Below are positions 1-64,000 of a stretch of DNA of 64,000 nt, in pieces. A program made the position numbers and the translations under genes. Source of the stretch: Candidatus Helarchaeota archaeon. GTDB taxonomy: Archaea; Asgardarchaeota; Lokiarchaeia; Helarchaeales; RDOG01. The DNA lies in assembly GCA_029838215.1 (NCBI GenBank), contig JALGVI010000003.1, positions 1-64,000 of the forward strand. Direction: 5' to 3'. Position 1 is the first letter of the stretch; each line of letters starts with the position of its first letter. The notes beneath the pieces are model-generated. The model ran no database searches. It saw only the letters and a list, made by a program, of their open reading frames with translations, and was not told the origin of the DNA.

Positions 1-2
1 AA

Positions 3-284
3 AATATTTATGAAAAAATCAAGAAACTCGCTTTTTTAGGTCGAATTCGAGTAAAATTTTTAGATATTGAGTGCTGGGCTCAGAGTAAAGAAGATTTTAT
101 TTTATCAAAATTGGTATACGGAGGCTATCAAGACTACAAAGATGCATTAGCTTGTTGGATACGATTTGAAGATGAATTAAATATATCGTATCTTAACCAA
201 AACTCGGAATTACTTGATATAATGCCGATTTGGCAGGCATTACGTGAAAAAAGAGACGTGGATTTGGTTTTTCCTGACGACTAG
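3..284 (+). CDS. 5'-truncated ORF, C-terminal part of a possible nucleotidyltransferase-fold (DUF6036/AbiEii-like) protein
   Basis: Frame 3 is open from the window edge to TAG at 282-284. It translates to ...AQSKEDFILSKLVYGGYQDYKDAL..., reminiscent of the 'EDLILxKL..GR.xDxxD' segment of such proteins. Not in the ORF track. Confidence 0.4.
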   Translation, partial: NIYEKIKKLAFLGRIRVKFLDIECWAQSKEDFILSKLVYGGYQDYKDALACWIRFEDELNISYLNQNSELLDIMPIWQALREKRDVDLVFPDD

Positions 285-351
285 GAAGCTTAGACGCGAA
301 TATCGGTAGCTTTTATATTGAAAATTTTTCAACAAATCTTGATTTAATGAA

Positions 352-1731
352 TTGAATGAAAAAAACTCGGAAATGACAATGCAGAAATTAAGACAAAAGC
401 CACCGTTGCAATCATTCTTTTCACCTAAGAGCGTTGCAGTTATTGGTGCGTCTTCTCAGAAAGGAAAGTTCGGGAATCAAGTTCTAATTAATCTGAAGAA
501 CATTGGATATAAAGGAAACGTCTATCCTGTAAACAGAAATGCCAAAAATGACATTCTAAATCTTACAACTTACAAAAGCATTCGTGAATTGCCCGAAGTT
601 CCTGAATTAGCAGTAATTGTTTTACAACCGGACGTTGCTCTCAAGACTGTTTATGAATGCTATGATTTTGGCATCAAGAATATAATGTTGGAATCCTCCT
701 TTATTTCTGAACAGGTGGAAAAAGAATTACGTGTTAAATCCTGTCAAATGGGCTTTCGGATAATGGGAAGCAATTCCATTGGCTTGATCAACTTCACCGA
801 TAACTTTTCTACTTCGCTAATCCCCGTTCGGTGCAATTACGTGAACAAGAATAATAAAGTGGGATACTTGGCTCAAAGTGGTGGGCTGGCAGGTGCCTGT
901 GGCTGGTGGTCTCCGCACGCAAATGTTGGTTTCAGCAAGGTAATTCATCTGGGAAAAAGTTGCGATGTAAATGAAGCAGAAGTGATTGAATACCTGACAG
1001 ATGATCCAAACACTGAAGTGATAACGCTTTATCTTCATCGCATCACGGACAGAATCATAAATATTGTTAGAGAATGTTCACGCAGAACACCCATTCTCTT
1101 CTTGAAAACCATCGATACTGCGAAACTTCATGCTCTTGAAGAAGCGGGAGCACTACCTGTTTTTACTTACCAAGATTTATTTGAAATTTCAAAAGCGTTC
1201 ATCCTCGCACCACCTTTTAAAGGAAAGAGAATTGGACTGATCGGTCCGAGTTCGGGCGCCCTCTCGCTCATAACTTGTAATCTCAAGACACATGGCTTCG
1301 AATTAGCCCAAGAATTGGAAGAAAAAACCATTAATCGTCTTCGAGATGAAGTCCTACACCCACAGAGCAGGATTTATAACCCCGTGGATTATTGGCCGCC
1401 AACGCGTTTTGATGGTGAAGAAGTTGGACGAAAACATCGCGTTGCTGCCGAGACCCTATTATCTGATAAAAATATCGATGCGTTAATCATCGTTCTGGAA
1501 TTATTTAAAGAAATAGAGTTTGACGTGGTGAAAGAGTTCTCACATTTGCAAGCTAAATTTCCCGACAAACCCATTATTGCTGCTTGCGTTCAAGTGGAGC
1601 CTTCTGTCTTAAACCGCGTTTTGGAAGGGCTTGTACAAATCGACATGCTTCATTACAATTATGAAATTGAGAAAAGCGTGCAAGCTTTGAATTATTTAAA
1701 GCGTTACTACACGCAATCGTTAAATTTCTGA
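352..1731 (+). CDS. Acetate-CoA ligase (ADP-forming) alpha-subunit-like CoA-binding protein, apparently lacking the phospho-His loop
   Basis: CoA-binding N-terminus (SVAVIGAS..GKFG..YPVN), GSNSIG, QSGG and ligase-like C-terminal domains (NPVD, DALIIV). The SHTGxLAG loop is absent. Confidence 0.8.
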   Translation: MNEKNSEMTMQKLRQKPPLQSFFSPKSVAVIGASSQKGKFGNQVLINLKNIGYKGNVYPVNRNAKNDILNLTTYKSIRELPEVPELAVIVLQPDVALKTVYECYDFGIKNIMLESSFISEQVEKELRVKSCQMGFRIMGSNSIGLINFTDNFSTSLIPVRCNYVNKNNKVGYLAQSGGLAGACGWWSPHANVGFSKVIHLGKSCDVNEAEVIEYLTDDPNTEVITLYLHRITDRIINIVRECSRRTPILFLKTIDTAKLHALEEAGALPVFTYQDLFEISKAFILAPPFKGKRIGLIGPSSGALSLITCNLKTHGFELAQELEEKTINRLRDEVLHPQSRIYNPVDYWPPTRFDGEEVGRKHRVAAETLLSDKNIDALIIVLELFKEIEFDVVKEFSHLQAKFPDKPIIAACVQVEPSVLNRVLEGLVQIDMLHYNYEIEKSVQALNYLKRYYTQSLNF

Positions 1732-2390
1732 TGGATGACATGACAAAAGCAGTCCCATCCCACCCTGATGTTTTTACATGTCAAAGATGTGGAAATTGTT
1801 GTCGACATCCGAATACTAAAGATGCAAGCCAGCGATATATCCCTATCTACTTGGATGAAATCGAAGCACTTCAAGACATCGCACGAGAACGTGATGTAGC
1901 CCTTGATTTGAAAGAAGACGTGATGTATCCTGATTATCTCAATAAGCGATTGATAATCATATCTTATGCACTCAAATTCTCAGATTGTTGTCCTTTTTAT
2001 GATAAAAATATGAAAGGATGTACGATATATGAAAATCGCCCGCTGACGTGTCGTGCATACCCCGTATCTATCTGGAGAGAAGATGGTTTCAGGACCCTGA
2101 TGCACCTTGAAATGGAATGTAAGCACGTTCAAGCTAATAGCGAAAATCTCCATTCAAAATCCTTTGAATTCTTAGAAACCTATTTTCAACCTGAGTTTAA
2201 AAATGCAAAACAGTTAATGATTAAAGGAAAAAACATTCTTTATGACATCATACAACTAGAAAAAGCCGAAATCATTGATGTAGGCTTTTTAAATCAGAAA
2301 ATTGACTTCTTTTTTGAAATTGAAAATGCCAAAACCGAGTTTTTAACCTGGCCACGAGTGAAGATCTCCGAATTGAGAATTGACGATTGA
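1731..2390 (+). CDS. YkgJ family cysteine-cluster (putative Fe-S/Zn) protein
   Basis: CQRCGNCC ... CCPF ... CTIYENRPLTCRAYP ... C pattern. Start overlaps the upstream stop by 1 nt. Confidence 0.85.
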   Translation: MDDMTKAVPSHPDVFTCQRCGNCCRHPNTKDASQRYIPIYLDEIEALQDIARERDVALDLKEDVMYPDYLNKRLIIISYALKFSDCCPFYDKNMKGCTIYENRPLTCRAYPVSIWREDGFRTLMHLEMECKHVQANSENLHSKSFEFLETYFQPEFKNAKQLMIKGKNILYDIIQLEKAEIIDVGFLNQKIDFFFEIENAKTEFLTWPRVKISELRIDD

Positions 2391-2429
2391 TTTTAAAAAC
2401 CATAAAAACCTTGTTATTTTCGATGTATC

Positions 2430-3455
2430 ATGCCACGAGTAGCACTATTTGAGAAACCAAATGAGATTAAAATAGTTGAACGAAAGAAACCGAACATTAA
2501 AGAAAATGAAGTCTTGATTAAAGTTGCGTATGCCGGAATCTGTAACACGGACTTGGAAATTTTTAATGGCGAATACATTATCCCCAAGGCTCCTTTAGTT
2601 CTGGGTCATGAATTTACCGGAGAAGTCGTCGAGTTAGGAAGTCCGGAGTATAAAGCAATTTTAGGAAAAAGGGTAACCGCAGAAATCAATAATACTTGTC
2701 TTGCCTATAGACGTCGATATCTTTGTCCTGCATGCCGAACAAATTTGGATAATCATTGTCTGAAACGAACAGTCTTAGGAATTGTAAAATCTGATGGTGC
2801 ATTTGCTCAGTACATTAAGGTTCCCATTGGCAATGTTCACGTTCTCCCCGAAAATGTTTCTTTGAAAGAAGGAGTCTTCATAGAAACGCTTGCCGCAGCC
2901 ATTCAAACATTTGAAATGGCACCAATCACGATTGGAAATTTGGTTGTTGTTTTCGGAGTCGGAAAACTGGGACTTTTAATCTTGAGTGTGGCTCGCCATT
3001 TGGGCGCAAGAGTGATTGCAGTTTCACGTTCTAGGAAAAAACTTGATTTTGCAAGACGCTTCGGGGCTGATTTCGTCCTGACACCGCAAGATGATATTCG
3101 TAGACTCGTAGACAATCTCACGGAAGACCTGGGTGCTGATGTTGTTGTAGAATCGAGCGGTGATCCTCAAAATTTGGAAAAATGCTTGGAAGTTGTAAAA
3201 CCGAGAGGAACGATCGTCCTGAAAACGACAACGAGTAATCAGGCAAAAAATATAGACACGACAAAGATAGTCCTTGATGAAATAAAAATCATTGGCTCCC
3301 GTTGTGGACCATTTCCAAAAGCAATGAACATGATAGCGAGCAAGATGATTGATGTAAATCGTTTAATTTCCGAAGTCTATCCCTTGACTAAAATTGATGA
3401 GGCATTTGAAGCTGCAAAAGAAAAATTCAAGATTTTGATTGATTGTCAAAAATAA
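2430..3455 (+). CDS. Zinc-dependent alcohol dehydrogenase (MDR superfamily)
   Basis: GICNTD, LGHEFTG, structural Zn cysteines (C..CPAC...C) and Rossmann motif GVGKLG. Confidence 0.9.
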   Translation: MPRVALFEKPNEIKIVERKKPNIKENEVLIKVAYAGICNTDLEIFNGEYIIPKAPLVLGHEFTGEVVELGSPEYKAILGKRVTAEINNTCLAYRRRYLCPACRTNLDNHCLKRTVLGIVKSDGAFAQYIKVPIGNVHVLPENVSLKEGVFIETLAAAIQTFEMAPITIGNLVVVFGVGKLGLLILSVARHLGARVIAVSRSRKKLDFARRFGADFVLTPQDDIRRLVDNLTEDLGADVVVESSGDPQNLEKCLEVVKPRGTIVLKTTTSNQAKNIDTTKIVLDEIKIIGSRCGPFPKAMNMIASKMIDVNRLISEVYPLTKIDEAFEAAKEKFKILIDCQK

Positions 3456-3457
3456 GT

Positions 3458-4735
3458 TTATTTATTGAATTTTGAACCGCAGAAACTGCAAAATACTGCC
3501 TTATCTCGATTCTTCGTTCCACAATGCACGCAAAACTTCATCCCTGATTCTTTATCATTTCTCTTTAATATTGGTCTTGTTACTCTCTCGATCTTGCTTT
3601 TTTGAATTGGCTTGGAATCAAGGCGAACCTCCTTGATAACCAATGGTGGATTTGGTCGAATGAGGTCGGGTCGTTTTGTCTTGAGAATTTTTACTATTGT
3701 ATGAGTTCGCAAATCGATTCCCACCTCTGAGCCGACTGTCAATTCCGAGAAGGGAATGAAAGAATTTGAGATCACGTAGTTGGTACCCGAAATTTGAACC
3801 ATTATCTCGTTTTTGTCTGTCTTCCGTTGAACCGTTCCCACGAGAAGTGGTTCTTTTGCTGAATTGCTGACCAACTCGAGCATCAAGTAGTTTTTTTGGG
3901 ACACCGCTACTTTACAACCCGGTTTTAATGAGTCTTCAGGTAGCCCTACGGCTGGACTAGAAATGAATTTTTTACCCGCGATTTCTACTTCATAACGTTT
4001 TTCACCGATTTTTTTAAGAATCGTTCCCAAAACCAATGGATCTTTTTTGAGGTTTTCTTGTTGAGCCCTGAATGCTTGAAGCTCCAGCTCTGCACTCGTT
4101 AGCTTATTTTCCAATTCTTGGATTTTGGTTTTTAAACGAATTATGTCCTGGTCTTTTTGTTGAAGATTTGATTGCAAGTCTTGAAATTTCTGATGCTCCA
4201 ACTTCAACTCATTTATCTTCTTTTCACTGGCAATTTTAACGTTTTCAAGGATTTCTTTTTCTTCCTTGATTCTTTGTATGTATTCTGTAAGCTTCAAGGT
4301 TTCTTCTGATAATTTTTTAATTTCCTCATCTTTATCCGCTAATCTTGCTTGATAATCCGATTGAAACATCCTGTTTTGTTCTTGAAGCTGAAGAATCTGT
4401 TGATTTAAAGATTCAATTTGACTCGTTAATTTCACGGCTTGCTGATCTGATTCTGAACTTAACATTTTAGTTTTATTTTCTAATTCCTGCTTTTCACTTT
4501 TAACAGAAATGAGTTCTCTTTGCAAGATTTGAATCTGATTCTTTAATTCTTTTACTCGTGTTTCACTTTCCGAAACAATGGCTTGATTTTTCCCTACAAG
4601 ATCATTTCTTTCCTTTTCTAAAAGAATGAGCTTTTCGGAGAGATCTTTTATCTTCTTTTTAAGTGTAGAAAGTGCCTCACTTGAACTTTCTCCAGAAGGT
4701 TTCTCCCCTGCGACGGGTGGCCGTTCTATCTCCAA
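3458..4735 (-). CDS. Long coiled-coil protein with two PAN/Rpt-like OB folds and a C-terminal zinc ribbon, no AAA domain
   Basis: About 200 aa of heptad-rich helix, then LKKDPLVLGTILKKIGEKR...LKPGCKVAV and KEPLLVGTVQ...LTVGSEVGIDLRTHTIVKIL, then CVHCG...CSFCG. No Walker A/B. Confidence 0.7.
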   Translation of the reverse strand: MEIERPPVAGEKPSGESSSEALSTLKKKIKDLSEKLILLEKERNDLVGKNQAIVSESETRVKELKNQIQILQRELISVKSEKQELENKTKMLSSESDQQAVKLTSQIESLNQQILQLQEQNRMFQSDYQARLADKDEEIKKLSEETLKLTEYIQRIKEEKEILENVKIASEKKINELKLEHQKFQDLQSNLQQKDQDIIRLKTKIQELENKLTSAELELQAFRAQQENLKKDPLVLGTILKKIGEKRYEVEIAGKKFISSPAVGLPEDSLKPGCKVAVSQKNYLMLELVSNSAKEPLLVGTVQRKTDKNEIMVQISGTNYVISNSFIPFSELTVGSEVGIDLRTHTIVKILKTKRPDLIRPNPPLVIKEVRLDSKPIQKSKIERVTRPILKRNDKESGMKFCVHCGTKNRDKAVFCSFCGSKFNK

Positions 4736-4851
4736 TTTTCTCTTCCACCGATTTTTTCATTGAAACATTCATCGATAAAATTTCAAGCACGTTCATGCTA
4801 CAAACTTTTAAGAAAAGTCCCGATTTAAAAACGTGTCGGACTTGGTAAAAA

Positions 4852-5043
4852 ATGACGGGCGATGAGCAAATCCAATGCATTTTCTGTGGTAAAAAGGAAA
4901 TCATTGGACAGAAGAGTATCAAATTTTACCTAAATTGGCTGGAATACGAACCCGATAAATGGGTTTGCAAGGACTGTAAGCGAAAAGAATTAGAGCCACG
5001 TTTACACTATTATAAATTAGGAATGTTTGTTAGAGGAGATTAG
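4852..5043 (+). CDS. Small C4 zinc-finger protein
   Basis: CIFCG ... CKDCK in 63 aa. Its stop overlaps the DUF655 stop. Confidence 0.6.
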   Translation: MTGDEQIQCIFCGKKEIIGQKSIKFYLNWLEYEPDKWVCKDCKRKELEPRLHYYKLGMFVRGD

Positions 5044-5660
5044 TGCTCCTGCGGAGGATAACGTGTAAATAGTCTATATTTCTCGTTTTCGTTCTCTATT
5101 TCTTGGAGTATGCGCTTCACGATCAGTTTCTTGGGATCCGGTATTCGAACTCTTTCGCTTATCTCTTCAAAACTTTCGAAGGGTTTCTTTTTGACTTCGT
5201 TTATGAAATCCCACATTAATTTCTTTCCTACGCCGGGCAACAATTCCAATTGATGTTTACGCGTTGTGATCGGTCTTGCATTATTGAAGAAATAAAGAAA
5301 TCTTTTAGGATTTCGATTAATTATTCCTTCTATTACTCCGGTAATTTCAAATTTTCCGGTCGATGTCAAGTCATCATACCTGATACGTTTTTTTATGTGT
5401 GCAATCTTCTTACGCCTATTCTCTTGTTTTCCGATATAAATTCGCTCACGAATATTAATTCGAACGTTCTTATACGGAACTAAAGCTAATAACGTGAAGA
5501 ACCCCTCTCCGATGGCTTGGACCATTGGTTCTGATGAGTAGGACGGTTTCCTGCTATTTAGATCTTGCTTTCCCCTTTGCAAGAAATCCAGTACGATGAC
5601 AAATTCTTCATATTTTTTCTTACCATGGTCCTTATCCATGAGTTGATCACCTGTATTCAT
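5040..5660 (-). CDS. DUF655 domain protein (predicted RNA-binding, HhH)
   Basis: VLDFL..G, QAIGEGFFTLL, HQLELLPGVGKK, PFESFEEI; conserved position downstream of rpl21e-rpoF. Confidence 0.9.
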   Translation of the reverse strand: MNTGDQLMDKDHGKKKYEEFVIVLDFLQRGKQDLNSRKPSYSSEPMVQAIGEGFFTLLALVPYKNVRINIRERIYIGKQENRRKKIAHIKKRIRYDDLTSTGKFEITGVIEGIINRNPKRFLYFFNNARPITTRKHQLELLPGVGKKLMWDFINEVKKKPFESFEEISERVRIPDPKKLIVKRILQEIENENEKYRLFTRYPPQEH

Positions 5661-5803
5661 GTATGGTAATTCATTAATTAAAAAATCTAGGTTCGAAACC
5701 CCTCAACCTTATTTTTCCTATGGAAGCTTGCATAATTTTGAACAATAAAATGAATTTATTCGGTATTTAATAAAACTTTTGGATTTGAGGAATTAAACGA
5801 GTC

Positions 5804-6193
5804 TTAAATTTCTATTTCATCTTGCACGTATTTACTTCGATATTTGTTGATCAGTTCAATTATTTCTTCTTTTGTTTCCATTGAAAAACGGGTGTCGGAT
5901 TTATCAAAGATTAGGTCTAGTTCTTCAGGCATGACGGGAGGTGTATGTAAATCAACTATTTGATTTGCTTGTAATGGATTTAGGTTATATTTTTCTTGTA
6001 ATTCTGCTTTTAAGGCAAGTGCATCTTCAACGCTATAGAGTGAAAATTTATTTACATAGTCATACGTTACTCTTTGAACGTAAGATAGATCTTCTTCCCC
6101 TTCTCCTTCCTTAATTCTTTTTTTTAGAATTTCTTTAACCTCAGCTAAAGTAACTTCCTTTTCATCAATGACTTTTTCTTGCACTTGGTTCAC
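5804..6193 (-). CDS. rpoF: RNA polymerase subunit F (Rpo4)
   Basis: LSYVQRVTYDYVNKFS and QIVDL..P...EELDLIF; GTG start overlaps the rpl21e stop by 4 nt. Confidence 0.9.
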   Translation of the reverse strand: MNQVQEKVIDEKEVTLAEVKEILKKRIKEGEGEEDLSYVQRVTYDYVNKFSLYSVEDALALKAELQEKYNLNPLQANQIVDLHTPPVMPEELDLIFDKSDTRFSMETKEEIIELINKYRSKYVQDEIEI

Positions 6194-6510
6194 TCCGTTT
6201 TATTGAATACACTCTTGCTTTTTCTAATGTGATCGATTCGTGAAATGACCGTCTTTGGTTTATTTTTGTCCTTTATTGCGATAACACACGCTCGTCCGCG
6301 TATTTCAATGACACGACCAGTATATCCGTGAAAACGAAAATGTGGTTGACCTTTTTGAACGGAAGGATCGATGACGATGTCAACAATATCTCCGACTTCA
6401 TATTTTTGCAAGACCGTTCTTCCTAACGGTGCTATTCCTTTTTGCCTTACTCTCTTCCTAAACACGCCTCTCGTATGTCTTGATTTATATCCACGGGACT
6501 TTTTTGCCAT
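6190..6510 (-). CDS. rpl21e: 50S ribosomal protein L21e (eL21)
   Basis: GYKSRHTR, YEVGDIVDIVIDPSVQKGQPHFRFHGYTG. ATG at 6510 is preferred over the track's TTG at 6522. Confidence 0.95.
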   Translation of the reverse strand: MAKKSRGYKSRHTRGVFRKRVRQKGIAPLGRTVLQKYEVGDIVDIVIDPSVQKGQPHFRFHGYTGRVIEIRGRACVIAIKDKNKPKTVISRIDHIRKSKSVFNKTE

Positions 6511-6535
6511 GTAGAACACCAAAAGTTTGCCGATT

Positions 6536-6602
6536 ACAAGCTCAGGAAAACCATCGAAACGGGAATTCCTCCGATATTTGAGTCTTCACGACTCGAGCTT
6601 GT
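6536..6602 (-). promoter_or_regulatory. Putative structured 5' leader (three-way junction) upstream of rpl21e
   Basis: Perfect 8-bp closing stem (6536-6543 with 6595-6602), hairpin GAGUC-GUGAA-GACUC, and a hairpin capped by UUCG with a G-U pair that works on the minus strand. It ends about 25 nt before the ATG. Confidence 0.5.
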
Positions 6603-6762
6603 TTCACGTGTTGATTTTTTAATGATAAATTTTGCTTCTAATAGTTGAGGAATGGATATTCGATTTGCCTATATAAAATTATTTAGACTAAAAGAGAATT
6701 ACATAAATAACCAAATCATTAGCTCCAATGCTTGATCCGATTTGCCAATTCCACGAGTAATG

Positions 6763-6804
6763 AAATTTAATTTAGAGGAAATTAAGGATTTCATAGAGAT
6801 GCTT
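6763..6804 (+). repeat. 42-bp direct repeat, copy 1 (duplicate of the methyltransferase 3' end)
   Basis: Matches 7373-7414 with 3 mismatches. Confidence 0.85.
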
Positions 6805-6865
6805 GTTTAATTTAAAAGCGAAAATAAAATTGCTTCACTCGTGCTTTTTCTATCGTTGAAAAATT

Positions 6866-7426
6866 TTGGTGGTGTCTTTCTTGGAACATAAAGCAGAAAT
6901 TCGCTTGAGGTATGAAGAAACAGCCGACATGTACGATCGGCGCTATCGAACCATTCAGCGGCAAAAGTTCGACGTATTTTACAAAGAATTAGCAATGGGC
7001 TTGAGCTCTGGAGTTATTGATATTGGTTGTGGCACGGGACTTTTTTTTGAATTTCTGGATTTTTTTCCAAAAACTGCCATTGGTTTGGACTTTTCCGTCA
7101 ACATGTTGAAAATTGCGAAAAAAAAGTTAAAAAATTCTCTAATTCATTGGATCTCTGCGGACATGGAACATCTGCCGTTCCGTGAGGCCCTTTTCGATCA
7201 CGTGTTTCTCATAACATCATTGCAAAATGTTCCGAATTTTGAACGGGCATTAAAAGAGACTTTCCGCATCTGTGGTCATCATGGATTCGTAATCTTATCA
7301 ATTCTCAAGAAGAAACAAGCCCCCGTGAAACTTACTTCTCTTCAAAAAGAAATGAATTTTCAAGTGATAAAAAAATTTAATTTAGAGGAAATTGAGGATT
7401 TCATAGAAATACTTAGAAAAAAATGA
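6866..7426 (+). CDS. Class I SAM-dependent methyltransferase (UbiE/Methyltransf_11-like)
   Basis: VIDIGCGTG motif I, GLDFSVNML, ADMEHLPF. Confidence 0.85.
   Translation: MVVSFLEHKAEIRLRYEETADMYDRRYRTIQRQKFDVFYKELAMGLSSGVIDIGCGTGLFFEFLDFFPKTAIGLDFSVNMLKIAKKKLKNSLIHWISADMEHLPFREALFDHVFLITSLQNVPNFERALKETFRICGHHGFVILSILKKKQAPVKLTSLQKEMNFQVIKKFNLEEIEDFIEILRKK
7373..7414 (+). repeat. 42-bp direct repeat, copy 2 (within the methyltransferase 3' end)
   Basis: Matches 6763-6804. Confidence 0.85.
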
Positions 7427-7459
7427 TTGAAATTTAAATGTTTAAAGATGTGTGTTAAA

Positions 7460-7735
7460 ATGGGACGTCGACGACGACAAAAGGTTCAAGTACGACCTCG
7501 AAAAAGGATACCAAGGATTTTTGATTGTCCAAAATGTGGTAAAAATTCAATAACAATCGAGGTTTTCAAACCTCCGACCTTGGAAGGAAGGGGGCATGCC
7601 GTTATCACGTGCGGAAATCCCGATTGTCTTCTTCAGCGGACGGTACAGGTCACTTTCATAAGTGATCCCGTTGATGCTTATGGAGACTTCATTGATCAAT
7701 ATTATAGCGAGCAAGAATCCGAAAGCACGCCTTGA
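7460..7735 (+). CDS. elf1: Transcription elongation factor Elf1
   Basis: MGRRRR..., FDCPKCG, C..PDC, DPVDAYGDFID. ATG 7460 is preferred over the track's 7427. Confidence 0.9.
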   Translation: MGRRRRQKVQVRPRKRIPRIFDCPKCGKNSITIEVFKPPTLEGRGHAVITCGNPDCLLQRTVQVTFISDPVDAYGDFIDQYYSEQESESTP

Positions 7736-7736
7736 T

Positions 7737-8963
7737 CTATTTCTGTCCCTTAAGATCTTCGGCTTTTTGTAAATATTTTTCTCGTGCTTCTTGATCTTCG
7801 ATTTTTAATGAAAGATCAGCGGCACGTTGATACAAATTAGATGCTTCTTTCTTATTTCGTGTCTTTAGTTCCATTCTTGCCTTTCTCAAGATCATGGCAC
7901 GCTTGAGAAGAAGATCCTCGATTCTTTTTTCAGGGGGCTTCTTGCCCGTGGTCAAGGAAATTCCCTTAATCCGATCTTTCAATATTATACCAAGCCCGAC
8001 AAGGAAAAACGGTATGAAAAATAGAAATAGTAACAAGGAATAGTTTTCTTGATCTGCCCCTAAATACGTAAATATGTTATACCAAAGCTTTAGATTCTCA
8101 AACGAAACTGCATGGTATGAATCTTGGGCATAGAGCCATGGATTACTCGAACTAATTGGGCTATAAAATCTCGTATTATCGCTAAACATGAAACCTGCCC
8201 CGCAAAGAACAATTCGCGAGAATGGAGAATATTCAATTCCGACTAACCAAGGGGGAGCGATTTCTCCCGAACTTTCTGTTTTTGAATATGCATGTCCTCT
8301 AGCAATTATTTTTGTTTGATCCGTGACTTGTATGGCACTTGAAAAGATCAAGACCTGTTGTATTCCTGCACCAACACGAAAATTTGAGCTACCTAAAATT
8401 GGTAAAGTAAATTCTGAAGAAGAGATTATAATCTGGTGCGAATCGTCAACGTATTGACTTGATCCTCCAAAATTAATAATGGTTTCATTCGTGAATGCAT
8501 GAGTCGAGCCCAGACTTAATGAATTTAGGATTTTATTTAATTCCGTTGGGTTGGGTCTATTTACGTTTAAATACTGTATGTTTGCCCAAGCACTGCAAAT
8601 GAGAAAAAGAGAGCCTCCACCTTGAACAAAACTTCGAATTGCAGAAAGCTCTTCTTGCGTAAAAGCATATGTCGGATCCGAAGATGGATTAGAAATGACT
8701 AATATATCGACTGTTTGTAGCGTTTGAGTGGTAATGCTGCTTGATTTTTCAAGAATTCTGACTTCAAAATCTCCTGTATCATTAAGGAGGCTGAGGGCTG
8801 AGAAGTAAGTTCCATTAGAATAACAGAAATACTGGTCGTGAGTTTCATCAAAAAGAACAACGAATTCAGAATTTTCGTTTAAAGCCTTAACAGTTATTAA
8901 AAGAAAGCTTGAACTTGCCCAAATCAGTAATAATATCGTGATTATCAAGTAACTCTTTCTCAT
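7737..8963 (-). CDS. Type I membrane protein: signal peptide, GIFT/DUF4350-like extracellular domain, TM helix, cytoplasmic MIT-like three-helix tail
   Basis: Hydrophobic N-terminus; VLFDETHDQ, DILVISNP, FTQEELSAIRSFVQGGGSL; several NxS/T sequons; TM LLLFLFFIPFFLVGLGIIL; helical tail. The track start is 8981. Confidence 0.7.
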   Translation of the reverse strand: MRKSYLIITILLLIWASSSFLLITVKALNENSEFVVLFDETHDQYFCYSNGTYFSALSLLNDTGDFEVRILEKSSSITTQTLQTVDILVISNPSSDPTYAFTQEELSAIRSFVQGGGSLFLICSAWANIQYLNVNRPNPTELNKILNSLSLGSTHAFTNETIINFGGSSQYVDDSHQIIISSSEFTLPILGSSNFRVGAGIQQVLIFSSAIQVTDQTKIIARGHAYSKTESSGEIAPPWLVGIEYSPFSRIVLCGAGFMFSDNTRFYSPISSSNPWLYAQDSYHAVSFENLKLWYNIFTYLGADQENYSLLLFLFFIPFFLVGLGIILKDRIKGISLTTGKKPPEKRIEDLLLKRAMILRKARMELKTRNKKEASNLYQRAADLSLKIEDQEAREKYLQKAEDLKGQK

Positions 8964-9214
8964 GTCTTCGCACGTGGTCAAGCAATTAGAATTCTTTTTT
9001 GAATGATTATGTAAGTTACGAGTAGATTTTGGTGGATGATAACTCCATCTTAATTTTTGCCTAATCGGTTAAAAAACAATTTGGTATTTTTATTCATGAT
9101 TTTTTGGAAGATTTCTATTCTTTTTAATGGATTTCTATTGAAAATTATAAATGCAGGTTTTGCATGAATTATTTACAGAGAAAAATTTTCGAATTTCTTT
9201 TATAGACAAGAGGA

Positions 9215-12200
9215 TTGTCCCAAAAGATGACGACAAAAATTGCAATGAGTCGAAACATAAAACTTTATTACAATCAAATCTCAAAAGAAGTTGAGAGATG
9301 TTATAAAATTGCGAACGAAGCCCGGATAAAAGGACTTGATCCAGAAACCTTCCCCGAGATTCCTAAAGCTAGTGATGTCGCATCTCGCGTGGAAGAACTC
9401 ATCGGACCAATTGGTGTCGGTGCTCGTATCAGAGAACTCTGTGAGCAGATGGATCGAGAACCTGCCGCATTTAAAATTGCTAAGGAAATTGTTAATTCCG
9501 ATACATGGACTCACGAAGATGCTCGAGAGGATCGAGCCATTCAAGCAATTAGGACTGCTTTGGGAATCCTCACTGAAGGCATTACGGCTGCACCCATTGA
9601 GGGCATCGATGATGTCAAAATCAAGAAGAATAAAGACGGCTCTGAATATTTGGTTCTTTATTATTCTGGACCAATTAGGTCTGCTGGTGGGACCACCGTT
9701 GCATTGACGGTCGTATTGGGTGATATCGTTCGCAAGGAATTGGGCCTAAGCGAGTATAAATGCCTTGAGGAAGAAGTTGAACGATATATTGAAGAAATCA
9801 ACATGCGAAAAGTAAGTTTACAATATCCCTCGACGGTTGAAGAGGTTCGTTTTGCTGCCATGCACGTGCCAATTGAAATAAATGGAAAACCGACCGTGGA
9901 AGATGAAGTCTCGGGCTTCCGAAATTTGGAACGAGTGGAAACAAACAAAGTACGCGGAGGGGCATTGCTTGTTTTAAATGATGGAATTTGTGGAAAAGCC
10001 CATAAGCTTGATAAAATTACAAAAAAGAACAAGATTGAAGGGTGGGATTGGCTCGAAGTCCTAAAATCTGGGAAGCTACGAAAGTCATCTGAAGAAAAAA
10101 ACAAAAAGGATGGACTTGCCGTTGCTCCAAAATTAAAATATTTGGAAGGTATCGTTGCAGGTCGTCCAGTCTTTTCCTATCCTTCTAAAAGAGGTGGATT
10201 TCGATTACGATATGGGCGATGCCGAAATACGGGGTTTGCTGCAGTTGGATTAAATCCTGTTACAATGTTGATAGGAACAAACGGCTTTATCGCTTCAGGG
10301 ACACAACTAATTACCGAACGCCCTGGAAAGGGATCTGTTGTCTTACCCGTGGATACAATTGAAGGTCCAATTGTAAAATTGAAAAACGAAGCCGTTGTTA
10401 AAGTTGAGTCTCTCAAACAAGCTCAAGAACTTGAAGGTCGTGTCGAAAAAGTTCTTTTCATGGGCGATATTTTAATTGGTTTTGGAGAGTTTTTGGAAAA
10501 TAATCACGTGGCATTACCATCTGGTTATTGTGAAGAATGGTGGGCTGAAGAATTACGAGTTGCCCGTGACAAATTAAAAGGAGAAATCTTGCGCGAAATT
10601 TATTCAAAAATATCTGACAAGAAATTAAAGAGATTTATTGAGGATCCTCTATATTTTAAACCAACTCCGATGGACGCATTTCAAATAAGCATCATGTTTA
10701 ACATACCTCTTCATCCTTCATACACGTATCATTGGAATGAAATTACGGTAGAAGACTTTTTGCTATTATTCGAATCACTACAAAAATGTCAAATTCAAAG
10801 AAATGACAATAAAAAGGAATTAAGAATTAAGAATGAAAGTCGGGTAAAAGACATCTTAGAAAGGTTGGGTATATCTCATGAGTTAAAGAAAGATCTTATT
10901 ATTTTTACTCAAAAAGCAGATGAAGTACTCATTAAATTATTCAAACTCGATGACAATGGGTTGGAGATACCCGATATAAAACCGAATGACGAAATTTTGG
11001 ACATTCTGACTCGGATGACAGGAATCAAAATTCGTGCCAAAGCAATGCATTACATTGGCGGCCGAATGGGCAGACCTGAAAAATCAAAGGAGCGACGAAT
11101 GAAAGCCCCCATAAATGTCTTATTTCCCATAGAAGATGCCGGGGGATCCCAAAGAAATGTCATCCATGCTATTGAGAAGAAAAAAATAGCTCAAGTGGAT
11201 CTTGTAAATAAAAGATGCCCTAAATGTGGCAAGGATACCATTTTAAATACGTGTCAAAAATGTCATGTCCGAACAAAGATTGTTTATATCTGTCCAAAAT
11301 GCCAAATAGAAGTTGAACAGGATAAATGTCCTGCTTGTGAGTCCACGTATCTTTTAGCGTATTCCAAGAAGCGAATAAATTTTAGCCAGCGAATTAACAC
11401 GCTTTTAAGAAAATTGAAGGTTCAACGTCCAAAAGTAATAAAATGTGTTCGGGGTTTGATTAATGAGGTAAAAATCCCTGAGCTTCTCGAAAAAGGAATA
11501 TTACGAGCCCGTAATAACGTGTTTGTCTATAAAGATGGAACCGTTCGATTCGATGCGACCGATGCACCTCTAACGCATTTTACGCCTAGAGAAATTAATG
11601 TCTCGATTCCGAAACTGAACGAACTGGGATATTTTGAGGATTATCAAAAGAAATCATTGTCAAGCATTGATCAAATTGTTGAAATAAAACCGCAAGACAT
11701 AATAATATCTAAAAATGGTCAGGATTATCTTACCCGCGTGGCGACTTTCATTGATGAGCTCTTAGAAAAAGTCTATGGTCTACCACCATTTTATAATATC
11801 AAGAAACCTCAGGATTTGGTCGGTCATTTGGTCTTAGGTCTGGCACCTCACATATCTGCAGGCATTGTGGGACGCATCATCGGTTTTACAAATGCCAACG
11901 TGGGGTATGCTCACCCATATTTTCACGCGGCAAAGCGGCGTAATTGTGATAGTGACGAGGATGGCATCATGCTCCTCTTGGATGCTCTGATAAATTTTTC
12001 GCGCCATTACCTTCCACCCAGCCGCGGTGGAATGATGGATGCACCCTTGATCTTGAATCTGATTGCCAATCCCGATGAAATAGATGATGAAGTCTATAAT
12101 CTCGAAGTTCACGATAGGTTTCCCTTGGAGTTCTATGAAAAAACGTTTGAGTATCCTCCACCAAAAGATCTCTTGCAACATGTTGATATCGTGGAAAAAC

Positions 12201-12724
12201 GAAAAGGTTCTATAGAACAATACGAAGGATTCAAATTCACGCATAACATTTCGAATATCAATGTCGGTCCATTACACACGCAATATAGCCAAATTAAAAA
12301 AGTATCCGATAAAATAAAGCATCAGTTAGAATTGGCCCGAAGGATACGAGCTGTGGATGTATCTGATGTCACGCTTCGAGTAATTAACACGCATTTCATT
12401 CCCGATATTTATGGTAACCTGAGAAAATTTGGAACGCAAACATTCCGTTGTAAAGATTGTAATACGATATATCGGCGCCTACCTTTAACAGGTAAGTGCG
12501 ATAAGATCCGAAACGGTGAACTCTGCAATGGTGATTTGTTGCTCACTGTATATCAAGGAAGCATTGTCAAATACTTAAATTTAGCACAATCTCTTGCAGA
12601 TAAATATGGTTTAAAGGACTATCTCGTTCAACGGCTTTCTCTCGTAGAAGATTATGTTCATTCCATTTTTGAAGATGATAGAAACAAGAAGAAACAGCGC
12701 AAGATAGAAGCTTTTTTGAGCTAA
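9215..12724 (+). CDS. polC: DNA polymerase D large subunit DP2
   Basis: GPIRSAGGT, GGFRLRYGR, GRMGRPEK, DGTVRFD, HAAKRRNCDSDED and Zn fingers; no intein. Confidence 0.97.
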   Translation: MSQKMTTKIAMSRNIKLYYNQISKEVERCYKIANEARIKGLDPETFPEIPKASDVASRVEELIGPIGVGARIRELCEQMDREPAAFKIAKEIVNSDTWTHEDAREDRAIQAIRTALGILTEGITAAPIEGIDDVKIKKNKDGSEYLVLYYSGPIRSAGGTTVALTVVLGDIVRKELGLSEYKCLEEEVERYIEEINMRKVSLQYPSTVEEVRFAAMHVPIEINGKPTVEDEVSGFRNLERVETNKVRGGALLVLNDGICGKAHKLDKITKKNKIEGWDWLEVLKSGKLRKSSEEKNKKDGLAVAPKLKYLEGIVAGRPVFSYPSKRGGFRLRYGRCRNTGFAAVGLNPVTMLIGTNGFIASGTQLITERPGKGSVVLPVDTIEGPIVKLKNEAVVKVESLKQAQELEGRVEKVLFMGDILIGFGEFLENNHVALPSGYCEEWWAEELRVARDKLKGEILREIYSKISDKKLKRFIEDPLYFKPTPMDAFQISIMFNIPLHPSYTYHWNEITVEDFLLLFESLQKCQIQRNDNKKELRIKNESRVKDILERLGISHELKKDLIIFTQKADEVLIKLFKLDDNGLEIPDIKPNDEILDILTRMTGIKIRAKAMHYIGGRMGRPEKSKERRMKAPINVLFPIEDAGGSQRNVIHAIEKKKIAQVDLVNKRCPKCGKDTILNTCQKCHVRTKIVYICPKCQIEVEQDKCPACESTYLLAYSKKRINFSQRINTLLRKLKVQRPKVIKCVRGLINEVKIPELLEKGILRARNNVFVYKDGTVRFDATDAPLTHFTPREINVSIPKLNELGYFEDYQKKSLSSIDQIVEIKPQDIIISKNGQDYLTRVATFIDELLEKVYGLPPFYNIKKPQDLVGHLVLGLAPHISAGIVGRIIGFTNANVGYAHPYFHAAKRRNCDSDEDGIMLLLDALINFSRHYLPPSRGGMMDAPLILNLIANPDEIDDEVYNLEVHDRFPLEFYEKTFEYPPPKDLLQHVDIVEKRKGSIEQYEGFKFTHNISNINVGPLHTQYSQIKKVSDKIKHQLELARRIRAVDVSDVTLRVINTHFIPDIYGNLRKFGTQTFRCKDCNTIYRRLPLTGKCDKIRNGELCNGDLLLTVYQGSIVKYLNLAQSLADKYGLKDYLVQRLSLVEDYVHSIFEDDRNKKKQRKIEAFLS

Positions 12725-12737
12725 GGATTATAATTCC

Positions 12738-13562
12738 TTATTTTAAGAGGACTTTTATTAATTCCCTATCGTGAATGATTCCGATTAGACTTTGGTCTTT
12801 TGGTTCTAATACGGGCAAGGAATTAAGGTTTTCCTTTTTCATCTTTGAAGCACAATCAGAAATTGCTTTCAGTTCGATCGTAGAAATGATCTCTTTCGTC
12901 ATGATGTCCATCACTTTTTTATCCGGCAATTTTAGAACTTGCTGTGAGATTAAAAGAGTGCTTGCAGTATCCCAATCCCACTCTTGACTTGTACCACCAC
13001 TCGTAGATTTGGAATTCTCCGTGATGACTTCGCTCACACTAAAGAGATCCGTGACAGAAATTATCCCTGTCATTTTACCGTGTGAATCTAAGACAGGTAA
13101 CGTCTGGACATTCGCAAGATTAAGAATTACCGGCACGACGGATAATGGAGTGCCCTCCCAGATAGTTGTAAAGGTTCGCGTAATATATGGTTCAATTGTT
13201 TCCTTTATTTTCATGTTTTTAATCGTTTCAATTAAATCCTCAATGGAAAAAATACCTACTAGTTTTTTCTTGTTTACAACGGGCAATCGTCTAAGATTCT
13301 TTTCAATCAGTAGTCTAACGGCTTCTTTTATATCGACTTCAGGTGTTACAGTAATTGGATTCCTTGTCATCACCATTGCCAGTTGATCCTCTGAAGGTTT
13401 TAAGATTAGGTCGTTACGCGTGACGATTCCCACAAGTTCTTCATTTTTTAAAACTGGCAACGACTTTACACCTGTTTTTGCAAAGAGTTCTAATGCAGCA
13501 TCTCGTGAATTTGGTAGGGTAATAAATTCCGGATTATCTTTCATGACTTCTTGCACGAGCAT
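12738..13562 (-). CDS. CBS domain protein (four CBS domains)
   Basis: Repeated LPV...LVGI(V/F/I) motifs and MT.NPITV. Confidence 0.9.
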   Translation of the reverse strand: MLVQEVMKDNPEFITLPNSRDAALELFAKTGVKSLPVLKNEELVGIVTRNDLILKPSEDQLAMVMTRNPITVTPEVDIKEAVRLLIEKNLRRLPVVNKKKLVGIFSIEDLIETIKNMKIKETIEPYITRTFTTIWEGTPLSVVPVILNLANVQTLPVLDSHGKMTGIISVTDLFSVSEVITENSKSTSGGTSQEWDWDTASTLLISQQVLKLPDKKVMDIMTKEIISTIELKAISDCASKMKKENLNSLPVLEPKDQSLIGIIHDRELIKVLLK

Positions 13563-13713
13563 TCTTTAGCACCTATTAAGTTCAATTAATCAATGAGAAA
13601 AATCACGGTTTAATCAAAAGAGAATAAAATGAACTTCAAATCTTTTTTTCCAAATATATTTTGTCTGGTTCTCCTTAAAATATCTATTGTTAAAAGAAAC
13701 TGAGGTTTCGAGA

Positions 13714-14016
13714 TTATTTTTCCTTACAGACACATGGATTTTGCTTACATTTTGAACATGCTTTGGGATATTTTTTTAAAGTGACATCTTCCAAATCAAT
13801 GTTTAGAATATTTGCAAGTGAACAAAGCCATGCGAAAACATCTGCCATTTCTGCTCCAATAGACTCAGTATTCTGCTGATCGCCACTTTCTTTTAAAGAA
13901 TTGGCTAATTCGCCAACCTCTTCCACGAACCACATGAAAGTCTTCCCTATCCCACGGTTTTTGTCCTTGTTGTAATAAAGATCTTTCATTAGTTTTTGAA
14001 ATTCTCTAATTTCCAT
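13714..14016 (-). CDS. MazG-like nucleotide pyrophosphohydrolase
   Basis: EEVGELA, EMADVFAWLCSLAN, C-terminal CSKC...C.C. Confidence 0.9.
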   Translation of the reverse strand: MEIREFQKLMKDLYYNKDKNRGIGKTFMWFVEEVGELANSLKESGDQQNTESIGAEMADVFAWLCSLANILNIDLEDVTLKKYPKACSKCKQNPCVCKEK

Positions 14017-14134
14017 GTTCCATCACTGATTCCATCTGTAAATAGATGAATTAATAAATCTTAAATAACAAGGTTTGATCAAATAATTTGATTTATTCTA
14101 TAAAATTCCGTTTATTAGAATTAGGTTAAAGAAA

Positions 14135-14332
14135 ATGTCCAAGAAAAAAGGTAAACGTGCACAACGGCGCTCGCGAGAAGGACCCATGCCCTTTGCTGGA
14201 GCAGGATTAATTAGGTTCTTTCAGGAAGAATCAAAAGGAATAAAGCTTGGACCATACGTTACTCTTGCCGTGTCCCTCATTCTTCTAATAGCCGTTATTG
14301 TTTCTCTTGCTCTATTCTCGACGGGAGCTTGA
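14135..14332 (+). CDS. secG: Preprotein translocase subunit Sec61beta/SecG
   Basis: Basic N-terminus, AGLIRFF.EE..GIKL.P and a single C-terminal TM. Confidence 0.9.
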   Translation: MSKKKGKRAQRRSREGPMPFAGAGLIRFFQEESKGIKLGPYVTLAVSLILLIAVIVSLALFSTGA

Positions 14333-14388
14333 GAATTATAAAAGAAATTTATTTTTAGAAAGATTAAAAGAAAGAAATTAGTTCCCAT

Positions 14389-14991
14389 TTATCTTACGGA
14401 CAATGCCATCCGTTCTTTTTCTTCTTTTCGTTTAATTGCCTTGCTCTTTGCGTCTTCTCTTGAAGCCAAGATGAGCTCATTGGCAATGATCTCTTCGATA
14501 GAAGACAAATTATTGAAACTCGATCGGAAACATCCTTCAACGAGATATTTCAGTGCTAGATCAACTCGGCGTTGAGGTGAAACGTCAACTGACTGTTGGT
14601 ACACGATTCCTCCATAGCTGATGCGGGTAGTTTCTTCACGGGGAGCACAATTTTCAACAGCACGTACTAAAATCTGAATGGGATTTTCACCTGTTTGCAA
14701 ATAAATAATTTCAAAGGACTTCCGCACGATGTTCATTGTCTTTAATTTTTGTCCCGATAATACGTTCGTCTGGCGTCCTCCTGTTTTCCGGCGAGATAAA
14801 CCCGGTGCTAAGAGCCGATTTATGAATCGCTCGAGGATGCTAACGTTTGATTTTCTAAATCTCTTATGTTCATGACGACCATGTGTGTGTGGAACTAAAC
14901 GTGCTTCTAAATTAATGTATTTTCGCAGCCCTTCGTCTCGGACCTCCACGTTTGCTGGAGACCATTTACCAAAATATGCCAATTCTTCCAT
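14389..14991 (-). CDS. rps7: 30S ribosomal protein S7 (uS7)
   Basis: PHTHGRH, ENPIQILVRAVENCAPREETTRISYGG, VDVSPQRRVD. Confidence 0.97.
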   Translation of the reverse strand: MEELAYFGKWSPANVEVRDEGLRKYINLEARLVPHTHGRHEHKRFRKSNVSILERFINRLLAPGLSRRKTGGRQTNVLSGQKLKTMNIVRKSFEIIYLQTGENPIQILVRAVENCAPREETTRISYGGIVYQQSVDVSPQRRVDLALKYLVEGCFRSSFNNLSSIEEIIANELILASREDAKSKAIKRKEEKERMALSVR

Positions 14992-15034
14992 GAATCTACC
15001 ACGCTAATGAATAAAGTTATGAAATTAAAAGATG

Positions 15035-15058
15035 ACATCATCCTTTACAGGATCACGC
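15035..15058 (-). promoter_or_regulatory. GNRA-capped hairpin in the presumed rps7 5' leader
   Basis: Minus strand GCGUGAUCCU-GUAA-AGGAUGAUGU: 10-bp stem with two G-U pairs and one G-G mismatch, about 45 nt upstream of the ATG. Confidence 0.4.
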
Positions 15059-15104
15059 CTGCTAAAGAGAGTCTTGAAGAAATTTAAAAAGATTTTGATT
15101 TTTT

Positions 15105-15126
15105 ACGTGAATCATGCCATTCACGT
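15105..15126. promoter_or_regulatory. Perfect 8-bp inverted repeat in the divergent rps7/roadblock intergenic region
   Basis: ACGTGAAT-catgcc-ATTCACGT. Confidence 0.4.
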
Positions 15127-15311
15127 GATTAGAGCAGAAAATTTCATCTTTTCAACTCTTTCAGGAATTATTCGCGAAATTCAAAACATGTAATGGTGAT
15201 GTCATGCTTGTAACATGTAAGGAGTATCCGGGTATTCTTAATAGTTATTTGCATCCCATTCGATGACAATTGTAAGCAACTATTGCCAAAATTCACCGTG
15301 AGGAAACTAAA

Positions 15312-15719
15312 ATGTCTCTTGAAAAACTTGCGAATAAATCTCGCTTGTATAATCGATTATTAAATTCCACCTTGGAAAAAATGAAGCAAGGTCATATCAT
15401 GTTGCTTGACAACGACGGATTGACAATTGCTGAAAAAAGTAAGGGAATTTCGGATCTGGATCCATCCTTTGGTGCAGCAAACCGCATGATTGCAGCAGGA
15501 GAAAAAGCCTTGGCAGAATTATCTCAATCAAGCATGATAAATCAAACACTGGAGTCTGAAAAATTCTTTCTAATGATGGGTCGCGTTAATCAGGACATTT
15601 CATACGCCATATTGGCACCGAAAAATGCAAGAGTTTCGATGGGTGTTCTTCGATTATATGCCCAACAAATCAGAAATCAAGCATCTGCAATTGATTCCTG
15701 TAAGGCGACAGGATTCTAG
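15312..15719 (+). CDS. Roadblock/LC7 (MglB/LAMTOR2-like) domain protein
   Basis: LLDNDGLTIA, GEKALAEL, YAILAP....MGVLRL roadblock pattern. Confidence 0.8.
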   Translation: MSLEKLANKSRLYNRLLNSTLEKMKQGHIMLLDNDGLTIAEKSKGISDLDPSFGAANRMIAAGEKALAELSQSSMINQTLESEKFFLMMGRVNQDISYAILAPKNARVSMGVLRLYAQQIRNQASAIDSCKATGF

Positions 15720-15750
15720 ATCCATTTTTTATCTTTTCTCTTATTCATAT

Positions 15751-16563
15751 CTATAACGGCTTCTTGCACTGAGGACAAAAAGCCGTGCTTGGTGGACTAC
15801 GGATATTGCAATGTGGACAGATTTTCCACGTTGGAAACCAATTGAAAATATTTGTAATTAACTTGTCGTTATCTGCAGCATTAAAACCTAACTTCTTATC
15901 GTTTGAAAAGATGTGTTCTCCTCCGAGCATGACAACACGTCCATTACCAAGCGAATTAATTCCTATCATGGGCACGCAGGATGGTGTTGATTCAACATTT
16001 GAGAATGCCAAGGGTTCTGCGGTCTTCGTAATTTTTATGGAAGAACATCGACTTAACACGATCTCATTCACGCCTATCGTGATGTCGTGGTCAATAAGTA
16101 AATTTAAAACAGGAGCCCATTCTTGTCCGGATACATTATTGGTTCTATCTTCCATATAATCGCCATAGGATAATCCGAACACGTTATCTAAAGCAAAGTT
16201 ATAATCCGGTTCTAAACCGACGTATTGATTGCCTATTAATAGAAGTCCTCGTCCATCACGGACAAATTGTCCGATGCTACGCAATTCGTTGGGCGTGATG
16301 ATATTTTCCCCCGATGAATTCGTTCCCATCACAAAAATATCAAATTCCTTAAGTGTAGTATATGAAATGGGACCTCTAATGAGCTTGTCTACTGTAAAGT
16401 TACTACTTGTAAGCATTAGAAGAAAAGACGAGTGATCCTCATTAACCCACTTTCCTTCTTCTTTTGTTTCATCGAATAAAACCCGTAATTTCGGACGATC
16501 ATCAAGAATGATTTCCCTTTCTTCCTTGAGGTATTTCGGTATTTTCTGTTTATGCAAGACCAC
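15751..16563 (-). CDS. Soluble GIFT/DUF4350 (IFT52 N-terminal-like) domain protein with C-terminal zinc ribbon
   Basis: VLFDETK, ELRSIGQFVRDGRGLLLIG, GNGRVVMLGGEHIFSN, DNDKLITNIFNW, then CPHC...CPQC. No signal peptide or TM. Confidence 0.7.
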   Translation of the reverse strand: MVLHKQKIPKYLKEEREIILDDRPKLRVLFDETKEEGKWVNEDHSSFLLMLTSSNFTVDKLIRGPISYTTLKEFDIFVMGTNSSGENIITPNELRSIGQFVRDGRGLLLIGNQYVGLEPDYNFALDNVFGLSYGDYMEDRTNNVSGQEWAPVLNLLIDHDITIGVNEIVLSRCSSIKITKTAEPLAFSNVESTPSCVPMIGINSLGNGRVVMLGGEHIFSNDKKLGFNAADNDKLITNIFNWFPTWKICPHCNIRSPPSTAFCPQCKKPL

Positions 16564-16697
16564 GAACTCATCTCCATTTACTCGTTTTCAAAATGATTGA
16601 TATCTTATTTAAATTTCTGTTAGTAGTAATTTTTTATTAAAAGCTCTATCATTCAAACGAGAGTTGATCATTTTTTTAAATGAAATTTTTGCTATAG

Positions 16698-18152
16698 GTG
16701 AATGTTATGAATGTCAAATCAAGGTGGGTCGTCTTTGTCTCCACTGTTCTGCTCCTGACTTTTATCGTGGTATTTTTTACTTATCGGCAATCTCTAGTAT
16801 TTGATTTACATGCAATATCTCAAATTTTTCTGCAAAATGGTGGATTTTTTTTCCCACTTGGGATTTTGATTTATGTCATCTTTGTAATTGTATCTGTTTT
16901 ATACGGATTGCTCTGGTTACTTGTCTTCTTTAATTTCGGTGTCATTTTTCTTGCTTCTTTTGGAAAAGCAGAACAAATTCGCGTCAATAGAGACGAGCTT
17001 CCAAAAATAAGCATTGTAATAGCAGCATTAGACGAAGAAAATGTCATTGAGCGGACGCTTAAACATCTCGTTCAAGTCGATTATCCGAAAGAAAAAATGG
17101 AAATTTTGGTCGTAACTTCTGGTTCAACTGATCGAACAGAAGAAATTTGCCGGGGTTTTCAAGAAGTGACTATTGTTAATGACCCTGTTGAAAAGAAGGG
17201 AAAACCGGCTGCTCTAAATTTGGCATTGAAAAAAATTAAAGGGGACGTTCTGGTATTATACGATGCTGACACGATAATTCCATCTGAATCTCTCATACCA
17301 TTGGTATCGGTTCTATCTGATCCGCGATATGAAACTGTAGTAGGTCCTGTTAACGTTTGGAACCAGAAGAATTCTTTCACCAAGGCAGTGGCACTTGAAT
17401 ACACGATGTTTTCAGGGCGAGGTCTTCTTTTTCATATCAAGCAAAAACTCGGCAGGCATCCTATGTACATGGGTTCGAATTGTGCCATATTGAAAAAAAC
17501 AATTGAAGAACTGGGTGGGTTTTCTGAGGAAGAACTCACCGAAGATATCGTTATTGGCTTTGAATTGAGAAAGCGCAAGAAGATCGTGGGATATGCACCC
17601 GAGGCATTTGTGAAAGAGATGGTTCCTGTAAACTGGAATTTGTATAAAAAACAGAGAACGCGTTGGGCAGGAGGTTTCTACAAGGTCTATGAAGAATATA
17701 AAAAGTATTTGGGTCCCATCAGCGGAATTTCCATGATGACTCACGTCCAACTCCCTCTATTTGTAATTGCCATTCCTTTATTTGCCCTGATAATTTCACT
17801 AATTTCCATGGGGATTGGTATCCCGTTGAATCTTTTCGTGATGACCACACCTTTACCCATCGTTTTGACTTTATATCCTTTTGAACAAATTTTTCTAAAC
17901 ACGAATTCCATCATCTTCTTTAGCCTTGATTGGATGGTAATTACCTTCTCCGCGATAGGGCTCATTTTCATCTTTGGACTTTTTATTAACTGCATCCGTA
18001 AATACGGTGAAAAGAAATACAGCCTCTTGAAATATCTCCCCATATACATTCGAAACCAATGGTGGAACTTTAAATGGGAGTTCAAGGATAAAAAAACGCT
18101 ACTGGAAACCACGTTTGAATGGGAAAAGACCGAAAAATGCGATGATGATTAA
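16698..18152 (+). CDS. Membrane GT2 family processive glycosyltransferase (cellulose synthase-like)
   Basis: D, YDAD, LTED and QRTRW motifs; N- and C-terminal TM segments. Confidence 0.9.
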   Translation: MNVMNVKSRWVVFVSTVLLLTFIVVFFTYRQSLVFDLHAISQIFLQNGGFFFPLGILIYVIFVIVSVLYGLLWLLVFFNFGVIFLASFGKAEQIRVNRDELPKISIVIAALDEENVIERTLKHLVQVDYPKEKMEILVVTSGSTDRTEEICRGFQEVTIVNDPVEKKGKPAALNLALKKIKGDVLVLYDADTIIPSESLIPLVSVLSDPRYETVVGPVNVWNQKNSFTKAVALEYTMFSGRGLLFHIKQKLGRHPMYMGSNCAILKKTIEELGGFSEEELTEDIVIGFELRKRKKIVGYAPEAFVKEMVPVNWNLYKKQRTRWAGGFYKVYEEYKKYLGPISGISMMTHVQLPLFVIAIPLFALIISLISMGIGIPLNLFVMTTPLPIVLTLYPFEQIFLNTNSIIFFSLDWMVITFSAIGLIFIFGLFINCIRKYGEKKYSLLKYLPIYIRNQWWNFKWEFKDKKTLLETTFEWEKTEKCDDD

Positions 18153-18153
18153 G

Positions 18154-19185
18154 TTATTGTGCTAATTTTCCAGCTTTTTCATCCTTTTTTTCTTCTGCAT
18201 TAATTACGGCATATAATTTGAGCGGTTTTGCAAATTCTCGGTTGTAAACGAAGATTAGATCTTTATTCTTGACGTTTATCATCGCATCATCATCTTGGAT
18301 GATCCCATTAATCACCATTTTCATCGGATCTGCAATTCCGAAAGTCATTATTATGCGATTCTTCAATGTTCGGACCGATTCACCAGGAGTGACTGCAAAA
18401 TTTACTCCTTTTAGTCGATTTTCTCCACAGACAATGCAATTTGGATTTCTCTTGAGTGGAACGTTCGTAAATCGTTGACTCAAGGCATCATAGAAAAGAA
18501 TTTCTGACGAGGGCTGTCCAATCTTAAGAAGCAGCCTGAGAACTTCCTGTGTTTCAAGCGCTCCGATTACAAAAGACACCGTGGAAATGGAAGGAAATTT
18601 AGATGGAGGTTCTTGAATATCCTCACGTTTTTGACCCGGAGGCGTGCATTTTTTTTGAAGCCGTTCTTTTGGTATTAACGGTTGGCATTCCAAGCATGCT
18701 GTTTTAAATGGTTCTACGACTTGAATATTTCCATACCAACCATACATGCCACCATGAACTAAAGGCACGTTCTCCGAAACCGCCAATGAGTTTAACCATC
18801 TTCGTGCCTCAAAAGTATCCAATCCATCCACGTAAACTCGTGCTTGTCCATGCACGTCCCGAGTGAGATTCTCAATTTTACCGTTAATTGCCTGTATTTC
18901 AACTTCGGGATTGATTAAAGCAAGTTTTTCTCTTGCAGCTTCAACTTTTAATTTTCCGATGTCGGATTCTTGAAAAAGCAACTGACGAGATAAGTTCGAA
19001 ATTTCAACTGTATCAAAATCACAAAGAATTAATTTTCCTATTCCCATCTGCGTCAGGCTTATGGCTACAACACTTCCTAACGCTCCAACCCCTGCAATGA
19101 GCACGCAGGACTTGCTTATCTCGGTTTGATCCCAATTTTTTAATAATTCTTGCCGCGAATACCGCCCTTTATCTTCCAACCCCAT
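18154..19185 (-). CDS. Ubiquitin-activating enzyme E1 (ThiF/MoeB adenylation domain plus C-terminal UFD-like domain)
   Basis: RYSRQ, GVGALG, DTVEISNLSRQ, CLEC/CIVC Zn pairs, putative catalytic KKCT. ATG 19185 follows GGAGG; the track start is 19230. Confidence 0.9.
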   Translation of the reverse strand: MGLEDKGRYSRQELLKNWDQTEISKSCVLIAGVGALGSVVAISLTQMGIGKLILCDFDTVEISNLSRQLLFQESDIGKLKVEAAREKLALINPEVEIQAINGKIENLTRDVHGQARVYVDGLDTFEARRWLNSLAVSENVPLVHGGMYGWYGNIQVVEPFKTACLECQPLIPKERLQKKCTPPGQKREDIQEPPSKFPSISTVSFVIGALETQEVLRLLLKIGQPSSEILFYDALSQRFTNVPLKRNPNCIVCGENRLKGVNFAVTPGESVRTLKNRIIMTFGIADPMKMVINGIIQDDDAMINVKNKDLIFVYNREFAKPLKLYAVINAEEKKDEKAGKLAQ

Positions 19186-19205
19186 GCCTCCAATAGTGGT
19201 GAAGA

Positions 19206-19682
19206 TTAATCTCGTTGAACTTTTTCCCAACTTGCGTATTCAGCCGTATGTTTCCTGACTCTTTTCTCATATTCTTCCGGCTTTTTTAACAATAACTTGG
19301 CAGCTTCCCTGTTCAAGGGCGATCGGGGATTTGGAAAGTGAAGGAGATTGCGAAGCGCTTCAATGACACCCGCGATATTCATGTTTGGGGTCCAATCCTT
19401 ACCGAAAATGCCTATGCAAACACGATTGCGGATGAAGTTGGGATGAAAAATCGGAGTCAACCATTTCACTTGTGGTGGTTCGAATGGAAACTTGCGCGTG
19501 ATTTTTATTTCGATCTGAAAGACACCTCCCTCGTATAGTTCCGTCCCAATTATGAAACCCCTCCATACCCGCAAGTCATTGTTAACCGGCTTAAAGGAAG
19601 GCTCTTCTTCTTCTAAGATTTTTGCTTCTAAAACCAATCGAGAATAATAATCTTCATCAGAAAGCAAGTTGCAGAAATCCAC
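19206..19682 (-). CDS. Ubiquitin-conjugating enzyme E2 (UBC)
   Basis: YEGGVF, FPFEPPQVKW.TPIFHPNF...VCIGI...W.P, PNPRSPLN; catalytic Cys present. Alternative TTG start at 19667. Confidence 0.95.
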   Translation of the reverse strand: MDFCNLLSDEDYYSRLVLEAKILEEEEPSFKPVNNDLRVWRGFIIGTELYEGGVFQIEIKITRKFPFEPPQVKWLTPIFHPNFIRNRVCIGIFGKDWTPNMNIAGVIEALRNLLHFPNPRSPLNREAAKLLLKKPEEYEKRVRKHTAEYASWEKVQRD

Positions 19683-19917
19683 CTTCAGTTCTTGTTATCA
19701 CGTATATCCTGTCGTTGGCTTGGATGCCAGCATCTTGGAGCGTTTGTGTCTCATCTAACTCCACGCCACGAAATGCTAAGACAAAGATATTTACGGGTAT
19801 ATCTTTCTGGCGCGAGATTTCATCTTTAAGGTTTTTTACTAAAACATTTGGAGACATATCAAGGTCTAGGACATCTCCACCTATTGCTGACACGATTTTT
19901 ATGTTCATTTTTTTCAC
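19657..19917 (-). CDS. Ubiquitin-like protein with C-terminal propeptide (TRTEGG|FLQLAF)
   Basis: Beta-grasp pattern (LAFRGVELDETQTLQDAGI) and di-Gly at codons 79-80, followed by 6 residues. Confidence 0.9.
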   Translation of the reverse strand: MKKMNIKIVSAIGGDVLDLDMSPNVLVKNLKDEISRQKDIPVNIFVLAFRGVELDETQTLQDAGIQANDRIYVITRTEGGFLQLAF

Positions 19918-20036
19918 CTTTCTAAAAAAGCCTCATTCATTAGCATCTTTTCAATAATACCTATCGGCTATTATTTTTTAGTTTATTGCTTCTTGCAAGC
20001 AAGGAAAATCATTTTTCTTTTTTTTAAGAACTTCAT

Positions 20037-20276
20037 TCAAATAAGATCCCGTTGCCTGATCTTTTTCTTGCAGTTTGGACAAACCGCACGAATTTTCAAC
20101 CAATCTAACATGTGCTTTTTGTGTGCCTGTTTTCTACAATGAGGGCAGGTGACAATTTCATCATCGTCATCTTTTATTATCAAATTGCAAACAATGCACT
20201 TCTTTTTCTCATTCCAATCCCATTTTCCTACTGTTATGATATTACGGATGATAAATCTTTTTTGCGGAACGGACAT
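20037..20276 (-). CDS. Small RING-finger E3 ligase-like protein
   Basis: CIVC-x13-CPHC-x4-HKKH-x3-W-x6-CPNC; first gene of the Ub/E2/E1 run. Confidence 0.85.
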   Translation of the reverse strand: MSVPQKRFIIRNIITVGKWDWNEKKKCIVCNLIIKDDDDEIVTCPHCRKQAHKKHMLDWLKIRAVCPNCKKKIRQRDLI

Positions 20277-20410
20277 GATCTTTCATCGGCTTTCCTTTTT
20301 TAATGAGATAACAATCTTGCAATCTCACGATTGATATATAAGAAAATAAATTCAAAACTATTTAAGAATCAAGGATTCGGAATAAAGATTGAACGTAAAC
20401 GGCAAATCGT

Positions 20411-20833
20411 GTGATAATAATGCCTGAGGAGAAGAAAAAAGTTATGGAATTTGATCTGGAAGCAATAGACACACCTGCTGGTAAAGTGCCGACAATAACC
20501 AGTGTTCAACGTTTAACTGAAGCTCTAAACGCTTTAAATGATGACATGAATGAACATCGCCGGCTCATAAATGAAGCTTTAATCTCCCAGATGGGAACAT
20601 TCGAATTTGAACTTGCGAGCTTGAAGAAAATCATTTCAAAATACATTTTAAAAAACGAAGCAACAGCCTTAGGTGCTGAAAAACTAAGACAGGAAATTAT
20701 TTCCCATGATCAAAAAACGATGGAACGATTTAAAAAAATTGAAGAAAGGATGGCTGCATTTGAACAAAATATTCAGAAGAAAATCATATCTGCTTTGGAT
20801 ACCTTCATACGCAGTTTCCGAAGTAAATCCTGA
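20411..20833 (+). CDS. Coiled-coil hypothetical protein inside the Ub-ESCRT locus
   Basis: 140-aa helical ORF between the RING gene and vps25; GTG start. Confidence 0.7.
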   Translation: MIIMPEEKKKVMEFDLEAIDTPAGKVPTITSVQRLTEALNALNDDMNEHRRLINEALISQMGTFEFELASLKKIISKYILKNEATALGAEKLRQEIISHDQKTMERFKKIEERMAAFEQNIQKKIISALDTFIRSFRSKS

Positions 20834-20838
20834 AAAAT

Positions 20839-21732
20839 TTAACCGTCCTCGAACTTTAACTTGATGCTTCTTTTTGTTTTATTTATCCATTGGGCTTTCT
20901 TTTTCTTGATTAGTATTTCAAGAATCTTGCGGATGTCTTGAGGAGGAAGGGATCCGAACCCACGATCGACTTCATCTCCAATTTCTTTGATGTCCATCAT
21001 CGTGAGAATATCGGTTCCATTCCAGAAACAGTATTCGAACAATTTATTTGCCCATTCCTCCAAGGATTTCCAATAAATCCTGAGTCTTGTCTTTTCAGGA
21101 TTAATCCACTCCCCATAATCGGTATTTGCCAGATCTTCAAGGATCTCACGCAAGTACTTCTCACGTTCACGCAAGTATTTAAACGGTGGTTCAGTGGATT
21201 TTGTCAGAAAATCAAAGATATGAAGCAAATAAACGCGAGAATAGTCTAAAATGAAAGCACTCCACTCTTGGATGAATTGTTCTCGCTCCTTATCTGTCTT
21301 ATAAAAGAACATCCATGGTTTTAGCTTTTCATTAAAAGCCCAAGGATATGTTTCTTTTAGTTTCTTCTCTAGTTCTTCAAATACTTTATCTTTTTTGCTT
21401 TCTGCAAGCTTTTCCAATTCCTCTTCTAATTTAAATTGATATCTGAGGCGTAATTTCCGCTCAAACTCCTTTTTATAACGTTCGAATTCTCTACGAAGTC
21501 TTTGCTCAACTTTTTTCTCAATTGCTTTTAGGATTTCGGGATCTATTTGCTCCATTTTCGTTTTTAAGTTGATTCGTTGCTTCATTTGTTCGGAATCTCT
21601 TGAAATTTTCTTTGAGATCTTCATCGCTTCTTTTTCTAATTCGTCGATGCTTTTTTCTCCTTGTTTTTTATTTTTTTCGGGTTCGCGTTCCATTAGTGCC
21701 ATCGCAAGTCCCTCAAACACTCCCAAATTCAT
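20839..21732 (-). CDS. vps25: ESCRT-II Vps25 (EAP20)-like tandem winged-helix protein with N-terminal coiled-coil extension
   Basis: YPW...REQFIQEWSAFIL, PPF, GEWINPEKTRLRIYWKSLEEWANKLFEY, KILEILIKKKKA...IKLKF resemble eukaryotic Vps25; directly downstream of vps4. Confidence 0.8.
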   Translation of the reverse strand: MNLGVFEGLAMALMEREPEKNKKQGEKSIDELEKEAMKISKKISRDSEQMKQRINLKTKMEQIDPEILKAIEKKVEQRLRREFERYKKEFERKLRLRYQFKLEEELEKLAESKKDKVFEELEKKLKETYPWAFNEKLKPWMFFYKTDKEREQFIQEWSAFILDYSRVYLLHIFDFLTKSTEPPFKYLREREKYLREILEDLANTDYGEWINPEKTRLRIYWKSLEEWANKLFEYCFWNGTDILTMMDIKEIGDEVDRGFGSLPPQDIRKILEILIKKKKAQWINKTKRSIKLKFEDG

Positions 21733-22918
21733 TGGCCCAATCTTCGTATTTCTTCAATTCTTTCTTTGAAACTGATGGTTTCACGCCTTTCAAGGATTCT
21801 AGAAAATCTTGTTGAATGACAGGACGTGGCGTGGCATCTTGTAAATCACCGCTCATGTCCAATTCACGAATGGGGTTCATTATGCTTTCCCTGCAGACAA
21901 GTGCGATATCCGATCCCGAATACCCGTCCGTAATGAAGGCAAGCTCTTCAAAGTTAACGGCTTCGTCCAAATCTACTCCTTTCGTATGTAATTGAAATAA
22001 AACTTTTCTCGCTTCAAATTCTGGAAGACCTATGTAAATTCTTTTTTCGAACCGACGTCGCATTGCCGCATCTATTTCCCAAGGCGTGTTCGTGGCTCCC
22101 AACATTACTATCTGTTGTCCTTCACTTTTCATTCCATCGATCTCTTGGAGTAATTGTGTCTTGATGCGTCTTTCTCCACCACCTTCAGAACCCGATCCTC
22201 CCCTTGAGGTAGTTAGAGAATCGATTTCATCCATGAATATCAGGGCGGGTGAATTCTGGCGGGCAAGATTGAAAAGCTCTTTAATGAGACGTTCGGATTC
22301 TCCTAACCATTTCGAAACAAGTGAAGCCGCATCAGCATTGAAAAACGTGGCATCGCATTCATTTGCTACGGCTTTTGCGATCATGGTCTTCCCGCATCCT
22401 GGAGGACCGTATAAAAGAATTCCCCTCCAAGGCTTGCGTGCACCCTTGAATAAATCAGGTCTGACCATGGGTAAAATTATGGCTTCTCGAAGGGCTTGTT
22501 TTGCTGCCTCCAAGTTGGCAACATCTTCCCACTTGATATCTGGTTTTTCGGTAACAATTGTATCTGCTATTGCGGCCGTTAATTTTGGGTCGCCTTTTAA
22601 CTTGAGCTTCTTTTTCTTTTTAGGTTTATCTTCGTCCCCTTCTTCCGAATCGTCCTCGAATTCTTCTTCGATATCCTCTTCAAAATCCGGTTCTTCGATT
22701 CCTCGTAATTGCTTGGCTCTTTTAATATATGCGGCGATTTTTTCCTCAATTACCGGTCTTATTTGTGCATTCCTGTTGATTCTTATGAATTGAGCCAAAC
22801 AATCAGCGGCTTCTATGTATTTTTTCTGCGCCTCTTCATATTGCTGTAAATCATCTAATTCTTTCGCTTTTTTTGCCAGCTTTTGTCCTGTTTTGAGTAA
22901 TTTCTGATACGAAGACAT
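21713..22918 (-). CDS. vps4: Vps4 AAA ATPase with N-terminal MIT domain
   Basis: MIT helices; EKPDIKWEDVANLEAAKQALREAIILP, GPPGCGKT, LVSKWLGESE, IFMDEID, RRFEKRIYI, C-terminal EFGS. Confidence 0.95.
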   Translation of the reverse strand: MSSYQKLLKTGQKLAKKAKELDDLQQYEEAQKKYIEAADCLAQFIRINRNAQIRPVIEEKIAAYIKRAKQLRGIEEPDFEEDIEEEFEDDSEEGDEDKPKKKKKLKLKGDPKLTAAIADTIVTEKPDIKWEDVANLEAAKQALREAIILPMVRPDLFKGARKPWRGILLYGPPGCGKTMIAKAVANECDATFFNADAASLVSKWLGESERLIKELFNLARQNSPALIFMDEIDSLTTSRGGSGSEGGGERRIKTQLLQEIDGMKSEGQQIVMLGATNTPWEIDAAMRRRFEKRIYIGLPEFEARKVLFQLHTKGVDLDEAVNFEELAFITDGYSGSDIALVCRESIMNPIRELDMSGDLQDATPRPVIQQDFLESLKGVKPSVSKKELKKYEDWANEFGSV

Positions 22919-23018
22919 GGTTTTTCTCCAGCAAGACCTTATTCTAATAAATCACTTTAATCGCTTATTTATAATATTAATGAAACGGCTAAAAAATGAA
23001 AATTTTATATGCATTTTT

Positions 23019-24593
23019 TTAAAGTGGGTTCTCGCACATGAACGGCTTCACCATCTCCGTGACTGTCTCACAAATAGAACCTAACTCTTCTTTAACGATT
23101 TTATCCAGAGTGTCATGTTCATCAAGAAGGTAATAAGGACAGCCGATCCAAGAAATAACTGGAACTCCCGATGCAACAACGTATCCCGCGGCATCCGAAG
23201 TCGGTGCAGTTGCAATTAAATCAGACGGAATAGGGAGTGTTATCTTGGAAGGTTTTTTCCTCAGAGCATTGACTGCAGTGGCGATTGTGAGCGGCTTATT
23301 CGACGTGAACATCACGGTCAATGCAAGGTTGTCTGTCTTGACATATTCTCGGTCTTGTTCTTGGACCTCGATTCCCCCTAGATGCTCAAGAGTAATTAGA
23401 ATTTTAGTTTTTTGCATTAAATCTGGATGCTGTTTCGCAAACTTAAATGCTCCTTGGGATCCGTAGAAATGCCCCGCATCCACGACGAAAACTATCGTCC
23501 GTGCTCTCTTCTCCTTAGGAATACTTGCCCATATTTTTACTTGAGCCAACACTTGAGCAACACCTGATCCATCTTCGACCGCACCTTGAAATGGCGCATC
23601 GTGATGGGATGTAATCAACACGATCTCCTCGGACATGCCGGGTAAGACTCCCCAAATGTTTGACATATTTCCCGGTTTCACGGTACCCTCCAGCTTGAGC
23701 GTAGCGTTGGCACCTTCTTTGGCTTTCTCTCGGAGGTCTTCACCATCAAATTTTCCAACCCAGAGACCCGGCATCGGTTTCATTATTCCATCATAAGGAC
23801 CATAATGAGAATTGGAATTGGACGGTTGGTTCTTGAGAATGAGACAGATCCCTTTTGCTCCCTGCTTGAACGCCTGCCAATAAACGTCATTAGATGGTGC
23901 ATTATCCACGGTTGAACCTCCGATGAAATTTTGGCGTACAAAATTTAAATATTGCCCTGTCTTAGAAGTTATCTGACGTGCAGGATCCGATACGATATAC
24001 GTAGCCCCAACTATCTTTAAAGCCTTTATTAAACGCCCAATCGATATGTATGGAAAGGGAACATCAGCCACGACGATTTTCCCCTCTACGTCTACCGATT
24101 TAAAATCCTTTTTTTTGCCTTCACCGACATATGCGAGAGGTGCAGTTATGCCGTCATTTGACGTGAAACCAGTATTAAGAATAAAAAAGCTGGGAATTTT
24201 TTGCCCGCCTATCGTTAAAGACCATCTATCTGCATTCCAAATCTTAATCGGAATGGGATCTACTGTTATATCCTGCAATCCCAATTCTTTGAATTTGGAA
24301 GCGACCCATTTTTCTGCTTGATGTCCTTCAGCGGTGCCAGGTCGTCGGTGAGGTGTCTGACAAATCTCAGAAATCCAATTATAAATCTCTGTTGAATTCG
24401 GATATTTGATAGGATGATTATATTCCGGAAAATTTTTTAATAGTTTTTTAGCTCTTCGTTTTGCCATCCATATGCTCGGCAATTTTTTTAAAAATCGAAT
24501 AATGATACCGCTTGGCTTGGTGCTCACCCGATCTTCCCAAATGTCTTCAATTTCTTCTGCATTGTCCGTAAAAAACACCTCAGAATATTTCAT
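23019..24593 (-). CDS. PA-domain M28-like peptidase with non-canonical metal ligands
   Basis: HRRPGT, PA insert, TSHHDA, GAVEDGSG, DAGHFYGS, LEHLG, DTLDKI; no signal peptide. Confidence 0.75.
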   Translation of the reverse strand: MKYSEVFFTDNAEEIEDIWEDRVSTKPSGIIIRFLKKLPSIWMAKRRAKKLLKNFPEYNHPIKYPNSTEIYNWISEICQTPHRRPGTAEGHQAEKWVASKFKELGLQDITVDPIPIKIWNADRWSLTIGGQKIPSFFILNTGFTSNDGITAPLAYVGEGKKKDFKSVDVEGKIVVADVPFPYISIGRLIKALKIVGATYIVSDPARQITSKTGQYLNFVRQNFIGGSTVDNAPSNDVYWQAFKQGAKGICLILKNQPSNSNSHYGPYDGIMKPMPGLWVGKFDGEDLREKAKEGANATLKLEGTVKPGNMSNIWGVLPGMSEEIVLITSHHDAPFQGAVEDGSGVAQVLAQVKIWASIPKEKRARTIVFVVDAGHFYGSQGAFKFAKQHPDLMQKTKILITLEHLGGIEVQEQDREYVKTDNLALTVMFTSNKPLTIATAVNALRKKPSKITLPIPSDLIATAPTSDAAGYVVASGVPVISWIGCPYYLLDEHDTLDKIVKEELGSICETVTEMVKPFMCENPL

Positions 24594-24624
24594 GATATTT
24601 GTGAGTCTATGCTTGCATTCATTT

Positions 24625-24951
24625 TCAATTTGATAGAATTTTTTCTTTTAATTCTAGGAGTTTATTTTCAACTATATCCCAAATGATCTCTACATCTATA
24701 CCAAAATATGCATGAATAAGAATATCCCTCAATCCTGCTATCTTTCTCCATTCCACATCAGGATTGCTTCTTTTCACATTTTCTGGTAGGAATTTGATTG
24801 CCTCTCCTATTATCTCCAAATTTCTCGTTACTGCATCTTGAATTAATTCATTATCTGCAAATTTATCATAACTGATATTATTCGTATATTTCTTAATCTT
24901 ACGTATTGCCTCAAGAATATCCTTGAGATACGTTTTATATGCCCGCGGCAT
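24625..24951 (-). CDS. HEPN (HepT/DUF86) ribonuclease toxin
   Basis: DAVTRNLEIIGEA, WRKIAGLRDILIHAYFG (Rx4H). Confidence 0.92.
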   Translation of the reverse strand: MPRAYKTYLKDILEAIRKIKKYTNNISYDKFADNELIQDAVTRNLEIIGEAIKFLPENVKRSNPDVEWRKIAGLRDILIHAYFGIDVEIIWDIVENKLLELKEKILSN

Positions 24952-25246
24952 ATTTTACATTCTCCAAAATATAGACTTTCAAATCGGGTTTTATTGCCTC
25001 AATAACCACGAGATCAACTTTATAATCAAGTAGATCTTCTAAAAAGAACTTGAGATCCATGTAATTGTCAAAAGTTTTCATTCCCTTCTTAAATCCTACT
25101 ATTATATCTATATCGCTTTCTGGTTTTTGTTCGTTTCTGATATACGAACCAAAAATGCCAATCTTCTCGGCTCCAAATTGCCTAATTTTTTCTCTATTTT
25201 TCTCTATTCTTTCCAAGATCTCAATTGATGTTAACATGCTTTTCAT
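24935..25246 (-). CDS. Minimal nucleotidyltransferase (MNT/MntA) antitoxin
   Basis: GIFGSYIRNEQKPESDIDI (GSx10DxD), KVDLV; overlaps the HEPN gene. Confidence 0.92.
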   Translation of the reverse strand: MKSMLTSIEILERIEKNREKIRQFGAEKIGIFGSYIRNEQKPESDIDIIVGFKKGMKTFDNYMDLKFFLEDLLDYKVDLVVIEAIKPDLKVYILENVKYAAGI

Positions 25247-25309
25247 CCTTTGTTTGTAGAGAAGAACATTTTCATTCTAATTTAATTTACGAAAAATAAA
25301 TATTTAATC

Positions 25310-25457
25310 GTTTTTTAGCTCTTCATTTTGCTATCTACATGCGGGGTAATTTTTTTAAAAATCGAACAATGGTGCCACTTAGTTTTGTATTGAACCGATC
25401 TTCCCACATGTCTTCAATTTCTTCTGCATTGTCCACAAAAAACACCTCAGAATATTT
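25310..25457 (-). pseudogene. Decayed duplicate of the first ~50 codons of the M28-like peptidase
   Basis: Aligns with 24443-24590. It translates KYSEVFFVDNAEEIEDMWEDRFNTKLSGTIVRFLKKLPRM*IAK*RAKK, with two in-frame stops and no in-frame ATG. Confidence 0.85.
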
Positions 25458-25612
25458 TCAAAAAACATGTAAGCATACTAAAATATTTATCTAAGCAATT
25501 AAATTATAGACAATGAACCACATATGACCTCGAAGATGTAAATTCCTTCGCGAGAATTCAGAGAAAAACATCACGAACTGAATTGGTCATGAACATGAAG
25601 TAGTTGATAGAA

Positions 25613-26227
25613 ATGGGTGCATTCGAGAAATTCGTCAAATGGTTAAAAGGCGGTAATAATCTCAATAAGATCATCATTAATATTGACATATTCACCCGTA
25701 GTTTAGCACGCCAACGTAAAGAACTGGAAAAACAAGCACGCGATAACTTCCGGATGGCAAAAAAATATCGGCTTGAAGGAAACAACCAGGCTGCAAGAAT
25801 GTACATGGAACATCGCGTGCGCTTCCAAAAATGGGCACTCGGCGTGGATTCATATCGCCTGCATATTGTTGGCTTACTTCAAAAATTGAAACAGGCTCAA
25901 GCTCATAATGAGATGGCTAAAACTCTAATTCAGATCAACCGCGTTTTGGGATCACTTAAACAGAATGTTCAAATTCCCCGACTTTCGGATCTAATGGCAA
26001 GCATTGATCAGACCTTCAATCAATTTGATTTGGCTGGAGAGTTCATTGATGAAGGCATGGAACAAATGGTCGTAAATACTGAAGTCACTGATACCGATAT
26101 AAATCAAGGAATGGCTGAGTTGGACGCGGAAATCGGAATGGAGACGGGTCAAGTCTTGACCAGTCCGAGTTCTGGTCGAATCTCTAAATTAGAAGAAGAA
26201 ATTAGAAAATTAAAGGAGGGACGTTAA
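25613..26227 (+). CDS. ESCRT-III Snf7-family protein, Vps2/24/46-like class
   Basis: Amphipathic N-terminus, helical hairpin, D...E.M segment and terminal MIM1-like KLEEEIRKLK. The track start is TTG 25604. Confidence 0.85.
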   Translation: MGAFEKFVKWLKGGNNLNKIIINIDIFTRSLARQRKELEKQARDNFRMAKKYRLEGNNQAARMYMEHRVRFQKWALGVDSYRLHIVGLLQKLKQAQAHNEMAKTLIQINRVLGSLKQNVQIPRLSDLMASIDQTFNQFDLAGEFIDEGMEQMVVNTEVTDTDINQGMAELDAEIGMETGQVLTSPSSGRISKLEEEIRKLKEGR

Positions 26228-26847
26228 TGGGCTTCCTCAATAAGTTATTTCCAAAAAAAGCTAAAGAGCGAGACCAAATTATTGCAGAATTACGGCAATC
26301 GATTAATCGAATGGGCTTGCGATCACGAAAATTCGAAGCCAATGCTGTAAAACATCGCCAAAAAGCAAAAAAATACATGAAAACAAACAAGGCACTGGCA
26401 AAACAATATATTGCACGTTACAACAAGGCACTAAAAACTCAGAAACGTTATGATTCCTTCATTTCAAAGCTTGAAGACAGGATCTTTGCTCTTGAACAGG
26501 CAGAAGACATTAATGACTTGGGAAAAGCAATGGAAACTGCAACGCGAGAATTGAATCGGGCTAGATCTCTCATCACGCCACAGCGTGCCATGGAAATTAT
26601 GGCTCAATCTGAACACGCAATGGAAGATATTGACCGCGTGGGTGAGATTTTCGCCGAAGAAGATGGTGATTTCGAGCTGGATGAAGAGGCTGAAGCTGAA
26701 TTTGAAGCACTTGAAGCCGAGATGCTGATGGAAGATATGGAAGGTCTTCCTGAAATTCCTGATGAACCGGTGACCACTCATAAAGCAAAAACTAGCAAGC
26801 AAAAGAAAGAACTCGAAGAACTGAAACGTTCAATTGACATTGATTAA
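26227..26847 (+). CDS. ESCRT-III Snf7-family protein, Vps20/32/60-like class
   Basis: MGFLNKLF amphipathic helix, KxxAKxY...K, ELEAEFEAL-like helix and MIM2-like LPEIPDEP; 1-nt overlap with the upstream gene. Confidence 0.88.
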   Translation: MGFLNKLFPKKAKERDQIIAELRQSINRMGLRSRKFEANAVKHRQKAKKYMKTNKALAKQYIARYNKALKTQKRYDSFISKLEDRIFALEQAEDINDLGKAMETATRELNRARSLITPQRAMEIMAQSEHAMEDIDRVGEIFAEEDGDFELDEEAEAEFEALEAEMLMEDMEGLPEIPDEPVTTHKAKTSKQKKELEELKRSIDID

Positions 26848-26970
26848 CTCGCCATCCTGTATAAGATCAAAAACATCGCCTTCTTTTTCTTTTAATTTTT
26901 TCTAAATTTCCATAAAGACCTCTTTCTTTATATATCATTTAATAAAATAGTAAATGAGAAAAATAAAACG

Positions 26971-29247
26971 GTGTTGGTCCAGATATCTTTCATCTCTCAT
27001 CCTCTATTAAAAGAAAATGCAATTGAAAGGCGTCTTTACCAAGAAACTCTTACATTATCGTGCATAAATCATCATAGTCTCGTGATTTTACCTACTGGAT
27101 TGGGAAAAACCATTATCGCCGCTCTCATAGCTGCTTATCGAAAAAAAAAGCATCCGAAAGGCAAGATCATTTTTCTTGCGCCAACCAAACCTCTTGTTGA
27201 TCAGCACCATAAGACCTTCACCTCCGTTTTTAATTTTGATGCTAGTGATTTTGCCGTGTTAACGGGATCCACGCCCCCTGGTAAAAGAAAGGAAATCTGG
27301 ATGAATTCCTCCTTCATTTTTGTAACGCCACAGACATTGCAAAATGATATCATTAAAGGAAACTGCTCATTGGAAGATTGCGTTTTTCTGATTTTTGATG
27401 AAGCGCATCGAGCAGTTGGAAATTATGCATACGTGTTTATTGCTCGTGAATATATCAAGCAAGCACGAAATCCGCTCATATTGGGCATCACGGCATCGCC
27501 AAGTTCGGAAGAAATTAAAATTCAAGAAATTCAGGAAAATTTATTCATCCAAAATATCGAAATACGGACTGAAAGCAGTCCTGACGTTAAGGATTATGTC
27601 CAACCCGTTGAAATCGAAAAAATTTTCGTTAGTCTTCCATCTGAATTCATGGACTTAAAGTCAAAGATCGAATCCGAATTGAAAGCAGTTTTAATGAACT
27701 TGAAACGTGCAGGTATCGTGGACACGTACGACTTACGTAGGATTTCACACAGTAAGTTGCTTGCTGCCCAGCGAATGGTACAAGCTCGAATAAAGGATTC
27801 CCAACCCGATGCTGAATTTTACGAAAATATAAAGAGAATTACCATTTCAATCAAACTCTCACACATGCTAGAACTACTTGAATCTCAAGGACTCATCTCT
27901 TTACAAAAATATTTAAAAAAGATTCAACGAGGAACTACTAAATCCGATAAAATCATCTCTCAATCCTCATTTTATGAAGAAATGTTCCAATTAATTCAAC
28001 GATTAATGGACGGAGAGAAGGAACATCCAAAGTTGAAAAAGCTCATCACGCTTCTAAATAATGAAATCAAGAGAAATCCCGACGCTAAAATCATTGTCTT
28101 CGTTCACTATCGTGTTTCTGCACAAATGATCACTGCTGAGCTTGAAAAACACGAGCAACTTCGAGCAGTGCGATTCGTGGGACAACAAAGCAAGAGAGGT
28201 GATAAGGGACTAACTCAAAAAGAACAGCTTGAAATTTTGGAACAATTTAAAGCGGGTGATTATAATCTATTAATTGCCACGTCTGTAGCCGAGGAAGGAT
28301 TGGACATTTCCGAGTGTGATTTGGTCATTTTTTATGATTCTGTTCCAAGCTCCATACGAAGCATACAAAGACGTGGTAGGACTGGTCGAAAACGGGCTGG
28401 AAAAGTCATTGTGCTCATAACCAAAGGAACGATTGATGAAGGATATCACTATGCCGCTCAATCAAAAGAAAGGACGATGAAAAGACACATTCGAGAACTT
28501 CAGCATTATTCTAAGCAACTGAAAGAAAAATTACCTAATGATCAAAAATCGCTAATCACGTATGTTCCTGAAACACCTGAATCAAAGAAGAAAAAGATAA
28601 CCATCATTGCGGATACCAGAGAAACGGCATCACCCGTCGTGCGAACTCTATACGAAGCTGGCGTGGACGTTCAATTGAAAAAATTAGACGTGGGCGATTA
28701 TATCATCTCTGAAGACGCAGGTATTGAACGAAAAACCATTGAGGATTTGGCTGAATCCCTTAAAGATGGACGCCTATTTCGAGAATTGACCGATCTTTGT
28801 AATTCTTATAGCATTCCGATAATAATAATTGAAGGAACTGATTTATATTCTGCCAGGGGAATCGTGCCTAATGCCCTGCGAGGAACGTTGGCAAGCCTTA
28901 TCTTGGATTTTAAATTAGCAACCATATTTTCTAAAGATGCAGAAGATACTGCAAAGTTTTTAATCATGCTCGCAAAACGAGAACAAGAAGAAAAGAAAAA
29001 AACACCCAGGATTCGTAACTCTAAAACACCACCAAACATGGCAAGAACACTCGAATATATCGTGGCAGGAATTCCTCTAATCGATATCACGCGTGCAAGA
29101 AATTTGCTTTCACATTTTGGCTCCATCAAGAATATTTTTACGGCTTCTGAAGAAGAATTGAGAAATGTAAAAGGCATTGGCGAAAAAATCGCAAGACAAA
29201 TCATCTCACTATTTAATGAAGAATATCAAGATGATGGCGGTCAATGA
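26971..29247 (+). CDS. hef: Hef (FANCM/XPF-type) SF2 helicase - ERCC4 nuclease
   Basis: LPTGLGKT, DEAHRA, ATSVAEEGLDI, QRRGRTGR, ERKT..DL..S..DGRL and HhH (GIGEK). Confidence 0.95.
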   Translation: MLVQISFISHPLLKENAIERRLYQETLTLSCINHHSLVILPTGLGKTIIAALIAAYRKKKHPKGKIIFLAPTKPLVDQHHKTFTSVFNFDASDFAVLTGSTPPGKRKEIWMNSSFIFVTPQTLQNDIIKGNCSLEDCVFLIFDEAHRAVGNYAYVFIAREYIKQARNPLILGITASPSSEEIKIQEIQENLFIQNIEIRTESSPDVKDYVQPVEIEKIFVSLPSEFMDLKSKIESELKAVLMNLKRAGIVDTYDLRRISHSKLLAAQRMVQARIKDSQPDAEFYENIKRITISIKLSHMLELLESQGLISLQKYLKKIQRGTTKSDKIISQSSFYEEMFQLIQRLMDGEKEHPKLKKLITLLNNEIKRNPDAKIIVFVHYRVSAQMITAELEKHEQLRAVRFVGQQSKRGDKGLTQKEQLEILEQFKAGDYNLLIATSVAEEGLDISECDLVIFYDSVPSSIRSIQRRGRTGRKRAGKVIVLITKGTIDEGYHYAAQSKERTMKRHIRELQHYSKQLKEKLPNDQKSLITYVPETPESKKKKITIIADTRETASPVVRTLYEAGVDVQLKKLDVGDYIISEDAGIERKTIEDLAESLKDGRLFRELTDLCNSYSIPIIIIEGTDLYSARGIVPNALRGTLASLILDFKLATIFSKDAEDTAKFLIMLAKREQEEKKKTPRIRNSKTPPNMARTLEYIVAGIPLIDITRARNLLSHFGSIKNIFTASEEELRNVKGIGEKIARQIISLFNEEYQDDGGQ

Positions 29248-29342
29248 TTTAAAATCTCAATAGACTTCGGCTTGAACTTGTTAAATTGATAAATTTATTA
29301 AACAAAATTTAACATCATATTTTTAATGATTAACCGAAAGGA

Positions 29343-29570
29343 ATGGTAACCTTGACCTGTGTAATTTGCAAGCGCAAAGTTGAGAACGGTGAATTCTGCA
29401 CCTACCATAACGCAGCACACGAGAACTTGCAAAAATCTTATGCCGACTGGAAAGAAGCATATGGCGACCTCACCTTTAAAGAATACTTGAAAAAATTGCT
29501 CGTCAATAAACAGACAGGAAATTGGGTCAAGGAAGTTGCGAATTATTTGTTAAAAAAAGAATCTAGCTAA
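29343..29570 (+). CDS. Small conserved-looking protein with CxxC...CxxH Zn site
   Basis: CVIC......FCTYH followed by a W-containing helical region. Confidence 0.65.
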   Translation: MVTLTCVICKRKVENGEFCTYHNAAHENLQKSYADWKEAYGDLTFKEYLKKLLVNKQTGNWVKEVANYLLKKESS

Positions 29571-29592
29571 AAAACGGCGGCTTTATTGATTT

Positions 29593-30339
29593 ATGTCACC
29601 GACTGAAATTACATTTGTGGGCCATTCGACTCTTTTGCTAAAAATGAATGGAATAAAGATCATAACTGATCCGATACTGGGTCGCCATCCGCGTTACTTC
29701 ATTTTAATGCGTCGCCGGCTAAAGCCCGGTTTCACTCTTGAACAATTACTTGATGAAAAGATCGATGCCATTTTATTGAGTCATAGCCATCTTGATCATT
29801 ATCACATCCCGACACTTCGGAGATTTCCGCGAGAAACTCCTTTATTCGTGCCTAAAGGTTATGAATCCCGTGTTCAATCTGCTTATAAACACTTTACAGA
29901 CATCTATGAGCTAGATTTATGGCAGCATGAGCTCTTTAATGGCATCAAGATTACTGCCGTCCCGGCAAATCATCCCAGAAACGCAATCGGTTACGTCCTT
30001 GAGGGCGATCACGTGCTATATTTTCCAGGAGATACCGGTTGCTTCAAAGAGATAAGTGAATTCCCGAACCGTTTTCCTCCATTCGACGTGATTTTTTTAC
30101 CAATAATGGAACGTTTCCTATTGTGGCGCCGCTTGAATCCACACATCGACGCGCGTGATGCCGTTCGTATTGTCAAAATATTGAAGCCGACCAAACACGC
30201 CATTCCAATTCACTTTGGCTTTTATCCCAGAAGAAATTACTTAAAAATTCCACTTGAATTCAAAAAATTGCTTGAAAAAGAAGGACTACAACACCTTTTC
30301 TATCTACTATTGAACGGAGAAACGCTTAAACTATCATAG
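29593..30339 (+). CDS. MBL-fold metallo-hydrolase (UlaG/NAPE-PLD-like)
   Basis: FVGHST, ITDP, HSHLDH, YFPGDTG, PIHFG. Confidence 0.88.
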   Translation: MSPTEITFVGHSTLLLKMNGIKIITDPILGRHPRYFILMRRRLKPGFTLEQLLDEKIDAILLSHSHLDHYHIPTLRRFPRETPLFVPKGYESRVQSAYKHFTDIYELDLWQHELFNGIKITAVPANHPRNAIGYVLEGDHVLYFPGDTGCFKEISEFPNRFPPFDVIFLPIMERFLLWRRLNPHIDARDAVRIVKILKPTKHAIPIHFGFYPRRNYLKIPLEFKKLLEKEGLQHLFYLLLNGETLKLS

Positions 30340-30404
30340 ACAAGAAAAGATCACTAGAAAAACCGAAATAGTGATTTTTTAAAGAAAAGAAATAAAATTG
30401 ACCA

Positions 30405-30566
30405 TTACTTTGTTTTTTCTCGTTTTTTCCAGCGTAGATTTTTTCGCTTGCAACGTCGGCATTTTATAGCCGTTTCCGGATTCTTCGCTCCACAGTCCCT
30501 GCATACTTTGTAATACAGGAGCGAATGAATGGCTATCTGACGTTTAATGGGATCTCCTATTGGCAT
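30405..30566 (-). CDS. rpl40e: 50S ribosomal protein L40e (eL40), missed by the ORF track (53 aa)
   Basis: My translation: MPIGDPIKRQIAIHSLLYYKVCRDCGAKNPETAIKCRRCKRKNLRWKKREKTK. Confidence 0.95.
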   Translation of the reverse strand: MPIGDPIKRQIAIHSLLYYKVCRDCGAKNPETAIKCRRCKRKNLRWKKREKTK

Positions 30567-30684
30567 TATATATCTACCTAGATAACTTTTTTATCTTGTA
30601 AGAAGCAATTTGCTTATTTATTTTTCCTTAATAAAGATTCTCCTTGGCAAGAATGAGATGTTTTCAGCCACTTATCTTGTTCTG

Positions 30685-32316
30685 TCATTCATCATCTGAT
30701 TTCAAGAGTTTTTCTGTCGTATCCAATAAGTCATCCAATAATTCTTCGATATTTGTCTTTTCTTCAGTTACAGGTTCACCTGTTTCCGAGTTCAGCTTGG
30801 TTTCCGTCGTTTTTAGAAGGTGTTCTAACTCGGATAATGCTTTCTCATATTGTTCTGAAGTGAGATCTGATTGTTGAGATGACGGCACCTCATCAAGTTC
30901 AACTAACTCCGAGAGTTCTTTATAGGTTTGATCAAGTTCAATGGGTATATTATTTGCTTCAGATTTGTCTTTGACGTTGGTAACAACTAGCTCATCAGTA
31001 GATACTGTGGAATATTGACTGATGTCTTGATTTTCTTCGCGTAAAAACCTAAAAAATCTTAAAATATTCTTTTTCTGATATTTCTTTAGCTCCTTAAGAA
31101 GAGATATTCGGTCAATATTATACATCTTGCACAGATCTTCTATCGTGTGACGCCCATCGCAGTCTGCAAGAACACGTTGATCTCTTTCTGAATAACGACC
31201 AATATCCGCAATTTCAATTATTATTGGAAAAATCTCAAGGTTTTGTGGATAATAAGGAACGCCAAACTGGCTTGGTGGAATTTGAGTTTCTTCTGGTTCT
31301 TTGTACGGAAGGGGCTTTTGATAAGGCTGTGTTGTCCTAATTTGTGCTCCTGTTTCCAGTGAAGGCATGGTTATTGGAAGACTCGGATTAAAAATTTCAA
31401 TTATCTTTTCTTTTTCAATTGATCTATCTTCTGTTGTCGCACGTTCCAAATCTATGAAGGTTCGGGATTTGGTAACATCAATTGGAGGCAAGCTGGATGG
31501 TGGAGTGGTTTGAGTTTCTGAATAAGGTGAAGCGATATTTGAATTAGTATCTGCAAGGCTCTTTCCCAAATCTAAAAAGGTTCGTGTCTTACTCGCATCA
31601 ATTGGAAGTAAATTTTTAACTGAACCCGATTTCTGAGCCGAATTCGCTTCACTTGCTATATCCTCTGCTTTACTTTCCGCCGAGCGTTCAAGTGTATCCT
31701 TATCACCTTGAGCTGTTTCAATTACACGCTTGATTCGAATCCATTTCTTCTTTTGAAATTTGCGGAGTATTTCATTAACTCGTATTCGCGGTAATTTTGT
31801 TTCTTCAACAATTTTTGGAAGGGTATTTTTTCCATCGATGAGATACAAGACACTTGCTTCATCGACTGGAAATTTTTTCTTCGTAAAATCAATTTTAACA
31901 TTCAGAACAGGAATGGTTTTTAATGTTGTCTTAGTCCCACCCGAGGGAAGAGTGAGTGTTTCTAACTTTAATTTCTCAAAAACTTGCAAGTATTTCGATG
32001 CCTGAGCTTTGAAAACAAGTAATTGTCCGCTGGCCCCACTAGCAGCATATAGAACGATCATGTATTTATCCGAAACCTTGAATAAAACGAGATTCTGTCT
32101 ACTGATGGGAATGGAGTGCCCTCCAACCTCTAAAAGCCCGAAGTTTTCTTTTGCAAACGTTGAAATAAAATCAGCAAAGGGCAAAATCGGAGGGTCCATA
32201 TATGATATTTTTCCCTCACTATCTACTACCCCTACATTTACTTTTATCGAAACTAAATTCAATATATAAGACTTTATTCCTTGGATTATATCATTTAACG
32301 AAGAAGCCGATTCCAT
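30685..32316 (-). CDS. Protein with N-terminal longin/roadblock-like domain, two winged-helix repeats, a disordered linker and an acidic tail
   Basis: VGVVDSEGKI...VLFKVSDKYMIVL; LYLIDGKNTLPKIVEE...RVNEILRKFQKKKWI; VLADCDGRHTIEDLC...LKKYQKKNIL. Confidence 0.6.
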   Translation of the reverse strand: MESASSLNDIIQGIKSYILNLVSIKVNVGVVDSEGKISYMDPPILPFADFISTFAKENFGLLEVGGHSIPISRQNLVLFKVSDKYMIVLYAASGASGQLLVFKAQASKYLQVFEKLKLETLTLPSGGTKTTLKTIPVLNVKIDFTKKKFPVDEASVLYLIDGKNTLPKIVEETKLPRIRVNEILRKFQKKKWIRIKRVIETAQGDKDTLERSAESKAEDIASEANSAQKSGSVKNLLPIDASKTRTFLDLGKSLADTNSNIASPYSETQTTPPSSLPPIDVTKSRTFIDLERATTEDRSIEKEKIIEIFNPSLPITMPSLETGAQIRTTQPYQKPLPYKEPEETQIPPSQFGVPYYPQNLEIFPIIIEIADIGRYSERDQRVLADCDGRHTIEDLCKMYNIDRISLLKELKKYQKKNILRFFRFLREENQDISQYSTVSTDELVVTNVKDKSEANNIPIELDQTYKELSELVELDEVPSSQQSDLTSEQYEKALSELEHLLKTTETKLNSETGEPVTEEKTNIEELLDDLLDTTEKLLKSDDE

Positions 32317-32777
32317 TTTTCTTTTCCTATTTATTTCACTTATATCTTAATGAAAAAATCCCGTTCCTTTTTATCAGATTCCCCTTAAAAAGGAATTATA
32401 TCAATCTCTCAGTTTATTTAACCATAATACTTAATATATTTTTACCAAATTTCATGACAATTTTTCTTTTCCTTTAATTAAATGAACTAGCTATAAAGAC
32501 CTATAAATATTTCGATACGAATTGATCCGCAATAACTTGACTCAGCTACCTTCTCGAGAACCACTAATACGGGATTTAATGATAAAATATTCTCTCAAAA
32601 AGACGTAAGAGATTTATAATGCCCCAAGCATCACGCTTTACGATACATATTTTTTTTACTGCCATTCCGAGAAACAGAAGATTTGTCACATTTATAAATG
32701 AAACAAAACTAAATAATAAGAGAATATTAGAAGAAATTTAATATTTCTCATTTTCATGCTGAAAATGAAAGGAGGTT

Positions 32778-33605
32778 TTGCAAGTGTGGTGGATTCCATT
32801 ATTTTTAATGTTCTTTCAAGGCATCGCGATCATTGTTGTAATCATCTTGATTCAGGCAATCATCGTGTTCATGATAAAAAGAATTTTTAGAAAAAACAAA
32901 AAGCTTCCCAAGGATGCCATTAATGGAATCGTCCTATTTATCAGATTCATATCTGTAATCATCGTTCTTTTCGTGGCACTTCTCGATCCTGATTCTGTCC
33001 TCACTTTTTCTACGATATTCTCAACGGCTATCGGCTTTGCGTCCGCCATAGCGGTTGGTAACTTGATAGCAGGCATCTATATTATGACATCAAGACCATA
33101 TCGTATTGGAGACTACGTGCAAATTGGCGAGATCGAGGGATTCGTTGTTGAAATAGGGCTGAATTTTACCCGAATCAAAAATGCCACCACGCAATTAGTT
33201 TACAAGGTCCCAAATAAACTGGCTATGAACGAAAACCTAATGATTTATAAGACTAAAAAATCGGAACGAGCTCAAGTTGCTAACAATAAAGATAAGAAAA
33301 AGGGCATAGTAGAAATCTTGACAGAGACATTACAAGATGAAGAACTCGATAGATACGCTTTAATGGTCGAAGGTGATATGATTATTGATGCAAGAACGTT
33401 CAAACAAGAATTGGAACGGATTTGCGAGAAATGGGCTACAAAATTTGGTAGAAAGCCAGAGATATTGTTCGATTATATCAGCTTTAGAGTTAAAACCAGG
33501 ATCGTCATTACCGCAAAAGACATGCATGAAATTCAAGAGCCCATGAGCGAATTCCTCGATGACATTTGGTTTTCACTTTATGGTGAAAAAAGGGAGGGTG
33601 ATTAA
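32778..33605 (+). CDS. Small-conductance mechanosensitive channel (MscS family)
   Basis: Three TMs; GNLIAGIYI..SRPYRIGDYVQIG..EG.VVEIGLNFTRI. Confidence 0.88.
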   Translation: MQVWWIPLFLMFFQGIAIIVVIILIQAIIVFMIKRIFRKNKKLPKDAINGIVLFIRFISVIIVLFVALLDPDSVLTFSTIFSTAIGFASAIAVGNLIAGIYIMTSRPYRIGDYVQIGEIEGFVVEIGLNFTRIKNATTQLVYKVPNKLAMNENLMIYKTKKSERAQVANNKDKKKGIVEILTETLQDEELDRYALMVEGDMIIDARTFKQELERICEKWATKFGRKPEILFDYISFRVKTRIVITAKDMHEIQEPMSEFLDDIWFSLYGEKREGD

Positions 33606-34433
33606 ATGCATCAGTTGAATCCATTCTTCTTTTTACCATTTATTTTCAATTGGACCATATTTTGCTTGTTTATGATCATCCTATGGACTGGATACTTGCT
33701 TTCTGTTTTCATAATTCGGAAATATGTCTCAAAAATCGACATTTCGCCCGAAGTTCTTAATGGCATTAAAGTCGGTTTACGATTAACTTGCATCCTCGTG
33801 GTATTCTTCGCCTTTGTTTACATGTCTCCAGGACTATTCCCAGGTGGCATCCCGCAAGAAATCTCGACAATCATCGCAGCAATTACAGGAACCATCGTTG
33901 CTCTGTCGACCACGACGGTAATTCAAAACTTCATTGCAGGAATATATGTCATCCTTTCGAAACCATTCAAGCCGGGTGATCTTATTAGAATCGGTGATCA
34001 AGAAGGAATTGTTGAAGAAATCAGCCTGAACCATACTAAAATACAACGCTCCTCTGGAATTTATCATTACGTGTCAAACCGAGCCATCATAAACTCAAAA
34101 ATTATTAACTATTCCATTCCTGACGAAGAATTCATTGAAATGCAGCGAAATCAAGAACTCACGTTAAAAAAAATATTCACTCAAAAAACCATCACGCGAT
34201 ACGTGTTCAAGCTGGAATTGCCAAAGGAAAATCCGGCAAGAGTCAAAAAAGCCCTGAAAAAAGCTTGCGAAAAATTCAAAGATGCATTCATGATGACACC
34301 AGAATTCGTCACGACAGCATTGACTCACAAGGCCATCATTAGTTTTATTTTAGTTGATGAAAATCCCGAAACCATTTTGCAAAACAAGCCAAAGTTCATC
34401 GAGGAAATTTACTTGCAATTATTCAGCAAATAA
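33606..34433 (+). CDS. Small-conductance mechanosensitive channel (MscS family), tandem paralogue
   Basis: QNFIAGIYV..SKPFKPGDLIRIG..EG.VEEISLNHTKI; abuts the previous gene. Confidence 0.88.
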   Translation: MHQLNPFFFLPFIFNWTIFCLFMIILWTGYLLSVFIIRKYVSKIDISPEVLNGIKVGLRLTCILVVFFAFVYMSPGLFPGGIPQEISTIIAAITGTIVALSTTTVIQNFIAGIYVILSKPFKPGDLIRIGDQEGIVEEISLNHTKIQRSSGIYHYVSNRAIINSKIINYSIPDEEFIEMQRNQELTLKKIFTQKTITRYVFKLELPKENPARVKKALKKACEKFKDAFMMTPEFVTTALTHKAIISFILVDENPETILQNKPKFIEEIYLQLFSK

Positions 34434-34527
34434 AATAACCTACTGGTATTTGAGCTAGAGATCTTATCCGAATAGACCAAATTCTAAAATTAGATAATGA
34501 CTAAGTTAATCTGATTGGAAAGAAAAC

Positions 34528-34553
34528 TTTTTAGTAAAAACTTTTACTAAAAA
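34528..34553. promoter_or_regulatory. Perfect 12-bp inverted repeat upstream of tRNA-Val
   Basis: TTTTTAGTAAAA-ac-TTTTACTAAAAA, ending 12 bp before the tRNA. Confidence 0.45.
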
Positions 34554-34565
34554 ACAAGAATCTAA

Positions 34566-34642
34566 AGGCTCGTGATTTAGTTGGTTATAATGCCGCCCTC
34601 ACGCGGCGGAAGTCCCGGGTTCAAGTCCCGGCGAGCCTACCA
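34566..34642 (+). tRNA. tRNA-Val (anticodon CAC), CCA encoded, no intron
   Basis: Acceptor AGGCTCG/CGAGCCT, anticodon arm CCGCC-CTCACGC-GGCGG, T arm CCGGG-TTCAAGT-CCCGG. Confidence 0.95.
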
Positions 34643-34655
34643 CTTCCTTTTTGTT

Positions 34656-35600
34656 TTAACTCTTTCTTTCAAATATTTCCTGAATGAATTCGGCAATTCG
34701 AGTTATCGCCTTTCGTCCTTCTGGAATAAGTGCCGCAAAAAGTTGCCACGCATGGATCATTTCGTCCCAAACTTCGAGCGTCACGTCCATTCCTGCAGCT
34801 CTTGCACGTTCTGCCATTCGAGTTGAATCATCCAGAATGACTTCAGAAGTTCCAACTTGTATCAATATGGGCGGTAAATCGCGAAAATCTCCATATAATG
34901 GTGAAATATACGGATTTCGACTATCCTGTCCCTTTCCATACAATTTTGAATAGAAATGCAGGACTTCAGGAGTGATGAACGGATCAATATCTGCTTTTGT
35001 TCGTACTGATTCTCCTGTAACTGCTAAATCCGTCCACGGTGAAAGACAGATGCCCGCTGCAGGTATTGGTTCTCCAATATCGCGTAATTTCATGAGTGTT
35101 GCCAGTGTCAAGCCGCCTCCCGCAGATTCCCCAGCAATGACCACGTTTTTTGGTTCAATACCTCCTTCCGAAACTAGCCATTTATACGATTTCACGGCAT
35201 CATCTAATGCGGCAGGGAAGGGATTTTCTGGTGCGAGCCTATAATCAATTAAAAATGCTCGAGTTCGTGCTTCACGAGATAGGCGCGCGACGAACTCCCG
35301 ATGTGTTTTGATAGAGCCACAAATATATCCTCCTCCATGTAAGTACAAAATTACTCTATGTGTTTCTACTCCCGGAGCCGTAATCCACTCAACAGGTAAT
35401 CCATTCACGTCAAAAGATTCGCATTTCACGTCTTTCGGGAGTTGGAGCATTGCCGTTAGTTTTTCAAGGTATTCTCGAGTTTGTTCTACTGACGGAATTT
35501 CGCCTCGAACTTGGTTCTTGCGTAGCATGCGGATTATCATTTTTAATTCCTTGCTAATCAAAAATCTCGCATCCTTCAGGTTTAATTTCCATTTATTCAT
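34656..35600 (-). CDS. Alpha/beta hydrolase, HSL-family esterase/lipase
   Basis: HGGG oxyanion motif, DYRLAPENPFPAALDD, GESAGG, D and H-A-W triad region. Confidence 0.92.
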   Translation of the reverse strand: MNKWKLNLKDARFLISKELKMIIRMLRKNQVRGEIPSVEQTREYLEKLTAMLQLPKDVKCESFDVNGLPVEWITAPGVETHRVILYLHGGGYICGSIKTHREFVARLSREARTRAFLIDYRLAPENPFPAALDDAVKSYKWLVSEGGIEPKNVVIAGESAGGGLTLATLMKLRDIGEPIPAAGICLSPWTDLAVTGESVRTKADIDPFITPEVLHFYSKLYGKGQDSRNPYISPLYGDFRDLPPILIQVGTSEVILDDSTRMAERARAAGMDVTLEVWDEMIHAWQLFAALIPEGRKAITRIAEFIQEIFERKS

Positions 35601-35821
35601 AAATTTCTCATGATTAAATTTATATTGATCGATCTTTCATGTAAAATCTTTTTGACGGGTGATCTCGTTCTCTTTGTAATTAGAATGACATGTAATGGAA
35701 GATTTTTTAAGGATTTCATGATTTTCGTCTCATTTGACGAATTGAAAAATTTATAAGTAAAATCTAAATGAGAATTCAAGTAAAATCTGATTATAAATTA
35801 AAAGACCCGAGAGTCATTATC

Positions 35822-36022
35822 ATGCCAAAAGAAATCACGGATGTTGAGAAATTTATTACACTTTCCAATGAAGCTAGTGAGTGCCGCGTGAAGCGTGTTA
35901 AAAATAAAGACGTTGTTAAATTGAAATTACGGACCAAGCGTTATCTTTATGTATTCAAAACCACGCCGGAAAAAGCAAAGGATATTACCGGCAAATTAAA
36001 TTGCGAGATCTTCGATGTCTAA
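35822..36022 (+). CDS. rpl38e: Ribosomal protein L38e (eL38)
   Basis: MPKEITD..KF, VKLKLRTKRYLY. ATG 35822 is preferred over the track's 35768. Confidence 0.9.
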   Translation: MPKEITDVEKFITLSNEASECRVKRVKNKDVVKLKLRTKRYLYVFKTTPEKAKDITGKLNCEIFDV

Positions 36023-37047
36023 ATCAGGATGCTTGCAAAGAAGATTAAAACGCAAGATAGTCCGAATAAACCAACTCCAAATGCCACGCTGAGTGGCAAT
36101 CCCGGCATGATTTTTCCGCTTTTTACCAGTATTCTAAATGTTATTTCTGCACCAATTATGACACCAATGAGGACGAGAAAAAAAGGAATGAGTGGGACGA
36201 TTATATTAAGCGGGAAGGGAAAGGCTCTTAGAAAATAGAAAAATGTCGTTCCAAATGGCTCGGTCCCAACGCTAATATTCAAGACATGCGAAGTAAGGAG
36301 CGTATAAAACACTAAATCTCCGATTCCAATTTGGTATTCTATTTCCATGTCATCAGGATCAGAAAAATGGACGTCTATTTCCTTTTTTTCTTCATCTTTT
36401 TCCCAATATTCAATCATTTCTTTGATGGGACCTTTTTTAACGGCATATATGTCCCAAAGGGAAAAAAACGCTAACATGATCAAAGCCGTCCACGTGGGTA
36501 GGAAAACACCGAGAAACGCGCCCAATCCGCCACCCAAGTAAAGGAGACAAATATTTTTCTGAAGTTGGGATGAATCTTCGGAAAATAGATATTTAGCGAC
36601 AAAATAACCTATTGTAGTGGATGCCCCTATGATAATTATAGTAATTACAAGATCGCCGATAAGGTATACGAATGGATGTAGTGGAAGAATGAATGGAATG
36701 CCGCTATATAACATGTAAAGGAAGAAAAATGTCATCACGGCAGTCGTAAATCCAAACATTATCATGAAAATTCTTCTCAGGAGTTTCTCCCGATCTGATT
36801 TTAGTAAGAACAGAATAAAGAGACCACCCGCGATCCCGATACCTAAGAGTAATAATGCACTAAGAAGCCCATATAAAGGAGCAAGGGGTCCCCCCCATGA
36901 TTCTGGAAAAATTGCAACTGAAGTTAACTCATTATTAGAAAAAACCATGATGAGAGTTAATATTGCTCCTATTCCAATACACGCTAAAATAGGGCGCAAT
37001 TTTTTATTATCCACGTGAAATGCGAGTTCTTCTGTAAATTGAACCAC
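36019..37047 (-). CDS. Presenilin-family (A22) intramembrane aspartyl protease
   Basis: Multiple TMs; WDIYAV (YD-equivalent), GIGDLVFY (GxGD) and PGLP (PAL-equivalent). Confidence 0.9.
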   Translation of the reverse strand: MVQFTEELAFHVDNKKLRPILACIGIGAILTLIMVFSNNELTSVAIFPESWGGPLAPLYGLLSALLLLGIGIAGGLFILFLLKSDREKLLRRIFMIMFGFTTAVMTFFFLYMLYSGIPFILPLHPFVYLIGDLVITIIIIGASTTIGYFVAKYLFSEDSSQLQKNICLLYLGGGLGAFLGVFLPTWTALIMLAFFSLWDIYAVKKGPIKEMIEYWEKDEEKKEIDVHFSDPDDMEIEYQIGIGDLVFYTLLTSHVLNISVGTEPFGTTFFYFLRAFPFPLNIIVPLIPFFLVLIGVIIGAEITFRILVKSGKIMPGLPLSVAFGVGLFGLSCVLIFFASILI

Positions 37048-37156
37048 CTACGTGCAGGTCTTTCATCCTTCAACATGTCAATGAATTTAATAAACATGAA
37101 TCGTTGGTCAATCAATAAGAACCCACATTCTTAAGTCTTCAGGAGATATCATTTAC

Positions 37157-37714
37157 ATGAAAAAGAATTTATTGCTCGTGAAGTTTGGATGGCTACCCGA
37201 TGAATTGATGGAATTCCTGCGAACAAAATTACTGGAACATTTTGCCGGGCTTATTACTGACGTTTCGAGTCATAAAAAGACTTTAAGACTTCCGAGTCAT
37301 GCTCATGATTTCGAACGAGATCAATACCTTGCAAATGACTTGATTGAAGAACTAATAATTATTGCAAAAAAAAGGAAATCATTCAGGACTCTCGGGATCA
37401 CGCGGGCAGATCTTTATACTGAAGATTATAATTTCATATTTGGCATGGCTGAATCCCATGACATTCCTGGTCCGAAAGTTGCGGTGATCTCCACGTGTCG
37501 TCTTTCAAATGAGTTCTGGAATGAGCCATATAACAAAGATCTTTTTCATGAACGAACCATAAAAGAAGCCATTCATGAACTGGGGCATACATTCGGACTC
37601 AAACATTGCTCCGATAACTGCATAATGAGGTTTTCCAATTCCATCCTTGATACGGATGCAAAGCCAAAGACATTCTGTGCAATTTGTCAAAAAAAGCTTT
37701 ACCACGTTAAGTAA
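37157..37714 (+). CDS. amzA: Archaemetzincin (M54) Zn protease
   Basis: NFIFG, HELGHTFGLKHC...CIMRFSNS...FCAIC. Confidence 0.92.
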   Translation: MKKNLLLVKFGWLPDELMEFLRTKLLEHFAGLITDVSSHKKTLRLPSHAHDFERDQYLANDLIEELIIIAKKRKSFRTLGITRADLYTEDYNFIFGMAESHDIPGPKVAVISTCRLSNEFWNEPYNKDLFHERTIKEAIHELGHTFGLKHCSDNCIMRFSNSILDTDAKPKTFCAICQKKLYHVK

Positions 37715-39008
37715 ATGCGTCCCCAACTTTTGGTGAAAATGCCTGAATCTTGTATTCTTCTTCTATGAATGCAGCAAATTCGTTGCATGAATTTTCTTCT
37801 CCGTGCATGCAAAATATCTTCGCATCATCGGTAAAATCAAGAGAGTTGATGAATTCCATCAATAGAGGACGATCGCTGTGAGAACTAAAGTTGAACTGCC
37901 TTATTCGCCCTTCCACTTTCAAGTTTTTCTCTAGACTTCTTGAATTAAAATGTCCTGTATCGAGCAATATTCGTCCCGGCGAATCTTCGATCTGATAAGA
38001 AACTACAAAAATGCCTGCGTTTTCATCGTCATACAGGTGTTCCAAGTAAAGAACAACAATTCCTCCTTTGAGCATTCCGCTAGGAGCAATGATGACCCCA
38101 GGTCGGTTTAATGCTTGCATGCGCTCTTCTCGTTTCCTTCGATTGAATGAAATTAGCTTTGATTTTTGTAACGAAGACAAAAATAAATCGTAATCTCGAA
38201 CTGATTCGGGGTGATCTCTGATGATCCTCGACGATTTACGGGCCATGCCATCGATCGTGATGTTGCTATTAATGCCATACTTATTCAAAACAAGCAAGAT
38301 TTCTTGTGACCGTGCAACACCAAATGCAGGACACAAAACAATTCCATCATTTTCTAAAACGTTCTTGACTTCATTAATGAAGTCCTTTTCCGTTTCTTCT
38401 CGAGGTGGGTGTGTTTCAAGTGCGTAAGTACTTTCAATGAGTAGATAATCAATCGGCGGAAGATCGTGCGAATTATTGATGAAATTTTCCATTACTAATT
38501 GAGTTTTCGTTTGGTTCATGTCACCCGTATACAAGATCCGTTTTCCATCAATTTCAAGGAGAATGCAGGCACTTCCTGGAATGTGTCCCGCATCCAGCAA
38601 CGTCAGCTTCGTATTTTTATGGGAAATCTCGTGGTCATAGTTGAGCATCCGGGTATTCTTGAGAAACCGCCTCATCTCCTCACGCTCAAATGGCAGTAGA
38701 TCCTTAGAGATACGCAATGTATCATCAATGAGCAAGGCAGTGAGATCTTTTGTAACGGGAGTCATTATGGTTTCAGGTGTTGCTCTCCCACCGTATAACA
38801 GGGGTAGACCACAACTATGATCAGCGTGACAGTGTGAAAGTACCACATACTTTAGGTCTTTTGCAGACGGTGTTTTCGGAAACTTCGGGTGTTTTTTTTC
38901 CATGTAAATTCCGAAGTCGCATAAGACGGATTTTCCATCAGAGCTCTGAATCTCAACTGCAGAGCCACCAATTTGCCGGCACCCACCGAGAAACTTTATT
39001 TCAACCAA
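37707..39008 (-). CDS. MBL/beta-CASP ribonuclease (CPSF73/aCPSF-like, no KH domains)
   Basis: GGCRQIGGS, HCHADH, AGHIPGS, YTGD, ESTY, SGMLKGG, FSSHSD, HGE. Confidence 0.88.
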   Translation of the reverse strand: MVEIKFLGGCRQIGGSAVEIQSSDGKSVLCDFGIYMEKKHPKFPKTPSAKDLKYVVLSHCHADHSCGLPLLYGGRATPETIMTPVTKDLTALLIDDTLRISKDLLPFEREEMRRFLKNTRMLNYDHEISHKNTKLTLLDAGHIPGSACILLEIDGKRILYTGDMNQTKTQLVMENFINNSHDLPPIDYLLIESTYALETHPPREETEKDFINEVKNVLENDGIVLCPAFGVARSQEILLVLNKYGINSNITIDGMARKSSRIIRDHPESVRDYDLFLSSLQKSKLISFNRRKREERMQALNRPGVIIAPSGMLKGGIVVLYLEHLYDDENAGIFVVSYQIEDSPGRILLDTGHFNSRSLEKNLKVEGRIRQFNFSSHSDRPLLMEFINSLDFTDDAKIFCMHGEENSCNEFAAFIEEEYKIQAFSPKVGDAFT

Positions 39009-39132
39009 GAATCATCATCAACATAACTTAAAATCAATTATCAGTGAAAAAAAGAAAGGAAGTTTTTTTAATTTATTCCCATGTTTCTTTTCAAGCATTG
39101 TAAAGTAAAAAAAAATGGCGAAACCGTGTTTT

Positions 39133-40026
39133 TTAACCATAGAAATTGAGATTTACTTTCGATGGCGCTTTCTTTATACCCAGTTCTTCTTGGATCGTTT
39201 CCTTTTCATCGTTGAGTTTAGTTTCCATCACGAGTATGTTATCTTCTGAAAATTCCGTTTCAATGGGCAGGTTGAAATGCTCTCCCATCATCGTGATTAA
39301 AGCCATGGATGCCTTCAAATCATAAGTTTCTTGTTGCATCGCCTGATATCCGTCTGTTTCTGCAAGAAAGACCAAACCATCAATATCGTGGTTGCGTTTT
39401 GCCAGCGTGGGAATCAGTCCGTTTGCACCAATAACAACACCCTTACCGATTTTTTTCACGTTTCCGCGAGCATATTTTTCAAGAAGTTCTTTATCGGTCG
39501 CCGTGGCTTGAATCTTGGCTCCATTTCTTAATTGTTTGCCATCTACAGGAAATCCTCCCAAGGCCATTATCAATTTAACGTTAAATTCAGCCATGACGCT
39601 TGCAATGAATGTAGAAAGATGATAAATACCCTTGGGAGACATGGGTTGGGCATCTGCCGTAACCAATAAGACGTCTTGCTTTTCTTCAGGATCTTTCCAA
39701 TAATAAACCTCTGCCTTTGGCGCATAAAGAAGAGAATCGCTTATGATTGCACCTGCGGGATAATCATCAAAAATTATATCCATTATCTTTTCAGCATTTA
39801 ACGTGTTAACAAGATGATCGAGACTCATTTTTCCAATGTCTGCCACTCCTGGCATTCCTAAAATACAAAGTGGATTTTTGGGTTCCACTTGCTTCAAATC
39901 TTTTCTATTTATTCCTAACATGTCAAAACCTTCCATTTCCTTCAATTGCGTGAATGATTTTTTCGAAGAGGGACATACCCCCTCACCTTGATTTCCAGTG
40001 GAACAGGGTTCGGGTTTCTTCATCAT
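39133..40026 (-). CDS. PAC2-family proteasome assembly chaperone
   Basis: GMPGVADIGK, LLVTADAQP, LGGF, GANGLI, LAET. The true start may be Met at 39936 or 39921. Confidence 0.85.
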   Translation of the reverse strand: MMKKPEPCSTGNQGEGVCPSSKKSFTQLKEMEGFDMLGINRKDLKQVEPKNPLCILGMPGVADIGKMSLDHLVNTLNAEKIMDIIFDDYPAGAIISDSLLYAPKAEVYYWKDPEEKQDVLLVTADAQPMSPKGIYHLSTFIASVMAEFNVKLIMALGGFPVDGKQLRNGAKIQATATDKELLEKYARGNVKKIGKGVVIGANGLIPTLAKRNHDIDGLVFLAETDGYQAMQQETYDLKASMALITMMGEHFNLPIETEFSEDNILVMETKLNDEKETIQEELGIKKAPSKVNLNFYG

Positions 40027-40349
40027 GGGTCATCACGCAACTTTTTCTGCTTGAGATCAATAATGATAGAAACATATTAGAAGGTGAGTATGATCGTAGT
40101 AGATCCCTGGTAGATACCCTTGTATTCCCAAGATAATACAAAACGAGTCCGACCTAAAATCACCTAGATCTTGAAAAATTCTCTAATAAAGAAGAGAAGA
40201 GGGGGTCTGAAATTTTAGAAATCTTTAATGATTTGAAGAAGAGAATTTGCTTGAATCATTAATTTTTTATATGGCAAAATAAAAGATTAAAATAATGCCA
40301 TCTATGGCATTAGATCCTGTCATTAAAGAATAACTGGGATGTTACAAAA

Positions 40350-41012
40350 ATGAGTGGAGTATCTTCTGAAGTTTTAGACTATTGTAAATCGAAATCCATT
40401 ACCATTTTTGTTATTTTTCTAATAGGCTTCATACTAAACTACGTGTCAATTTATTTTTCCATTTTTTCAATGATATTTAATTTGATGGGTTTCGGTAGCA
40501 AGATGTCCATGCCAATCATCAGATATGTCTTGTTGCCGATGATGTCAACAATTTCACTGGTGGTTACAATTTGTGTTGGGGTTTTAAATTTAATCGCGGT
40601 CATCTTACAGTTAAATCTCCTAAAGAATGGATTATATGATTTAATGATGGATGATCACGAAAGTAATTATGGAAATGCCCGGAAATGGTTCAAGTTTGCA
40701 CCCGTGGTGATGTCGTTTTCATTAGCTATAATGATAATGATGAACGTGGTTTACGATACAGTTGGTTATAGTAGCAACATAATTATATCCATGATAGTTC
40801 TCGGGGTGTTAATTTCACTTTTAATCCTACTAATTCCGTTGATATTGTTTGCAATATTTATGATAATCGGTCTGGTATATTATGGCATCTATGTATTCCA
40901 ACTTGGAGACGATCATGGTGTGACGATTTTTAAGCCTGCAGGTATCTTGATGATTTTCTTTCCATTCATCGGTTTTCTATTGTTATACATTGGAATCAAG
41001 AGGCTTTATTGA
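40350..41012 (+). CDS. Multi-pass membrane protein (DUF973/DUF996-like)
   Basis: At least five hydrophobic segments; C-terminal AGILMIFFPFIGFLLLYIG. Confidence 0.6.
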   Translation: MSGVSSEVLDYCKSKSITIFVIFLIGFILNYVSIYFSIFSMIFNLMGFGSKMSMPIIRYVLLPMMSTISLVVTICVGVLNLIAVILQLNLLKNGLYDLMMDDHESNYGNARKWFKFAPVVMSFSLAIMIMMNVVYDTVGYSSNIIISMIVLGVLISLLILLIPLILFAIFMIIGLVYYGIYVFQLGDDHGVTIFKPAGILMIFFPFIGFLLLYIGIKRLY

Positions 41013-41055
41013 TAAAAAACAAATCTTCTTTTTATATTGAAATGGATGTATCATC

Positions 41056-41850
41056 TTGTCTCCCCGCAAGAAATCGAAGAAAGAAATCGGAAATTTCGAA
41101 GAAGAGACCATGACACTCTTGAGAAAGGGAAAGGAAGCCAATGAATGCATTGATCTTGGGCGCAAATTCTTGAATGACGATCCAAATAGCGCGTTCGACT
41201 ACTTCCAAAAAGCCTTTGACTTGTATGAAGAAGTTCACAATACGATGGGACAAGCAAATGCCCTTCGTTATCTTGGATTGATTTATGGGCCGATCCAAAA
41301 AGACTGGGAAAATTGCCTGGATTGCTTACAACGTGCTTATGAGATTCATGCCAAAGTCAAGAATAAATTATTCATGGGGGAAGAAGTTCATAATATCGGA
41401 TATTGTTATTTTTATCTCAATAAATATGACGAAGCCATTGAACATTTCGAAAAATCCTTAAGAATTCATCAAGAGTTTGGAAACAACGATAGGGTTTCCG
41501 ATAGCCTCTCAAACTTGGGCTTCTTGTATAGAAAACTCGGTAATCTTGATAAATCCATTGAATATTATCAGCAATGCTATTCCATCGATTTAGAATTAGG
41601 TAATTCACATAAACAGGCTCAAGACTTGATTGACATGGCGGCAGTTCTTAGCATGAAAGGAGATCACGTCGAAGCATTGACTCGATTAGAGGAGGCACAT
41701 GATGTTCTGAATAAAACTGGTAATGAACTTGGACAAATAAAAGTAATTGAAGAAATTAAAAAAAACATCACTGAGATCGAAAATGAAACGAAACTTTCGC
41801 CTAAGATCAGACAGGCTATAGATAGAATCAAGAAAAAGTTTAAGATTTAA
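41056..41850 (+). CDS. Tetratricopeptide repeat protein
   Basis: Repeats such as ALRYLGLIY, HNIGYCYF...YDEAIEHFEKSL, LSNLGFLY...DKSIEYYQQC. Confidence 0.88.
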   Translation: MSPRKKSKKEIGNFEEETMTLLRKGKEANECIDLGRKFLNDDPNSAFDYFQKAFDLYEEVHNTMGQANALRYLGLIYGPIQKDWENCLDCLQRAYEIHAKVKNKLFMGEEVHNIGYCYFYLNKYDEAIEHFEKSLRIHQEFGNNDRVSDSLSNLGFLYRKLGNLDKSIEYYQQCYSIDLELGNSHKQAQDLIDMAAVLSMKGDHVEALTRLEEAHDVLNKTGNELGQIKVIEEIKKNITEIENETKLSPKIRQAIDRIKKKFKI

Positions 41851-41873
41851 TTTAAAAATCAAGAAAGAGTGCT

Positions 41874-42506
41874 TTATTTTCGAGGATAGAAGTATATTGT
41901 CAGTTCTCCTTTGTCATCGCCTCTTAAGAAACATTTTGTTTCTTTACAAACGATGTCGTAGTCATTTCCAACGTAGTCTTCGAAGCTCTGAACCGTGGCA
42001 CCCCCTAATGCCGTAAGGATTTTAGCATATTCCTGATCTTCGAGGTCTTCTCCGGTAATGTGATCGAGACCGACACAAAGAGGGCATTTTTTTAATCCTA
42101 TTGTAACCTTCGTGATTCCATCTTCTGCTTCTTCGGAAGGGATTAATTTTGGCTTATCAAACAGTTTCCACGTATTCTTGCCTGCTAAAGAGTATAATGC
42201 CCAGTCGAGTCTCATTGGTACTTCTGAGATGTCCTTCGATAACAACATTGCCATCTTGAATCCGCCTATGATTGGATTTTCAAGCAAATCCGTCATTAAA
42301 TCTGCGGCTTCACCCCGTGCCGCATCCCCGAGCACCTTCAGTGCTTTCGGGAGACTTCCGTCCAAAACAGATTGATATTCTTCAATTGTTGCTTGAACGA
42401 CTAACGATGTCAGAAGAAGGCTGATCTTGTCACTTCGCCTGTAAAAAAGACGCTTTCCCAAATTTGCTAAATGTTTCTTAAACCAACTTAATTTTTCTGG
42501 AACCAT
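41874..42506 (-). CDS. V4R-fold (TRAPP/Bet3-related superfamily) protein
   Basis: CPLC, then CKETKCFLRGDDKGELTI terminal V4R signature. Confidence 0.65.
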   Translation of the reverse strand: MVPEKLSWFKKHLANLGKRLFYRRSDKISLLLTSLVVQATIEEYQSVLDGSLPKALKVLGDAARGEAADLMTDLLENPIIGGFKMAMLLSKDISEVPMRLDWALYSLAGKNTWKLFDKPKLIPSEEAEDGITKVTIGLKKCPLCVGLDHITGEDLEDQEYAKILTALGGATVQSFEDYVGNDYDIVCKETKCFLRGDDKGELTIYFYPRK

Positions 42507-42507
42507 C

Positions 42508-43053
42508 TCATTGCCTCCTTTTGACTTTTAATTCAACCTCGCAGTAAGGATCACCGCTCCCCATGCTTTTAATAACACTTGCAGAAAAGGACTCAAACGG
42601 AAATACTGAAGGATTTTTTATCGAAATAAGGCTGTTTAAATACCCTTCGATGAATCCCGATACAGGAGAACAATAATGCATTCCTTCTAAGTCCAGTTCA
42701 GGCATGTCCTTGCATAACGTGCAATGTTTCGTGTATAAAGTATAGGTCGAGTCTTCCTTATTTTCTTTGATTTTATACTTCGGTCCCCAATAATTCATCA
42801 TTTCCTTGAGAACTTTCTTAATATTATCTGATTTAGGTGTGTGATATCGCGCAAATTTCGTAGATGTTTTTAACCCAATATTTATCAAGTGTTTGGATGC
42901 TTCTGCTGCTCCTTTATTACGGTAAAAGTAAGATAATACTACAGGATACACTATTTTCAATAATAAAGTCGATATTTTTATTTTCTTGAATTCTTGAGGA
43001 TCTCCTCTAATCGAAAGGTCCCGATCTGTCAATTCAATAATCTCCAAAATCAA
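42508..43053 (-). CDS. V4R-fold / Bet3-like protein
   Basis: LINIGLK, CTLC, YCSPVSGFIEGYL, KSMGSGDPYCEVEL. Confidence 0.7.
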   Translation of the reverse strand: MILEIIELTDRDLSIRGDPQEFKKIKISTLLLKIVYPVVLSYFYRNKGAAEASKHLINIGLKTSTKFARYHTPKSDNIKKVLKEMMNYWGPKYKIKENKEDSTYTLYTKHCTLCKDMPELDLEGMHYCSPVSGFIEGYLNSLISIKNPSVFPFESFSASVIKSMGSGDPYCEVELKVKRRQ

Positions 43054-43192
43054 TTATTTTATAATTAAAATTGATTTTACAATAAATCCTTTTCTAATTA
43101 TCAATGGTCTGACAGTGAACAGTATCATTTCGTGCACGAACTGGAAGCACAACAGACTTTAAAGCAAACGAAGCTGAACAATTGGTTACTTT

Positions 43193-43450
43193 TTATTCTG
43201 AAATTGAAATAATAATTTTTCTTGCCTTCTCATAAATTACTGCATTCAGCCACATTATTTCTGAAAGTTTTTCCAGGGAAGAAAGAGCGTCTTCTTTTTT
43301 TAGGATTCCATCCTTGACTGATTTTATTATCAAACCAATGCTACCAATTATGTCAATTCCCATTGCTTTAGCAAAGCTTCTAGCTGACTCATCGTCAATC
43401 AACAAGAGCAAATTTAATTCTTTTGCGAGCATTATTGCTTTAAAATCCAT
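43193..43450 (-). pseudogene. C-terminal fragment of a DUF3368 PIN-domain toxin
   Basis: AIMLAKEL..LLLIDD..AR..A...GI...GSIGL matches the second half of 54851-55423; the N-terminal PIN half is missing. Confidence 0.75.
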
Positions 43451-43740
43451 TTTAGATCCTTTTCAAGCTCTTTTTCGTCATAGTTGAACGGAATGTTTCT
43501 CATTCGAATTTCTTCTAATGCTTCTCGATATGTTATCCTTGCAATCTCAGCAGCCTTCCACAATGAGACTTTTTTTTCCCGATATATTTCCATTGCCTTT
43601 TTTATCCTATGTTTTTTCAAGGATTCTTGGATGAACCTCCGAATAATAGTCCCTTTATCTATTTATTCCTCCTTGCTGATCTTTTCTAATTCATCGATGA
43701 TTTCTTTTGAAAGTCTAACGGAAGTCGTGATCATTTTCAT
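43432..43740 (-). pseudogene. UPF0175-family antitoxin interrupted by an in-frame TAA
   Basis: MKMITTSVRLSKEIIDELEKISKEE*IDKGTIIRRFIQESLKKHRIKKAMEIYREKKVSLWKAAEIA...; stop at 43663-43665. Confidence 0.8.
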
Positions 43741-43993
43741 AAACGATATAATCTATCGTAATATTTTAGTTTTTCTTAAAAATTGAGACTTTAGACAAAT
43801 TAAATGTTTTTTTCGTCAATCTGGGAATAGAATGGAGAAGTACGTTATTCGTGATTTGTAAAAACAAGAAAAGATCTTTTTATCGAAAAAAAACATCAGT
43901 TCTGCCTTTTCTCCATAAAAAGAATAAGATTAAAAAATATATATTTAGTCATTTATATGGATATCCGATAATTAACGATTTTTGGGAACTCTG

Positions 43994-46777
43994 ATGGCTT
44001 TGGACAAAAAAGACTTGAAAAGAATTTTTAAGGAAGAGCATTATAAGGTCAAGCTCTTTGATGAGAATGGATTTATTCGAAAGCAGTGTCCGATCTGCAA
44101 GGATTATTTCTGGACTCTAAATCCTGAAACTGAAATCTGTGGTGATACGCAATGTTTGGGCGGTTATTCTTTCATTGACCTTAAAAGAAAGTCAGATTGG
44201 GACTTTCACAATACTGTTAAACGATGGTGTGATTTTTTCGAAAAAAATGGACACAAGCGAATCCAAGAGTATCCCGTAGTAGCGCGTTGGCGCCCTGATC
44301 TCTATTTTACAATCGCTTCTATTGGATGTTTCCAGCCCTATGTATTGAATGGTACCGTGCCTCCGCCTGCCAATCCATTGGTCATCCCTCAGCCTTGCAT
44401 CCGGTTCGGAGGAAAAGGATTTAATGACATTGACAACGTGGGGAAGACAGGACGTCATCTTACTTCATTTATAATGGGAGGACAGCACGCCTTCAATTCT
44501 AAGAAGCAAGGTTTGAAAGGTTATTGGATGGACCGATGCATAGACTTGGACTTTCGATTCCTCACGGAAGTCTTGAAAATAAATCCCGCTGAAATCACGT
44601 TGAGAGAAGATATTTGGATGGGTGGAGGTAATTTTGGTCCTTGTTTGGAATCTTTTTCGAAAGGACTTGAAATCGTAAATAGTGTATTTATGCAGTATGA
44701 AATCCTTCCTGATGGGTCATACCGGCAAATGGACATGACCGTTGTTGATGTGGGGTGGGGCGTAGAAAGAGTAGGCTGGTTCGCAAGCGGAACTCTCACG
44801 GTGTACGAAGCAACGTTTGGACCGATCTTAGAAAATTTAAAGAAATCCGTTTCCATCAACATAGATGCCGATATTTTAGAGAAATATGCCCGTATCTCTG
44901 GATTATTAAACGTGGATGAAAATGAAAGAATTGATGAAACGAGAAGACGAATTGCTCAACAATTAGGGCTTTCTTATGACGTAATGCAAGAACAACTCGG
45001 TCCTTTAGAAGCCCTATATGCCATAACCGATCATGTTCGAACGTTGGTTTTTTCAATTGCTGATGGCGCATTCCCCTCGAATGTTGGTGGAGGATACAAT
45101 CTCCGAATGATCCTGCGGCGAGCCATCACGCTGAATGAATTATATAACTTAAACATTGATCTTGTCAAGCTTAGCTATGATACCATTAGTTATTTTAAGA
45201 AAACGTATACTCGTTTGGCAAACGCAAATGATATAATTGAAGACATTTTAAAGACCGAATTTCAAAGATTTACTGATTCTCGTAAAAAAGGGAAAAAATA
45301 CGTAGAACGACTCTTAAAAGAGAATAAAACAATTGATACGTCAAAATATCTCGAATTATATGAGTCTCGGGGAATTCCACCTGAAGTTGTTAAAGAAATT
45401 GCCCAAAAACAGGGTAAAAAGGTAGAAATTCCGAGTGATTTCTATGTAGCACTTGGAGAACTCAAAGAACGATCGAAAAAATCAGAAGAAGAACAACCAT
45501 TTGAGAAGCAATTTAAGGGAAGAATCGATGACGTGCCCGGTACCAAGGCACTATACGTGAAACATGATTATGATGTTGATTTCGAAGCAAAAATATTAAA
45601 AATTCTTGACGATCGTTTCATCATTCTCGATCAAACGCTGTTTTATCCCACGAGTGGCGGACAGCTTCACGATACGGGCACGATCGAAGGTCTTGAAGTA
45701 GATCGCGTGGAAAAAATCGGGGAAGTCATTATACATCAACTCGCTGCACCTACAAAAAAAATCAAAATGGGACAAAAAGTAAAAGCCAAGATTGACTGGT
45801 CTCGTCGAATCGCCCTGATGCGAAACCATACGGCAACACATGTCGTAAATGCGGCAGCGCGCAAGGTACTTGGGAATCACGTTTGGCAAGGTGGTGCTGA
45901 GAAGCGACCTGAACGTGCACATCTAGATATATCTCATTATAAAGCTGTTTCTCGGGATGAGTTACGGCAAATAGAGCAAGTTGCAAATGAAATTGTTTTG
46001 AAAAACATCCCAATTAACAAAACCGAGCTCATCCGAACAGAAGCAGAACAAACTTATGGTTTTGGCATCTATCAAGGTGGTGCGGTTCCGGGAAAGATGC
46101 TCAGGATCGTTAATATTGACGGCACGGACGTTGAAGCGTGTGGTGGCACGCACTTGAATCGCACTGGAGAAATCGGATTCATTAAAATGCTCGGAGCACG
46201 ACGAATTCAGGATGGTGTGGTTCGCTTGGAATATGCAGCAGGAATGAGTGCCATCCTTCAAATTCAAAAAATGGAACGCTTGCTTGAGACAACGGCAGAT
46301 ATCTTCAAGATCGGTAAGACTGAGGTTCCTGAAAAAGTTAAAAACATACAAGGTGAATGGAAAAGACTCATCAAGGAGAATGAACGATTACAAAAAGAAC
46401 TTTTCGGTGTCTTAGCCAAGGATCTTGTTCAAAATTCTCTTGAATTGGATGGATTCGAATTCATTACTAAAAATTTTCCCGAATATACCATTCCAAATCT
46501 TCGAGAGTTGGGTAATGTCCTGTTGAGTCTTGATGAAAACGTGATCGGCGTGCTATTTGCAGGTACCGAAAAACCTAACATGCTAATAATCGTTGGAAAG
46601 GCAGCTCAGAAAAGAGGACTTAATGCCGGAAAATTAATCAAAGACATTTCAAAAGAATTTGGAATAAAAGGTGGTGGAAAAGCAAATATGGGTCAAGCTG
46701 GAGGCTTCACTACTGAGAATATTACTGCCATCATTAAAAAAATAAAAGAATTGGTTCAGAGTTTTTCTAAATCTTGA
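43994..46777 (+). CDS. alaS: Alanine--tRNA ligase (archaeal type)
   Basis: ARWRPDLYFTIASI, QPCIR, DVGWGVER, TDHVRT, FYPTSGGQ, NHTATH, EACGGTH, GGG C-terminus. The track start is 43982. Confidence 0.97.
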   Translation: MALDKKDLKRIFKEEHYKVKLFDENGFIRKQCPICKDYFWTLNPETEICGDTQCLGGYSFIDLKRKSDWDFHNTVKRWCDFFEKNGHKRIQEYPVVARWRPDLYFTIASIGCFQPYVLNGTVPPPANPLVIPQPCIRFGGKGFNDIDNVGKTGRHLTSFIMGGQHAFNSKKQGLKGYWMDRCIDLDFRFLTEVLKINPAEITLREDIWMGGGNFGPCLESFSKGLEIVNSVFMQYEILPDGSYRQMDMTVVDVGWGVERVGWFASGTLTVYEATFGPILENLKKSVSINIDADILEKYARISGLLNVDENERIDETRRRIAQQLGLSYDVMQEQLGPLEALYAITDHVRTLVFSIADGAFPSNVGGGYNLRMILRRAITLNELYNLNIDLVKLSYDTISYFKKTYTRLANANDIIEDILKTEFQRFTDSRKKGKKYVERLLKENKTIDTSKYLELYESRGIPPEVVKEIAQKQGKKVEIPSDFYVALGELKERSKKSEEEQPFEKQFKGRIDDVPGTKALYVKHDYDVDFEAKILKILDDRFIILDQTLFYPTSGGQLHDTGTIEGLEVDRVEKIGEVIIHQLAAPTKKIKMGQKVKAKIDWSRRIALMRNHTATHVVNAAARKVLGNHVWQGGAEKRPERAHLDISHYKAVSRDELRQIEQVANEIVLKNIPINKTELIRTEAEQTYGFGIYQGGAVPGKMLRIVNIDGTDVEACGGTHLNRTGEIGFIKMLGARRIQDGVVRLEYAAGMSAILQIQKMERLLETTADIFKIGKTEVPEKVKNIQGEWKRLIKENERLQKELFGVLAKDLVQNSLELDGFEFITKNFPEYTIPNLRELGNVLLSLDENVIGVLFAGTEKPNMLIIVGKAAQKRGLNAGKLIKDISKEFGIKGGGKANMGQAGGFTTENITAIIKKIKELVQSFSKS

Positions 46778-49627
46778 TCATTCAATAAAAATTCCTGGCT
46801 TGCCAGGTTCTGCAACTTTCGCTTTTTGATGGTTCGATTTCTCGGCTTCTATGACTTGTACGATGCCTGCATTTATCTCCTTCTTTATGAAATCAATGCT
46901 TTCTGATAATATTCCCAATTCTAACTCTCGGTCTTTCGGTTGCTTGCTTTCTAAATCCGGAATTTTCATCAATTTTCCGGCATACTTTGACACTTCTTTT
47001 CCCATTTTTCGCATTGCAGGATCTTTCATGACTCGTTTCATCAGATCTTTTTTGTTTTGAAGTGCTTCATTGTAAACTTTGTATTTCCATTCTTGAGCAA
47101 TGAAGAGTTGTACTTTTTCTGGCTTGGTCTTCTTTGTCAATTTAATGATTTCTCTCAAATCATCCAAGACCTCACTTAAAAATCTCTCACCCTTTTCCAA
47201 ATCTTCATTAATGAGAGTTTCATCCGCCGTGGGCCAATCAGAGTTAAAAATAAAGTCATCATGTCCCCAGATCTCCCAAATTTCTTCACACACGTGGGGA
47301 ATGATCGGTGCCATGAGTTTTACCATGGTTTCTGCCGCAATTCTTAAAACATCGGAGGGCTGTTTCGTGCGACGTTGGTACCAACGAATGTCATTGAACA
47401 GGCTAAAGAAAGACTCCTGAACCACGAGCCGGGTTTGAAGACGTTCATAATGACGCGTTGCATTTTTAATACGTTTATGAATTTGACTTAGAAGCCAATT
47501 ATCAATTACCTGATGTTCTGTGGCGAGATCTGATAGTGAGGTCGCAAAAGAATAGAATGAATCAATTCGTCTTCGAATACCATCTAGATCACGTGCTCTC
47601 CAATCAGGATCATTTAAACCCTGCGTAATATAGCCTAATTCCATTCTCGTAGCATCTGCGCCGTATTTTTCCAAAGCCTCATCCATCGTGATGAACATTC
47701 CACGCGACTTGCTCATCTTTCCGCCTTCTACTTGAATCATGCCGTTTACACCTATAGCTTGAGGCCACATCTCTTCGGGCCAAATTGCAGTATGTTGAAA
47801 GATGCAGAACGATAAATGGTTATATATCAATTCTTTTGCTGAATTCCTCAAATCCATGGGATACCAATACAGAAATTCCTCGCGCATTTGCGTGATTAAA
47901 TCTTCCGAAATTCCCGACTTTTTCGCCACATTCTTTAACTTACCCTTATTTAGGAATATGTAGTCAAATAATTCTCGGGTTAAGTTCTCGGGCGTGATGT
48001 TGTTCTTTTCATCGTAGATGTACTTTGCAATGGTGTAATAACTCATGTAAATCGTAGAATCGGAGAGTGTTTCAACGATCCAATCTTCATCCCAGGGTAA
48101 AGGAGTTCCCAATCCTGAGCGCCGCACGCATGCCTTATCCATCAGCCAGTCAAATGTATAAGCGAATGCGGCACGTCCTTCGTCAGGAAAGACCTTTTTG
48201 GTTTCAAGCCAATGGTGAACCTTTGCCTTCCATTCTGGGTCACCATATGTCAAAAACCATTGATTTTCAAGAATTTTTATGATATTTCGCGTGTTGCATC
48301 GACAAATCACGATGTCTGATGTTTCCCATAATGAATCTGCAATGCCTAACTCTTTAAAATCTGCAATTAATATGTCTTTAATTTCTCGCACGGGCGTGCC
48401 TTTATATTTCCCTGTATTTTCTTTAAGGATTCCTTTATGGAATTCCTTCTTGTAAATTTCACTCGTGGCTTTTTCTGTCTTCGGGTCTAACTGATTTTTG
48501 ATTCCCATTCTTTCTACAATATCAATGGCAGGGTGTTCTCCTAACCCTTCTGTTTCAATCAAGGAGATTGGTTCAAGTTTCTCGATGATTTCTGGATCTA
48601 GTCCGAATTCCTTCGAAATCTCGGGATGATCTCTCAAATCTTTCTGGGCAATCCAATCGAAAGGAGCATGGCTCGGAACTGACATGACGACTCCTGTCGT
48701 GTGTTCTGCATCCACGAAGGACTTACCTTCATACCATGCTGGAATGATCATGACCTCATTCTTTAGCAGGGGATTTGTGCAAGTTTCACCAATGAACTCT
48801 TTCCCTTCGTATTCTTCCAAAACCTTAACCTTTTTATTTTGATCTATCAATTTCTGTATCGTTGCTTTACTCACGATCCATTTTTCTCCGTTAACATCTA
48901 CCTTGACGTATTTGGCTTTCGGATGTATCCACATTGCTACGACACCGAAGATTGTTTCGGGGCGAAGCGTTCCGGGAACGAAATATGCATCTCGTTTACT
49001 GCTGTAGAATTTAAGGAGCGTGAATTCAACGGGCGTGGACTGTTCTCCCACCAGTCGATCATGATCGCCTGTTGGCGAAAGACAATTAGGACACCAAATT
49101 ACAGGATGAGTCCCTAACCTGACATATCCCAAGTCTTTCAACGTTAAATATTGCCATCTGATGAATTGCTTATAGCGGGGTTCAATTGTGGTGAACTTGC
49201 GCCGCCAATCTACTGAGAACCCAATTCGCTTAATCGAGGATATTCCTCTATTTTTATAGTATTCAACGATATACTCAGGATCCGAAAATTTCTCAACTTC
49301 CTCTTTAGGAATTCCTCCCTTAATTAAAATCGAAATTTGTTTTTCTTCCCCTTCTTTCACGCGCTTGGCGACGCCCACAATGGGTTCTCCCGTCGCGTGG
49401 AATGCAAACGGCCAAAGCGAATTATAACCATTCATGAGCTTATATCTATTATAAATATCCACCTGAGTTGCCGTAAGAGCATGTCCTAAATGTAATGGAC
49501 CGTTCAAATAAGGATATGGAAATGTCACGAAACATTTTTTCTTTTTTGGATCGGGATCTCTTTCGTATAGCCTTGCTTCGTCCCACTTTTTCTGCCATTT
49601 TTGTTCAATTTTTTTCCAATCGACCAT
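46778..49627 (-). CDS. leuS: Leucine--tRNA ligase (archaeal/eukaryotic type)
   Basis: FPYPYLNGPLHLGH, TLRPET, GVVMSVPSHAP, LSDSTIY, KMSKS. Confidence 0.97.
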   Translation of the reverse strand: MVDWKKIEQKWQKKWDEARLYERDPDPKKKKCFVTFPYPYLNGPLHLGHALTATQVDIYNRYKLMNGYNSLWPFAFHATGEPIVGVAKRVKEGEEKQISILIKGGIPKEEVEKFSDPEYIVEYYKNRGISSIKRIGFSVDWRRKFTTIEPRYKQFIRWQYLTLKDLGYVRLGTHPVIWCPNCLSPTGDHDRLVGEQSTPVEFTLLKFYSSKRDAYFVPGTLRPETIFGVVAMWIHPKAKYVKVDVNGEKWIVSKATIQKLIDQNKKVKVLEEYEGKEFIGETCTNPLLKNEVMIIPAWYEGKSFVDAEHTTGVVMSVPSHAPFDWIAQKDLRDHPEISKEFGLDPEIIEKLEPISLIETEGLGEHPAIDIVERMGIKNQLDPKTEKATSEIYKKEFHKGILKENTGKYKGTPVREIKDILIADFKELGIADSLWETSDIVICRCNTRNIIKILENQWFLTYGDPEWKAKVHHWLETKKVFPDEGRAAFAYTFDWLMDKACVRRSGLGTPLPWDEDWIVETLSDSTIYMSYYTIAKYIYDEKNNITPENLTRELFDYIFLNKGKLKNVAKKSGISEDLITQMREEFLYWYPMDLRNSAKELIYNHLSFCIFQHTAIWPEEMWPQAIGVNGMIQVEGGKMSKSRGMFITMDEALEKYGADATRMELGYITQGLNDPDWRARDLDGIRRRIDSFYSFATSLSDLATEHQVIDNWLLSQIHKRIKNATRHYERLQTRLVVQESFFSLFNDIRWYQRRTKQPSDVLRIAAETMVKLMAPIIPHVCEEIWEIWGHDDFIFNSDWPTADETLINEDLEKGERFLSEVLDDLREIIKLTKKTKPEKVQLFIAQEWKYKVYNEALQNKKDLMKRVMKDPAMRKMGKEVSKYAGKLMKIPDLESKQPKDRELELGILSESIDFIKKEINAGIVQVIEAEKSNHQKAKVAEPGKPGIFIE

Positions 49628-49734
49628 GTTCTCAACCTCATGAGAAAACTGCCACTCATTCTTATCTCAAGCTGAAAAAATGATTTTAAGTTTTTTCAAT
49701 CTGATTATTGAATCAACTAAAAAATATCCATTCT

Positions 49735-50412
49735 TCAAACTTCTAAATGAAAAAAACTGATTTTTAATTCCTCGGCTAAAAATGATAATAAATCAAAGAT
49801 TTTTGAACTTTTTTCAATGATAATACCGTCTGAGGAAATGATTATTTCGCCGCCTGAGATGACCGTGCTATCCGGAAACTTGACGGCTCGTGCTTCCCCT
49901 AAAATTTCACGTTTTTCGAGTTGTTCTTGCACGAAAGCTGCCAATTTTCCCGAATTGCTGATCGGTTTATCGAAGAAAAAATTTAGTGATTTCGGTTGTA
50001 GTTTCTGTAATGAATCTAATATTAAGCTAAGTGCTTTTTTCGTGGTTTCTGTCAGTTTAAACTTGTACCGAGAGCCGTAGATATCTCTTATAAAACCATC
50101 ATCACAGTGAAGTAAGTGCTCACCCCTGAGCATGACTTCCGTTCCGATTAAAACGTTGTAGCCATCAATGGAGATTGTCTTATCTCGCAGTTCTTCAGGA
50201 GCCACTTTTTTATTTTGACGTCGGGAGAGTTCATCGTCCGAATGTATCATTCTAAACAGGAGATTTCGTTCATCTGAGGTCAGGTGATGATGGTCGCCCA
50301 CGAATTTTAGAGCACCCTTTTTTTTGTATCCGCGATTCAACAAAAATTTATATTCTTTGGCGGCAACTTGAAGTACTTTTCGATTTTCCATGTAGAACGA
50401 TCTAATTACCAT
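49735..50412 (-). CDS. DUF434 domain protein (PIN/NYN-like)
   Basis: LLNRGY..KGALKFVGDHH.L, IDGYNVLI, DGFIRD, SSDG.I. Confidence 0.85.
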   Translation of the reverse strand: MVIRSFYMENRKVLQVAAKEYKFLLNRGYKKKGALKFVGDHHHLTSDERNLLFRMIHSDDELSRRQNKKVAPEELRDKTISIDGYNVLIGTEVMLRGEHLLHCDDGFIRDIYGSRYKFKLTETTKKALSLILDSLQKLQPKSLNFFFDKPISNSGKLAAFVQEQLEKREILGEARAVKFPDSTVISGGEIIISSDGIIIEKSSKIFDLLSFLAEELKISFFHLEV

Positions 50413-50529
50413 TGATTTATTTCTTTATCAATTTTGACGACCAAAAAATTCTGAATCGGTGAATTTAAAAAAGTAAAAATTTCTTTTATTCAAATACGAA
50501 ACTTGGTTAAGATGATGAATGCTCATCGT

Positions 50530-50607
50530 GGTCCCGTAGCATAGCCTGGATAGTGCGCCAGCCTTCTAAGTTGGATATCGAGAGTTCAAATCTCCCCGGG
50601 ACCGCCA
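50530..50607 (+). tRNA. tRNA-Arg (anticodon TCT), CCA encoded, no intron
   Basis: Acceptor GGTCCCG/CGGGACC, anticodon arm CCAGC-CTTCTAA-GTTGG, T loop TTCAAAT (one A-C mismatch in the T stem). Confidence 0.93.
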
Positions 50608-50632
50608 CGCATTTTATTTTTGAGGGCTTGAT

Positions 50633-51694
50633 TTGGAAGTATATTGCATTTTAGTACCAAAGAATCTGGGTGAAATTGTTCGTAAAGAAGTATTGCAAGA
50701 GGGTCTGTTACACGCTACTCTAAAAATCAAGCCGAAGGGTGAAAAACTTTTAATCCCATTGAAATCTGCTCCTGCTGACGATCTAAAGAATAATCTCCAA
50801 AAAATATCTCCTGAAATTTCCTTTGTTAAAGAAAAAATGGAAATTCCTATTACTAATAAACAAAAATCCTTTAGAGACTTACTGAAAGATAAATTACCTC
50901 CTGAAAAAAATGCATTCATTCCACGTTCATTTGACATCATTGGAAATATTGGCATCCTTGAAGTTCCTGATGATTTAAAACCTCACGCAAGAGTATTGGC
51001 AGAAACGCTAATGACACGGATTCCTCACTTGAAATCTGTCTACGAAAAGGCAGGAATCGTTGAGGGCAAATATAGAACAAGAAGGTTCAACTTTTTGGCG
51101 GGAATCGATGATCCCGTGACAATCCACAAGGAAAATCACTGTCAATTCAAAGTAAACATGATGAAAGTCTATTTCAATCCACGTCTAAGTACAGAACGCG
51201 CACGTATTACATCAATGATACATCCAAATGAAGTGGTTCTCGATCTTTTTGCTGGGGTTGGTCCCTTTTCGATACAGATCGCAAAAAAAGGTGCAATTGT
51301 TCACGCAATCGACATTAATCCCGATGCCGTGGAATTACTTAAACAAAACATTTTACTGAATAAAGTCGAGAACCACGTGGTGCCCCACCTTGGTGATGCA
51401 CGGGAGATCGTTCCTGAAAAACTCCGCGGAAAATTCGATTTCGTCATAATGAACCTTCCAAAGGAAGCAATCAAGCATCTTGACATCGCAACCATGTCCC
51501 TGAAAAAAAACGGAGGAACGATTTTTCTCTATCATGAAGTTAACGATGAAGAAAATATGGATGATTTAATAAAAAAGCTTTTAGATCCCGTAAAAAAACA
51601 TGGTTTTATTAACGCACGCGTGAACTCCGCGAAAAAAGTCCACAATCTTGCTCCATATCGATGGCAAAAATGCTTTGAGATTATCGTTTCATAA
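50633..51694 (+). CDS. trm5: tRNA (guanine-37-N1)-methyltransferase, Trm5 family
   Basis: SFDIIGNI, HKENHCQF, VYFNPRL..ER, VLDLFAGVGPF, IDINP, MNLP. Confidence 0.88.
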   Translation: MEVYCILVPKNLGEIVRKEVLQEGLLHATLKIKPKGEKLLIPLKSAPADDLKNNLQKISPEISFVKEKMEIPITNKQKSFRDLLKDKLPPEKNAFIPRSFDIIGNIGILEVPDDLKPHARVLAETLMTRIPHLKSVYEKAGIVEGKYRTRRFNFLAGIDDPVTIHKENHCQFKVNMMKVYFNPRLSTERARITSMIHPNEVVLDLFAGVGPFSIQIAKKGAIVHAIDINPDAVELLKQNILLNKVENHVVPHLGDAREIVPEKLRGKFDFVIMNLPKEAIKHLDIATMSLKKNGGTIFLYHEVNDEENMDDLIKKLLDPVKKHGFINARVNSAKKVHNLAPYRWQKCFEIIVS

Positions 51695-52123
51695 AAGTTC
51701 CAGAATCGTGAATTCGCATTCTAATCTTGTATCAGGGTTTTTCAATAATTGAATGAAATCTCTCGGCAAATCTTTGGCGGCCTTGTCAGCCCAGATCATG
51801 ACTGTTCGAGGACACGTGAAAAAACTTTTCCTGATGACAATATCTGTAGGGTGTGCATATGACAGGTTAGGATCTCCTTTACCAGTGATCACGACTTCCC
51901 TATCTTCAATTCGTAAATTGCATTGAATGTATCTTTCCTCTTTTGCAAGTCGTTTAAAATCTTTGTTAAAATCCTTTAATGCTTTCGTGGCTTTAACTCC
52001 AATTATGCAATCTCCTTGAAGCGTCAGGTCACTATCTTTTGTCATTTCGATTGTCGTGGGATGTTCTCCCAAAACATTAACGTGTCCATTGCATTCAAGT
52101 TTTTCAACCGCTAAGATTTTCAA
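51689..52123 (-). CDS. DUF371 domain protein
   Basis: GHVNV.G.HPTT.E.TKD..LT.QGDCIIGV, AAKDLPR. Confidence 0.88.
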   Translation of the reverse strand: MKILAVEKLECNGHVNVLGEHPTTIEMTKDSDLTLQGDCIIGVKATKALKDFNKDFKRLAKEERYIQCNLRIEDREVVITGKGDPNLSYAHPTDIVIRKSFFTCPRTVMIWADKAAKDLPRDFIQLLKNPDTRLECEFTILELL

Positions 52124-52247
52124 CTATACTCCCCATCTTTTTTTGTCTGGATGATCTATGAAGTTTTTGCTTAAATGCTTGTCGTTGGCTCTGCCGATAT
52201 TGAACAGGACGGAAGTTGGGAAATTCAAAAAAATAAAAATCGATTTT

Positions 52248-52919
52248 TCAACTTTGAAATCCGTGCTCTCCTATTAGTGGAACGAATGCAACACCGCCTT
52301 TATTTTTTCGCACGATTTTTTCTCCATGCCGCTCAACTAACACGAGTTCCTGATACATTTTTTGTTTTCCCACGGGAATGATTAGTTTTCCCTTATCAGC
52401 AAGTTGTTTTTCGAGAGGAGGAGGAACTATTGGACCTGCAGCCGTGACGATAATTCTATCATATGGTGCCTTTTCGGGATATCCTAAAGTACCATCACCC
52501 AAGATGACTGTTACTCTCTCTCCATAGCCGTTTCTTTCTAGGTTCTCACGTGCAAATTCAACAAGCTCCGGCTTGCGTTCAATGGTATAAACATGACCTC
52601 TTATAGAAGCACCTTCTGGACAAGCGAGTTCCGCAAAAAAAGCCGCGTTGTATCCCGATCCCGCTCCGATTTCCAATATTTTATGCCCTGCCTGAATTTC
52701 TAAAAGCTCTGCATAGATAAAGGAAATGTGCGGTGCAGAGATGGTTTGTCCGTGTCCAATCTGTAAGGGCGTATCCCTATACGCCTTATCTCTTTGATTT
52801 TCTGGAAGAAAATTCTCACGCGGAACTTTTAAGAATGCCTGACATACTTTCTCGGTTTTTGCGGTGCCTGAATGTCGATACCGTTTTAATAAGTTGAGTT
52901 TTTCTTCTTCGATTTCCAT
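52248..52919 (-). CDS. pcm: Protein-L-isoaspartate O-methyltransferase
   Basis: VPRENF, GQTISAPH, LEIGAGSGY, GDGTLGY...APYDRI, FVPL. The track start is 52985. Confidence 0.93.
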   Translation of the reverse strand: MEIEEEKLNLLKRYRHSGTAKTEKVCQAFLKVPRENFLPENQRDKAYRDTPLQIGHGQTISAPHISFIYAELLEIQAGHKILEIGAGSGYNAAFFAELACPEGASIRGHVYTIERKPELVEFARENLERNGYGERVTVILGDGTLGYPEKAPYDRIIVTAAGPIVPPPLEKQLADKGKLIIPVGKQKMYQELVLVERHGEKIVRKNKGGVAFVPLIGEHGFQS

Positions 52920-53082
52920 CCGCTTCCTTATTTCGACCGATCGTGAATGCTTAAATTTAAAATGATAAAATATCCTTTTTTGCATGCAAAATGGATCTTA
53001 ATCATTCATGCATGATAAAGAAATACGTAATAAACAAAATTAAATATTCTCATGGTTTCTTTTCAAGATGTAAAAAATCGCT

Positions 53083-54489
53083 TTGTTTGGAGACTTTTAC
53101 TTGAAGATATTAGACTTGTCACGTGATGAAATCATCCGGGCTGCCAAAAAGGGTGAAGTGACGCTAGCGGTTTTTGGAGCCGGCAAGTTAGGATTACCTG
53201 TTGCACTGGCTTTTGCAAATGCAGGATTAAATGTCATTGCAGTAGATTTAAATCAAAGTATTGTTGATAAAATCAATCATGGAGAAAATCCGCACGTATT
53301 TGAACCTAGAATGGATTCAATTCTTCAAAAATGCGTGAAAAAACGAAGGATAAAAGCAACTACGGACCCCGTCCTTGCTTCCAAGAGTTCGGATGTTAAG
53401 ATGATCTTGATTCCGACCGTCACGGATGAGAATCACCAATTGGATTTAGGACCGTTAAAAAGCGCATTGGAATCAATAGGAAAAGGTCTTTCAAAGGGAG
53501 ATATCGTGATACTCGAAAGCACGGTGCCACCGGGAACGACCGAAAGTTTCGTCAGGAATGAATTGGAATCGGTATCTGGCTTGAAAGCGGGAAGCGATTT
53601 TGGCTTATCTTTTAGTCCTGAAAGAGTTTCTTCCGGTCAGATCCTTAAAAATTTAATTGAGGATTATCCTAAAATCGTAAGCGGAATCGATAAACGAACA
53701 ACTGAAGCTGTTGCTGCATTTTATGCGGTTGTCGTGAAAAATAAAATCATTAAAGTATCGAATCTAAGGACTGCCGAAGCCATTAAAGTATTCAAGGGAA
53801 TTTATCGGGATGTAAATATCGCTCTTGCCAATGAATTTGCGAAAATTGCTGATGACCTTAATATCGACGTTATAGAAGTCATTCACGCCGCCAATACCGA
53901 ACCATATAGCCACATACATCTTCCAGGAGCAGGTGTAGGGGGACATTGCATTCCCGTGTATCCTTATTTCATCATGAATTTAGCCGAACTTAAAGGAAAA
54001 ACAATGCCGAAATTAACACGAATTGCTCGAGATATAAATGAATCAATGCCTTTATACACGATTTCATTAGCTAAAGAGGCACTCAAGGCAATTAATAAAA
54101 ATTATGAAACGTCCAAAATCTCGATTCTGGGATTAACATACAGGGGTGGTATCAAAGAAACACGGAACGTTCCTGCTTTTGACATCATTGACCACTTGAA
54201 GGCGAATCAAATTGATTTCAAGGTATTTGATCCCGTCTTGACACCATCAGAGAGCAAGATCATTTTTGACATTGACGCTGAAGAAACTTTGGAAGCGGCT
54301 TGCAAGGGGCGAGACGTGCTCATTTTTCTAACGGATCATGACGAATTTAAGAAAATTGACTTGAAATGGCTTGCTAATTTAATGAATTCGCCCGGAATCA
54401 TTATTGACGGTCGACAAATTTTCGAACCGGTTAAAGTTCAGGAAGCGGGTCTGCGCTATAAGGGAATTGGACGAATTCAAAATCAATGA
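53083..54489 (+). CDS. UDP-N-acetyl-sugar (nucleotide sugar) dehydrogenase, WecC/WbpA-like
   Basis: GAGKLGLP, LESTVPPGTT, SPERV, RDVNIALANE, PGAGVGGHC. Confidence 0.9.
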   Translation: MFGDFYLKILDLSRDEIIRAAKKGEVTLAVFGAGKLGLPVALAFANAGLNVIAVDLNQSIVDKINHGENPHVFEPRMDSILQKCVKKRRIKATTDPVLASKSSDVKMILIPTVTDENHQLDLGPLKSALESIGKGLSKGDIVILESTVPPGTTESFVRNELESVSGLKAGSDFGLSFSPERVSSGQILKNLIEDYPKIVSGIDKRTTEAVAAFYAVVVKNKIIKVSNLRTAEAIKVFKGIYRDVNIALANEFAKIADDLNIDVIEVIHAANTEPYSHIHLPGAGVGGHCIPVYPYFIMNLAELKGKTMPKLTRIARDINESMPLYTISLAKEALKAINKNYETSKISILGLTYRGGIKETRNVPAFDIIDHLKANQIDFKVFDPVLTPSESKIIFDIDAEETLEAACKGRDVLIFLTDHDEFKKIDLKWLANLMNSPGIIIDGRQIFEPVKVQEAGLRYKGIGRIQNQ

Positions 54490-54555
54490 AACGGCAATTA
54501 AAATAAATTTTTATTTCGCCGTTTACAATTAATATGTATCGTAAACGGAGATAAA

Positions 54556-54867
54556 TTGATGAAAAACATCGCCTCTCGCATCCACAAAGAATTAGAAGCA
54601 GACATTGAGGAATTCATGAAAGAAAGAGGGTTGGATAAATCGTCGGCAATTAGAATAATACTACAAATAGGAATAGCCGAGTGGAAAAAAAACAGGGCAA
54701 TTGAGTTATATAAGATTAAAAGGATTACTTTATGGAAGGCTTCTCAAATGGCTGGTCTTTCTCTCAGAGAAATAATCGAAGAATTAAATCGCCGAAAAAT
54801 CCCGATAAACGTTACAACTCAGGAAATTATTGAAGACATAAAAGCTGCTAGTGAGGCAGAATCGTAA
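54556..54867 (+). CDS. UPF0175-family antitoxin
   Basis: RHH-like N-terminus, AIELYK...ITLWKASQMAGL. Confidence 0.85.
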   Translation: MMKNIASRIHKELEADIEEFMKERGLDKSSAIRIILQIGIAEWKKNRAIELYKIKRITLWKASQMAGLSLREIIEELNRRKIPINVTTQEIIEDIKAASEAES

Positions 54868-55423
54868 GTTGCAAAAAGCGAAGAAATCTAAAAAATCATT
54901 TATATTAAATGCCACTCCTTTGATATTTCTTTCAAAAATTGGTTTTTCAAGCATTTTGAATGAATTCAAAGAAGAAAAGTTCACGACTCCGTTAGTTAAA
55001 GAAGAAGTCGTGACTAAAAGAAAGGAAATTGGTGTCCCGGATGCGGTTGTCATCGAAGCAATGATAAAAAATGGCATTTTGAAAGTTAGGACACCGACAC
55101 AAAATGATTTCATCAATGTATTAAGGCAAGTTCCAGAGCTCCACGAAGCAGAAATTCAAGTTCTTGCTTTAACAAAAGAAATTAATGGGATAGCGATCTT
55201 AGATGATACAGTCGCCAGACAAGCTGCCATTGTATTCGAAATTGAAGTTCATGGAACTGCATATTTACTTTTAAGACAATATTTCATGGGTTTTTTATCA
55301 AAAAAGCAAACAATCACTGCATTAAACAAGATGATTTCTGTTGGATGGTGGATTTCAGCTGGTGAATATGTGAAAATATTAGAAGAACTCGATGACGATG
55401 AATATATTCATAAAAATTTATAA
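54851..55423 (+). CDS. DUF3368 PIN-domain toxin
   Basis: ILNATPLIFL, LHEAEIQVL, ILDD..AR..A...GT; overlaps the antitoxin. Confidence 0.85.
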   Translation: MRQNRKLQKAKKSKKSFILNATPLIFLSKIGFSSILNEFKEEKFTTPLVKEEVVTKRKEIGVPDAVVIEAMIKNGILKVRTPTQNDFINVLRQVPELHEAEIQVLALTKEINGIAILDDTVARQAAIVFEIEVHGTAYLLLRQYFMGFLSKKQTITALNKMISVGWWISAGEYVKILEELDDDEYIHKNL

Positions 55424-55480
55424 ACTTGAGTCTTGAATTCAATTTAATTAATTCAAATAAAGCAAAAGAACTGATTTTTT

Positions 55481-56548
55481 ATGGTTAGAACCGGCGTTAT
55501 ATATGATGATTTATATCTAAACCACGAAACAGGTTCTCATGTTGAGAGTAAAGAGCGCTTGATTGAAACAAAGAAGTTGTTTGAAGAAAATAAAATCTTT
55601 CAAAAAGATGGAATTGTTCATGTCAAGCCCGATCCTGCACCATTAGACGTGATCAAGCTAGTTCATCACGATTATTATATCGAAAAAGTGAAGGATCGTT
55701 GTGAGGCTGGTGGAGGCTGGTTAGATGGCGATACAATCACGTCTCGAGATTCCTATGAAACTGCATTGTTTGCAGTTGGTGGACTTACAAAAGCTGCGGA
55801 CCTGATAATGTCAAAAGAAATTAATAATGCATTTGGGGCTGTGCGTCCTCCTGGGCATCATGCTGGGGAAGGTGCTGCACGAGGTTTTTGTCTCTTTAAC
55901 AATGTCGCAATTCTCGCCCGATATTTACTCAAGAGATATGATGAAATCCAGAAGGTTCTCATCGTTGATCATGATGTTCATGCGGGGAATGGAACCTCGT
56001 ATACTTTTTACAATCAGCCTGAAGTTCTCTTATTCAACTTGCATCAGCATCCCCAGACTTTATATCCCGGGACGTGCTATTTAGACGAAATCGGAGAAGA
56101 TAAAGGGAAAGGCTATAATGTCAACATGACAGTCATGCCTGGAACATCCGACATGGAATATATCAATCTAATTGAAGAATTGCTCATTCCTATTGCTTCT
56201 CAATTTGAACCTGATTTCGTGCTTGTTTCTGCAGGGTTTGATGCTCATCACAGCGATCCTTTAGCAAGCGTTAATCTCACATTAAATGGATTTAAAGAAA
56301 TTATCCAGCGCGTGAATGAAATTGCGAAAAAGCACTGTAACGGAAGACTGATGATCACGTTAGAAGGCGGCTATAATCTCAACGCGGTCTCGAAGGGCAT
56401 TCTAACAGAAGTTTGTGTATTAAACGGTCTGTCTGATTTTGAGTTTGATGACAAGAAAATCACGGCTTCTTCGCAAATTCAAAGTTATAATTTAAAACTA
56501 ATTCAAGAGGCAAAAGATCTCTTTAAACCCTTTTGGACTTTCAAATAA
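55481..56548 (+). CDS. Histone deacetylase-family (HDAC/AcuC) amidohydrolase
   Basis: RPPGHHA, GFCLFNN, DHDVHAGNGT, SAGFDAH, LEGGY. Confidence 0.93.
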   Translation: MVRTGVIYDDLYLNHETGSHVESKERLIETKKLFEENKIFQKDGIVHVKPDPAPLDVIKLVHHDYYIEKVKDRCEAGGGWLDGDTITSRDSYETALFAVGGLTKAADLIMSKEINNAFGAVRPPGHHAGEGAARGFCLFNNVAILARYLLKRYDEIQKVLIVDHDVHAGNGTSYTFYNQPEVLLFNLHQHPQTLYPGTCYLDEIGEDKGKGYNVNMTVMPGTSDMEYINLIEELLIPIASQFEPDFVLVSAGFDAHHSDPLASVNLTLNGFKEIIQRVNEIAKKHCNGRLMITLEGGYNLNAVSKGILTEVCVLNGLSDFEFDDKKITASSQIQSYNLKLIQEAKDLFKPFWTFK

Positions 56549-57710
56549 TATCTTTCTTTCTTTTTTCAAACAATTGCCTAATTATTCTTTTGCTTTCAAA
56601 TTGAAATGCTTTTAGAGTAGGTTTCGGGTCTGTCCACCACAAGTTCGATTTTGTTTTCGGATTTAAACAATCAAGCAAGACATCCCAGATTGCTTTTGGA
56701 TTGTCAATGACATGGATGGCTTCACCACTCAAAGGCCAATGATATCTTAAATTCACTCGATAGTCTTTTGAAAACGGTATATTTTTCCCCAAAGCATTAT
56801 TGACTGCAAGCACGGGAAAATTGACTCCACTTGCTATTGCCAACTCCAAAGATCCCCAAAATTTGGCATTTATTTCCATTAAATAAAGTTGCTTGGTCTT
56901 GAAATCACGCTTGAATTCCACCATTGCGATCCCGTCCCATTGTAATGCATCTAGGAGTTTTTTACCCGCTTCCATCAAATCTTCCTCATAGATGCTTTCT
57001 GCACAACAACTCGCGCCTCCTGATGCGGGAAATTCCCTAATCCTACGATGCATGAAAATGCGCTTGCATTTTCCTTTCTGATACAAAGCAAAGAAACCAC
57101 ATCCCTGTCCACTGACATATTGCTGAATGAGTGGAAAATGCGTGTTAAAACTCGGATCATTACCTATAGACTCTTCAAGACTCTTCAATAGGTGTTTTTT
57201 GGTCATTGCATAAATTGGCTTAGCTTTAAATAATTCATGCCTCCCTTTTACCACGAGTGGAAATTTAAATTCATCCAAGTGATCCTTTACTTCTTCAATT
57301 GATTTTAAATCCCATGTTTTCGGCGCAGTAATGCCTTGTCTGATTGCGAGTGAAATCGTAGCAGATTTGTCAAAGCATTTTTCTAACTTGCTTAAAGAGG
57401 GAAATGGTAACCGTGCATGTTTTTCAATTTCTTTTTTGTATTCGGCAAGAAAATAAACCGACCGTCCGCCAATGGGTAAAATTACTTCATAATCTGATCG
57501 TTCAAGGAATTTAAGAAAATTTTTCAAGTAATTCTCATTGAAAAAGGACTGATCATACGTGATTTTTGAAAAGAAACGTGAGAATCTCGTCAGGCTGTTT
57601 TTAAAACCAATGCCATCGACTTGGAACCCTGCTTTATTTAATGCACGTGCTGCTCCTAAAGCGTGCTTATAATTTGCATCCGTGATCAATACTTTTTTTC
57701 GTGTTGTCAT
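56541..57710 (-). CDS. ATP-grasp carboxylate-amine ligase-like protein
   Basis: FPLVVK, IQQYVSG, HRRIRE.P..GG, AMVEFK, EINAKFWGS. Confidence 0.85.
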   Translation of the reverse strand: MTTRKKVLITDANYKHALGAARALNKAGFQVDGIGFKNSLTRFSRFFSKITYDQSFFNENYLKNFLKFLERSDYEVILPIGGRSVYFLAEYKKEIEKHARLPFPSLSKLEKCFDKSATISLAIRQGITAPKTWDLKSIEEVKDHLDEFKFPLVVKGRHELFKAKPIYAMTKKHLLKSLEESIGNDPSFNTHFPLIQQYVSGQGCGFFALYQKGKCKRIFMHRRIREFPASGGASCCAESIYEEDLMEAGKKLLDALQWDGIAMVEFKRDFKTKQLYLMEINAKFWGSLELAIASGVNFPVLAVNNALGKNIPFSKDYRVNLRYHWPLSGEAIHVIDNPKAIWDVLLDCLNPKTKSNLWWTDPKPTLKAFQFESKRIIRQLFEKRKKDII

Positions 57711-57713
57711 TTT

Positions 57714-58232
57714 TTAACTCATCATTTTTAATAGATGGCCCGCTTCCTTGAGTATGATCTGTTCAAGAGCCAGCTTTACGGCATTTGGTGATCCCGGCAG
57801 GCAAAAAATTACCTTTCCCTTGTACGTGCCTGCAAGTGCCCTTGAAAGCATGCTGGCAGTTCCAATTTCTTTATAGCTCAGGTAACGAAAGAGCTCTCCA
57901 AATCCATTAATTTCCTTCTCAAGAAATGGTCGAATGGATTCAATGGTAACATCTCGCGGGTTAATTCCTGTTCCTCCTGAAAAAATTAGAATTTCTATCG
58001 TATTCATTAAGGGATTTTGAAGTATCTTTTTTATTTTTTCTTTTTCATCAGGAACAATTTCGAACCATGCAAGTTCTTGCTTATCTTCCTCCAGAATTTG
58101 CCGAACTTTTGGAATAGTTTCATCCGTAAGTTGTTTTCCCTGTTTCAATTCAAGATAACGAGAGTCACTTACTATGACCAAGCCATATCTAATGGTCTTC
58201 TTCACATTCTTTTTATGTTTCAAGTGAACCAT
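57714..58232 (-). CDS. moaB: Molybdenum cofactor biosynthesis protein B (MoaB/MogA)
   Basis: VSDSR, VPDE, SGGTGI.PRDVT.E, GFGELFR, LPGSPNAV. Confidence 0.92.
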   Translation of the reverse strand: MVHLKHKKNVKKTIRYGLVIVSDSRYLELKQGKQLTDETIPKVRQILEEDKQELAWFEIVPDEKEKIKKILQNPLMNTIEILIFSGGTGINPRDVTIESIRPFLEKEINGFGELFRYLSYKEIGTASMLSRALAGTYKGKVIFCLPGSPNAVKLALEQIILKEAGHLLKMMS

Positions 58233-58253
58233 TTCGTGCTACTCCGGTTCTTT

Positions 58254-58706
58254 TTAAAGATCCTGCTTGATTTTTTCAATAACCAAGATGTCCGAAATTT
58301 TGGTATTGGGATATTGTCCATTTTCGTCCTTTTCTAAATATTTTGTCATGTCCCAAATCGTTAGGAGCGCGATCTCTACTCCCATGAGAGCCTCTAATTC
58401 AACTCCTGTCTTGGCAATTGCTTTTACTTCTACAAAAACATTGATGAATTTCTCTTCAATTTCGAAAGAAACATCCACGCTCATGATTGGAATTGGATGT
58501 GCTAAAAAAATAAATGCAGGAGTCTGCTTAACTGCATTCACGGCAGCCAATTCTGCATTCGCCAACACGTCCCCTTTTTTGATTTTATTTTCTTTTATGG
58601 TATTTATTGTCTCTTTCTCTAGAAATATTGTGCCTCTTGCCCGAGCCACTCTTAAAATGTCTTTTTTTTCCGAAATATCAATCATTGAAGTCCGTGACGT
58701 GCGCAT
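58254..58706 (-). CDS. moaC: Cyclic pyranopterin monophosphate synthase
   Basis: MIDISEK...[29 protein letters not shown]. Confidence 0.92.
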
Positions 58707-58798
58707 GTTTTCCGACCTTTTTTTTCAAATTCTGTTTCCAAAATACATTTTTATAATATCTATTTCTTAATAAACCAAGTTAAATATAATGCTTCGAT

Positions 58799-60592
58799 TT
58801 GTCATGGATCTTTTCGGGGGTTCGAACCCAATTGCAGAAAGTGGCGACGCCGGAAGAAGATAAAGGAAAAGTGATTTTAAAAGTTGCAGCATATGCGAAA
58901 ATAGTTCTTCATTGCTCTCGTTTTGCAAATGCAAAAATACCGAAGGGAAAATGGAAAGAAGTCTATGGATTTCTAGTTGGTACCATCAATGGCGATGATG
59001 TTATTGTCAATGATGCAGTTCCAATGACTCACGGTGGTTCTACTGAAGTAGAGTTTGAAGAAAAGCATTACATTGAAGCTGCCGAATTGGATGCACGATT
59101 AGCCGAAACCGGAAACGATTTTATAGTCGGTTGGTATCACAGTCATCCCGGATTAGACGTATTTTTCTCATGGATAGATGTTCGAAACCACATGGGATTT
59201 CAAGGACCTAATCCTAAAAGTATTGGACTCGTGTTTGATCATACGAAGCTATCCAATCCCGGCGACTTGGGGTTCGAAATATATCGAATCAAGGAAATAT
59301 CTCCTGATTCGGGTTACTATGAAGTGAAGTGGGTAATTCCTGACATGAGCGAGGAAGTGTTTGCTAAGACTTTATTTAATCTTTCCACGCGCTCAACTGA
59401 ACAAAAACCTTTAATTGAAGAATATGGTGAAGATGAAGCAATGGAACTTGTTCCGCTCACACCAGTTCAAACTAAAATAAGTCTGATCGAGCCATCGCAA
59501 CAAATGGAACTTGCTCCTCAAACAAAAGAAACTGAAAAGGCAATTGAGAAGCTCGAAAAAGCTCTTGAATTCAGTAGGAATGAAAAATACGAAAAAGCCG
59601 TGGATCTAGCCATAAGTGCTGTACGGGATTTTGAAAAATTAAATGATATCGGACGTGCTACTGACGCATATGTTCAGATAGGCGGTATTTTTCTAGATTA
59701 TTATGAAAAAAACAAGCAAATTAGAACCGATATTTTCAGTCATAAGCGTGCTCCAACCATCTCTGATGCCGATTCAATGATCAATTTTGCCAAACTGCTT
59801 AACATCACGTCGAAACAGATTGACTTCAATAAAACTGGACTGGAAAATGAAATTAAAGGTGTTTCTGGAGAAATGGTCAGGGTTCTCGATGTCAGGATTC
59901 AAATTGCAAATATTTTAATTGAAGCATCATCTGTTTGCCAAATTTTATCCCGAAATGCGAGAGATAATCGCGATTTAGACGGACAGGTAACCTATCTTAC
60001 AAAAGCGAACAATGCCTTGAGTACAGCACTCATATTTTTAAGGGCAGTTGAAGACCAAAAGGATCTCGTTGAAAGAATTTTTGATTTGGATAAATTAACG
60101 AGTGATATAAGCCAAGCGCAAGCACGCATCCAAGAGTTACACGGATTAAAACAATTCCTTAATGTTAAACACATCGAAGCGGCTAATTTGTTCGCTGGTG
60201 CAGCACGGATTGCTGAAGATGGCTCAAATGCAATCAAGACCGAAAAATTCCAAAAATTATTGCTCGCCTACTCTAAAACACTTCAAGGCAGAGCATATCA
60301 CATGGTTGCTGAAAATGAAAAATACCTAAAAAGAAACATCTGTAAATCCGTCGGCTACTATCGATTGGCTCAAAATTTCTTTGAGGATGCAAGGACGCTA
60401 TATCCTCCCTGGGCAAAGAGCGATATCGATAAAAACCAGGGCTTCTTTAATGAAGTTGAACATCAAATTCAAATAGGATATAAAAAATGCCTTGAAAGTG
60501 GAAAAACTCCCATGGAATTTCCACTGTCAAAAGAGATTGAAATTCCTGGCAAGATTATTTTATCGCAACCGGAACCCTTATTCTTTCCCTAA
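58799..60592 (+). CDS. JAMM/MPN+ metalloprotease (Rpn11/CSN5-like) fused to a long helical-repeat domain
   Basis: EVYGFLVG and GWYHSHPGLDVFFSWID (intact E/H/H/S/D), followed by about 380 aa of TPR/SNAP-like helices. Confidence 0.85.
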   Translation: MSWIFSGVRTQLQKVATPEEDKGKVILKVAAYAKIVLHCSRFANAKIPKGKWKEVYGFLVGTINGDDVIVNDAVPMTHGGSTEVEFEEKHYIEAAELDARLAETGNDFIVGWYHSHPGLDVFFSWIDVRNHMGFQGPNPKSIGLVFDHTKLSNPGDLGFEIYRIKEISPDSGYYEVKWVIPDMSEEVFAKTLFNLSTRSTEQKPLIEEYGEDEAMELVPLTPVQTKISLIEPSQQMELAPQTKETEKAIEKLEKALEFSRNEKYEKAVDLAISAVRDFEKLNDIGRATDAYVQIGGIFLDYYEKNKQIRTDIFSHKRAPTISDADSMINFAKLLNITSKQIDFNKTGLENEIKGVSGEMVRVLDVRIQIANILIEASSVCQILSRNARDNRDLDGQVTYLTKANNALSTALIFLRAVEDQKDLVERIFDLDKLTSDISQAQARIQELHGLKQFLNVKHIEAANLFAGAARIAEDGSNAIKTEKFQKLLLAYSKTLQGRAYHMVAENEKYLKRNICKSVGYYRLAQNFFEDARTLYPPWAKSDIDKNQGFFNEVEHQIQIGYKKCLESGKTPMEFPLSKEIEIPGKIILSQPEPLFFP

Positions 60593-61168
60593 AGGGAAAT
60601 CGTATAACGTGGTGTAAATTGGACCTGCTCTTGTCAATTGACTTTTTTTTAATTGAAAGCTATTGACTTGCATGGTTCCGACTTCTTCAGAGTGTTTTTG
60701 ATGCTCCATTAATTTCGTAATCAGGGCATTGCGATTCCGTCCGCTTCTTACCCTTCCAATGGTTAAATGGGCTTGAAAACGCTTTTCTCTTTTTATCCCA
60801 TACCGTGAAACCGTAGAATCTATTTGTTTCGAGAGATCCATGACTTCATTTTTTCCTTTATCAATACCGATCCAAATTACCTTCGGAAATGCGGGTTTTG
60901 GAAAAGATCCAACACTTTTAAATTCTATTTCAAACGGTTTGATGGATATTTTCTTTACATCTTCAATGATGTCCTGTAATACTCTTTCTTCGACATCCCC
61001 TAAAAATTTAAGAGTTATGTGAATGTTTTTGATTTCAACATATTTAACGTGGGCATTGGTTACTCGAAACTCCTCTTGGATTTTACCAATGTTTGACAAT
61101 ATGTTTTCATCAATAACTTCTATGGCAAAAAAACTTCTCAACAATACCAATTTATCACGCTCTTCCAT
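60578..61168 (-). CDS. thpR: RNA 2',3'-cyclic phosphodiesterase (2H family)
   Basis: RSFFAI, HITLKFLG, HLTIGR, GPIY. Confidence 0.92.
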   Translation of the reverse strand: MEERDKLVLLRSFFAIEVIDENILSNIGKIQEEFRVTNAHVKYVEIKNIHITLKFLGDVEERVLQDIIEDVKKISIKPFEIEFKSVGSFPKPAFPKVIWIGIDKGKNEVMDLSKQIDSTVSRYGIKREKRFQAHLTIGRVRSGRNRNALITKLMEHQKHSEEVGTMQVNSFQLKKSQLTRAGPIYTTLYDFPLGKE

Positions 61169-61406
61169 AATTTCGTTTTTGACTGATTTTTTTTATCTTT
61201 ATCGTGCAGGATGCTTGTAAATTTTTGTTAACTCTTACTAAAATCATATCTTGACGCAATGAAAATAAATTAAAATATCAAACTAGAGCTAGTTCTTAAC
61301 AGAAATTCGCACATTAGGGATATAAAACTATATAATAAAATGGTATGAAGTTGATCCTCGAAGCAAAACACCAAACATCTAACACGAATGGACAGCAGGT
61401 TATTAT

Positions 61407-62522
61407 TTGACTGGAAAAAAACGAAAAATTCGAGAAATTTCAATTAAACGCGATGATATTAGTGTAGGATATTCGAAAATATCTGAAAGTCCTGGTGTCG
61501 ATGAGGTAGTCATAAAACCCATTGGCTTCCCTTTGATTGCTCTAGGGGAAGAAAGACAATTCATACGAACTGATAATCCAAAACTCTTTAATTCGTATGC
61601 TATTGCTCAGTGGAGTGGAACTTACGTCACGGAAGGCACGTATATTTTTGATCAATTTCTATTTCCTGATTTTGCATTTGAGATAATTTCTGTCAAGCCT
61701 GGACCGGGTAAAATTACATCTGGCACTTCTATTGTGCTTCAGTCAAAGGAAAAGCTCATTCGCAAGGAATTTCCTAATGTTAGCTTTGACGATATCATCG
61801 GTAATCATGAAGCAAAGAGAAAATGTCAAATTATAATGAAGTACTTACAAGATCCTGACCGATTTGGAGAATGGATTCCGAAAAATGTCCTATTTTATGG
61901 ACACTCCGGAACAGGAAAAACCATGACTGCAAAGGCTCTTGCAAATGCAACTAACGTTCCGATATTCCTGATGAGAGCAACGGATTTAATCGGTTTACAT
62001 GTTGGAGATGGCGCACGAAAGGTACATAACTTATATAGTGAAGCTTCAGAATCCAGTCCTTGCATCATTTTTATTGACGAATTGGATGCGATAGGTTTAG
62101 ATCGAAAATACCAATCCATTCGTGGTGACGTGGCTGAAGTCGTGAATGCCCTTTTATCAGAAATGGATGGAATTACTAACCAATCAGGAATAGTTACAAT
62201 AGGTGCCACCAATACACCTGCTTTACTTGATGATAGCATTAAAAACCGATTTGAATCTTTGATAGAATTCAAGATCTTTGATGACAATGAGCGATATGAG
62301 TTCCTTGAAAAGTATTCAAGGCGACTTCCCATGCCATTCAAAATGGACTTGCATCGCTTGACGAACATGACAAAGAATTTATCCGGACGAGAATTAAAAG
62401 AAAAAATTCTTAAGAATGCATTACATCTTGCCATCCTTGAAGATAAGGATGAAATCAATGAGGAAATCATCCAGAAGGTCATTATTCACGTGAAAACCTC
62501 AAAAAATCCAATGTTCACGTGA
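61407..62522 (+). CDS. Archaeal AAA+ ATPase (COG1223-type)
   Basis: DDIIG...AKRKC, WIPKNVLFYGHSGTGKT, LIGLHVGDG, FIDELD, GATN. Confidence 0.9.
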   Translation: MTGKKRKIREISIKRDDISVGYSKISESPGVDEVVIKPIGFPLIALGEERQFIRTDNPKLFNSYAIAQWSGTYVTEGTYIFDQFLFPDFAFEIISVKPGPGKITSGTSIVLQSKEKLIRKEFPNVSFDDIIGNHEAKRKCQIIMKYLQDPDRFGEWIPKNVLFYGHSGTGKTMTAKALANATNVPIFLMRATDLIGLHVGDGARKVHNLYSEASESSPCIIFIDELDAIGLDRKYQSIRGDVAEVVNALLSEMDGITNQSGIVTIGATNTPALLDDSIKNRFESLIEFKIFDDNERYEFLEKYSRRLPMPFKMDLHRLTNMTKNLSGRELKEKILKNALHLAILEDKDEINEEIIQKVIIHVKTSKNPMFT

Positions 62523-62566
62523 ATTTTTAGCACGGTTCTTTTTTTAATTCAAGGAAGAATTTATAC

Positions 62567-63109
62567 ATGAAACCTGAAATGAAAATATTCACGTTAGTTG
62601 GTATGCCCGGTGCAGGTAAGTCTGAAGCCACGAAATTAATCGAAGATCTCGGCATTCCCGTCATCATTATGGGTGATGTAATTCGTGAAGAGATGCGCCG
62701 TAACGGCATCGAACTCACGCGTGAAAATATGGGAAAATTCACACGAGAAATTCGTGAGCACTTAGGATGGGACATTGTTGCTAAAAAATGCGTGGAAAAG
62801 ATCAAAAATATCGAAGCAGATATTCTTATCATTGATGGAGTACGAAATCCTGAAGAAATCGAATATTTCAAAAACAATTTAGAAAAATTTAAGGTAATAT
62901 ATGTCAAAGCCTCTCCCGAAACACGATTCCAACGCTTGCGTGCACGTGGTCGTGTTGATGATCCATTCACATTTGATGATTTCAAGAAAAGAGATGAACG
63001 TGAATTATCATTCGGCATAAAGAAGATCATGGATCAAGCCGATTATACAATCGACAATGAGCATGATAGAGAACATTTAAAAGCTCAGATTCTGAAAATT
63101 ATCTCATGA
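62567..63109 (+). CDS. P-loop kinase, dephospho-CoA kinase (COG0237)-like
   Basis: VGMPGAGKS, MGDVIREE, IDGVR..EE, RF.RL..RGR.DD. Confidence 0.8.
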   Translation: MKPEMKIFTLVGMPGAGKSEATKLIEDLGIPVIIMGDVIREEMRRNGIELTRENMGKFTREIREHLGWDIVAKKCVEKIKNIEADILIIDGVRNPEEIEYFKNNLEKFKVIYVKASPETRFQRLRARGRVDDPFTFDDFKKRDERELSFGIKKIMDQADYTIDNEHDREHLKAQILKIIS

Positions 63110-64000
63110 ACCTATTTTTTATAATCCTAGATGGTTGCTCCCATAAAGCATTACAGCTGGCTTCCACGCCATTTCTTGATAATATCTCAAGCTTTACAGT
63201 AATGGCTAATGCCGTGCTACCAACGGCTACTTATACGGGTCACTCTTCGATAATGACGGGAACCCCACCAAACACTCACGGCATCATTGGAAATGTTTTT
63301 TTAGATCGAACTGAAAACCGAATCAAAGATTTCGATGATCATGACGTGAACGAATACTTGCTTTGTCCAACGGCTTTCGAGCATTTGGGTGCTTTGCCGG
63401 GTGCCGCAATTTGCGAGCCAGTAACTCGTGGAGCAAAATACATCAAGGCAATGAATGAGATTAATCAACAGCCCGGAGAAATGAGGGATGAAATCGTATT
63501 TAAAGACTTACTGCATGCCTTAAAAAAACCTGCCTTAAAACTCTTTGTCGCCAACTTTTCTGGAATTGACTACATGGGGGAAAATTACGGTGAACGGAGT
63601 TCACGATATCTTGAAGAGATATCAATAGTCGATGATTATCTTAAAGAGATATATAAAAGAAGTAATGAAAATAGCCTTTTTCTAATCACGGCAGATCACG
63701 GCATGACAAGTGCCCGAGAAAATTTGGACTTACAGTCTCTATTTTTAAACGAAGGAATTAAAGACGTGATTTGCTTGGCCACACATCGAGCCTCTCATGT
63801 TTATGCAAGAGAAAGAGATCTTGAACGAATGACACGGATTCTTGCAAAGAACGAAAAAATTGATGTAATCTTGAGCAAGGAAGAAATTTCGGCACGCAAT
63901 CTAAACCATGAACGATGTGGTGATATCGTGGTTTTTGCCAAGAAAGGATATGAATTAAGTAATCATGAAATGGTAGGAAGCCATGGTGGGTTGGACAATC
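63106..64000 (+). CDS. 3'-truncated alkaline phosphatase/nucleotide pyrophosphatase-family protein
   Basis: MNLFFIILDG..., PTATYTGHSSIMTG..P..HGIIGN, D..G, ADHGM, GSHGG. Open to the window end, so it is absent from the ORF track. Confidence 0.88.
   Translation, partial: MNLFFIILDGCSHKALQLASTPFLDNISSFTVMANAVLPTATYTGHSSIMTGTPPNTHGIIGNVFLDRTENRIKDFDDHDVNEYLLCPTAFEHLGALPGAAICEPVTRGAKYIKAMNEINQQPGEMRDEIVFKDLLHALKKPALKLFVANFSGIDYMGENYGERSSRYLEEISIVDDYLKEIYKRSNENSLFLITADHGMTSARENLDLQSLFLNEGIKDVICLATHRASHVYARERDLERMTRILAKNEKIDVILSKEEISARNLNHERCGDIVVFAKKGYELSNHEMVGSHGGLDN

Follow-up and report, generated by a model that had tools for sequence, protein, structure and literature searches.

The gene at positions 3458 to 4735 on the minus strand of a 64,000-nucleotide stretch of Candidatus Helarchaeota DNA (hereafter the window) encodes a protein of 425 residues, in which a coiled coil, two tandem OB folds (OB1 and OB2), a linker and a C4 zinc ribbon follow one another. 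The OB folds were found to be of PAN-type coiled coil-OB ancestry, with a duplication of the OB fold, and the AAA+ motor of PAN is absent. With a probability of roughly 0.4, we read the protein as a hexameric double ring from which three arms, each some 30 nm long, and six zinc ribbons on tethers would extend, and which would hold or deliver client proteins without ATP. The features of the gene are the following.

3458..4735 (-), whole gene, 425 aa, TTG start; from the open frame, AlphaFold2 and an orthologue of equal length
4049..4684 (-), coiled coil, residues 18-229; from AlphaFold2 helices, briefly interrupted around 90-95
4199..4261 (-), invariant run of 21 residues, 159-179; the longest identical stretch between the two orthologues
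4037..4039 (-), Pro233 at the coiled coil-OB junction; from alignments with PAN and the orthologue
3863..4048 (-), OB1, PAN-type, residues 230-291; from the fold match to 2wg5 and from TIGR01242
3677..3862 (-), OB2, residues 292-353, internal repeat of OB1; from the repeat score and PF16450 below its cut-off
3539..3676 (-), basic, Pro-rich, disordered linker, residues 354-399; pLDDT 33-49
3461..3538 (-), C4 zinc ribbon, residues 400-425; PF13240 above its cut-off

A PAN-type module with a duplicated OB fold

The AlphaFold2 model of the protein (mean pLDDT 70.8) consists of two helices (residues 18-89 and 96-229), a pair of five-stranded barrels (234-290 and 298-352) and a terminal ribbon, with low confidence at 354-397. 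The coiled coil of about 200 residues described in the first-pass annotation was recovered at about 210, both from these helices and from heptad periodicity, the hydrophobic period along the helix being 3.50-3.52 residues in both orthologues; its length when fully extended comes to about 30 nm. The PAN-like junction motifs quoted in that annotation are present in the open reading frame, and the tandem second OB fold that it claimed is evident from the two barrels and from the local alignment of OB1 with OB2, which scores 76 against 22.9 ± 4.4 for shuffled sequences (0 of 2000 shuffles as high). At the C-terminus, the predicted ribbon was retrieved by Pfam as PF13240, above its cut-off, at residues 401-422, with the spacing C-x2-C-x3-N-x6-C-x2-C (C402, C405, N409, C416 and C419). 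The net charge in the two orthologues is +7/+6 for the linker and +5/+6 for the ribbon.

The claimed lack of Walker motifs and of an HbYX tail likewise held in each of the searches applied. No AAA family matches the protein in Pfam or NCBIfam, the reading frame does not figure in a genome-wide census of ATPases with Walker A and Walker B motifs, and the C-terminus reads -FNK (-KFK in the orthologue) with no HbYX tail, the host PAN ending in -LYT. Only 2 bases separate the stop codon from that of a convergent zinc alcohol dehydrogenase gene, and thus no room is left for an AAA+ domain downstream.

Homology to the PAN/Rpt coiled coil-OB module, as previously proposed, is supported by sequence profiles and fold searches alike. 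Archaeal PAN ranked first in a phmmer search of the PDB (E 1.8e-6, residues 216-305), and a profile built from the four OB copies of the two orthologues gave M. jannaschii PAN-N as its best PDB match (E 3e-7), along with A. fulgidus PAN-N and Rpt4 (E 1.3e-6); no ARC/Mpa chain was found up to E 10 in the PDB profile searches that retrieved PAN and Rpt. In NCBIfam, TIGR01242 (PAN) aligned over residues 200-292 with E 5e-12 (45 bits against a cut-off of 500) and TIGR03689 (ARC/Mpa) over 191-359 with E 3e-8 (32.8 bits against a cut-off of 504.75), while in Pfam OB2 matched PF16450 below the cut-off (E 0.0017) and PF17758 had no match in the protein. The closest relative within the genome is the host PAN (E 1.5e-8), to which OB1 is 31% identical. 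In terms of shape, Foldseek placed the Mpa/ARC double-OB interdomain on top, followed by PAN-N and the Rpts, and a fold search with the model of residues 205-360 was headed by PAN-N (2wg5; Z 10.7, rmsd 1.3 Å, 58 residues aligned), with Mpa at Z 9.5 and 3h43 at Z 9.2. All 10 of the shape matches listed from the Atlas carry PF16450, and a search of the ESM Atlas by features returned no match.

In PAN, the junction proline is a cis/trans switch which allows six chains to pair as three coiled coils. Pro233 aligns with this proline, which precedes the first OB strand of PAN, and is retained in the orthologue; the OB2 counterpart is not retained there. Since the PDB profiles find PAN and Rpt and no ARC/Mpa, the double OB seems to have arisen through its own duplication of a PAN-type OB and not by descent from ARC, a matter that the tree presented below cannot settle.

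OB folds and zinc ribbons frequently bind nucleic acids, and the protein could accordingly be pictured as a ring whose OB folds, basic linker and zinc ribbon bind RNA or single-stranded DNA, the coiled coil serving as a spacer. The positive charges of linker and ribbon speak for such a ring, as do the ribosomal S17, IF1A and cold-shock OBs that form the next-best folds at Z 7-8. However, the PAN/Mpa OBs span Z 8.1-10.7 and outscore all nucleic-acid OBs, the best unrelated OB reaching Z 8.0, which also answers the earlier concern that unrelated OB families might match better than PAN/ARC. The poor conservation of the linker (23% identity between the orthologues) counts against nucleic-acid binding as well, and we know of no proteasomal OB fold that binds nucleic acids; this alternative is considered quite improbable.

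A phmmer hint that residues 137-180 represent a copy of the PAN coiled coil was rejected with a profile of 33 PAN coiled coils, on which these residues score below zero and below unrelated coiled coils. Because the coiled coil has no match to the PAN profile, the transfer of the chaperone function of PAN to this protein is weakened, and a PAN-derived chaperone surface may not be retained in the long coiled coil.

Orthologue, selection and genomic setting

The orthologue P0003, located on a contig from another sample, has 425 residues, 53% identity and the same architecture, and starts at the equivalent TTG. Both loci share the order L21e, Rpo4, DUF655, small zinc finger, the gene itself, convergent alcohol dehydrogenase, CxxCxxCC and CoA ligase. 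Synonymous sites are saturated between the two orthologues, with dN values of 0.07 for the zinc ribbon, 0.25-0.45 for the coiled coil, 0.36-0.37 for the OBs and 1.22 for the linker, and on these sequence comparisons purifying selection acts on all folded parts. Identity is highest in the zinc ribbon (84%), reaches 73% in parts of the coiled coil and is 54-55% in the OBs. Residues 159-179 are identical in the orthologue, 21 in a row (shuffle p 0.0004), and are put forward as a candidate partner-binding site.

It had been cautioned that the gene could be a mis-assembled PAN. A broken or mis-assembled PAN, or a decaying pseudogene, would be in keeping with the very narrow distribution of the gene and with the fact that no independent reads span it. 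Among the sequencing runs listed for the gene none was RNA, and their contigs reach no further than short stretches near its 5' end, too little to bear on integrity or habitat. The artefact explanation was nevertheless rejected: the orthologue from another sample repeats the length, the architecture and the gene order, synonymous sites are saturated with dN at 0.07-0.45 in the folded parts, and a separate, intact PAN lies on another contig. An artefact is therefore hardly credible.

Beyond P0003, no further orthologue was found in 5.8 billion clusters (word-seeded, a second search covering up to 8000 candidates), among 1.84 billion representatives, where the remaining matches cover the zinc ribbon only, or in 161 genomes of the class, the order, GTDB contigs and JGI metagenomes, by searches that can miss distant members. 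One genome of the same family (G006) is without the gene at the syntenic place. The full architecture is rare; it recurs in the syntenic orthologue, and these searches, which include the survey of Asgard genomes suggested in the first-pass annotation, show it in two lineages only.

The host genome has a size of 3.6 Mb and is 94% complete, with the gene on contig C112; its ribosomal protein S7 is closest to that of Ca. Helarchaeota Hel_GB_A (69%) and then to Hel_GB_B (64%), and MCR alpha was not found in the assembly at this completeness. Since proteins of its class also bear the labels Promethearchaeota or Lokiarchaeota, we take the host to be an Asgard archaeon of Helarchaeota type. A single full PAN of 437 residues, with TIGR01242 over its cut-off, is encoded on contig C130 (L002:6260-7573, minus strand); its small helical subdomain is longer than in other PANs, and alignments with relatives often stop close to residue 383. 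Seven proteasome-subunit (PF00227) matches are distributed over contigs C64, C85, C159 and C165, two of them side by side on C85, as against the single full PAN.

The conserved neighbours of the gene are the L21e-Rpo4-DUF655 operon, the alcohol dehydrogenase and the following small zinc-finger gene.

4852..5043 (+), divergent zinc-finger-like ORF of 63 aa; no Pfam match

This ORF contains two CxxC pairs and a WLEYEP-like motif and occurs in every one of the order's 7 genomes, where its neighbours vary. As it lies between the gene and the L21e-Rpo4-DUF655 operon in both lineages, the gene probably has its own promoter; a promoter/terminator scan, of a kind not suited to archaea, remained at chance level. 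The window had also been described as rich in proteostasis genes, and ubiquitin, E1, E2, a RING-like ORF, Vps4, ESCRT-II, Snf7, PAC2 and JAB genes are indeed present, but they lie 13-55 kb away and outside the conserved neighbourhood, so that linkage to the gene did not stand; no proteostasis gene is found among the conserved neighbours at the two orthologous loci. Ubiquitin, E2, E1, the small RING-like ORF, ESCRT-II, Vps4 and Snf7 form one cluster at 18157-26847, which is the usual Asgard ubiquitin-ESCRT locus. Its ubiquitin has 80 residues, with a six-residue extension after the GG. At 61407-62522 (+), the window encodes an AAA ATPase whose N-terminal and lid domains are those of PRS2 (PF23900 and PF23902).

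Predicted ring assembly and proposed function

Self-assembly was modelled with four copies of residues 205-354 in three runs. The score was 0.51 (median of 0.56, 0.20 and 0.51) against 0.00 for the best control; the score mark was attained for 20 of 30 solved homo-pairs and for 1 of 23 single chains, counts that are only approximate for this job. The runs share at least 91% of contacts at a pLDDT of at least 75. Contacts are made helix to helix, OB1 to OB1 and OB2 to OB2, and neighbours are touched on both sides of the chain: the helix of a given chain pairs with one of the neighbours, OB1 offers residues 233-236 on one face and 253-260 on the other, and OB2 brings 294-299 together with 316-324. 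In the model, this pattern is that of a stacked double ring like Mpa's and not of a three-chain pseudo-hexamer, and the prediction thus lends support to the ring-like self-assembly assumed earlier. The pass of the four-copy model may also stem from likeness to the solved PAN and Mpa rings. By analogy, a hexamer in the form of a trimer of dimers is most likely: isolated PAN coiled coil-OB fragments are hexamers (PMC6006169), and Mpa has a double OB ring (PMC8142254).

The favoured reading takes the N-terminal module of archaeal PAN, to which homology is shown, as the point of origin. From it, the AAA+ motor and HbYX tail would have been lost, the OB duplicated, the coiled coil lengthened and the zinc ribbon added, in an order that we infer. 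Pairs of chains are predicted to form the long coiled-coil arms, and OB1 and OB2 the two stacked rings, the six-fold state being drawn by analogy and going beyond the four copies modelled; six flexible zinc-ribbon tails would hang at the place of the motor. Such an assembly could act as an ATP-independent, multivalent holdase or adaptor, whose arms, probably including the invariant residues 159-179, would capture unfolded or tagged proteins, and whose ribbons would dock the ring on a partner, for example the real unfoldase of the cell. Neither the unfolding of substrates nor an HbYX-type opening of the 20S gate would be within its reach. Precedents exist in PAN coiled coils, which keep proteins from aggregating with no need of ATP hydrolysis and are believed to bind substrates (PMC6006169), and in Mpa, which binds the Pup tag on its coiled coil (PMC8142254). 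The proposal gains support because the junction proline is kept in the OB1 of both orthologues and because the host keeps an intact PAN and the seven proteasome-subunit matches; it is weakened by the one run of three that scored 0.20, by the absence of a conserved proteostasis neighbour and by the occurrence in only two lineages.

Doubtful, though still to be reckoned with, is a non-proteolytic scaffold or tether, in which a co-opted PAN OB ring with three 30-nm arms and six zinc ribbons would link two structures. Several observations agree with it: the coiled coil is about four times as long as PAN's and has no match to the PAN coiled-coil profile, conservation in the zinc ribbon (84%) and in some stretches of the coiled coil (73%) exceeds that of the OBs, the OB branches are very long, and the gene is unlinked to proteasome genes. 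Against this stand the retention of the PAN ring fold and junction proline, the repeated, independent keeping of motorless PAN-N genes in the class, which suggests a use in proteostasis, and the ATP-independent activity of the PAN coiled coil-OB fragment (PMC6006169).

Among the options raised in the first-pass annotation, namely a ring with PAN, a tether and a chaperone, co-assembly with PAN looks weakest from the sequence comparisons, owing to the 31% identity of OB1 to the host PAN and its very long branch (more than 2 changes per column). A non-catalytic PAN subunit or inhibitor would join PAN rings via the coiled coil-OB interface and tune or poison the unfoldase; the same module drives the assembly of PAN, and no other protein of the genome is as closely related as the host PAN. 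Besides the distance of OB1, however, OB2 would in such a ring occupy the place of its neighbours' AAA ring, and the other two motorless types, by contrast, remain near their PANs. A role of this kind is held to be unlikely, and the ATP-independent holdase or adaptor is retained as the preferred reading.

Motorless PAN N-domain genes and comparison with known systems

A search for PAN OBs across 400 Asgard genomes revealed extra copies in the host's class, including true PAN paralogues and two further motorless designs. Design (i) comprises proteins of 206 and 236 residues in which the PAN coiled coil and a single OB are joined to an unknown domain of about 80 residues. It is present in two genomes, both from a sister family within the order, and the adjacent gene, of 396 aa, is conserved and has no Pfam or NCBIfam match. 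Design (ii), from Promethearchaeota (proteins P0074-P0193), has 130-150 residues with the coiled coil, an OB and a short C-terminal helix of its own; it often occurs as tandem pairs, in genomes that keep a full PAN.

L005:1354-1974 (+), design (i) gene
L010:165-875 (-), design (i) gene
L017:902-1728, design (ii) locus
L022:1020-1833, design (ii) locus
L023:1447-2355, design (ii) locus

The profile of design (ii) retrieved 132 clusters, and about 100 of the 120 listed carry a tail of their own and not the PAN linker. Its occurrence is patchy, with about 5 of 89 well-assembled genomes of its family among the matches listed. In two genomes a design (ii) pair adjoins a restriction-modification-like methylase gene, and this neighbour, together with the patchy range, hints at mobile carriage. 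Many Lokiarchaeia genomes (L019, L020, L024, L025, L018 and L027) have two or three full-length PAN paralogues, some of the class's paralogues with strongly diverged N-domains.

In the tree, design (i) nests with the PANs of its own family and most of design (ii) forms a starred clade, both staying close to their PANs, unlike OB1. Joining designs (i) and (ii) was rejected (p-AU 8e-156) and joining OB1 with design (i) marginally so (0.043), for groups named after the first tree was seen. OB1 and OB2 as one clade were neither recovered nor rejected (p-AU 0.38), and neither could be placed, their branches exceeding 2 changes per column over 97 columns. Judged from these placements, the motor was lost at least two times independently, and probably three times. 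A literature search in which few subscription papers were covered gave no description of ATPase-less PAN N-domain genes.

To our knowledge, the PAN/ARC N-domain has been studied only within the ATPase or in engineered fragments. The existence of natural genes for the module on its own indicates that cells use the coiled coil-OB ring separately, and makes the role of this ring by itself directly testable. The double OB is apparently a second, independent arrival at the architecture of Mpa, and the occurrence of no fewer than three motorless designs within a single Asgard class is relevant to the pre-eukaryotic addition of non-catalytic subunits or adaptors to proteasome motors. The wider proposition, which we regard as rather unlikely, is that Lokiarchaeia repeatedly turned the PAN substrate-entry module into non-catalytic proteostasis factors, of which the 425-residue protein would be the most elaborate, passing clients to PAN or Cdc48 or assembling with PAN. 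If true, prokaryotic relatives of eukaryotes would possess a proteasome adaptor of a natural and so far unstudied kind, the significance being limited in range by the two lineages from which the exact architecture is known.

With regard to known systems, the PAN N-domain or subcomplex I (3H43, 2WG5; TIGR01242, PF16450) has in common with the protein a coiled coil, the junction proline and a PAN-type OB, and the modelled helix pairing and OB-OB ring contacts are alike. PAN-N is, however, a laboratory fragment of a full ATPase, whereas the present protein is a natural stand-alone gene product with two OBs, a zinc ribbon and a coiled coil of some 210 residues outside the PAN profile. ARC/Mpa (2WFW, 3FP9, 3M9B; TIGR03689) also combines a coiled coil with two tandem OBs, and its OB1-OB1 and OB2-OB2 stacking is likewise predicted here, but it possesses an AAA+ domain and a GQYL tail, neither of which the protein has. 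Rpt1-6 contain the coiled coil-OB module too, in ATPases that form a heterohexamer and have a single OB each. In the NZF (RanBP2-type) consensus, a Trp stands two positions ahead of the first Cys, and the second Cys is followed by Thr-Phe; the ribbon matches its Cys spacing but has Lys400 and Gly-Thr at these places, Pfam assigns it to PF13240 and not to zf-RanBP, and a canonical ubiquitin-binding NZF was therefore rejected.

PafE/Bpa, PbaB and PA26/PA28 are ring-type proteasome-related activators that similarly have no ATPase, but they are of unrelated folds and act through C-terminal gate-opening tails, which the protein does not have. The short Promethearchaeota PAN-N proteins come with the PAN coiled coil-OB and no AAA+ or HbYX, as it does, and differ in their 130-150 residues, single OB, C-terminal helix and nearness to the PAN of the host lineage. 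Overall, the protein is not a member of PAN or ARC/Mpa, as seen from the absence of their AAA+ domain and tail; it is built from their N-terminal module and probably assembles as that module does.
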